Source: Eledone cirrhosa (lineage: Eukaryota). Taken from it: a stretch of 64,000 bases of DNA. The stretch lies in contig OZ024747.1 in NCBI GenBank assembly GCA_964016885.1, forward strand, positions 41,230,001 to 41,294,000, given 5' to 3'. Made by a program: the position numbers and the translations under genes. The notes below the pieces were generated by a model. That model did no database searches. It saw only the letters and a program-made list of their open reading frames with translations, and was not told the origin of the DNA. Shown here piece by piece: positions 1-64,000 of this stretch. Position 1 is the stretch's first letter. Each line of letters opens with the position of its first letter.

Positions 1-591
1 CTAAACGCCTGCGCATTAAGAGCTCATGGAAAAAAATCTATTTTGCATAATCCATGCTGTTTTTGTGACTGATTTTTCAAAAAATGCTTACGCAATTTTG
101 ATGTTCTTATTGTGTAACAGTTTATAAAATGTTTAAAATATATTTCTCTTTCGAGTATATTCTATGAATTTCTACAACTTTATTCTGATATATTCTTTAT
201 ATGTTTGCTTTTCTCGCCATAATCATTTATCTCTCGCTTTTTAATGGAAATTTTCTCTATTCTTACATTTGCTCTCTGTCAGGAAATTGATTTCATATTA
301 CGAATATATCCATTTTTGCTTCTAATTCTCTGCAATATATGCGCTTGCTATCAATAAATTATTTATAGTGATGTAATAATTTATGTATCTAAATATATTT
401 TTTTCTTATATTATATTAAATATTCTATTTCTTGCTATGTCTTTCCGCCTGTGATGGAGGTAATTGGAATAGACAATATAAATCCAGCCAGGAAGCCACT
501 CATAAATATATTCCGGAGTTGTACTTGCTTGGCAAATAATATAAACCGTTATCTTCATTCAGTATGTTTTCTTCTTGGTATAGTATACTAT

Positions 592-750
592 AGGTGGCAA
601 ATTGGCAGAATCGTTAGAACATCTGATAGAATACTTTGCGGTGTTCGTTCCGGCTCTCTGCTCTTTGAGTTCAAATTCCACCAAAGTCAACTTTGCATTT
701 CATGCTTTTAAGGTTGATAAAAAAAATGCCAGTCCAGTACTGAGTCGATT
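592..750 (+). mobile_element. Old tRNA-derived SINE copy
   Basis: A-box-like TGGCAGAATCGTT, B-box GAGTTCAAATTCC, then GTCAACTTTGCATTTCAT...GATAAAA body similar to the younger copies at 17227 and 23830. Confidence 0.6.
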
Positions 751-2078
751 CTTCCACTAATTCTCTCTCTCGCCTACTCTCTGTCACTCTTTCTTCTTCT
801 CTAGTAGAAATCGGTTGTATTCAGACCTGGGAAGGAGGTATGGGTTCTGTTAAGTTTTACATACCCAAGACACACGGCGTCTCTACGATTCTCTCACGAG
901 TTACGGAACAAAGAGGAAAGTGATTGAATTGAAATATGTCACCAACTGGCCGTACATATTCGTATTCATGTTTGTATTACGTCTCTTCCTCGGCTTTTTC
1001 CATTCTCTTTCATGTTTGCACGTTATGAATAGCTTTTCTCTTTTATATTGTTATCATATATTGATTTCGTATTGTTCCTTTTATCCACTCTCTTTTGGGG
1101 TTCTTTTTCTACGTATACCTTATATCGGATTCCATAATTCTGACCACCCCTGTCGATCCATCTACTCTCACTTCATCCTATTATTCCTTTTGTATTGTTC
1201 TTTGTCTTCCATATTTCCTGTCTATCCTCCTCTTCCTCCTCCCTATTTTCCTTTTATCCCTCCCCCTCTCTTTCCTTGGTTTTGTCACCCCTCCCATCCC
1301 ACTATACTACTACTCTCCTCTCAGAAACTGACATGTCATCCATTTTTATCTATTATTGAACTGATTTTCAGTCGATGGATCAAGAATATTCTAGAATTCT
1401 TTTATCTGTTACTTTGTTTTCTCAAACAGCTTGACAAATGGGAGCTGTCATGATCATTCCATTTCATGAGTTAGAAAATAACAAGATATCAGGGATTAGA
1501 ATCACAATAGATAGATTGTTGCAACTATAGAGCTTTTCCATATTCACACAAAACACAGTCAATTAGTCCACGAAGTTATGTTTCCATGCAATATGAAAAC
1601 CAATGTCTGCAGATGCTCCCATCAAGTTGCATTGGAGCGTAATCATTCAGCTATCCGAATCTGGAGAGCTTCTGTGTGGTCGCGTAGCCTGCTAGAAATA
1701 GTAGCCAATTATCCTATAAAAATTAAGAAACATGGTAATAAAAAGAAAAATGAGCTGATAATGCTGAATTTCAACATAGGTCTGCTTGTTCAAAGTTGAT
1801 CTCGGGGTTAAGCAACAGCAATAACCATCTCCTAGGCCTGCCCACCTATACTATTCATCTCTTAAATCAGTTTTATTTTATTTTTTCTAATACATGCTAT
1901 ATTTCATTAACTATATCTGTGCTGAAAGCTCGTGGCTTACTGTTTAAGGGTGTTGGGCTTACAATCGTAAGATCACAAAACACCTTGTCCAAGCTTCCCC
2001 GCTTGAAGTAGAACTTTCTGTCTGTAAATCCATGGTCAGTCAGTACCGAAGGGAGCCTTTCAACTGTCTGTCTGCCTT

Positions 2079-2132
<54 letters not shown>

Positions 2133-2210
2133 CAAATGTATGTATATATATATATATATATACATTTAAAAACAAGTATGCATATGTAGATGTACATTTT
2201 TAACTTAATT

Positions 2211-2254
<44 letters not shown>

Positions 2255-2258
<4 letters not shown>

Positions 2259-2461
2259 AAGGAATTGTGGTAAGGAACCAAATGGACCATAACGCACCAG
2301 AGTACTCAATACTTAGGGTAGTAGAGTGGGAAATAGGAAAAGGTATGACCCCGACGGCAGAGCTCAAGCCGTTTCGACGGCTATTTCTGGACGGCTATTT
2401 CTGTCCAGAAATAGTCGTCGAAACGGCTTGAGCTCTGCTGTCGGGGTCATACTGTTTCCTA
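2255..2461 (-). mobile_element. PLE terminal-repeat fragment with fold-back palindrome (3' half of an HHR)
   Basis: Same sequence as 22441-22648 and 41849-42027; near-perfect inverted arms 2334-2461; contains GAAACGGC-TTGAGCTCT-GCYGTC-GGGGTC; flanked by (TA)n. Confidence 0.7.
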
Positions 2462-2479
2462 CATATATATATATATATT

Positions 2480-2665
2480 TATTTATTCCGAGGCCATATT
2501 CATTTAGTTCAGGTTTATTAAAATCTGTTATATATATTTCGCTGAGGACTCTCAGTTATGACAGCCTGAGCTCCTCAGACGGTAACAATGAAATTTCATT
2601 TTAAAAAAAGTTTGGAATAACAGAATTTAAATAACCTAAACCAAATGAATATGGCCTCCGATTGT
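2480..2665. repeat. Degenerate inverted-repeat element (MITE-like or fold-back)
   Basis: GAGGCCATATTCATTTAGTTCAGGTTTATTAAAATCTGTTA (~2490-2530) is inverted at ~2618-2660; internal CTGAGGA...TCCTCAG hairpin. Confidence 0.4.
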
Positions 2666-3298
2666 TTATTGATATACAATGTTCCGACTTGCACCTTTAT
2701 ACATGTCGTTGAGCGCTTTCTTTTAGCTACTTCTCAACCGACAGACCATTATGTGGTCCACACATCCCTGTTGGGTTGACTCCCTATAATATAAATATAT
2801 AGGTTATAACAGAATACAGGTTTTCAATGTGTCACAACGAACTTTCGTGTAGCTTTCGCCTGCCAAAGTTAACTCACAAGACATTAGTCAACCTGAAACT
2901 ATGTTAGAAGACAATTTCTCAGATTGCTGTCCAGTTAAAATGAACCTAGATCACTTTATCGCGAAGGGAATTCCTTGGCAACATACCCATACCTGCTTCC
3001 ATTGCTGACTGAGGGTGGGCTTGAGTGCACAAATAATGAAACCTCTGAAGTCAACTTTATCTTTCGTCCATTCGAGGTTGATAAAGAAAGCACCACTCTA
3101 TTACTGGGGTTGACTCATCCCCTATATTGCTTTCTCACTTCCATCCTCTCCCTCTCTATCTTTCTCTTGAAGAAATCTGCTGTACTGAGGCCTGGTGGAG
3201 GGATGGGCTCCACTAGGTTTTAAAATACCCAAGAAACGCTGTATGTCACTACGACGCCCTACGACTTCATCGGGAGTTAGGGGATATAGAAAGAAAAA

Positions 3299-3330
<32 letters not shown>

Positions 3331-3782
3331 CATGTTTTCTCCGGAATTGTCACCGGTATATAATATCAGCAATAGAAAGACAAATGGAAACGTTGATTCC
3401 ATGGTCCTATTTGACATTCTCCATCCACTCGGTAAGCGAATGAGATCTGGTAACTAACTGGTAATGTATCTCCATTTAACTTTTCAATTAAAATATTCTT
3501 ACAGTATATTTCAACCATAATATAAGACAACGTAGATTCATTTATTTTTCAGTTTAAATACTGTGATTCTATTTTTCTATAGATTGCAAAGCCGCTGGCA
3601 TGTTTTACTTCAGTTTCTACAAGAAATATATAAATAGAAATTCTTGATTAGCACCTCTAAACTTTGGGTATTTTGGTGCCATATTGTTCTGACAATGAAC
3701 AAACAGTGAAGACCCATTTAAGAATTCTGATACACCTATTTTTATACGAAAATTAGTTTCAGTATACGTATTGATTAAATAA

Positions 3783-4513
3783 TCTATATATATATAAAAC
3801 TGAGGATGTCTGTTTGTGTTTGAATCCCTAAAACTAGAGAAGCACCCAACCGACTGTTTTCAAACTTTACTTACACATGTAATACTTATGTTTCAGGGAG
3901 TGTCTGAGCAAAAGAAATTTAAAATTTTCAATGCCCTAGGGACCGCATTAGGCGATTTAGCGATCTCTCTCTATAATTCTTAGTCTTTCTCTCTTTAGAT
4001 AGATACATACATATAATTGTTTCTACTTTAGGCACAAGGCCAGCAATTATCCTAGTACGTTACTGGTACTCTATTTTATCGACCCCGTAAGGATGAAAGG
4101 CAAAGTCAACTTCGGCGGGATTTGAACTCAGATCGTAAAGGGACGTAACTATGCATATAATGTCGTACCCTTATAATATCTCTCTGTATGTCTGGCTGTC
4201 TACATTACGTCACTTCCTACAATTCGCTCTGCGTCCAGAACGCGCCCTTATAATATATGTCTGTATGTCTGGCTGTCTGCTGCCTCCGGTTATATTGCCA
4301 CCCTTGCTCAAGACAAATCTCACACTCATTCCCCAAACAGTTGGTAAGTGCACACAACTTCTTCCTCACGTTTTAAGCCACAGTGTTGCTTACTTACCTA
4401 CCACCAGATCCTTACTTCTTTGCCAGCCGTGGTTGTGGCAATACTAAGCTTAGCTAAGGCGGTTATATATTTCACAATACCTTATCCCGTGCAACGCCGG
4501 GTACCACTGCTAG
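3783..4513 (+). mobile_element. Non-autonomous Helitron-like element with nested SINE
   Basis: 5' TCTATATATATATAAAA; 3' hairpin CCCGTGC-AAC-GCCGGG then CTAG; sits between A(3782) and T(4514) with no TSD. Confidence 0.65.
4018..4153 (-). mobile_element. Young tRNA-derived SINE, 5'-truncated
   Basis: Near-identical to 17227-17405 and 23830-24013; flanked by 8-bp direct repeat CATATAAT (4010-4017, 4154-4161). Confidence 0.85.
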
Positions 4514-5404
4514 TATGATATAAATCTAAGCCATTAAATTATCTCTTGAAAATAACACACATCAAACACATTCACCCATATATATATATACATATGCATA
4601 TATATATGCATGAGTTTGTGTGTGTGTGTGGGTGCGTAGCATAAGAGTTAAAGTATTGAACTTATGATCATAATTTGTGATTCCGATTCCTGGACAAAGT
4701 GGAGCGTTATGTTCTTGAGCGAGACACTTAATTTCACGTTGCTCCAGTACATTCAACTAAAAATGAGTTTACTTCTAATATTCTAGAATGATGGTTTGCG
4801 CTGATATATGTGATCTTATGGGATAGTGTATATTGGATATACAATAAAATGTTCACTGGATAAACTTTGGAATATATAGTGATTAAATATCTCTAAAAAT
4901 GCAAGTAGGTACATTTTAGATAAATTAAGGAGGGACATTATCCAAGAAAAAAGATTTATCCGGCCTTAATGTGATTATAGAGACACATTTAATCATAGTT
5001 AATTTTATAGATGTCGACCGAGAACTAGATGATATAAACCATTTAGAAAGCCAAACGAAAAGCTTACTTATATAAAAGGATATTTTATAATTTAATCAAC
5101 GTAAGTACAGGTGACTTCGCAAGAGAAAGTGGAAGTGGATATTCTCCGTTGACCGATTCATTTCCCATTCTGAACTTCTTGCACCAATCTGTAATTATTC
5201 CTATGTTTAGGTGTTGTTCTCAGACAAACATAACTGACGTTCTAAATATATTTTCAATTACAGTCAGACCCAAGCTTTAGCCACCCATCATCATCTCTGC
5301 ATCCATTGGATTGGCTGCACACTACGAGATTGAAGAAAAATCGCCTTTAAAATTCACCCTGCTTTGTCACGTGTATAATAGAATATTAATGCGACGTATT
5401 AGTC

Positions 5405-5545
5405 TAGAAGTTAGACAGTTGGATAGAATGCTTCACGATATTCGTTCCGGTTTTCTATGGTCTGAGTTCAAATCCGCCAAGGATCAAATTCAATTTATCC
5501 TTTCGTGATTGATAAATAAAGAATATACTAACCCAGTACAGGGTT
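5405..5545 (+). mobile_element. Old tRNA-derived SINE copy
   Basis: TCTGAGTTCAAATCCGCC B-box and TTTATCCTTTCG..GATAAATAAAG body, as in the other SINE copies. Confidence 0.5.
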
Positions 5546-5582
5546 CCATTTTTTCTATCACACTTTCTCTTTCTCTCTCTCG

Positions 5583-5646
<64 letters not shown>

Positions 5647-5744
5647 CCAGTTGGTGAAATAAATGAGACTTGGTGAAAGAAATCACCGCCACTACTGAAA
5701 TTGAATAATCAAAACCGTAGCGGTATGTCGCATATCAAATCTTA

Positions 5745-5807
5745 TATTTTATCTGATGAAACCGTACTTAAACACCATTGTATCTTTGAAATATGTATAA
5801 TAAAATA
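5745..5807 (+). ncRNA. Type I hammerhead ribozyme motif in a PLE terminal repeat
   Basis: TATTTTAT-CTGATGA-(stem II)-GAA-ATATGTAT-A-ATAAAATA; 8-bp stem I, near-palindromic stem III. Confidence 0.7.
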
Positions 5808-5853
5808 TATATTTTGATTATGAGAATATTTTTCATTTATTAATATTTTCAAT

Positions 5854-6651
<798 letters not shown>

Positions 6652-6699
6652 ACATGGCGTGCTGCGTGGTTGCAAATGGGTTACATATGAATAAATTTA

Positions 6700-6801
6700 G
6701 TCCTTCATCAGTGATCTTCCAGCCTTCATTGGTATTTCATCGCTTTAAAGACCATATACCTCTGGTTGGTGCGAGCAACGGCTAAAGAAAGTCGTTGGGA
6801 C
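6700..6801 (-). ncRNA. Candidate non-circularly permuted hammerhead ribozyme (inverted copy)
   Basis: Reverse complement of 7241-7342 with 3 substitutions; predicted cleavage after A6755 on the minus strand. Confidence 0.6.
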
Positions 6802-7240
6802 ACGTAAATAGGGGGAACGAGCGAGACGGTAAACAAACAAGGACTAAATTTATTCATATATAGCCCATTTGCAACCACGCAGCACGCCATGTTTTCATAT
6901 ATTTATATATTTTCCTCCGTTATGACCCGTCTGCTTCCCCTTTCTCGTATCTCTCACTTCCTGACAGTCACTCTCTCTGTTAGCCTCTTCCTCACACTTT
7001 CACTCACTCTACTCACTTTCTCTCACTGCTACTGACTCTCCTACTTCCTCCCGTTTGACCTGTGTGAAATTCTTTCCTCACTCGCATTTTGGCCAGGTTG
7101 GATGGTCTTTATTCTCTCTCGTCCACGATTTCACAGAACTTATGTTCATCGATTTCAGGGACTTGACTCCTTCTTCCTCACTTTTCGTTGCATTACCTTC
7201 TTTGTTTGTTTACTGTCTCGCTCGTTCCCTCTATTTACGC

Positions 7241-7342
7241 GTCCCAACGACTTTCTTTAACCGTTGCTCGTACCAACCGGAGGTATATGGTCTTTAAAGC
7301 GATGAAATACCAATGAAGGCTGGAAGATCACTGATGAAGGAC
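7241..7342 (+). ncRNA. Candidate non-circularly permuted hammerhead ribozyme with kink-turn
   Basis: GGTAT-A-TGGTCTT ... GCGAT-GAA-ATACC ... AAGATCA-CTGATGA-AGGAC; stems I and III pair but GAAA precedes CTGATGA. Confidence 0.65.
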
Positions 7343-7391
7343 TAAATTTATTCATATATATATATATATATACAAATACATAAACATATAT

Positions 7392-7434
<43 letters not shown>

Positions 7435-7438
<4 letters not shown>

Positions 7439-7768
7439 AAAGAATAGAGGTGTAACACACAAGTTATTATATATTGGTAAACGGAATAGAAAATGCTGAC
7501 AAATTGTTTACAGTTGAAAAATGGTTTAATTAGGAATAAAAGAGTATTAGTGATTGTATGGGTTAGTATTCAGTTGTGGTTTTAAGTTTTTAAGTTTTTA
7601 CCGGTTGCGCATTTCTAAATGCTTTTCAAAAATAATTTTGAGATAGAGTGTCCGTGCTGTTTGCTCTGATCTATCTAACCCATACAATCACTAATACTCT
7701 TTTATTCCTAATTAAACCATTTTTCAACTGTAAACAATTTGTCAGCATTTTCTATTCCGTTTACCAAT
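7435..7768. mobile_element. Solo PLE terminal repeat with fold-back arm (family of 50950-54052)
   Basis: 7435-7671 nearly identical to 50950-51187; 7676-7768 is an inverted copy of ~7472-7566; another copy at 46754-46940. Confidence 0.8.
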
Positions 7769-7874
7769 ATATATATATATATATACATATATACATATAT
7801 ACAAATACATATGTATATATATATATATATATATACAAATACATATATATATATATATATATATATACAAATAC

Positions 7875-7911
<37 letters not shown>

Positions 7912-7934
7912 CATATATATATATATATATACAC

Positions 7935-7985
<51 letters not shown>

Positions 7986-7990
7986 AATAC

Positions 7991-8035
<45 letters not shown>

Positions 8036-8036
8036 A

Positions 8037-8093
<57 letters not shown>

Positions 8094-8128
8094 AATACAT
8101 ATGTGTATATATATATATATAGAAATAC

Positions 8129-8185
<57 letters not shown>

Positions 8186-8196
8186 TATATATATAT

Positions 8197-8231
<35 letters not shown>

Positions 8232-8295
8232 TACATATATATATATAAATATACATATGTATATATAAATATACATATATATATATAAATATACA

Positions 8296-8333
<38 letters not shown>

Positions 8334-8422
8334 CATATATATACATATACATATATATATATACATATATATATATACATATACATATATATACATATAT
8401 ATATATACATATATATATATAC
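7769..8422. repeat. Degenerate (TA)n array with recurring ACAAATACAT variants
   Basis: Direct reading. Confidence 0.95.
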
Positions 8423-9955
8423 ATAAAGAATGAATAATAACAGGTAGACATCATAAAAAGGTAGTTTATTCCGTGTGCTTACAAGTGTTTCCACGGTGGT
8501 GCTGCAGCCTAGTTCCGCTACGTGCAAATTCACAAATATTTGCAGAACTCGAATATCCAATGCTGTGACCACTGTTTCCTCAGAGCAGAATGGTAAATAT
8601 ACAATGTAAAAACCCTTAAGTGGGGTTGTTGGGGAAGATAGAGTGGAACAGGAAGAGAGAAAAGTAGGGAAGAAGGAGAGAGAAGGAAAGATATGCAGGG
8701 GTTGGAGAAGTAGGAGAGAGTGGCTTGTAGATATCTTAATCAAAATGTTATGGTAGGGGTTTTATTAGTTACTTTTGGAGAGATGCGTAGATAGTTGAGG
8801 TCGGAATTATTTATTGCCCCAGAGGGCAGGTTCATAAATGTTGAGAGGGAGATAGGTCAAAGGTGAGAGAGAGAGAGTGTAATGGATGTAGAGAGAGATA
8901 TATAGGTAGAGAGGGGACAGATAAATATGTGTGGTGAGTGAACTTTTGGTTTTGTAGTAGTATTCTAGGAGTTGTACTGAGTTACCATGTATAATGATAA
9001 GCAGTGTATTGTCTTGTAGTGTGGGGGAAGAGAAGGTTGTTAGCTAGAAAGTGGTGTTGTAGTTACGGGTTCGAATGTTAAGTTATTTTATAGTGAGAGA
9101 ATTTAGCTTTTAGTTTGGGGTTGCAGTATAATGATCGTTCAATTCTATCGTTAAGTAGTTTGTTTTGGGATTTTAGTATGTAAAATAGCTCAAGGTTACA
9201 TAACCTGCAGTACTTCAAACCACTCCGATATGCATTTGCGCTGGAAAGTATATCCCATTTTAAGGTGAACTGTTGGTTGTGTTCACGGAGTTGCCAGGTC
9301 TTGTTGGCGAGCGTGGTCACAAAACGGTGATTCTGATGTTTGATTGAGAATCGATGACGGTACCAGCGAGATTTAAACGATGTGGTGGTAGATCCGATAT
9401 AATACCATTTCTGGTCGTCCGATTCAACCGTGCATTGTTAAACAATGTTGGACTTTAGGCATTCATTCTGCAATGGACATCTTTCAGGTAGATGGCAGTT
9501 ACACGCTTTGTTGTGGGTAGCGGGTATACCATGGATAGGTTGTGATAGCGGTACAGGTGGGTTGTGCAATACCCGTCTCCCATTTAGTGGTTGGGAGGCA
9601 GATATTGCGTTCTGCCCATCTGTTACTAAAATGTTTTGTTTTGTAGAGTTGTTTAATTGCCTTAAGTTAAGTTTTTTTATGTATGCTTCAAGGTTTGGTG
9701 CCGTGGAGTATGATAGTCTAATAGTTTTGGAGTTCAGAATTTTGCTGTACTTATGGGAACTAGGGAAGTGTTTATTGATTAATTTAAAGAATGAAAGAGA
9801 TAGTTTTGTACTAATCGAGGCATTAAAAATAGGATTATACCAGATATACTTTCTACAACGTGATTTATTTGGTGGTGATCTTCTATTATTAGTATGTCTG
9901 GTAGTACAGTGTGTGTGTGCTTGTGTTTTAGTCCCCCGGTTACGTATACCTTGAT
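8423..9955 (-). mobile_element. 5'-truncated PLE (Hydra-like GIY-YIG C-terminus), decayed
   Basis: Minus-strand pieces WYNP..., KHFPSSHKYSKI, CNCHLPERCPLQNEC, YIGSTTTSFKSRWYRH, CRLCNLE; 3' repeat carries an HHR. Confidence 0.85.
8476..8587 (-). ncRNA. Type I hammerhead motif with ~85-nt stem II
   Basis: TGCT-CTGAGGA-AACAGTGGT...ACCACCGTG-GAA-ACACTTGT-A-AGCA; GUA cleavage triplet. Confidence 0.7.
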
Positions 9956-10062
9956 TACAGCTTATGCTGAAAGAATAACTATGTTGCTTGTGTTTATTTC
10001 CATCTTCGGTTAGCTTCCCCCTGTGTTGTTTACTTGTCTCACTCGCTTTACGCGTTTCTATT

Positions 10063-10163
10063 GTCCTAATAACTTATTTTAGTTATTATCGCTCCAACGT
10101 GAGGTATATGATTTTTAATGCGATGAAATACCCATGATCGTTTGGTAAATCACTGATGAGGAC
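10063..10163 (+). ncRNA. Candidate non-circularly permuted hammerhead ribozyme, subfamily 2
   Basis: GGTAT-A-TGATTT ... GCGAT-GAA-ATACC ... AAATCA-CTGATGA-GGAC; compensatory changes relative to the 7241 copy. Confidence 0.62.
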
Positions 10164-10593
10164 TCATTTTATAACATGTTATCCATGTGCAACCAGCAGT
10201 ATTCTTCTCACCCATATTTTCATATATTTACCCAAACTGAAATTCTGTGTTTCTCTCTTTCTCTCTCACTGCTCCCTCGTTCTCTCTGTTTCTCTTACTT
10301 TCTTTCGTCCCCTCTGCCATATCAGTTAACTCTTTCTCTCTACTGACCTCTTCCTCGCACTCCCACTCACTCAGTCCCTGTTTCTCCCCTTCTTTCTCCC
10401 TCCCGTTCGCTGGGAAACGGTTTTCATTCTTTCTAACACCGGATTCACTAGCGAAAGGTCTGTTTTCTGACTCGCTCATATATTCACACAGCTTATGCTG
10501 AAAGAATAACTATGTTGCTTGTGTTTATTTCCATCTTCGGTTAGCTTCCCCCTGTGTTGTTTACTTGTCTCTCTCGCTTTACGCGTTTCTATT

Positions 10594-10695
10594 GTCCTAA
10601 TAACTTATTTTAGTTATTATCGCTCCAACGTGAGGTATATGATTTTTAATGCGATGAAATACCCATGATCGTTTGGTAAATCACTGATGAGGGAC
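10594..10695 (+). ncRNA. Candidate non-circularly permuted hammerhead ribozyme, subfamily 2, second tandem copy
   Basis: Identical to 10063-10163 except for an extra G after CTGATGA; 531 nt downstream. Confidence 0.65.
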
Positions 10696-10765
10696 TCATT
10701 TTATAACATGTTATCCATGTGCAACCAGCAGTATTCTTTTCACCCATATTTTCATATATATATAC

Positions 10766-10796
<31 letters not shown>

Positions 10797-10895
10797 CATA
10801 TATATATATATGTACATATATATACATATATATATACATATATATATATATGTACATATATATACATATATATATACATATATATATATATGTAC

Positions 10896-10979
<84 letters not shown>

Positions 10980-11039
10980 ACATATATATACATATATATA
11001 TACATATATATATATACATATATATACATATATATATAC

Positions 11040-11118
<79 letters not shown>

Positions 11119-11149
11119 TATATATACATATATATATATACATATATAT

Positions 11150-11551
11150 ATGGTGGCTGCCAACTCGTTTTCGAGTACGGCCACTACTTTATATCCATGT
11201 AGGAGAACCCCTACCGATGTGCTGAATAAGTGTGACTTTTTAGTCCAGCCAGCGACTTGAAAACTCTGGTACAAACACTACACTTGTGACAATTATTGAC
11301 ACATAGTGCTGGGCCCATGGTACCATGTGACGACAAGTGCAGAGAGATCTCCAGATATAAAGCAATGCCTGTGCCGTGAAGCTTTTATAGTGAGCAAAGG
11401 CACTGCACAAAGCCAGTCCCACTCTCTTAACCAAGATGATATTTACCAAAAAGAAGAACAAGTCAACATCATTGGATACCATCAGGGCTGCAGGTGTTAT
11501 ATCAGAGTTTTCCTTCTCCTAGAATTCTGCCTTGAAAAAAGCTAAGGGGTC
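11150..11551 (-). mobile_element. Short bipartite RTE-derived non-autonomous element
   Basis: Minus strand: CTAGGAGAAGGAAAACTCTGA RTE-5'-like head, C-terminal C2H2 finger [22 protein letters not shown] (11283-11211), terminal hairpin, (TA)n; related to 33812-34040 and 32917-32947. Confidence 0.55.
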
Positions 11552-11589
11552 ATATATATACATATATATATATATATATACATATACTT

Positions 11590-12780
11590 ATAAAATTTCA
11601 AGTTATCAATAATGTAGTGATAATATATCGTCACGTTAGAGATAAACAGCGTATGTGTAGGTTTGCTCAACGAGTATAAATTATATTCCGGAGAAAATGT
11701 AGAAAAGATGAATATAAAATGAAAGTGCTTTTATAAAGGAATTTATTAGGTATTGACATATGTTTCTGTAACAGACGGAATACCTATGTATCGCTGCTTG
11801 CGTAATCATATAATGTTAACAAGTATTCGATAGCAAATGTATAATCAGTTGTCACTTCTTCAGAGATATTGGATAAATTGGAAAAAATCAGAAAAATTGA
11901 AGTATTTATATTAGTTGTAAGAAAGGAAGAAGAGAGGGGATAGTATATGACAGATGGCAATTCAATTTGCTGGTAAACAAGTATATAGAAGGTTTTTAAT
12001 GAGAATACAATGAGTATATGGCTTATTTTATCTAAATAAGAATTTTTGGGAGTGCCTATTTTAATCTATATTTGACCAATTGAACAATGGACAGGGCTGG
12101 TCGTTTGGTGTAGTAGTATTAACACAGATATAAAGTGTCAAGTAAGGAAGAGAGAGATTTTCACTGCTACTGTATAGCAACAATGCTGGTAGCCTGCTGG
12201 TATATGCATTAGGGAATTGAATTAAGAAATCTCGTTTTATTTATAGCAGTGTATATTAAATGGTAAAGAATAGAAGAGTTGATAGAATTAAGACTAATAG
12301 AGGATGTTAATATGTATTTTGACAATCAAACGGAGATGGAGACAGGCGTTCAATCCTGGTAGCGTTTGTAATATGAAAATGTAGATTTCAAGCGATGGTT
12401 ACAGTATAACGATCGCTCTATTCTGTTATTTAATAAAATATTTTTAGATTTCATAATACAAAATAATTCCATATTACACAATTTACAAAATTCCTGTCCT
12501 TGGTATATGCAGAGGCAGACTATTATATCCCATCTTAGGTTAAATTGTTGGTTATTTTCGCGCAGCTGCCAAGCCTTGTCTGCGAGTATTGTTACATAAC
12601 GCTGGTTTTCATGTTTTCTGAAGAAGTGACAACTCATTATACATTTGCTATCGAATACTTGCTAACATATATGATTATGCAAGCAGCAATACATAGGTAT
12701 TCCTCTGTTACAGAAAAAATGTCAATTACCTAATAAATTCCTTTATAAAAGCACTTTCATTTTATATTTATCTTTTCTAC
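11590..12780 (-). mobile_element. PLE 3' fragment with inverted terminal-repeat copy
   Basis: Minus ORF remnant LADKAWQLRE...CKLCNME...YCNH (12350-12612); 12617-12780 inverts ~11697-11864. Confidence 0.85.
11750..11868 (-). ncRNA. Hammerhead motif with ~90-nt stem II
   Basis: CTGAAGA-AGTGACA...TGTTACA-GAA-ACATATGT-C; palindromic stem III, GUC triplet; stem I weak; damaged inverted copy at 12618-12723. Confidence 0.55.
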
Positions 12781-16724
<3,944 letters not shown>

Positions 16725-16746
16725 ATGTATATCTATATATATATAT

Positions 16747-16830
<84 letters not shown>

Positions 16831-17057
16831 ATATACAAGGGATAACAAAATGTCGTTTAGGTAATCCACATAGAGGTTGTGAATACTTATTATTATGGAT
16901 AGTTTTAGCGTACGGCGTTGTTTGACTCACCAAGAGGTTTACATAGATGACGAGTTTATGATTTAACTTCTATTCCTACGTAAGTTTTATCTTGGAGTAA
17001 TAAAATTGAAAAAGTGAAGAATAACATGGTCAACAGTACAAAAAAGGGGATTTATTT

Positions 17058-17169
17058 ACAGTCTAACAATTGTTTCTCTGATTGAGTTGTCTAAAAATTG
17101 CTGAATACTAGAAACAGTGCCACTCAATTTTAAATACGATGCTAGCTCAATCATATCATCAGAAACTGT
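17058..17169 (-). ncRNA. Type I hammerhead motif with 79-nt stem II
   Basis: ACAGTTT-CTGATGA-TATGATTGAG...CTCAATCAGA-GAA-ACAATTGT-T-AGACTGT; 7-bp stem I, palindromic stem III. Confidence 0.78.
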
Positions 17170-17226
17170 TATAAAAAATATATAACCGGCAAATCTACAA
17201 ATTCAAATTACAGCATCAATAATAAT

Positions 17227-17405
17227 TGTTTCTACTTTAGGCACAAGGCCAGCAATTACCCAGTGCATTACTGGTACTTTATTTTATCGACCCCGTAAGG
17301 ATGAAAGGCAAAGTCAACCTCGCAGGATTTGAACTCAGATCGTAAAGGGACGTAACTATGCTGGAAAGCATGGCGTCCGACCCTCTATGGATACTGCCAA
17401 TCCAC
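17227..17405 (-). mobile_element. tRNA-derived SINE with 16-bp TSD
   Basis: A/B-box-like head; TSD CAGCATCAATAATAAT at 17211-17226 and 17406-17421. Confidence 0.9.
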
Positions 17406-19648
17406 CAGCATCAATAATAATATTAGTAATAAAGATAGAGAGAGAAAAAAAGAAAGAAAGGGAGATAGATAAAGGAAAGAAGGAAAGAAAAAGGAAAAAG
17501 AAAAAGAAGAAGAAAAAGACAAAGAAAAAGGTGAAATGAAAACAGAGAAAGAAATAGAGAGAGAAAAAGATGTAGAGAAAGGAGGACAGAAAGTGGAGAG
17601 AAAAGGATAGAGGAGAATTGACGTAAGAGAAAAAGAAAAATAGAGGGAAAATAATGATATCAACAATAAATGAATAAATGTTAATACATGAATAAATGTA
17701 AATACATGAATAAATGTAAATAAATAAATGAATAAATAAACAAATTATATAGAGTATGTTAAAAATTATACAAAATATGAAATATGAAAATATGAAAATA
17801 TGAAAATAAATAAGTAAAAATGTGCGAAGAAATTTAAACATAAAGATTATTGAAAGTGGTTAAAATATAGAGAGATGCGAAGGTATAAATATGATAATGT
17901 TAAATATATTTATGTGTATTGGTTATTTTAATAAATTAACTATATAATTAATTAATTATTTTATTAATTAGTTGTATGTTATATTAGAAGTGAAAATGAT
18001 ATGATAAGATAGAATACTAGGGATGAAATAAATTTAGGGAGAGAAATAGAGATAGAAAGATAGAGCTACATAAAATATGAATGTAAATATAAGAGGTTTT
18101 GATGTTGGTACATTGATAGATGATGACAATTATAACAATAATGATGATGATGTGATATTATAATAGATCTAAGTGGTACAATTTGGGTTATGGAATAGAT
18201 AAGATGAATTAAGCTGGTCTAAAGTTCTCAAATTTGGTCGCCGTTTTATGCCTACAGTAGTTAGTTCTTTCAATTTTACTGTTAAGTAGCATTTTGTTGT
18301 AATTTAAAATTTGGAAAAGTTCCATATTACAAAGACCACAGTGGGACATGCCAATTCGATAGGCCGTTGCTGCTGATAGCTTCATCCAGCTGATTTTATA
18401 TTCCATGTTTGCATCTCTGAGTTGCCAGATTTTATTGGCGAGAGTTGTTGTATTTATGAGCTTCCTGGTATTCATAGAGTGTCTGTGGACATACCACCTT
18501 TTCTTAAATTCTCCAGCTGTAGATCCTATGTAGTGCTGCCTGAATTTATAGTACATAGGTATACTATATTAGACTCTAGGCACCTATTTTGTAATGGGCA
18601 TTTGTCAGGTAGATGACAGTTACATTTAGATGCCTTCCTATGTGCCGGTTCTTCCATATAGTTTTGTAAATTGTTATGTATGGGCTGAGAATTGGGTTTG
18701 TTGATGTATTGTGGTGATGTGCTCTGACGTGTGTTTGGTTGTGACGATGTTATATGTTTATGTTTTGTATTTGGTGTTATGGTACTTATTTGCGCGATAC
18801 TTGTATTATAAATTCTTTTATAGTTAATTTTATGTATGTGCGGTTCTATGTTGTTGGCAGTGGAGTATGATAGTTTGATAGTTTTTCTATTAAAGATTTT
18901 ATGATATTTATGAATTTTAGGGAAGTGTTTGTCAACTAATTTGAAGAAAGTATAAGGTAGTTTTGTTTTTATAGTTAAACACTGGATTGAACCATAATTA
19001 CTTTCTATCTCTGCATCTTCTATAGTTATTAGTGGTATTTCTATTAGTATTATGTTCAATTAATTCACGTGCTTGTTGCCAATTTCTAAGTTTAGTCCTA
19101 GATTTGTTGCTTCTATAGGTGTGGATAGTGTTATTTCTATTAAGTGTTTTGTTTTTGTATTTGGTATGTATTTGAGTCTCTCTTTATGGGCTGCCTTAAG
19201 TAAAGCTATGTTGTAGTAGTTAGCGTGTTCGTTAAAAATCTCTAGATTAGAAGATAGGCGTAAGATTCTAATGGATATACTATGCGCTATGTAATTAATT
19301 ATGGATCGAGGGTGAGTAGAGTTATAATTAATGTAAACTAAATTTTCAGTATTTTTATGGAAGGGTTCTAATAGTCCTGTGTTTAGGTTGAGCGATACAT
19401 CTAAGAAGTTAGCTTTTTTAGAATTGAGTCCAAAAGGGATGTTAAGGCCTAATTTATTAAAGAATTTTCTAATCTTTTTCCGTAATTTTTCTAAGTTTTG
19501 ATTATTTAGGGTTTTAGCTAAATGCAGTGTTTCGTCTCTATAAATTCTTCATAAATTCCTAATAATATATATATATATATGTATACATATACATATATAT
19601 ACATATACATATATACATATACATATATTTATACACATATATATATAC

Positions 19649-19722
<74 letters not shown>

Positions 19723-19856
19723 TGTGTTGGCATGTACATATGTATATATATATACATATACATATTGTGTTGGCATATTGTTTTGGCATATACATATACA
19801 TATTTATACATGTATAGATTACACAAGTATCAAAGTTATGATTAAAACATTTAATC

Positions 19857-19901
19857 GCTGACAATTGTTTCTTCCAAACTTAAGATTGGAGTCTTCGGAG
19901 C
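19857..19901 (-). ncRNA. Minimal hammerhead motif, U4C core variant
   Basis: GCT-CCGAAGA-CTCCAA...TTGGAA-GAA-ACAATTGT-C-AGC. Confidence 0.6.
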
Positions 19902-20384
19902 ATTATCAATGTTTGTACATATAATTAACCTCCTATTCAACTGAAGAATCATACAGATACATATATATTGATGTTGTGGACAACAGTTTCATGTTTATAG
20001 GGTGGAATGGATGCGACATATATTATACGAGAATTGTACAATAATTCAAATTAAGATTAAAATTAAAATTAAAAACTAAAAATTAAAATTAAAATTAAAA
20101 GCACAGGGTGGAATACGTGCGACAGATAATTGTTTCTACTTTTGGCACAAAACCAGCAATTACCCAGTGCATTACTGGTACTTTATTTTATCGACCCCGT
20201 AAGGATGAAAGGCAAAGTTAACCTCTACAAGAGAATAGTCTAATAATTAAAGAGATAGTACATGCGTTAGTCATATATAAAGGAATGGAACAGGCAAATG
20301 TATTATGCATATATGAGTACTGTATGTATCTGTATGATTCTTAAGTTGAATAGGAGGTTAATTATATGTACAAACATTGCTAAT

Positions 20385-20429
20385 GCTCCGAGGACTCCAA
20401 GCTTAAGTTTGGAAGAAACAATTGTCAGC
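20385..20429 (+). ncRNA. Minimal hammerhead motif, U4C core variant (inverted partner)
   Basis: GCT-CCGAGGA-CTCCAAGCTTAAGTTTGGAA-GAA-ACAATTGT-C-AGC. Confidence 0.6.
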
Positions 20430-21009
20430 GATTAAATGTTTTAAACATAATTTTGATTCTTGTGTAATCTATATTAGTGCTCTGTAAAACAACTGATGTT
20501 CTTACATTGAGCTATTTCTCTTACTGGTAATAAGGTAGTAATAAATTACTGACCTTCCCTGTTTATAGTTGTTTATAGTATAGTATATACATAACTATAA
20601 ATAGTATCTTTAATATTATATTTATACATGTACATATATATACATATTCATATATCTATATATATATACATACACATATATATACATATTCATATATTTA
20701 TATATATACATATACATATATATAAACATATTCATATACATATATACACATATATATATATATACATATACATATATACATATACATATACATATACATA
20801 TATATATACACATATATACATATATATATATGTATATATATATATACATATATATATACAATATGTTGAAAAGGTAACACACTAGAGAGAGATACAGTGC
20901 ACCATCAATAAAACAGGGAAAAACGACCAGTGTACGGAATATATAACCTATGAAAGGCAGAATATAGACACGATAATTAAAAATATAAAGCGTAAATAAA
21001 TATATATAT

Positions 21010-21062
<53 letters not shown>

Positions 21063-21141
21063 CAAATGATTCTATGGACATACTTTATAGTATATATATA
21101 TATATATGTGTATATGTATATGTATATGTAAATATATATAT

Positions 21142-21222
<81 letters not shown>

Positions 21223-21225
<3 letters not shown>

Positions 21226-21502
21226 CGGGTAAAATTCCCGAGATCCATGGACGAGCTCTCTCCAGCGGTCTCTGTCCCTCATTATCGCTGCCATGTCCTG
21301 CATCTCCAACAGACCAGTGTCTGTCCTTAGGGCATCAACATACGTTAACCTTGGTCTTCCTCTTCTAGTGTGTCCATGTAGGGGCTCCCAAAGGAGTACT
21401 GAGCTGTATGGGATCATCCCAACAGTCAGCTCAAAGGTGACACAGTGGAGACTGAGGTTGGCTGGACATGCTCGCCGACATCCAGAGTTGACATTGCACT
21501 CA
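21223..21502 (-). mobile_element. RTE-X-like LINE 3' end with 5' inversion
   Basis: Minus strand [22 protein letters not shown]...DRDRWR; plus strand ELYGIIPTVSSKVTQWRLRLAGHARRHPE; same motifs as 62917-64000. Confidence 0.8.
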
Positions 21503-22187
21503 TATATATATATATATACTATAAAGTATGTCCATAGAATCATTTGATAATATATATACACGATTTCCTCTCCCAATTAGCATAATCAACCACACAAAAA
21601 AAAACAATTAAACCAGGCTATAAGATTAAAAGGCAACTCTGAAGAAATAGTAGATAAATAAACGACAGCAATTTATTCGCGATCAACCGCTATCAACCGC
21701 TATTTACCCAACATTTCAATAGTACGTGGAAATCGATTAAATATACCGTCAACCATACACAATTAGGTATAACATTAAAGTTAGAAGAAAAAATGCATAT
21801 ACACACACCAGTATTACATTTCTACCCTTAGGGTGTCGTTCGCTTTCGGAAATATCCTACCAAGGATAAATTCTCGAGCTTCGAACTCATCAGGAAACAA
21901 ACTCATTTGGACAAAGAATTTTCTACAGTGATCCCCGCCAGAAGCGAATTCAAAATGGCTAAGAACTGTGACGTGGCAGTGGTCAAGTCAGAAAGAATGT
22001 GATTGGTGGCTTACGGCGAGTGGGCTGGTTGCTAGAAAGCGCAGCCCAATAATGCCCAAATTGCATTTCAACCTTATGGGAGATTATCAAATATAAAGAT
22101 TTACATATACACAAACTAGACAAAGTCACAGATATATATGTTTTGGCAACCATTCACGATGTGGCTCAATGATGAATTAATAAATTA

Positions 22188-22286
<99 letters not shown>

Positions 22287-22289
22287 CAC

Positions 22290-22334
<45 letters not shown>

Positions 22335-22338
22335 CACG

Positions 22339-22406
<68 letters not shown>

Positions 22407-22407
22407 G

Positions 22408-22440
<33 letters not shown>

Positions 22441-22443
<3 letters not shown>

Positions 22444-22648
22444 CGAATGAAATGTGGTAAGGAACCAGGTGGACCATAACGCACCAAAGTACTCAATACT
22501 TAGGGTAGTAGAGTGGGTAATAGGAACGAGTAGGACCCCGACGGCTGAGCTCAAGCCGTTTCGACGGCTAATTCTGGACTAAATGCATTTAGTCCAGAAT
22601 TAGCCGTCGAAACGGCTTGAGCTCAGCCGTCGGGGTCCTACTCGTTCC
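22441..22648 (-). mobile_element. PLE terminal fragment with perfect 126-bp palindrome
   Basis: 22523-22648 is a zero-spacer palindrome centred on ATGCAT; contains the 3' half of an HHR. Confidence 0.8.
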
Positions 22649-22784
22649 GATATATATATATATATTATATGTATATATACATATATATATATTATATATA
22701 TATATTATATATATGTATATATATATACATCTATATATATATGTATATATATATATATATTATATATGTATATATACATATATT

Positions 22785-23505
22785 GTTATACTCGGGGAGG
22801 GTCATATTTGTGTAATATTGCCAGAATTAATAACAGATCACACTCACTGTTTGGTTGGTTTTCGCTTCTCGCTGTCTTTTATATCGGTAATCTAACTTAC
22901 TCGGTCCTCAATGTTGCCATTGACTGACCGACGGTCAAAAATAATACAGATACAATATAGACATAAACACATATATATAGTTTATCATAAATCTTTCGTT
23001 GCACATCTGCAACATCGTCAGTGGTGTTATATTTTCCTCCTGTTGTGTTGTATGTCTACGCCATTTTTTTATTCAGTCTGTCTATATATTTATTTATTTA
23101 TTTGCTTGTTTGTTTATTTTATTTTGTCTTCTTTGCGCATGCGTTTGCGTGTGTGTATAGTGTTATGTTTGCTGTGTGGTGGGTGACTAGTGTGTGTTTA
23201 TGTGCTTGTTGTTATTGTGCTTGTGTATGTATTTATTTATCTTATTTTATTTACTTATTTATACTTCTCTTAGGTCAGTGTTGTTTGTTTGGGTGTTGTT
23301 GTTATTCCATTCATTCTTTCTGTTTAGCTTTGGTCTTCTAATTTCTATTTCACTGGCCTCTCTGATTTGCCTATCTGCTGGGTCATTTCTATGTTTAGAT
23401 ATTATTCTAATTTCTATGTTGTCTATGTTATCGTCATCTTGTTGTCTAGCATGTTCGTATAGTACTGACCCGTTTTTTCGTCCTTTATACATATATATAT
23501 ATATA
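22785..23505 (-). mobile_element. PLE 3' end related to 55200-57110
   Basis: Minus ORF remnant SVLYEHARQQ..IEIRIISKHRNDPADRQIREA..RRPKLNRKNEW; HHR at 22984-23025. Confidence 0.75.
22984..23025 (-). ncRNA. Minimal hammerhead motif
   Basis: CTGACGA-T-GTTGCA-GATG-TGCAAC-GAA-AGATTT-A; stem II covaries with GTCACA/TGTGAC in the 33692 and 62384 copies. Confidence 0.6.
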
Positions 23506-23610
23506 CATATATATATATGTGTGTGTGTGTGTGTATGTGTGTGTATATTTATATATATATATATATTAATTCAAATTATTAACAAAAATAGACATTCGTG
23601 TGATGAAGTA

Positions 23611-23677
23611 TATTTTATTATACATATTTCAGAGGTACAGAGCTATCTCTAACAGTACGTCCTCATCAGATAAAATA
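23611..23677 (-). ncRNA. Type I hammerhead motif (family of 5745)
   Basis: TATTTTAT-CTGATGA-GGACGTAC...GTACCTCT-GAA-ATATGTAT-A-ATAAAATA. Confidence 0.72.
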
Positions 23678-23829
23678 AGATGAAGCATGACATACCCTGA
23701 CTAAGTAGATGGTTAAAATTCAGTCATGGCAGTGAGTAAGATATGACAAAACTCAATATTTATATACTTTATAATTGAGACATGAAAAAGTTACATATAA
23801 TACAGAGAAAGCTTATAAAGATACATAAT

Positions 23830-24013
23830 TGTTTCTACTTTAGGCACAAGGCCAGCAATTACCCAGTGCATTACTGGTACTTTATTTTATCTACCCCGTA
23901 AGGATGAAAAGCAAAGTCAACCTCGGCGGGATTTGAACTCAGATCGTAAAGGGACGTAACTATGCTGGAAAGCATGGCGTCCGACCCTCTACCGACACTG
24001 CCAATCCACCGCC
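23830..24013 (-). mobile_element. Full-length tRNA-derived SINE with 14-bp TSD
   Basis: GGCGGTGGATTGGCAGTGTCGG head, GAGTTCAAATCC B-box; TSD TAAAGATACATAAT at 23816-23829 and 24018-24031. Confidence 0.9.
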
Positions 24014-24635
24014 CTTCTAAAGATACATAATAATAAACAACTACTAATATAATACAAACTTACATAACTGTTAGAAATTTAAATAATTTAAATTATTGAA
24101 GAAATTTAAATAATTTAAATTATTGAAAAAATTTAAATAATTTAAATTATTGAAGAAAGAAGAAGTGAAAGACAGAGAGAGAAACAGATAAGGAAAAAGA
24201 GAGTGACTAGAAGTATAGAAATATATTATGCACGAAAGCAAAAGAGAATTGATTAAGGATAGAGAGACGAGGAGAAAATAATTTTTATAGTATAAAATAT
24301 AGGGAGGGAGATTTGTATTGTCATGGATAAATAGCGTATAATTAGATGATGCAAAAATATATATATAAATAAATATATATTTGGGCATAGCTTTGTGAAT
24401 GAATAATTTCGAATCGTTAAATTATCTAGAAATAATCAATCATTCAAAATATCAAATATATCTGGGTGTAGTTATATGACGGTTTATTTTCGAATCCTTA
24501 AGTTAATTAGAAATAGTCTATTATATATATCCCAGCGTATCCGGATGACCGTTAAATTTCGAATCTTTATGTTAGTTCGAAATAGTGAATTAATCTAAAG
24601 GCATAATATTTCAGGCTATAAAATTTATAAGTATT

Positions 24636-25700
24636 TATATTATAGTATACTATCATATTTAAAGTATTTGCAAACATGAGAAAGAAGAGACTTAATATTT
24701 TCTTCATACCGAGGGTAATCCAAATTAAATTATATAAAAAATAATTTTTTTTATATTAAAGAGATTTTATATTAAAAAATAATCATTATATAATTTAGAA
24801 AACAATTACAATTATAAATTTAAAATTTAAAAATTAAAAATTAGAATACCCTTAAGTATCTAAAGGCCATATAAGTATACTTTAAAAGGATATTATTAAA
24901 CTACATATACGTATTTGTCTAAATTTATACAAAGAGTACATTGTTTAAAGTTTAAGACGATATTAGTCAGTTATATATAATATAATAAATATAATTAGTG
25001 TTAATAGTGTTAAAAATAAAGTTTTACGTCAAGTATTATATTTAAAAAATTATTCAACTAGGATCATATAATACATATATACTATAAATATACAAATCAA
25101 ACTTCATGAATCATAAAACACAGATTCAAAATAAATAAATGAATGGTTTTCAATCCTATAAGTGTCAAATATATAAGCTATATAATTTAAAAATACAAGA
25201 CAATTTTTAAGAATCTATATTATAGTATAATATCATATTTAAAGTGTTTGCAAACATGAGAAAGAAAAGACTTAAGATTTTTATCAACCCGAAGGTAATC
25301 CAAATTTAATTATATTAAAAAAGTTAAATTAAAAAATAATCATTATATAATTTAGAAAATAATTAACAATTATAAAACTTAAGTATCCAAAGGCACTTAT
25401 AAATGTATCTAAAAGGATATTATTAAACTAGATATACACATTTGTTTAAATACATACAGAGTATACTGTTTAAAGTTTAAGACGATATTAGTCAATTATA
25501 TACATATAATAAATAATAAATACTATTACTGTTAATAATGTTATAATTGAAGTTTTACATCAAGTTAAGTGGAAAAAGTTTGTCGACTAGGATCGTGTAC
25601 GACACATATACCATAAATATATAAATCAAACTTCTTGAATCTTAAAACAACATATTCAAAATAAATAAATGAATGGTTTACGATTCCGTATAATTGTCAA
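24636..25700. repeat. Diverged tandem duplication, ~580-bp period
   Basis: TATATTATAGTATA.TATCATATTTAAAGT.TTTGCAAACATGAGAAAGAA at 24636 and 25216, with colinear matches to ATTCAAAATAAATAAATGAATGG. Confidence 0.8.
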
Positions 25701-26038
25701 ACTTTAAAAAATACAATAAACCCCGAAAAATTAAATGTATTTAAACAATCAAATGTTAACAGTTTATATGTTTATGTAGAACCCTTAATCCAACATTAAT
25801 CATATCGTAAATAAATAAAAATTATTAGAAGGTTTTATAATCTGTTATAGTATCGTTTTACCCACCCAGTTGATAATAAATGTCAAAATTAAAACTTATC
25901 TATTCAATGTTTTTTCCTGACTTTTTGTGAGGCTTGGAATGTAGAAGAAGCTTTATGTAAGCAATTTGAGAATAATTCACTTTTTTTGTTAATTAAATTG
26001 GCTCCCTCGGTTGAGCACTCTATTGACTTATATTCATC

Positions 26039-28007
26039 ATGCAGAAACAACATCTGAATATTTCTACAAATAACATACCCGTACCAAGCAGGAAAACATA
26101 CCTAAAACTCCTGATACAGAAAACAGACGCGTTCATTAAAAGTTTGCGTTGGCGTGCCTTTTATTTCGATAATCCGCGAAAAGCAGACAACAAACAGGAT
26201 AAATTTGGGTTTAAAACCTATAATAACAGCCTGTGTAACCCAGCATTGCTACCCTTCGAAAATGATGTCTTGGAACTCATACGGAGTATCAAATTTCGGA
26301 ATAGGAGCAATTCCTTCCAGCAGGACCTGAAGAATATAATTCGTTCTATTAAGGATTCTAATGCCGTGCACGTCCATTCCGACAAAACTGGCAACCTATA
26401 TCAAGTGGAGCGCAGTACTTACCATCAACTACTACATAATGCTGTAACTAAGGATTATCGTAAAACTAATCGGTGCGTCATCAATGAAATCAACGATGCT
26501 GGGTTTAAAATCACATCTGATCTCAACATCCTGGACCGGACCGAACCTCTGGACCCTATTTCTCCCCACTTTACCATGAAGGATCACAAATCCAATTTTC
26601 CGAACAACACCTCTATTCGGCTTATTAACCCTACGAAGTCCGATTTAGGTAGACTTAGTAAAACGATTCTTGATAGAATTATACCTGAAATTAGAAGTTT
26701 GGCCCCTCTTGCACTGTGGAACAATTCTTTCGCGGTGATTGATTGGTTCAACGGCATATGTAACAAGGAACATTGCCGTTTTATCCAATTCGACATCAAC
26801 AATTACTACTCCTCCATCACTTTACCACTTCTCCTTAGAGCTATCAATTTCGCTAAAACACTCACAGTGGTTAAGGATTTCGAAGTTGATGTCATCCTCA
26901 ATGCCCGTAAGTCGGTGATTAATTTGGACGACTCTATTTGGATTAAAAATCCAATAGTACCCCATTCGACGTGAGTATGGGCGCCAGCGATTCTGCGGAG
27001 GTTACTGATCTTATCGGCCTTTTCCTTCTTTTCTCTATCAAGGACGAATTCCCCAACGCGGGCGGTGGTTTGCACCGTGATGATGGTCTTTTGACCATGA
27101 CTAAATGCGGACCTCGTGCTTGCGACAGGTTCAGAAAAGAACTCACAGCCTTCTTTAAAGGCTTCAACCTCTCTATACAGGTTTAGGCCAATCTCTCGGT
27201 CGTTAATTACCTCGACGTTACCCTCAATTTATTGAATTGGTTGTATTACCCGTATAGAAAGCCGAATGATACGCTTAATTACATAAGTAAGCATTCCAAC
27301 CACCCTGCCAGCATAACCAAGAACATGGTAAGAAACGTTTCGTTGAGGCTTTCCCGTTTATCTACTAACGAGCATATTTTCAACGACCATTCCACTTATT
27401 ACAATGAAGCTCTTGCTCGGAGTGGATTTGTCGATAAGGTAGCATATACAGAGTACGAAAATAGACCTAGAAGAAATATATCCCGTCGCATTTGTTGGTA
27501 TAACCCACCATATAATATGGAGGTGGCCACACCATTAGCTAAGATCTTTCTTTCCCTTATTACGAAGCATTTTCCCCCTACACATAAATATAGTAAAATG
27601 TTTAATAGAAATACTATTAAAATGTCTTACTCTACGACTCCTAACCTTGCACATAACATCACAGCTTCAAATTTAGCTAAACTACCTAGCTGTAGGAACA
27701 CGTGCAACCCTGTAGTTAGTACTAACTGTAATCGTAAGAATCGGGTTGATTGCCCCCTATCCGGGAAATGCCTCTCTAGTAACATTGTCTACAAATGTAA
27801 GGTTGAAACACCCACGTCCCGTAGGGCCTACATAGGGTTAACCGCCAATAGTTTCAAGCAGCGTCTTTACATGCATACCCATTCTTTTCGTTACTCTCTA
27901 AGAAGGAATATAACGTCACTCTCAGCTTATATCTGGAGTCTAAAAGACAACCACACCCAATATAAGTTACACTGGGAGATCCTAGCTAGGGCTAGATCGT
28001 ATAACGG
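26039..28007 (+). pseudogene. Near-complete PLE ORF (RT + GIY-YIG, Hydra-like), frameshifted and 3'-truncated
   Basis: LRWRAFY, SDKTGNLY, IRLINPTKSDLGRLSK, FIQFDINNYYSSI, MGASDSAEVTDLIGL, LHRDDGL, YLDVTL, WYNPPY, CNRKNRVDCPLSGKC, YIGLTANSFKQRLYMH; frameshift ~26950, stop at 27184. Confidence 0.92.
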
Positions 28008-28931
28008 GCCCTATGACAGAATGTTTTTTGATTCCAATGAAATGTTATGTGAATTCGAACACAAGAACTCTTAGTTTACATCTGGCGCAATAAAAATAAA
28101 TTTCATATGCCCATATAAGGACGTGCGTTATTGATTGGACGGCCAGCTGCATGTCTTCCCAGCTGTCTCAGTAAACGACCGACCATTAAAGAGTTTATCT
28201 TTTCATATTCCACCTTATTCAAGTGGAAATACAGTATTATCCCTATCTGAAAAGGGAACCAAATTTAATGGTGTCTTTTGTGATGCTAAAAGCTGTGAGT
28301 AAATTTTCAAATAGTCTTAAATAATCATGCTTTTTGAAAAAAAAATTACTAAATAATACGTTGACCAAGTTGTATTGTACACATACAAAGTTGTAAAAAT
28401 TGTTACGTCCGTACAAATGTTTTCCTTTTTTAAACAAAAGATTCTAAAAAATTACTTAATTTATAATACAGTCTTTTGCACAGGAAGTGAGTAACTTTTC
28501 GGGTGTTTAAATGTAAGTTCACCAGGGTTTGTGTCTTCATTATTAGCCCACCTCTAATGGCATTTTTTGTTCTGCTTACGACTAAATGTTATGAGCGTAT
28601 TTGCAATTAATTGCGCACACGTGCACACCTGCATGCAGATAGACACTGACAGCCAATAAAAAATCGATAACTTGCTTATTAAGATATCGGTCAAAAAGAG
28701 AGATTGAATGTACTTTAGAACATTTTTTGAATATATTGTTCTTTTTGGCATGATATGTCAGAAATATAGCTACTATACACTTTGGTTATTTTTTGTAACT
28801 AAAAAACGGTTCCTTTTGGGTGGATACTTAACGAGGAAAATCCTAGGGTTTTGGACAAGTTTGTTTCAGGCGCTGTATAGACGCCTATTTTGTCACACCT
28901 TGGTCATGAATTCGTATTCTTTTCCAATAGA

Positions 28932-29186
28932 TATTTTCCGCTCTATAAGGCTCACCAGGATATAAGGCGTATCATTTAAAATCAGGTCCGCGCAACGGCG
29001 TGTAAGGCTAACCAGGAAAATGCTATCTTCTTTACTTTTAGTCTAGAACTATTACTTCTGTTAGAGCCGTGATTGATAACCATTGTATTATTTATACATA
29101 AGGCTCACCGGAGTATAAAGCGCAGAGCTGTTTTTTTATTAAATTTAATTATTTTAAGTGCAATTTATAGACCGGAAAATTCGGTA
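28932..29186. mobile_element. Degenerate pogo/Tigger-type MITE
   Basis: TATTTTCCGCTCTATAAGGCTCAC ... GTGCAATTTATAGACCGGAAAATTCGGTA imperfect terminal inverted repeats. Confidence 0.5.
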
Positions 29187-29308
29187 AGTTATTGTAATCA
29201 TATTTCCAAACCTTCCCATTCACCAGTAACCATGCTAACGAATCTGGTGTCATCTCTCTCTGTATTTAATCACCTCTCTCTAACCTAACAGCTTCGTTAC
29301 ACGTCGTT

Positions 29309-29790
29309 ATGCCCACACGGAAACGTTCAAGACTTACCTCCAAAAAAGGTACAGCTACTGCTTTGAGACAACGAATTAGGCGTTCTCAGGTATGAGTTCA
29401 TTCACAATTGATTAATCCTTTATGCAATATTCTCCCTTAATGTTAGCAAGTACTGCGTTTATCCTAACTGTCACCACTTTTAACCAACTACCACATTCTA
29501 ATCGTAGTTATATTAAATTTATTGTCTTACCTTGATTCCCTTTTGTTCATGTTAGACTTTTCTCATTTACTATTGACACTGCCATTGGCTTAGCTAACCA
29601 GTAGAATTAATTAATTTTCTCTAGGAAACACCTGCTGAGCGCGAATCTTGACTCGCTGATAGAGGTCTTTCCCGGCTGGTTGAGTCACCAACATCACGTA
29701 CGACAAGGCTTGCTGATGTTCGCCTTCGTCGCCAACAAGCGCTGACGGAGGAATCACCAACATCCCGTCAGACGAGGCTTGAGGCTGTAG
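29309..29790 (+). pseudogene. Spliced N-terminus of a Helitron Rep/Hel-type ORF with STPR-like 23-aa repeats
   Basis: Exon 1 29309-29389 MPTRKRSRLTSKKGTATALRQRIRRSQ; phase-0 GT..AG intron 29390-29624 with GCTAAC branch site; exon 2 ETPAERES*LAD...ESPTSRTTRLADVRLRRQQALTE-ESPTSRQTRLEA. Confidence 0.65.
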
Positions 29791-30346
29791 CAAAGGGCAA
29801 TAACCCTAGATACAATTTTGATCAACTTTTTTTCCCCTATAGCAAATTTACCGGGACAGGTTTTTAGCTACTCAAATCTACTTCAGAGATCACGCATTGA
29901 TGTAAAAAATCAATAAAACTGAAGCGGGGCTCGACTTTGCGCAAAAAAACAAGGCAAAGTTACACATGGGAAAACTTTTTACAGGAACGTCCTATATTCT
30001 TGAAAACTGTCACAAAAGACTCGCCATTATGCCGCGGTTAAGATAAAGGCCCTTTTAATTCTTCTTCTGCACATGTGAGCGCAAAAATTGTAAAAAAAAA
30101 AGAACCCTGAAAGTAATCGACATTTTCACCCTGCTTTAAATTAACTGAACATTCAATATCAAGTGATTTTGACTTCCGTCAGTCGTGCAGAGAACAATTT
30201 CAACGATACACTGTGTAACTACAATTAATCAATTATACACCTGTGTCTACTAACCTATTTTTTTTCATTGAAGTTCGAAGTTTTGAACCTGTGATGCGCG
30301 GGAAGTAACTTTCACACATTCTAACAGACCAAAGGTCGACTTACAC

Positions 30347-30373
30347 CCCGGCAACGCCGGGTACTTCTGCTAG
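30347..30373 (+). mobile_element. Helitron 3' terminus
   Basis: CCCGGC-AAC-GCCGGG hairpin, 8 nt, then CTAG followed by T; same end as 4486-4513 and 53480-53500. Confidence 0.75.
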
Positions 30374-30374
30374 T

Positions 30375-31255
30375 CCTCTATAAATCAAACAAAAAGCAAT
30401 AAATCAAAAACTAATATAATTCAAAAATCTACTAAACAATTAGTTCACACCCATAATAACAATCACAATATTATAGAATCATCTGATAACAAAATTTACC
30501 CTCAAACTTCTATACATACCCAATATAATAAGAGGAAACCAATTAGAAACCATAAAAGAAATGTAACATGGTATAACGCTCCATTTAACTTGCAAACTAT
30601 GGGCCAAATCCCAATTCTCGATAAACATTTCCCACCTAACCACAAATACCATCAAATCTTAAACAGATATACAGTAAAATTTTCTTACTCCACATCGATC
30701 AATATACAACAAAAAATAAGTGCATATAACATGTATAAATGTAAAAAAGCCCATATATATACAAGACACAATAGCACACCACACACAAGATAACTATGGT
30801 AATACTACAACGCATAACCAAAATATTATTACATATCCACCTGTTACATCCGCTCATTCACCTCACCAACACAATACATCAGCCTACAACTAATTACCAT
30901 CTTCCTCATCCTTAATAGGAACTAAGAATTACATACCCAATCTAACCAATAACTTCCAAAACAACCATGATTCTATAAACGCTATATCCAGTATAATTTC
31001 ACCAACTAACAACCCTTCGGGCCGTGACCACCCAACCGCAAACCCTTCTCTCCCATATAAATACTAATACTAGCACTATTATTGGGAATATAGCTAGCAC
31101 ATCTGAAACCCTATATGCAAACGGTTGTAATTGTAGAGTAAAAAGTAATTGCCCCTTAAATGGAAATTGCTTAATTAATAATATAGTATATAAATGTATA
31201 ATCACCACTAAGGACTCAAATCAATCCTATATTGGATCCACTTCTAATCAGTTTG
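30375..31255 (+). mobile_element. PLE (Hydra-like) internal fragment
   Basis: WYNAPF, DKHFPPNHKYHQILNRYTVKFSYST, CNCRVKSNCPLNGNC, YIGSTSNQF. Confidence 0.85.
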
Positions 31256-31794
31256 TATGGCCTTTATAACCTATTGCTCTGGTCTGTTTTAGGAGCGCTT
31301 GCCAGCATGACTTGGAATTTGCGTTACGTTTCGCTTTTTCTACCCGCCGAAATGCGATTCTCGCTGAATTTATATTTATATATATATATACATATATTTT
31401 TATATTTTTTGTTCTTTATTTATTTAGTTATTCCTGTTTCCTAACTACTGTCCATATTTGTGTGTACATTTTTGAGTGCATATATATATGTGTGTATATG
31501 TATGTGTATGTATTTATGTATATATCTGTGTATTATAAGTATGTGTATGTATTTACGTTCCTGTCCGTTTTTCTATGTAGATGCAAATACGCTTATGTGA
31601 GAAAGTATCCGTCTACGTACTTTTTAGTATATGCGCGTAGTTTAGTGTATGTATGTTTACGTTCTGGATATTTATATTTTTATATATATATATTTTTTTT
31701 CTCCTTTTTCCTTTTCGCCCGTTTTTTTCAGCCTCCTTTTCATATTTCCTAAATTTTGTTTTCAAATCCATATTTAATAAATACACCATGTCTT

Positions 31795-31861
31795 TTATTC
31801 ATTCTGACGACTGAAGACAGACACAGCATATGTCTTCAAGAAACCACTGGTAAATGAAATA
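31795..31861 (+). ncRNA. Type I hammerhead motif
   Basis: TTCATT-CTGACGA-CTGAAGACA...TGTCTTCAA-GAA-ACCACTGGT-A-AATGAA; GUA triplet; truncated relative at 42902-42945 has a different but paired stem II. Confidence 0.75.
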
Positions 31862-33044
31862 ATTATCTTATGTTATTTATTACATAACTATATATATAGT
31901 TATCTCAATTTCTATTTCTCAGGAGGAAATTGACTATGTTCAGACCTAGAGAGAGAAGGCCTAAGACACACCGTATATTACGACACTGGTCCTACAGCTC
32001 CATTGGGAGTTCAGGATCCATGGATGGATGAAATTGAATAGTGTAAGGGAGACGAGGTAAGCGACACAGAGCTTTAGGAAAAAACGATAAAAATTCTTTA
32101 TATACTTAAATGTTTAACTCCTATGTACAATGATCGAAATGAATCAAGGGATTGATGAAATATGTATGACTTTAAAAGGTTTTTAAAACGAATAAAATAA
32201 ACAGATTTTTCAGGGCAAAATGAATATTTATATACTACAACGAAACTTCTCCGAAACAATGAGCTTAATAACATATTTTGTTGGGAATAAATGAATAAAT
32301 ATATATATATGAATATATAATCAAAGAAATAAATAAGTAAATAGATATGTGAATTTGAAATATAACGGTGATATATTTCTGAGTATATAATTCTTAAGTA
32401 GGAATCTCTCTATATATATTATATTGATAAAATATAGCTTCTGAGCTGAGAAAGTGATTTCCAGTAAAAGATGTAAATGAAAGGCAAGAGAGATAGATAA
32501 TATCATAGAAATAACTGACAATTACTATTTGAGTCACGAAAAGAAGGAGAAAGAAATAAAACTGATGTAACAGAATGATATACAGATAGAAGTATAGATG
32601 TCCGTATGTATATGTAAGTAATCACACATCTATATAGATAGACAGACATATATAGGAACCGAAATATATTTGCATTACATACCAATATCTGGTTGTCGAA
32701 ATGAAGTGGAAACTAAGTAGTGAAATTAATGTAAATATGAAGGTATAAAAGAATATTTCTTGGATAATAGTAAGGAGTTCCTGGAATAAGACCACACTAG
32801 TATTTATATACACACATGCACATACACACACATGCACACATATGCACATACACACACGCACACACACACACACACACACATATCTATATATATATATATA
32901 TGAAAATATATATAAAATGGCTGCCCCCTCGTTATCGAGTATGGCCAAATATATATATAAATATATATATATTATATATATTAGGTATTAATATATATAT
33001 ATATATGTATACATATATTTGCAAATATATATATATATATATAC

Positions 33045-33106
<62 letters not shown>

Positions 33107-33370
33107 ACATACACATACACACACACACACAAACTCATGCTTACGCACGTGCTCAAATATAGCTCTTTTTACAAAACCGTTTTTTTTTTCATTTCGGGTA
33201 GACGCCTGCCATTATCCACTTTTCTAAAAACAAATCATACACAAAACACCAGCACCAACAATTTTGCAAGAGATGTCAACATGAATGGACCTGTTATTTT
33301 TATCTAAAGACATGTTTTCCAATTCCATCCCGCCCGTCCCCTCAATCTATTTTATTTCTCATTCTTTCTT

Positions 33371-33400
33371 CTGATGAAGGACTAGCGTCCGAAACGTTAG
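33371..33400 (+). ncRNA. Minimal hammerhead-like motif
   Basis: CTGATGA-A-GGAC-TAGC-GTCC-GAAACGTTA; stem I poorly paired. Confidence 0.45.
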
Positions 33401-33486
33401 GACCCTCTTCCTGCTATATCAAGCGTTAACCTAATATGTACCTTCCATATACTGTACCGATGGTGTTGTTATTTCTGTTTACCTTT

Positions 33487-33539
<53 letters not shown>

Positions 33540-33543
<4 letters not shown>

Positions 33544-33800
33544 ATACGTTGGGAGGGTCATGTTGCCAATAAGAAACACACGCACCAGTTGCTTTCACTT
33601 CAATTTATTATAAATTAAATTTATAAATTTAGGAATTTATAAATTTCCGGTTGGTTGGTTGGTTCCACAACCAGATGATTGTTCATATATTGTCAAAGTT
33701 CTTTCGTCACACATTCTGTGACCTCTTCAGTGACTGGGGATTTTTTTTCTTTGTTTTTGTGCCTCTTCTTTGTTCTATCCTACGCCATCTTGTTTTTATA
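33540..33800 (-). mobile_element. PLE terminal repeat (family of 55200-57110) with HHR at 33692-33734
   Basis: Reverse complement of ~56890-57110; GTCA-CTGAAGA-GGTCACA...TGTGAC-GAA-AGAACT-T-TGAC. Confidence 0.8.
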
Positions 33801-33811
33801 TGCAAATATAT

Positions 33812-34040
33812 GATGGCTGCAGACTCTGCTAAGAGTATAGCAATCGGTTGTAACAAGTCCTGAACCAGCAATGCCTGTGCTTTGAAGGTTATTTGGGTGG
33901 GGAAAGCCTTGCACTCGATCAATCCCACTTCTGAGCATCGAAAACACTACCCGAGAAGGAGAACTTGTCAACATCATCGGATGCTTCCGAAGCCACAGGT
34001 TTTTTTTCAGAGTTTCCCTCTCCTAGAAAGGTGTTGTGAC
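33812..34040 (-). mobile_element. RTE-derived short element related to 11150-11551
   Basis: Shared AGCAATGCCTGTGC..TGAAG, TCCCACT, GTCAACATCAT.GGAT and CAGAGTTT.CC.TCTCCTAGAA blocks. Confidence 0.5.
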
Positions 34041-35228
34041 AACAACTGGGGGCCTTTCACTGATCAGCTCGAGGTTCGATCTATATCGATCTTACCCGAC
34101 TCTGTAATCTGCAACTCGTCGGACCCTTGTAATGTTAGTAGAAAATGAATACATACTGTATGATAAAGTCAGATTTTGATATGTTGGTCAATAAAGTTTG
34201 TTTTGATTGGTGGATTAGTTCATAGGGATGTTTTTGCCTGTAGTGTATTTGTGGGTGGGGTGGTGTAAATATGGTGACGGTCGCGGGATGAAGTGGGCGG
34301 TGGCATGGGGGTGCTGGTTGTCGGTAGACCGATTGGCATGTAGCTGACGCTGATTTGTGTGTGTGTGGTGTGGGTGTAGTAAAGATGTGATAGCGGTGTG
34401 TATGGTGGTGTGATGAATGTGTTGGTGGTGTCAATATAAATATGGAGGTACATACATAGACACACATAGTCTGACAAATACATTGTATACATACACATGT
34501 GTATATTGGAACGCCTTCTCTATCCTGTCCACCGGGGCTGTGGGGGAGGGGGGCATCGCATAACATTCCATATTTAGGTATCCAGATTAATGGTTTTTAT
34601 ATACACACCACTTATATTATATATATAGAGAGAGAGCCAGTGGTGATGGCGTTGTACAAATAAATATACTTACAACCAGACACACACACATGCGTTGTTT
34701 AGGGAGGGATGATATGTGTTGGTGATGTTGATGATTGTTGAAGTATGGCGCTGTGCCTGGTGGTGACAGTGGTGGTGGTGGGAGCGACAAAATATTTACA
34801 GGATCGAATTTTACGATGGATTACAGGTTAAAAAACGACATAGGGAACACGGGGAAAACAAGGATGTGAATGAGGGATGGTGGACGTATAGCGATGTGTA
34901 TGGTGGTGGTGGTGGTGATGGTGGTGGTGGTGGTGGTGGCGATTGGGTGATATGTTCGACATTATATTTACAGGATCGGATGTTACGATGGTTTACAATG
35001 TAAAACCTGACAGAGAGGACAGATAGAATACAATGGTACTGTGATGAGGGATGTATGGCGATGTGTCAGTTGGTGGTGGTGGTGGTGGTGATGGATGCGA
35101 CATGATATTTACAAAATCTGAACTTACAAAGGTTACATGTTATATAAGACAAATGCACTGAGATGAGGGACGATGTGGCAAGGTAAAGGTGGCTATCACT
35201 ATGTTGAGTCAGGGTTAGTGTGTGGCCC

Positions 35229-36298
35229 TCAGCCGAATGTTTGTGCAGAGAAGGTGTTCAAACTGGTGTGTCTACAATTTATAATTATGTCAGATCTAGA
35301 GTTTATGGCAGATTTCAATTTAATGATCTCAGCCGCCTCGGCCAGGCATAACCTGCAGTGGTTTCTGTTGCTGGGGAGTTGGGCCATGCGTCTTTTAACT
35401 GACCATTTGATTTGGAATTCGATGTTCTTGTCTTTGAGGTACCAGATCAAGTCGGCCAGTCTAGTTTGGGATCGTTTGAGCCTTTGTTTAAAGGAGCTTT
35501 TGTGGTTATACCAGCGCTCCTTAACGTAGTCGAGGTCGCTCCTATATAGGAGTACTCTTTTCTGCCAGCTGTGACATCGCACCGGTAAATAATGTTTTTA
35601 ACGAGTCACTCCCCGTTTAGTGGGCATATTACCCGCTTTTTGCAGTTGCAGTTGGGGTGTACAGGTTTGATGGGACGTTGTCGGTTGTACGTATTCTGTC
35701 TGGAGCTGGAATGTGGGTTGTGTTGTGTTGTGTGTGTTGTTTCGTTCTGGGTTGTGCTACTGGTTGGTTGTGGTTCTATCATGTGTTTGCGTATTTTTGA
35801 CCTATTTGTGTGTGCTAAAGTGTCGCCTATATTTGGTGTTGTGGAGAAGGAGAATTTGACAGTGTGTCTATTAAAGAGCTTGTGATATTTATGTATGGGT
35901 GGGAAGGATTGTTCCAGAGCTCTGAAGAAGGTTCCCGGTATATTGGTGGCAATGTGTATAGAGTACGGGGCGTTGTACCATGTCACAGTTCTACTTCGGG
36001 CTTTAAAGTGTTTAGTGTGGTTGTTGTGGTTTGGTGGTTGTTTTGGTCAGGCGTATTTGTCATGGGGGTTCCTGCTATTCTATTGCCGTTAAGTCTCAGG
36101 TCTCTATTACTAGGTATACGCGTGCGATATTCAGAGTCCCTACTGGGGTTGGAGAGTATAGCTTTATCTCCATGGCAGTTGTGTGTAACGCTGCCTGTCC
36201 TGTCGGGTAAGGAGGGACTTGGTTATTATGTGTTCTAGGTGTGGTGACCTCGTCTATTTGCGTTTCTAATAGTCTTATTAGGTTTAGCGGCGTTGCGG

Positions 36299-36300
<2 letters not shown>
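35229..36300 (-). mobile_element. PLE (Hydra-like) C-terminal fragment
   Basis: WYNAPY, FPPIHKYHKLFNRHTVKFSFST, CNCKKRVICPLNGE, KERWYNHKSSF, CRLCLAE, NCRH. Confidence 0.85.
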
Positions 36301-36990
<690 letters not shown>

Positions 36991-39945
36991 TGCAAAAGTT
37001 TTATTTAAAATTGTTGGGATACAACAAGTAAATATTTTATAACTGATATAAAGCACTCGACAAGTTTTTGGAGTAGATATACGATATTAAATAAATGGAA
37101 ACTATATTTATAAAACCATATTTATTTCATTATACATATTTCAGGGATACCAAATTAAAATATGGCATGCCTTCGTCAGATAAAATACAATATATAAACA
37201 GTTTTATAAATAATTTTGACGTACCCTATTAGAAGCGACCATTATTTTTGGAGGCTGTCTGGATAGTGAGATGTTTATAATTATTTTATTAGTTATAGTG
37301 TTAAGCACAGTTAGAAAAAAGACGGAGAGAAAGAAAAAAACGGAGAGAAAGAAAAAACAGAGAGAGAGAAGGAGAGAGAAAAAGAAGGAGAGAGAGAGAA
37401 AAGATAGGAGGAAATGAAAAAGTAAAAAAGAAAGAAAGAAGAAAGGCAAAAGAAAGCAACAGAGAGATAATAATTCATCATACAGATAGAAAAACTCAAG
37501 AGAGAGGAAGTACTATATAGAGAGAAGAGGATACAGTGACAACTTTACGTCATGTCATATTAAGTTGAATTAACAATTCATATGAATTGAATAATCAAAA
37601 TGCAAATATCAATATTCATGAATGAGACATAGATATATAATATGAGAAAATAACATTGTTCAATAATGACCATATGTTTAGTTTAAAAACTCTGAGGTCA
37701 ATATACCAAAATCTGAGTTAAAACCTTCAAAAATTACCCTATTTATAACAATACGGATACATATATGTATATATATATACACGCATATGTACGTTCTGAA
37801 AAAAGAAAAAAGAGAAAAATTATGTCTACTCTAGTCAATAAAATAAAATAGACATACAAATGATTTCAGCTGATCATCTCTATACATTTCTTGTGTTATA
37901 AAAATTTCACAGTATATATACATAAAACACACGATTAATATTCATGTCCTCACATACATGACTACCGTTCATATATTTAATATTATGCACATCTGTACCA
38001 CATATCAACATATACACACAGAACCATACATATATATATGTATAAATAAATATCTGCGTGAGTTTTCCAGCATCGTTATGCACATATACAGACATATATA
38101 CGAACACATAAATAAACTCCATAAACCCATTATATGCATGTTAATACACACAAATGGCCTTTGTATAGAGATAATCAAATATCAATATATTAATACAGAA
38201 ATATCAAAGCATTAAAAAATCTTTAACACACTATAGAGTATCTCAAGCCAAAACAATATGCTTCATATATTTATTATAGAAATCTATCCTACCTATATCT
38301 CAAACAAGATATTGCAAGGGTAGACAAATGAAAGTTATTAGAAGCTATCAGAGTCAAAAAACAAATAAAAAACAAATTATTTAAAAGATTTAGAAGACCC
38401 AGTGATTCTACGGATACCCTTATATTTAGTATAGAAATTTATCTTACGTAAATTTTATTTAATACATTGGGAGCATATACATTTTAGAGTAGTTTATTAT
38501 ATCCTTGTTTATATTTAGGAAGAAAGTTTAAAAAGAAAAAGGTGAAGGAATCAAATGATTTATCGTCAGGTTTCATATATTAACTAAATTTCTTAATTAA
38601 TTATACTACATTTTAAATTTATATTTATATTTAACGTTGAGTTTAATCTATGTCTGCAGCAACTGAATAAATTGCTCCTTAAATTAAGCGAATTTTTGGA
38701 CTTTAATATAAAGAATATTTCCTCTACACAAAGATCGCAAGTCTCTGATGAGGAATTAAAAGGAATCCCTTTTGAGACAATATTCCAAAACATCGAATAT
38801 TTAACATTATCTCGTTTAAGGTGCCAGAGTAGGCTTGATAGCGAAGTTGAGGATTTTTTGTTTGTATCTGTGAAAGAATTCTTATGATTATTGAAGCGAA
38901 GTTTAAATTCTGTCGAGGTGGAACCAACATAGTTGAAAGAATTTAAATTAGTTTTAAGATTACAATTGTACACTACATTTTTAGCTAAGCAGTTGTTATT
39001 TAACGGACAGTTAGATTTATTTCTACAGTTACAGTTATTTAATTGAATATTGTTTGGGTTATTATTGGTATTTTGGTTAGGTTTTAAATTCCTATTCTGT
39101 TAATATTTTGTGCTAAATTTTTGGTGGACGAGTAAGTTAATTTTATAGTGTGTCTATTAAAAATTGAGTGATATTTATGTGTTCTAGGGAAGCGTTTGTC
39201 AAGAGCATTAAAGAATAATTTAGCAATATGGGTTTTAATATTTAGTGAAAAGGGAGGAGGCAAACCATAATATATTTTTAGTTCTATTTCTTTTTCGGCT
39301 TTTGGAATTATTGTAATGTTTTCTATTATAGTTGTTAATGTTGTTACCGTAATTAAAATTGTTATTATTTTGGTTAGTTTACTTATTATTATCGATGTAC
39401 TTAATTTTATTTCTATATCCTGCTCTAGCTAACGCTTCATTGTAATACTGCGCTTTTTCATCAAAAATATTTTTATTAGATGAAATTCTTGAAATTCGTT
39501 CTTGAACAGAGTTCACTATAGTATTTTTAACAGATCTGGGGTGATTAGAGTTAAAATTGACGTAATTCAAGTTCTCATTTAGTTTGTGAAATGGATAGTG
39601 AAGACATGTGTTGAGATTTAGTGTTACATCCAGAAAATTGACTATTCTATGGTTATTCTCTATTTCTATTTTTAGATTAAGGTAATTAAAAAATTGTATA
39701 ATTTGTTTTCTTTTTCTATTTAGTTCACAGCTATTATTTTCAATAAGTAAAAGCATGTCATCACGATATAATCCTCCGGTTACACCTGGTATTTTTCTAT
39801 GTAGCGGATTAATTATAAATAGGCCCACAAGGTCCGTTACCTGAGCTGAGTCAGATGATCCCATAGTTATGTCGAAATTATTATCTCTATCTGCCCTAGT
39901 CCATAGTTGGTTATTAAATTCTATCAATGTTTTCCTTGCCGATAA
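36991..39945 (-). mobile_element. 5'-truncated PLE (Hydra-like): RT core, GIY-YIG, long 3' region and terminal repeat
   Basis: [73 protein letters not shown]; HHR at 37122-37187. Confidence 0.92.
37122..37187 (-). ncRNA. Type I hammerhead motif
   Basis: TATTTTAT-CTGACGA-AGGCATGCCA...TGGTATCCCT-GAA-ATATGTAT-A-ATGAAATA. Confidence 0.75.
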
Positions 39946-39956
39946 TATAATAATAT

Positions 39957-40690
<734 letters not shown>

Positions 40691-41140
40691 AAGGATGTAT
40701 GTATATGCATCATTACATATAGTGATTTAATGATTATTTTCATTGATCTTTTACTCCAGGAACTTGTTGAGTGCTCTAAATCTGCTATAAGCATTTATAC
40801 CCTTTTCTAAAAAAATATATATTTTTTTATTTATTATTTGTCGTATTCCCAACTTTTTTTTATATATACAATATTTATTTTATAATATTTATGTTCTTTC
40901 TCATATATATATATATATATATATTGAGTTATATATGTATATATGTGTGTGTGTATGTACGTATGCATACGTATGTGTATGTATATATGTGTGTGTAGGT
41001 ATATATGTATATGTGAGTATGTATGTATGTGTATGTAAGTGTATGTGTGTATATATATATATATATATATGAGAGACGTAAAATATGTATATATATGTTA
41101 CTAGATATATTAATTCTTTATATATATATATATATATAAT

Positions 41141-41670
41141 GATATTAAACAAATGGAAACTACATTTATAAAACCATATTTATTTCATTATATATATTTC
41201 AGGGATATCATATTAAAAATATGGTATGCCCTCTTCAGACAAAATACAATATATAAACAGTTTTATAAATAAATTTGACATACCTTAAAAAATTTTACAA
41301 CTTCCATTTAAAAAGTTGTTATGGTAGTGAGAATGTTAAGGACAGTTAGAAAGAAAGACGTCTTTCTTTCTAACTGTCCTTAACATTCTCACTACCATAA
41401 CAACTTTTTAAATGGAAGTTGTAAAATTTTTTAAGGTATGTCAAATTTATTTATAAAACTGTTTATATATTGTATTTTGTCTGAAGAGGGCATACCATAT
41501 TTTTAATATGATATCCCTGAAATATATATAATGAAATAAATATGGTTTTATAAATGTAGTTTCTATTTGTTTAATATTGTAAAATACTCCAAAATCTGTT
41601 GAGTGCTTTTATATCAGTTATAAAATATTTACTCGTTGTAACCCAACAATTTTAAATAAAATTTTTGCAT
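41141..41670 (+). mobile_element. PLE terminal repeat forming a ~436-bp palindrome with two opposed HHRs
   Basis: Arms 41142-41359 and 41360-41577 centred on GACGTC; HHR CTGAAGA...GAAATATATATA at 41473-41539 (+) and 41180-41246 (-); homologous to 36991-37320. Confidence 0.85.
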
Positions 41671-41848
41671 ATATATATATATTTTAGAGTTAAATAAGGT
41701 TCATATGAATTATCTAAGAATGAGTTTTACACACATATATATATGTGTTTTGTATTTGGTTGTGCGTGTTTGTGATATGTATGTATATGTATGTGTATAA
41801 TTGTATGGCTATGTATGTATGTGTGTGTATATATATATATATATATAT

Positions 41849-42025
41849 AACGAAGGAAATGTGGTAAGGAACCAGGTGGACCATAACGCACCAAAGTACT
41901 CAATACTTAGGGTAGTAGAGTGGGTAATAGGAACAAGTAAGACCCCGACGGCTGAGCTCAAGCCGTTTCGACAGAATTAGCCGTCGAAACGGCTTGAGCT
42001 CAGCCGTCGGGGTCTTACTTGTTCC

Positions 42026-42027
<2 letters not shown>
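41849..42027 (-). mobile_element. Third copy of the fold-back PLE terminal fragment
   Basis: Matches 22441-22648; arms 41928-42027. Confidence 0.8.
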
Positions 42028-42064
<37 letters not shown>

Positions 42065-42506
42065 ATGTATATGTGTGTGTATATATGTAGATGTGTGTGT
42101 GTGTGTATGTATTTGTGTATGCGTTTATGTATTTGTATATGTATATGTATGTGTGAGAGTGTGTGTATGTATTTATTTTTACGTATGTATGTGTACGTGC
42201 ATTTGTGTGTATTGCTTACCACGTGTTTGTTCATTTATTTGTTGCCTGTATCGCTGTCAACTTTATAATAGTCTTTATTTTCTTTTTTATGTCTTTTATT
42301 ATTATATATATTTTTTCTTATATTTATTTGTGTGTGTGAGTATGTAGAGGTGTGTGTATATATTTCTATGTTTGTGCATGCGTATGTATGCATGTATATA
42401 TGTGTGTATGTATGTGTATGTATGTACGTGTGTATATACGTATGATTGTGTGTATGTATGTATGTATGTATATGTATGTGTGTATGGCTATGTATGTGTA
42501 TGTGTA

Positions 42507-42582
<76 letters not shown>

Positions 42583-42949
42583 GTTTTATATATGTATGTG
42601 TATGTATGGATATGGTGATATTTATGTGTGTATGTATGTATGTGTATATGTATGTGTATGTATATATATACACATATATATGTGTGTGTGTGTGTGTATG
42701 TGTGTGTGTATGTATGTGTGTATGTATATATATATATATGTGTGTATGTATATAATATGTATATAATTGTGTGTGTGTGTTTGCATGTGTGTTTTTATTT
42801 TATTTTTCCTTTCCTTCTTCCTTCTCCAGCCTCACTTTCATATAGATTGCATTTTTGTTTTTAAAATCCAACGTCAATAAATACGCCAGGATTTTTTCCT
42901 TCTGATGATTGAAAGCAAAATTTTTTTGCTTTTAAGAAACCACTGTGAC

Positions 42950-43090
42950 GCATAGAGTTACGGCCCTTATCATTCTGAGTTCAAATCCCGCCGAGGTTAA
43001 CTTTGCCTTTCATCCTTACGGGGTCGATAAAATAAAGTACCAGTAATGTACTGGGTAATTGCTGGCCTTGTGCCAAAAGTAGAAACAATT
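42950..43090 (+). mobile_element. tRNA-derived SINE, 5'-truncated, abutting a truncated HHR
   Basis: Reverse complement of the 23830 copy; follows CTGATGA...GAAACCACTG at 42902-42945. Confidence 0.85.
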
Positions 43091-43109
43091 ATATATATAT
43101 ATATCATAT

Positions 43110-46080
43110 ATCATCATCATCATCATCATCATCATTTTACATCCGCTTTTACCTGCTTGCAAGGGTGGGACGGGTCTTATTCAGCAGAGCATCTCTCCAC
43201 TTGTGACGGTCCTTCGTCATCTCCACCTGGTCTGTTCTCACCACCTCCGCCCATGTTTTTCGTGGTCTATCTCTACCGCGTCTTCCTTCAACTGGTATTT
43301 CCTGGCACTTCTTCACCCATCGGTCATCCTCCATGCGCATCACATGTCCATACCTCCTCAGTCTCCTCTCTCGCACACTACATTCTATGCCTCTCAGACA
43401 CAGTTTCTCTCTCAACACATCCACGCTGGGTCGTTCACGCACATTGACACTGCACATCCAACGGAGCATGCTTGCATCATTTCTCTCCAGCCGTAGCATA
43501 TCCTCTGCAGTTGCCGCCCACGTCTCACTACCATGCAGTATCGCGCTCCTCACACAGGCATCATATAACCGGCCTTTCGTACGCAGGGAGAAACCCTTCT
43601 TCGTCAGCAGAGGAAGCAGCTCCCTAAACTTCTTCCAACCGTCCTTATTCTAGATACTATGGCCTCGGAACACCCCCCTCCCATGCTAATCTGATCTCCA
43701 AGGTACCGGAAGCTATCTACCACTTCTATAGCACTGCCTGCATTTGAAAGATGTGTCTATCAATGCGACTTCTACTGTCTAATTTCCCTGTACATCTACT
43801 GCATACATATTTCTCCCTACCTGTTAGTTTACCAGCTATCCCGCTCCATCTCTTGTGCACCCAGGATCTGCATTGTGTGCATTTTATAGAATTTATGCCA
43901 GTTCCTTTTCTGCATATCGAATATGGCCATTTCCCTGACGGAATCAGAGTTTTGTCCTCTTTTCTACTCATCAACACTTTTGTCTTAGCTAGTTTACTCG
44001 CAGTCCTCTTGATTCCAACTGCTGTTTCCATAGCCAGAATTTATTCTCTAGCTCCTCTACTGATTCTGCTATAAGAACCAAATCGTCAGCATAGAGAAGT
44101 TCCCATGGGCAGCCAGTCTTAAACTCATCTGTTATGGCTTGGATGACTATAATGAACAAGAGCGGGCTGACTACCGAACCTTGATGTACACCTACTTGTA
44201 TCTCGAATTCCTCACTAAACTCCATTCCTACTCTGACTTTACTGACAGTACCTCTGTACAAAGTTTGCACTGTCCTCACAAGCCATTCCTCAACACCTAG
44301 TTTTCTTAGGGACCACTAGATGACAGATCAGGGTACCCTATCAAAGGCCTTCTCTAGGTCAACAAGGGATAAGTATAGTGGCTTATTCTTCTCTATGAAC
44401 CTCTCTTGTAATTGTCTCACCAAGAAGAGGCCATCTGTTGTACTCTTCCCAGGCACAAAACCAAACTGCATCTCATCTAGTTTGACCCTTTCTCTAATTA
44501 GTTGTGCTAATATCCTTTCTGCCACTTTCATAACCTGATCCATCAGTTTTATACCCCTATAATTGCTCCTCTCCAGAGCATCCCCTTTACCTTTGTAGCA
44601 ATTTATGAGAATACTGCTGCACCAGTCTTTGTGTATGACACCACCATATATAGCTTGATTAATGATGCGTGCAACTAGTTTAGTGCCTACTTCTCCTGAT
44701 GCCTTCAGCATCTCAGCAACTATCCCCGACGGTCCAGCAGCCTTACCATTCTTCATTTCCTTAATTGTCTCTGTACCCTATATTCGTCAATCATAATAGC
44801 AGGTCCCTCTGTCGGGTCTACTGGGGGTAATTCTTCTCTCTCCCATTCGTTCTCTACATTCATCAGTCTCTCATAATGACATTTCCAGGCCTCCTTCTTT
44901 TGATCATTTGTGACACAAAATACACCGGCATCATTCCGGACACACTTATCTCCAACAACATTCTGATTTGCATTGACACACTGCCTTGCAATGCGGAACA
45001 CTGCACGTCTCTGATCTTCCCGTCGCAGAACATTGGCAAATCTCCTACTCTCAGCCTCCCTGCGTGCTAAGTACACCTGACCTCACTCCTTCTTCATTTC
45101 TTGAGCCGTAACCGTGCCGACCATGTACCTCAGTGTATCCATCCTGGAGCTGTCCAACATGTCCATTGAAGTCCCCTGCTAGCATAACGACGTCTCTGTC
45201 GTCTGTAATTGATGCTGTCTGTAAAAGTTGCTCGTAAAAGCAGTCTTTCTCTTCTTTACCTAGGCCTGCCTGGGGAGCATATGCAGAGACGATTGTCAGT
45301 AGTCTCTTGCCTACAACTAACCTAAGCTTAATTATTCTATTACTAACTTTAACTACCTCTGTTGTCTTATTGATCCATCTCTCAGCCAGTAAAATGCCCA
45401 CCCCACCTAACCCATCACCATTACCCACCCAGAATAGTTTATAACTAAGTTGTTTGCCTGCGATTAGTCTTACAGAGGCACCTCTCCATCTCACCACTTG
45501 CACACAGAATACATCCACATGTCTTCTCTCCAGCATCTCCGCTATCTCACCAGATCTACCTGTTAGAGTGCCAACATTAAGTGTGGCAACTCTGAGATGC
45601 GACGTCTCGTTCTTTTTACTGTTGTGTGATTGCCTGATGACGGTTGTGGGGCTCTCACACATGGCCTCACTAGCCACCCCACTACTGTGCGCAGCCCTAA
45701 CATGGTTAGTGTTATTGCTGTTTACGCAGTTCTTTTTGTGCGATTGCTTGATGACGGTCGGGGGGTTCTCGCATATGGCCGCACCAGCCACCCCACTACC
45801 GTGCGCAGCCCTAACATGGTTAGTGTTATTGCTGTTGACGCAGTTGTTGCAAATTTCATTCGTTGTGTTCACAGTTTTTGGCAGTAGTATATACACTGGT
45901 TGGATGCCCTTCCTAACACCAGCACCATTTTACAGCATGGACTAGGTGCTTTTCGTGCCACCAACAATAAAGAGATCGTCTTACTGGATTCAGGGGCCCT
46001 ATCCACCCCTCCATTTTACAGCATGGACTGAGTGCTTTTATTCGTGCCACCAGCACTAGGGAAGTTGTTACTGGACTTAG
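43110..46080 (-). mobile_element. RTE-clade LINE (APE endonuclease + RT), frameshifted, with internal deletion near 45080
   Basis: ATLNVGTL, SAYAPQ, AGDFNGHVG, NYRGIKLM, QFGFVPG, DLEKAFDRVP, GVHQGS, LLYADD, LHGSETW; (ATG)n tail 43110-43134; 120-bp tandem duplication at ~45615-45850. Confidence 0.93.
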
Positions 46081-46098
46081 GGGATTTCTCTATATATA

Positions 46099-46189
<91 letters not shown>

Positions 46190-46204
46190 TTAATATATAT
46201 AAAT

Positions 46205-46252
<48 letters not shown>

Positions 46253-46462
46253 GTATATATATATATAGCAATAATAATAAATTTAAAACTTTAATCTGTT
46301 ATTTTAATAAATATATATATATATCATATATATTATATATATATCATATATATATAATATATATATATATTTATATCATATTGGAAATTCACTGGATAGT
46401 GAATTTCCAACCGATAAGGTATGATTTTCATGGGTATGTCTCTATTTATAAAACAAATTTTG

Positions 46463-46525
46463 TATTTTATCTGATGAAATCGTATCAATGTGTCTTGGTA
46501 CCCTTGAAATATATATAATAAAATA
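46463..46525 (+). ncRNA. Type I hammerhead motif in a solo terminal repeat
   Basis: TATTTTAT-CTGATGA-AATCGTATCAA...TTGGTACCCTT-GAA-ATATATAT-A-ATAAAATA. Confidence 0.72.
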
Positions 46526-46659
46526 AATATGGTTTTATAAATATAGTTTCCATTTATTTAATATCATTGAATATTTACTCCAGTAAACTGTTGAGTGCTT
46601 TAAATCAGTTATAAACATTTATATTTGTTGGACTTCCAACAAATTAAATACCCCTTCTA

Positions 46660-46754
<95 letters not shown>

Positions 46755-46974
46755 CAGAGCAAACATCACGGACGCTCTATCTCAAAATTATTTTTGAAAA
46801 GCATTTAGAAATGCGCAACCGGTAAAACTTAAAACCAAAACTGAATACTAACCAATACAATTACTAATTCTCATTTATTCCTAATTAAACTATTTTTCAC
46901 TGTGAACAATTTGTCAGCATTTTCTATTCCGTTTACCAATATATATATATATATATATAAATATATATATATGT

Positions 46975-49315
46975 AGGAGGTGAGTTTTATTGTAGTACAA
47001 TATTTTTAACCAACATAACTTAAAAATTGAATTTGATAACAGCATCAAACTAGCTAATTTCTTGGATGTATCTCTTAATCTTGACACTGGCCTATATTAC
47101 CCTTACCATAAAAACAATGAGAACCTAAATTATGTTAATTTTAGATCTAACCACCCCACTAATATTAAGAATGCTATAGTTAGTAATATTGGAAAAAGAA
47201 TATCTAACCTATCTTCTAATACAAATATCTTTGATGCTAACGCCAATTACTATAATAACGCGCTTTCTAAAGCCGGCTATCCTGATAAAATCAAATATAG
47301 TAAAGAAACAAATTCTAGAAGATCTTACAGTAGAATAATTAATCATGATCATTCCAATAACTTTAATAAAAGACCTAGATACAAAAACATAATCTGGTAT
47401 AATGCTCCTTTCTCAATCTCTATTAATAATAATATTCCTAAATTATTCTTTAGTGCCTTAAATAAATGCTTCCCTCCCTCATATATCTATAGTAAAATAT
47501 TTAACAAACACACTATAAAATTTTCCTATTCGACATCCTCCAACATTTCCAACATTATCTCTAAACACAACAATAAAATACTAAATACTAAATCTCTTCC
47601 TTCCAACACTGAATATCATAATAATAGTAATAGTACTCCCGACGTCATTGTAAACTCTAGGCTAATTTCTGCAAACCCAAATACAACGTCAAACACAACT
47701 TCGCTAAATGTTCTTGATCCCATTCTAAATCAAGAAACTATTATTCCTATCGCAAATAACTTCTCCAATCCAATTCCTTCTATAGATAACGCTAGGTCAC
47801 TCGTTAATAATCTCTCTAATCGCAATTGCAATTGCCCTGTTAAAAATAAATGTCCTCTCAACAACCATTGTCTTGATAAAAACTTAATCTACGAATGTAA
47901 AGTTATAACTGACACCAATTCCTTCACCTATTTTGGCTCCACTTCCACCTCCTTTAAAGCTCGTCTTTATAATCATCATTCGTCTTTTAAATACCAACTT
48001 AAAAGAACCAACACGGCTCTCTCAGAACTCATATGGTCCTTGAAAGACAAAAATATTAAATATAACATCTCTTGGAAAAAGGTTGCTTCTGCTTCGCTAT
48101 ACTTGAACAGTTCTCTATCCAAGACTTGCAATCTCTGTCTAAATGAAAAATTTACCATTATATCTAATTTAGATTCTATAATAAATAGACGCACTGACTT
48201 GTTTTCTCTCTTCTGCTTGCATAAATTCCACAGAACATTCCATAAAGTCTACAGCTAATATCCAATACTTTATCAATTTAGAATCCTTTTCTATATATAT
48301 ATACTTCTTTAAAAATATACCCATCTTTCTACCTTATTTCAAAGTTATTTATTATACATTATATAATACTTGTTACTCATTCTATATCACTCCTATTTAT
48401 CACTTCCCTTTCTTCCTTTTCCTTTTCTTTTCTTTTTCTTTTAATTTCTAACCCCTAATCTGTACCTTTTCTCACTGTGCCTAACATTGAAACAATTATT
48501 ACACAATACAATATATTCTTACTTTATATCACCTTGAAAAAATCCTTCGTAAACATAAACATTTTTTTTACGTTAGATTATTCATCCTCAATTCATTATT
48601 TTTTTCTCCCTTTCATCTAACTTACTCATGTTCATCTCACAATATATCCTTACTTACATTACTTGTTGTTTTTTTTAATAATACATATCAACATTTTCTT
48701 CCCATCGCACATATTATTAAACCCTTAAATATTATTCTTAATACATATTAACATTTTCTTTCCATCGCACATATTATTAAACCCTTAAATATTATTCTTA
48801 ATACATATTAACATTTTTTTTTCATCGCACATATTATTAAACCCTTCAATATACAAACCTTAACTTTACATTATTTTTTTCTCTTCGTTAATTTTCAAAT
48901 TCTTTTAATTTATACATTATCTTCCAACGGTTTTTCAACCTCTCTATGTAAAACAATATATGTTTCTCAGTTATAAAAGCTATCTCTCTCTCTCTATCAC
49001 CCATCTCTCCTCCTATCTCATCCTTCCTCATTATAGTCCTCCCCCTCCACTTTTTACTCTCATCTCCTCCTCTTTTTCATCCTTTCCAACCTCCCCCCCC
49101 CCTCAAAAAAATTTCTTCCCAATATCACACATCAATCTAAAACTACTTTTCATATGTTGATTTAAAACTGCACTATTCACAAGTGTTTTTTAACCTTCAT
49201 ATCATGTCTTCCTATTTTATCTGATGAAAACACAAATATTATTGCATGATGATATTTGTTTTTGAAATGCGCATAATAAAATACATGGAACTCTTTTAAC
49301 CATCTTTTGATCTTA
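46975..49315 (+). mobile_element. 5'-truncated PLE (Hydra-like) with 398-aa open C-terminal ORF
   Basis: ORF 47062-48258: DVSLNLDTG, WYNAPF, CNCPVKNKCPLNNHC, YFGSTSTSFKARLYNH, CNLCLNEK, CLH; 60-bp x3 tandem at ~48680-48850; HHR at 49213-49283; related 3' region at 54300-55118. Confidence 0.92.
49213..49283 (+). ncRNA. Type I hammerhead motif
   Basis: TATTTTAT-CTGATGA-AAACACAAATATT...GATATTTGTTTTT-GAA-ATGCGCAT-A-ATAAAATA; further copies at 60744-60814 (-) and, core-mutated, 55013-55083. Confidence 0.8.
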
Positions 49316-49320
49316 TATAT

Positions 49321-49379
<59 letters not shown>

Positions 49380-49913
49380 GGTATATAAGATATATATATA
49401 TACATGATATATAAGATATATATATATATATATATATATCGAGTAAAAAAAAAAGTTCATATAAGACTCCGTAAGTTCATTAAATAAATAAATCTCGCTA
49501 CCTCTTTTTTCAATTTACCATTTTGCAATTAAATATTTTTAATTTAATTTAATTTCATCCTATAACTCGCAACATAAGTTTAACGTTCCAATCTTCAGTT
49601 CACACATTAGACCATACAGACACTCATTATAGATTCTTTGGGTAGCATTTTTTTCGCGGCATTTTCTAACATGAATGTAGTTTGACCCTTACACTACACT
49701 TCTTTCTCCCTTTCTTTCTTTTTTCCCCTTCTTCTTTGACGGAGTGGTGGTAGCGCATTATAAGCCTTCGCCCCCTCACCAGATATTCATTGCTAGTTTT
49801 CAGTTGCCAACACTTTGAGGGCGGCTGGCTGAGAAGCTAGTTGGTCAGCCGTCCTCTCTGTCTCTGATTTTTTCGGATCCATGGCTTTTTACATATTCCT
49901 TTGTTATATTCCA

Positions 49914-49971
49914 ATACCTGATGATATCACCGGATTCATATGGAACCCGGTCATTGAAATGATCATAGTAT
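49914..49971 (+). ncRNA. Type I hammerhead motif in a ~580-bp TA-flanked non-coding element (49440-50022)
   Basis: ATAC-CTGATGA-TATCACCGG...CCGGTCATT-GAA-ATGATCAT-A-GTAT then AATAAA; 13-bp GC-rich hairpin upstream at 49817-49856. Confidence 0.72.
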
Positions 49972-50017
49972 AATAAACCTTTCAAGGATTTACACCAGTC
50001 CAGCCTCCTGTTATTTC

Positions 50018-50092
<75 letters not shown>

Positions 50093-50143
50093 TATATTTA
50101 TATGGTATATTTATATTTATATATATATCTGTAATATATATAT

Positions 50144-50864
50144 CTGTAATAGGATAAATATAGTTACACAATGTAACTATCGAGAATTCATTACGTCATC
50201 AGGGAGTCTATTCTCAGCTAAGTTCCCAGGCAATGCGCGGACACTAGGAACTCATATAAAAATAATAATTCAGTGGATGTAATAAGCTAGCGGGGACTAA
50301 ATTCCATAGCACTGAAGAAGTTCACTGCCTCTGGTCAGTGGTGTATTCTAAAGAATCAATCACGTGACACTGATGTTAGTCAGTTAGGAGTGGGGTGGTA
50401 TTATGACAAAGCCTACTACTACTACTATAAATTAGCAGTAGATTTGGCAAGTTTGCTCAACAAATAATTTGGAGATAAATATATAGAATTAATACATCTA
50501 CTAACATATGCGTACAGTAGTAGGCTTTGTCATAATACCACCCCACTCCTAACTGACTAACCTCAGTGTCACGTGATTGATTCTTTAGAATACACCACTG
50601 ACCAGAGGCAGTGAACTTCTTCAGTGCTACGGAATTTAGTCCCCGCTAGCTTATTACATCCACTGAATTATTAATTTTATGAGTTCCTAGTGTCCGCGCA
50701 TTGCCTGGGAACTTAGCTGAGAATAGACTCCCTGATGACGTAATGAATTCTTGATAGTTACATTGTGTAACTATATTTATCCCATTACAGAAACTAATTA
50801 GTTGGTGTGAAAATTTTAGTAAGTAAGTTAAATTTTAATTTTTAATATTTTCTTATTTTACGTC

Positions 50865-50868
<4 letters not shown>
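50144..50868 (+). mobile_element. TA-flanked non-coding element with ~275-bp inverted arms
   Basis: 50144-50422 inverts ~50515-50790; HHR at 50727-50808. Confidence 0.8.
50727..50808 (+). ncRNA. Type I hammerhead motif with ~50-nt stem II
   Basis: ACTCC-CTGATGA-CGTAATG...CATTACA-GAA-ACTAATTAGT-T-GGTGT; 10-nt palindromic stem III. Confidence 0.65.
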
Positions 50869-54157
<3,289 letters not shown>

Positions 54158-54234
54158 TATATATATATATATATATATGGTATATATATATATATATATA
54201 TATATGGTATATATATATATATATATATATATGG

Positions 54235-54301
<67 letters not shown>

Positions 54302-55113
54302 GGGGTGATTTTTACCGTAGCACAATAAAGCAATGCAAATATCGTAGCACTCCACAGTTTATAGGACTGGAGTATAAATGTCTTGACGTTATATTTTTTC
54401 TCCCTTAAATTTTCCTCTTTCTTCTCTCCTTCCGTGCTCGTATTAAACCTATTATTTACTTTTTCATATTACAATACATAAAAACAAACTTAAACCCTAA
54501 CTAATTCCTCTAAGTTCATAATTCATTTAATTTCTTCTTCATTCACCTTATATCCTTAATATTTTTATTTTAATAGTACATATTAATAAATTCCTTTTCG
54601 CACATATTATTAAACCCTTCAATACATGAACCTTAAATAAATACCATTCTTAATTCCTTTTTCTCTTTAATCATAAACATCACCATTCATAAACCTCATT
54701 AACTATTAATTTCAAAATTTTTTTTAAATTATGTATTGTCTCACAACGGTTTATTTTTTCTGAGACAGTGTTTCTCAGTATTAAATGCTATCTCTCTCTC
54801 TCTCTCTCACTCATTTGTCCTCCTCTCTCATCCTTCCTTCTTATACTCCTCCCCCGTCATCCTTTATTTTCTTTCTTCCTCTTCCTTACCTTTTCCTTCC
54901 GCCCTCCTCCTTTTTTTCCAAATCTCATATATCCATCTTACTTTATTTTTCATATGTTGATTTAACACTTCACTGCTCGCAAGTGTTTTTTAAGCTTCAT
55001 ATCATGTCCTCATATTTTATCTGATTAGAACGCAAATATCATCCCATGATGATATTTGTTTTTGAAATGAGCATAATAAAATACATGGAACTCTTTTAAC
55101 CATCTTTTAATCT

Positions 55114-55181
<68 letters not shown>

Positions 55182-55199
55182 TATATTTATATATATATG

Positions 55200-57108
55200 A
55201 GCAATGTTGAATTCCGTGGGATTGATACCACTGAGCTGGGACTCCTACTTAAACTTACCTATAGTAATAATTATCTAGATACATATGGCCTTAGCAACCT
55301 GTGCCCTACAAGACCAGCAAGAGGCAGACCACCTACCATTACCTCAATGGCCAATAGAAAACCCACACAGATAGATGGAACGGGTGGACCAGAGTCATAC
55401 GGACCCCCGAAAACCACGATGAACTAAAGAAAATGATTGCACATGCGGTGGGGGCCAGCATAAAATTAACCCTTAAGGAACATATGTTCAAATTTAATTG
55501 AAAAACATATGCCCAAGAGGAGGGAGCATCCATTGGTGTTAACATTGCAAGCGACATAGCTAACCTATTCATGGTATGGTGGGACAATAGACTTAAACTT
55601 AAAGAACAATTAGAAGACCCCTTAAACCTGATAATTTACTCCCGCTACGTTGATGATATAAACATCGTAGTAAAAACACCCCCACTAGAGAACAGTCAGG
55701 AATTAGAGAAAAACACCATGGAAAGCATCCAGCAAACAGCTAACTCCATCCACCAGAGTATTAGAGTTACTATAGACTACCCAAGCAAACACCCCAACCA
55801 TCGATTACCTGTACTAGACACAGAGCTCTGGTTAGATACCATTAATAACAAAAAACAAATCCTCCATTCCCATTATGCCAAACCCATGACTTCCAAATAT
55901 CTGATCCACCGAAACTCAGCTGTTTCGGACCATACCAAAATCAACATACTGATTGCGGATTTGGTACGTGTCCCGCATGTGCAACCCAAAAGAACTAGAG
56001 AGACACATACAACACTTCATCCACCGTATTCAGTTCTCTGGTTACAATCAGAGAGATAAAACCAGAGTATATAGAGGAGCCAGAACCAAATGGGAAAAAA
56101 TGGTAAATAATGACACAAATGGGACCTGCCCCTTGTATAGGAGTAAATTTTAGAATAGAATAGAAAGAACTAGGAATAAGGTTAATAGAATAAACTCATG
56201 GTATGATAGCAATAAATACCAGAGTGTAATGTTCATCGATACAACCCCTAGAGGTGAATTAGCTTACAAATTTAGAAGGGCCCTAGATAAACATAAACTC
56301 AATATTAAGATTGTAGAAAGACCAGGTACCTCCATAAAAACACTTATTAGCAATACATACCCTTTTCAAAGACCTCCCTGTATAGATAAGACATGTATAA
56401 TCTGTAAATTAAGCCCCCATATTAACTGTAAAACTAGAAATGTAGTATATAGCATAAGATGTACTGAAGGACAATGTAGAGATAATAATATAGTGTACAT
56501 AGGTGAGACAGCTCGTAGTATAGGGGAAGGGGTAAATGAACACTGGCGAGACCTTCAAGATAGTAAAGAATCATCTGTACTCTACCAACATGCTAAAATA
56601 GAACATAAGGGTAAATTAGAGAACATAGAAATAAAAATAGAATCTACACACAGAAAAGACGCAATGTTTAGACAAATCACAGATGCAATAAACATAAATG
56701 AACTCCAACCAAAATTAAATAGAAAACATGAATGAAACAGCAACATCACAACTTACAATTAAGGACAAAATGAAAACACACACGCACATAGAACGAACAA
56801 CCAACCAGTAACATGTAAATAAACAAATAAATAAACAAATATAAACACACACAGGCACCCGGATGTAACACATGCGCAAACTAAGCACACAACACACACA
56901 AAAACAAGATGGCGTAGGACAGAACAAAGGAGAGGCAGAAAAACAAAGAAAAGAATCCCCAGTCACTAAAGAGGTCACAGAATGTGTGACGAAAGAACTT
57001 TGACAATATATAAACAATCATCTGGTTGTGGAACCAACCAACCGGAAATTTATAAATTCCTAAATTTATAAATTTATTATAATAAATTGAAGTGAAAGCA
57101 ACTGGTGC

Positions 57109-57110
<2 letters not shown>
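55200..57110 (+). mobile_element. 5'-truncated PLE (CCHH type, Nematis/Neptune-like), frameshifted
   Basis: QEEGASIG, YSRYVDDINIV, LPVLD, CIDKTCIIC, NCKTRNVVYSIRC, YIGETARS, NEH, LYQH; 3' repeat has a core-mutated HHR at 56962-57004. Confidence 0.9.
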
Positions 57111-58379
<1,269 letters not shown>

Positions 58380-58380
<1 letters not shown>

Positions 58381-59533
58381 CTCTTTTACTCTTTTACCTG
58401 TTTCAGCCATCCGGCTGAGGCCATGCTGGGGCACCGCCCTTGTTGCTACACATTTTATCTCCAGCCTGTATAGGTTGGCCACTGGTGTAGGAGGGAGTTT
58501 GTTGCTGCTGCCCTTAGGTTTCCCTCGTGTCTTGCTGTGGGCTCATCCGGGATCCTGGATAACAAGGTGTCGAGATGTTTCTTAAAGACATCCACCTCCA
58601 CGTCATGCAAGTCTCGCAGATGCCTCGGCAGCCTGTTGAAGAGTTGAGGGCCCTTGAATCCCAGGCTATTGCAATACCTGCTCCTTATTCTAGATGTGGA
58701 AGACGGGACCTTTGGCACCACACAGTGACGTCCTGTTCGACGGTTGGTCCAGCTCCCAATGCCAAAGTTTGGTGCTAGTCCCTCCAGGATTTTCCACATG
58801 TAGATCACTGCGTATCTCTCCCGTCTTCGCTCCAAGGAGTAGAGGTTCAGTTCCTTCAGCCTCTCCCAGTAGCTTGTCTCCCTCATCTTGGAAATCCTCT
58901 TGGTGTAGCTTCGCTGGATTGCCTCAAGCTCTGTGGTTAGTTTGACACTATGGGGTGACCACAGCTGGGAGCAGTAGTCCAGGCGGCTTAGGACAAAAGT
59001 CCTCCACAGTGTCAACATGGTGTCTCGATCTCTTGTAAGGAAAGTCCTCAAGATCCAGCCAGCGAATCGTCTACATGCTGTCGCCACCTTCATGATGTGT
59101 GAAGAAAAAGATGCATCATCGCTCATGTCTATGCCCAGGTCTCGTATCGATTTTGACACGGGGATATCGGTCCCTCCTGGTCCTGTGTAGCTGTGTTCCG
59201 CTATATTTGTGTTTGTGTTTGCAGGTTTGTATTGTAGGGCTTGGAATTTGCCAGCATTAAACTGCATGTTGTTTTCTTCCGCCCATCTGTATATGGCATC
59301 CAGATCCTGCTGTAAGAGGGCAGCGTCAGCCGGGTTTTTGATTGCCTGTGCTACCTTAGTGTCATCAGCATAGCTAGTGAGGGATGTTGTTGCATGTCCG
59401 AGAGAGCCACCAAAAACAGTAGTGGTCCCAGGACTGTCCCCTGAGGCACCCCACTTGTTATCGGTGTTTCCCTCGAGAGGGCCCCATTTGCTGCGACTGC
59501 CTGGCTTCTGTCCCTTAGGAAGCCATGCAGCCA
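58380..59533 (-). mobile_element. 5'-truncated CR1/L2-group LINE
   Basis: [14 protein letters not shown] (alternative frame, frameshift ~59395), SYADDTK, RDLGI, SRLDYCSQLWSP, LYSLERRRER; 3' tail (GTAAAAGA)n. Confidence 0.92.
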
Positions 59534-59549
59534 TATATAATATATATAT

Positions 59550-59631
<82 letters not shown>

Positions 59632-59694
59632 TATATATATATAAATATAATATATATTATATATATATATATATAATATATATAATATATATAT

Positions 59695-60327
59695 ATACAA
59701 ATATATTACACAAATAGAAGTGTGTTACACAGTAAAATGTGTGTAAAGTGAACTGCGGAATACTCTTAACTCCGATCCTTGTACTTAACGAGCTCCAAAT
59801 TGTTGAGCTAATAAATTCGAATGGTTGGGCTGCTCTCTCTAGCATTTTCCCCAATACATGAGAACCGTTATTTGATGTAAATAACACGTGATTTCGCCCT
59901 ACCCTGGGCAGCGTGTATATTAGCTTTCTCTCTATCCATGAGGCTAGATGTGTAGTAAACAGAATTCACATTTGCTGACTGATGAACCTGTGGCTGTTAA
60001 ACTGCACATTTCTGTGGCGAAACGAACTTAATTCGTATCAGCAAACTTATAGTTATAAGATTGGTAATTTAAAACTCTACTTCAGTGATTTGATTCTGAC
60101 TTAGTTTTTTTTTCTATTTAATTGCTAAACCTGTAGATATTGTTTTCTATACAGTAACGGTAAAAACCACTTGTAATAATCCTTTACACACATTTCACTG
60201 TGTAACACACTTCTATGTGTGTAATATATTTGTATCCGAGCTCAGAAGAAAATTCTCTATTCTTCTTTGAGCTAATATTATTATTATTACTGTGAACTGC
60301 GGAATGCTCTTAATTCCGATTCTTGTA

Positions 60328-60331
<4 letters not shown>
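59695..60331 (+). mobile_element. Non-coding retrozyme-like element (544-nt unit) with canonical HHR
   Basis: 40-bp direct repeat at 59748 and 60292; 59695-59748 inverts 60182-60235; flanked by (TA)n. Confidence 0.75.
59971..60045 (+). ncRNA. Type I hammerhead ribozyme motif
   Basis: TTTGCTGA-CTGATGA-(33 nt)-GAA-ACGAA-CTTAA-TTCGT-A-TCAGCAAA; 8-bp stem I, 5-bp stem III, GUA triplet. Confidence 0.8.
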
Positions 60332-60394
<63 letters not shown>

Positions 60395-60419
60395 TATATA
60401 TATTTATTATTACTATATA

Positions 60420-60525
<106 letters not shown>

Positions 60526-60618
60526 ATATATATATATGTAATATATATATATATATATATAATATATAATATATATATATAATATATATATATGTAATAT
60601 ATATATATATAATATATG

Positions 60619-60706
<88 letters not shown>

Positions 60707-60711
60707 ATATA

Positions 60712-61018
60712 TAAGAACAAAAGATGGTTAAATGAGTTCCATGTATTTTATTATGCGCATTTCAAAAACAAATATTATCATGCAATAATATTTGTGTTTT
60801 CATCAGATAAAACAGGAAGACATGATATGAAGGTTAAAAAACACTTGTGGATAGTGCAGTTTTAAATCAACATTTGAAATGCGCATAAAATACATGGAAC
60901 TCCTATAACCATCTTTTATTCTTATATATTATGTATACTCCAGTCCTACAAACTGTAGAGTGCTTCTTATCCGATATTTGCATTGCTTTATTGTACTACA
61001 ATAAAACTCACCTCCTAC
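60712..61018. mobile_element. Rearranged terminal-repeat pieces of the 46975-49315 family, with HHR at 60744-60814 (-)
   Basis: 60712-60875 inverts ~49152-49315; 60874-60925 is a direct copy of its end; 60935-61018 inverts ~54298-54375. Confidence 0.75.
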
Positions 61019-61021
61019 ATA

Positions 61022-62240
<1,219 letters not shown>

Positions 62241-62244
<4 letters not shown>

Positions 62245-62740
62245 ATAATTTGGGAGGGTCATGTTGCCAATGAGAAACACACGCACCAGTTGCTTTCACT
62301 TCAATTTATTATATATTTATAAATTTATAAATTTATAAATTTCTGGTTGGTTGGTTCCACAACCAGATAGTTGTTTATATATAGTCATAGATCTTTCGTC
62401 ACACACTCTGTGACCTCTTCAGTGACTGGGGATTCCTTTCTTTGTTTCTGTGCCTCTCCTTTGTTCTGTCCTACGCCATTTTGTTTCTGTGTGTGTGGTG
62501 TGTGCTCAGTCTGCGCATGCGCCACATCCGGGTGTCTGTGTGTGTTTATGTTCATTTATTTATTTGTTTATTTATATGTTACTGGTTGGTTGTTTGTTCT
62601 ATGTGTGTGTGTGTTTTCATTTTGTCCTTAATTGTAAGTTGTGATGTTGCTGTTCCACTCATAATTTCTATTTAATTTTGGTTGTAATTCTTTTATGTTT
62701 TCAACACACGATTTCAGATAAAGAATCTTGCTAAACAAAT
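62241..62740 (-). mobile_element. PLE 3' end and terminal repeat (family of 55200-57110)
   Basis: Reverse complement similar to 56660-57110; short partial tandem copy at 62770-62820. Confidence 0.82.
62384..62426 (-). ncRNA. Minimal hammerhead motif, intact
   Basis: GTCA-CTGAAGA-G-GTCACA-GAGTG-TGTGAC-GAA-AGATCT-A-TGAC; palindromic stem III. Confidence 0.78.
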
Positions 62741-62855
62741 TCAGAAACGAAATATATATATATATATATATTGTTATGCTTTGGGAGGGTCATGTTGCCA
62801 ATAAGAAATTCAGAAACGAAATATATATATATATATATATAATATATATTATATA

Positions 62856-62893
<38 letters not shown>

Positions 62894-62916
62894 TAATATA
62901 TATATATATAATATAT

Positions 62917-64000
62917 ATCATCATCATCATCATTCGTCGACTACTGTCGAGATGATGGATCTCACTCTCATGCCCCAGAATTCCCTGTCCCCCATCGCTG
63001 CCCCCAGGTCCCGTCTACTGATTCCCGTATCCCTAGAGATAACGTCAGGGAATGACAGCTTCCTACTCCTAGTCAGGCTGGAGTCAGGGTTCCAGAACAA
63101 GAGAGAGGATATGATTTCATTGCTGGCACGGTGACAGTGGCCAGCAAATTGAGCTCTCCGGGATTTTAGAAGGGCAGAGGCTCGAGGGAGTTTGCCATAG
63201 ATTTTAGACAAGGTGGGATGTCGTTTCCAGGATAGGTTTTGCACTCTCCTTAAGAGGCGGGTATATGTGCCATCCAATCTCCTCTCAAGTTGTGATGTTA
63301 GTGTCCAAGTTTCGGATCCATAAAATAATATGGGCTTAATGGTTGCTTGGAATATTTCCAGTTTTAGCTTGTTAGTAAGTTGAGATGTCCATATGGCGTG
63401 CATGTCATTGCACGCTGACCATGCCATACCCTTCCTGGTTAGAAAATCTTTTTTGGAGGAGGAGATATATGAGCCAAGATACTTGTAATCTTCCACCTGC
63501 TTAAGGGTGGTACTATTAAGGGTTCTGATGGGGTAGTTTGGGCTGTTTGCGCATCTGTTCACATACTCAGTCTTGGATTCGTTGAGGTACAGTCCAACAC
63601 AGTTGGACGCTTGCTCTAATGACTTCAAAAGACTCTTAGCATTTTCCAGTGACCGACTGATCAATGCGATGTCGTCAGCACAGCAAAGTCGGTGTCGGTC
63701 AAGTATTTTGCTGGGTAGCGTGAGCTTCTCCAAGGCTGTAGTTGGTATCCCCTATCCTGAATCCCATCCACAGACATGCGCAAAACATAATCCACAACAA
63801 TAATAAATAGATACGGAGCAAGGGTATCGCCCTGTAAAATTCCAGCGAGGATTCAGAAAGGTGGTGTTTCCCCATCTGGGGTCAGGACAGTTGATTTGGT
63901 ATCTGTATACATTACACGTATGGCCGCGATGATTTTATCAGGAATCCCATAGAGTTGTAGAATTTCAAACATTCCCGACCTGTCAACTGAGTCGAAGGCT
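62917..64000 (-). mobile_element. RTE-X-like LINE, continuing past the window edge
   Basis: AFDSVDR, RYPAKYLTDTDF/ADD (5-bp CAGCA duplication causes a frameshift), YKYLGSYI, FYGSETW, LDGTYTRLLR, FAGHCHR; (ATG)n tail. Confidence 0.9.

What the first reader, a model, noticed from the sequence alone, without database searches (positions are those of the whole stretch)
10094..10145. Consensus kink-turn built into stem III of the permuted hammerhead
SEEN: distal to stem III, the long strand reads ATACC-[CAT or AAT]-GA-N-(CG/GG) and the short strand reads (CG/CC)-N-GA-GGTAT. That gives a C-stem, a 3-nt bulge ending in U, tandem G.A/A.G pairs, a third pair that is U.U (subfamily 2), A.G (7241 copy) or A.A (6700 copy), and then a covarying NC helix (CCAACG/CGUUUGG vs CCAACC/GGCUGG). 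KNOWN: this is the k-turn consensus; A.G at the third position occurs in Kt-7 and U.U in box C/D k-turns; k-turns bend the helix sharply and bind L7Ae/15.5K-family proteins. INFERENCE: the kink folds stem III back so that its far end meets the far ends of stems I and II through linkers of only 0-5 nt. This would make the permuted topology possible and might place cleavage under host-protein control.
Basis: partly seen in the sequence, partly recalled or inferred. Interest (0 to 1): 0.82.

Follow-up and report, generated by a model that had tools for sequence, protein, structure and literature searches.

The report
Kink-turn hinge in permuted hammerhead
About 8,000 copies of a mobile repeat in this animal genome carry a rearranged hammerhead-ribozyme sequence whose third stem holds a textbook kink-turn, which likely bends that stem back so a closed fold can form; sister repeats use plain bulges at the same spot, and control by a host protein is untested.

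Summary
Each is a non-circularly permuted (type-SGC) hammerhead in a non-coding tandem repeat (unit about 505-800 bp).

A k-turn-blind pattern finds 9,444 copies in the genome, and 8,099 keep GA/3-nt bulge/GA (controls 0). Flanking helices covary across 27 lineage representatives. A-U or U-A at 3b.3n occurs in only 154 of 8,099 copies, and the known Kt-23 variant (2n=U) arose three times. Published octopus Naiad (Penelope-like) consensus sequences carry the same ribozyme and k-turn with different stems (by eye); this names the likely mobiliser and would explain their 'half-core' label.

The far end of stem III is tied to stems I and II by 0-5 nt, so a sharp bend is likely needed (toy geometry). 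The k-turn is not the only solution: sister lineages use Watson-Crick or opposite-strand bulges, and published SGC ribozymes have no k-turn. Host-protein control is untested; 1,776 copies have near box C/D sequence. Cleavage and expression were not tested. New variant of a known kind.

The parts
10094..10102 (+). k-turn non-bulged strand: NC helix 5' strand (10094-10099) plus 3n U, 2n G, 1n A
   Evidence: NC pairs 4-9 are 90% paired, 5 of 6 with changes on both sides
10103..10108 (+). Block S: stem III (k-turn C helix) 5' strand GGUAU and the predicted cleavage site 3' of A10108 (AUA triplet; AUC in other lineages)
   Evidence: C helix 100% paired in 27 representatives, 3 of 5 pairs with changes on both sides; cleavage site by analogy with known hammerheads, not assayed
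10109..10114 (+). Stem I, 5' strand (pairs with 10147-10152)
   Evidence: 6 of 6 pairs with changes on both sides, 95.6% paired
10115..10124 (+). 5-nt linker, 3' strand of the stem II arm GCGA (10120-10123, pairs with 10089-10092) and U11.1
   Evidence: arm 84.9% paired, 2 of 4 pairs with changes on both sides; linker U and A invariant in alignment A1
10125..10132 (+). Block G: GAAA core and stem III 3' strand AUACC
   Evidence: GAAA invariant in A1
10133..10145 (+). k-turn bulged strand: bulge CAU, 1b G, 2b A, 3b U, NC helix 3' strand
   Evidence: 1b G and 2b A invariant in 27 of 27 rows of A1
10147..10163 (+). Block C: stem I 3' strand, CUGAUGA core (10153-10159), GGAC pairing with the leader; this copy has one G fewer after the core than the common form
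10063..10093 (+). 5' leader that completes stem II: GUCC (pairs with GGAC), hairpin 10067-10088, UCGC 10089-10092, 1-nt linker; predicted four-way junction
   Evidence: (GUCC/GGAC helix 76.9% paired, 3 of 4 pairs with changes on both sides)
9957..10760 (+). Retrozyme-like non-coding element, 1.5 tandem units (period 531 bp), fixed 3' end in a (TA)n tract, 5'-truncated
   Evidence: blastn to 30 loci: shared 3' end near 10760 in most, variable 5' ends; spacing
10594..10695 (+). Second tandem copy of the ribozyme with the same k-turn
7241..7342 (+). Copy of a sister subfamily, k-turn AAU / A.G
6699..6807 (-). Inverted copy of the sister subfamily, k-turn AAU / A.A
9078..9908 (-). Adjacent 3' fragment of a Penelope-like ORF (linker plus GIY-YIG endonuclease), head-to-head with the element; probably a co-insertion, not shown to be its parent
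   Evidence: PF01541 E 9.8e-05; 7 such endonuclease hits in the window

Best explanation
The stretch is a consensus kink-turn inside stem III of a type-SGC hammerhead sequence carried by a high-copy non-coding repeat, and it likely acts as a structural hinge that would bend stem III back so the ribozyme can close and fold as one molecule.

Shown: block order S-G-C, five covarying helices, GA/bulge/GA kept in 8,099 copies, and linkers of 0-5 nt tying the far end of stem III to the far ends of stem I and of the stem II arm.

Inferred: the helices form a ring (core, 5-bp C helix, kink, about 9-bp NC helix, 4-bp stem II arm, four-way junction, back to the core), with stem I tied in at a second three-way junction. 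The roughly 50-degree included angle of the k-turn, stabilised by Mg2+ and by the ring itself, closes it. The ribozyme would then cut tandem transcripts into monomers or circles that a Naiad-type Penelope reverse transcriptase copies into (TA)n tracts. The bend is required; the k-turn is one solution, apparently ancestral in the two main clades and commonest, and was replaced by bulges in some lineages. Protein binding may occur but is likely not obligatory.
For: Covariation in alignment A1: 25 pairs, 90.4% paired, 19 pairs with changes on both sides; slid controls 28-53% paired. At the three k-turn positions pairing collapses (3, 6 and 5 of 27 standard pairs) while pairs 4-9 are Watson-Crick. 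Retention per site is 96.2% for the four k-turn bases against 98.2% for the six CUGAnGA bases. 3b.3n uses U.U 34, A.G 15, C.U 15, U.G 11, A.A 10 and C.A 3 of 88 distinct sequences, none Watson-Crick; genome-wide A-U 64 and U-A 90 of 8,099. The folding rules in PMC4382518 and PMC5061560 call Watson-Crick pairs there poor folders, and 3n=G or 3b=C good ones. 2n=U, the Kt-23 variant that folds as a k-turn (PMC2790904 abstract), needs three changes on the tree. The k-turn recurs with other C-helix sequences: GAUGU/ACAUC (selected for it), AUGGU/ACCAU (3 of 3 loci of that lineage, found blind), and published Naiad_Obim and Naiad_Ovul consensus ends (by eye). Toy geometry: 20-25 A to bridge at 50 degrees, 48-59 A if straight. 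The element has a fixed 3' end, 5' truncations, tandems, inversions and (TA)n targets, as described for Naiads.
Against: No cleavage, probing or 3D data, and the geometry is a triangle calculation, not a model. Lineages without a k-turn amplified too: only 16 of 1,012 GAUGU-type matches carry GA/3-nt/GA (the spacing window was narrower); about 37 of the first 100 listed have a 5-nt bulge on the opposite strand (my count); most AUGGU- and GUAGU-type copies lack it. In the focal CAU subfamily the nearest-neighbour model prefers a slipped register (-9.5 against -6.8 kcal/mol), and only 65 of 95 GA/GA sequences have their minimum in the k-turn register (the model has no k-turn term). The core-proximal stem II pair 10.1-11.1 is standard in only 18 of 27 rows and is G.U in this subfamily, which may slow cleavage. 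Seven GAUGU-type rows of A1, and the GUAGU-type row L225, were first found by a pattern that required GA/GA, so they do not test its conservation. Copies share ancestry, so copy counts are not independent events. No reverse-transcriptase ORF was found upstream of any sampled copy (motif scan of about 1.5-kb flanks), so the Naiad link rests on the published consensus read by eye.
Confidence: 0.68

Rival explanations
1. Protein-gated ribozyme: in k-turn lineages the kink would form efficiently only when host 15.5K/Snu13 (L7Ae family) binds, so cleavage or circle formation would depend on the host protein.
For: 1,776 of 8,099 copies read CUGA on the short strand and RUGAUG on the long strand, close to box D and box C (box consensus recalled). 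Box C/D k-turns do not fold in ions alone (PMC4382518). In the focal subfamily a slipped register beats the k-turn register by about 2.7 kcal/mol in the model, a gap that a protein could close. All 16 Kt-7 3b.3n variants fold on L7Ae binding (PMC5061560).
Against: Watson-Crick 3b.3n, the mark of the protein-dependent U4 k-turn, is avoided. Lineages with G-C and A-U pairs in place of the G.A pairs, or with opposite-strand bulges, lose the binding determinants yet amplified. Tertiary contacts alone can fold impaired k-turns (PMC5061560).
Confidence: 0.17
2. Domain-swapped or tandem folding: stem III would form between block G of one unit and block S of the next (order G-S-C, as in type II), so no closed monomer exists. 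The k-turn would then only orient helices in a dimer.
For: Tandem copies are common (spacings 505-804 bp). Some animal retrozyme hammerheads act as dimers (PMC7229834 abstract passage).
Against: Linker lengths and the hinge position are tightly fixed across lineages. Published SGC ribozymes cleave from single short constructs (PMC10085705). The swapped helix would span about 500 nt.
Confidence: 0.08
3. The site is only a flexible asymmetric loop; GA/GA is inherited from the founder and never adopts k-turn geometry.
For: Several lineages tolerate its loss. 1b G and 2b A persist even where they are Watson-Crick paired. The slipped register competes in the focal subfamily.
Against: GA/GA persists while both flanking helices and all three bulge positions turn over, across a 0.55-substitution branch and in a published autonomous element with different stems. 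The tolerated changes (2n=U, non-Watson-Crick 3b.3n) follow k-turn rules.
Confidence: 0.07

Closest known systems
Type-SGC hammerhead ribozymes (Eckert et al. 2023, PMC10085705)
   Same: Block order S-G-C, full core (CUGAnGA, GAAA, NUH), short linker from stem I to the stem II strand.
   Different: Published members come from metatranscriptomes, and the authors found none in genomes of known organisms. They have a direct stem II of about 4-6 bp, a plain stem III with a free 5' end and an extra I-II helix. Here stem II is one pair plus a four-way junction with a 5' leader, stem III runs on through a k-turn into a second helix, both of its ends are tethered, and there are about 10,000 genomic copies. 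The published search pattern needs a direct stem II and would likely miss these.
Standard simple k-turns (Kt-7, SAM-I, U4, box C/D) and non-standard Kt-23
   Same: C helix, 3-nt bulge, G.A and A.G at 1b.1n and 2b.2n, C-G at -1 in the main families, L3 mostly U, A.G or U.U at 3b.3n, 2n=U variant.
   Different: It sits inside a small self-cleaving ribozyme of a mobile element. I found no such report in searches. Replacement of a k-turn by other kinks is known for lysine riboswitches and RNase P (PMC5061560).
Non-LTR retrozymes of animals (PMC7229834; bioRxiv 10.64898/2026.07.22.740005)
   Same: Non-coding tandem units with one hammerhead per unit, high copy number, link to Penelope-like elements.
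   Different: Described members carry type I hammerheads, mostly in 170-400-nt units (range 51-972 bp in the preprint). These carry a non-circular permutation in 505-804-bp units.
Naiad Penelope-like elements (Craig et al. 2021, PMC8557442)
   Same: (TA)n insertion bias, 5' truncation, partial tandems and inversions. The Naiad_Obim and Naiad_Ovul 3' ends show the same leader-S-G-C fold with a k-turn and the same leader hairpin loop (by eye).
   Different: Naiads are autonomous and were reported to lack canonical hammerheads ('HHR_half_core'). The elements here have no ORF, and no linked reverse transcriptase was seen in sampled flanks.

Membership tests
k-turn | Watson-Crick C helix 5' of the bulge | tested here: met
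   5 pairs, 100% paired in 27 rows, 3 with changes on both sides
k-turn | 3-nt bulge followed by G.A (1b.1n) and A.G (2b.2n) | tested here: met
   8,099 of 9,444 GGUAU-type copies; all four window copies
k-turn | NC helix continuing in register beyond 3b.3n | tested here: met
   pairs 4-9 are 90% paired, 5 of 6 with changes on both sides; a slipped register competes in the CAU subfamily
k-turn | Kinked 3D geometry with A-minor cross-strand bonds | not testable with these tools
   no RNA 3D tool; toy triangle only
k-turn | Binding or folding by L7Ae/15.5K | not testable with these tools
   bench assay needed
Hammerhead ribozyme, type SGC | Core CUGAnGA, GAAA, NUH in order S-G-C | tested here: met
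Hammerhead ribozyme, type SGC | Stems I and III with covariation | tested here: met
Hammerhead ribozyme, type SGC | Direct stem II between blocks G and C (2-6 bp in the published pattern) and the I-II helix | tested here: not met
   only position 10.1-11.1 is direct (standard pair in 18 of 27 rows); both strands pair with a 5' leader instead. It works like SGC but is a distinct architecture, not a member of the published motif
Hammerhead ribozyme, type SGC | Site-specific self-cleavage | not testable with these tools
   no assay; no RNA run available
Non-LTR retrozyme | Non-coding tandem unit with a hammerhead in each unit, dispersed at high copy | tested here: met
Non-LTR retrozyme | Type I hammerhead | tested here: not met
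   order is S-G-C; Rfam gathering scan of the window gave 0 hits
Non-LTR retrozyme | Expressed as linear and circular monomers | not testable with these tools
   no RNA data could be laid
Non-autonomous derivative of a Naiad element | Shared 3' structure and insertion pattern with an autonomous Naiad | tested here: inconclusive
   same fold in published Naiad consensus ends by eye; (TA)n targets and truncations; no linked reverse transcriptase in sampled flanks

The most novel reading that the evidence does not exclude
A natural protein-gated hammerhead: host 15.5K/Snu13 binds the box C/D-like k-turn in stem III and switches a closed, non-circularly permuted ribozyme into its active fold, tying retrozyme and Naiad processing to a host snoRNP protein. 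More broadly, the hammerheads thought missing from Naiad elements would be non-circular permutations (SGC in cephalopods, CSG in nematodes).
Probability: 0.22. Interest if true: 0.93.

Novelty: new variant of a known kind. Interest (0 to 1): 0.77.

Why it matters
If it cleaves as predicted, this is a non-circularly permuted hammerhead in an animal genome; the describing paper found none in known organisms. I also found no report of a natural hammerhead built around a k-turn (searches; open-access library only). It bears on two stated open points: how the far end of stem III can be joined to the stem I-II side in SGC ribozymes (PMC10085705 discussion), and why Naiad elements show only hammerhead 'half cores' (PMC8557442). 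The genome also holds a natural series of hinges (k-turn, Kt-23-like, Watson-Crick bulge, 3x6 loop, opposite-strand bulge) on one scaffold, which makes hinge function and protein dependence directly testable.

Tried and rejected
Rfam gathering scan of the window: 0 hits.

The look-up of sequencing runs: no RNA holder listed. Laying contigs of four runs showed no change of 10% or more at the four G/A positions, but the runs are of unknown or DNA type and close in sequence, so I give this little weight.

Pattern scans elsewhere: 1 metagenome match and 29 viral matches. The covariance model R1 scored only L141 (20.5 bits; preselected by the pattern, and stem I does not pair by eye) and none of the 29 viral loci. 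All rejected as chance. Genome contigs was not scanned.

The GIY-YIG fragment beside the element was rejected as its demonstrated parent. It is on the opposite strand; such fragments are common (7 endonuclease hits in the window; hits in 10 of 211 sources); two same-strand upstream cases are separated from the element by microsatellite. A reverse-transcriptase motif scan upstream of sampled copies found only spurious matches.

RNAfold recovers the nested helices but cannot represent the crossing stems or the k-turn. Three look-ups of earlier scan findings returned nothing. No 3D RNA modelling was possible. U.U and A.A folding values of PMC4382518 are in a figure and supplementary table that I did not see. 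Supplements of the bioRxiv preprint were not consulted.

Full report
OBSERVATION. The window lies in a 3.0-Gb genome, G000:C7. It holds four copies of the motif: 10063-10163 (+), 10594-10695 (+), 7241-7342 (+) and 6699-6807 (-). In copy 1 the C helix is GGUAU 10103-10107 with AUACC 10128-10132, the bulge is CAU 10133-10135, 1b.1n is G10136.A10102, 2b.2n is A10137.G10101, 3b.3n is U.U, and the NC helix is CCAACG with CGUUUGG. The 7241 copy has AAU and A.G; the minus-strand copy has AAU and A.A. Rfam finds nothing in the window at gathering thresholds.

THE HOST RNA. The three hammerhead blocks come in the order cleavage site, GAAA, CUGAnGA. This is type SGC in Eckert et al. 2023 (PMC10085705; I read parts 1, 3, 4 and 5 of 8 and supplement parts 1, 18 and 19). 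That paper validated cleavage for metatranscriptome members and found none in genomes of known organisms. It noted as unexplained that in some members the far end of stem III is joined directly to the stem I-II side. The words kink, k-turn and L7Ae do not occur in its main text, and by eye its alignments show a plain stem III and a direct stem II. The present RNA differs. The strands after CUGAUGA and before GAAA do not pair with each other beyond position 10.1-11.1 (standard in 18 of 27 rows). They pair instead with a 5' leader (GUCC, hairpin, UCGC), giving a predicted four-way junction. The leader runs through 1 nt into the NC helix; the NC helix runs through 0-1 nt into stem I; stem I runs through about 5 nt into the stem II arm. 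So both ends of stem III are tethered.

THE ELEMENT. The ribozyme sits near the fixed 3' end of a non-coding unit. In the 30 closest loci most matches end at or near window position 10760 and start at varied places, often in partial tandems or inversions. Spacings between tandem copies are mostly 505-804 bp, and insertions lie in (TA)n tracts. This fits non-LTR retrozymes (PMC7229834, passages; bioRxiv 10.64898/2026.07.22.740005, parts 1-2 of 5), which are described with type I hammerheads. It also fits Naiad Penelope-like elements, described as (TA)n-biased, 5'-truncated, and lacking canonical hammerheads but sometimes showing a 'half core' (PMC8557442, passages; supplement part 1). The published 3' ends of Naiad_Obim and Naiad_Ovul read by eye as the same leader-S-G-C fold: C helix AUGGU/ACCAU, bulge AAU or AGU, GA/GA, U.U, and the same leader hairpin loop. 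Naiad_Esco reads as SGC with an opposite-strand bulge. I did not compute on those sequences. The GIY-YIG fragment at 9078-9437 (-) is not shown to be the parent, and no reverse transcriptase was found upstream of sampled copies.

IS THE K-TURN CONSERVED? A pattern that ignores the hinge finds 9,444 GGUAU-type copies (control 0). Requiring GA, a 3-nt gap and GA leaves 8,099, or 85.8%. For comparison, 8,099 of 9,016 copies keep the six CUGAnGA bases; per site that is 96.2% against 98.2%. Of the first 100 copies listed, 14 fail: 4 belong to a 2n=U lineage, 2 have upstream deletions, 2 are the two strands of one apparent fold-back rearrangement (judged from the listed match only), 5 have single changes and 1 was not examined. 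In 27 lineage representatives picked by me from 157 distinct copies and related hits, the 25 proposed pairs are 90.4% paired, 19 show changes on both sides, and slid controls give 28-53%. One row, the window copy, is locally misaligned by one base in the NC helix. Treated as ordinary pairs, the three k-turn positions are standard in only 3, 6 and 5 of 27 rows; 1b.1n is G.A in 24 and 2b.2n is A.G in 21. Eight rows were first found by a pattern requiring GA/GA and do not test conservation; the GGUAU rows and three AUGGU-type loci were found blind.

DOES IT OBEY K-TURN RULES? Among 88 distinct GA/GA sequences, 3b.3n is U.U 34, A.G 15, C.U 15, U.G 11, A.A 10, C.A 3 and never Watson-Crick, whereas 4b-4n is G-C or C-G in 77. 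Genome-wide, A-U occurs 64 times and U-A 90 times in 8,099 (1.9%; C-G and G-C not counted), mostly scattered, with one local array of eight. McPhee et al. (PMC4382518, passages and part 1 of 4) and Huang and Lilley (PMC5061560, parts 1-4 of 6) report that Watson-Crick pairs there block ion-induced folding, and that 3n=G or 3b=C permit it. The 2n=U change, tolerated in Kt-23 (PMC2790904, abstract), needs three changes on a tree built with the hinge masked.

IS IT INDISPENSABLE? No. Among 1,012 GAUGU-type matches only 16 have GA/3-nt/GA (my count). Others have a 3-nt bulge flanked by G-C and A-U pairs, a 3x6 loop, or a 5-nt bulge on the opposite strand with a longer linker. On the tree these form one clade (support 99/96) nested among k-turn rows, while k-turns lie on both sides of the 0.55-long, 100/100 branch (39 rows, midpoint root for drawing only). 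This suggests stepwise loss from a k-turn ancestor; I did not test the root. The 5-nt-bulge lineage is about as homogeneous as the window subfamilies (mean distance 0.054 against 0.040-0.047), so it amplified recently. Most GUAGU- and AUGGU-type copies also use opposite-strand bulges. All of these lineages keep an interruption 5-8 bp from the core.

MECHANISM. With 2.8 A per step, the gap that the 4-bp stem II arm and its linkers must span is 20-25 A at a 50-degree included angle, 31-38 A at 80 degrees and 48-59 A if stem III is straight (a triangle estimate only). I infer that the closed architecture needs a sharp bend and that the k-turn is the commonest way to supply it. Tertiary closure can itself fold weak k-turns (PMC5061560), so no protein is required. 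Against a simple picture, the focal CAU subfamily has a slipped register favoured in the nearest-neighbour model (-9.5 against -6.8 kcal/mol), and 65 of 95 GA/GA sequences have their minimum in the k-turn register (the model has no k-turn term). Also, 1,776 copies carry CUGA and RUGAUG, close to boxes D and C (box consensus recalled), a type that does not fold in ions alone. Protein gating therefore stays open for those lineages (0.17), behind the structural-hinge reading (0.68). Cleavage, expression and binding were not tested.

NOVELTY. Searches for hammerhead with non-circular permutation, with k-turn or kink-turn and with retrozyme and Penelope, judged from listings, gave no report of a natural k-turn hammerhead or of SGC in an animal genome. 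Neither did passages of PMC11702757, PMC13725137 and PMC10162972. The library holds open-access papers only. Both parts are known motifs; the combination, the four-stranded closed architecture and the genomic setting appear new. Verdict: new variant of a known kind, interest 0.77.

Noticed in passing
PMC8557442 supplement File S5, near parts 13-15: Nematode Naiad consensus 3' ends read by eye as block order C-S-G with stems I-III intact, i.e. type-CSG non-circular hammerheads; the authors label several nematode Naiads only as HHR_core or HHR_half_core.
   Followed up: no
PMC8557442 supplement File S5, ends of Naiad_Obim, Naiad_Ovul, Naiad_Esco: Autonomous cephalopod Naiads carry the same leader-S-G-C fold; the two octopus ones have the k-turn and the squid one has an opposite-strand bulge.
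   Followed up: partly
window 10115-10119; alignment A1: The linker between stem I and the stem II arm keeps an invariant U and A, and the last NC pair is C-G in 26 of 27 rows; these may be tertiary contacts at the second three-way junction.
   Followed up: no
L174:1451-1562, L182:1451-1564: In the Watson-Crick-bulge lineages positions 10.1 and 11.1 are A and C and both flanking helices abut the core, so there may be no direct stem II pair at all.
   Followed up: no
L204, L206, L213, L215, L217, L220, L224 (around 1450-1610): An old, divergent S-G-C family with different leader and stem II sequences; its pairing was not worked out.
   Followed up: no
window 33371-33400: CUGAUGA followed closely by a short stem and GAAA, in canonical order; a possible minimal type I hammerhead of a Penelope-like element.
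   Followed up: no
window 12365-12625(-), 18218-18996(-), 27466-28002(+), 35319-36004(-), 38686-39305(-), 47350-48216(+): Six further Penelope-like GIY-YIG or linker fragments in the window.
   Followed up: no
G000:C1:285547570-285557791: Local array of eight copies sharing an A-U pair at 3b.3n, likely a segmental or tandem amplification of one decayed copy.
   Followed up: no
window 6641-7360: Inverted arrangement of two sister-subfamily copies, typical of Penelope-type insertion with an inverted 5'-truncated copy.
   Followed up: partly
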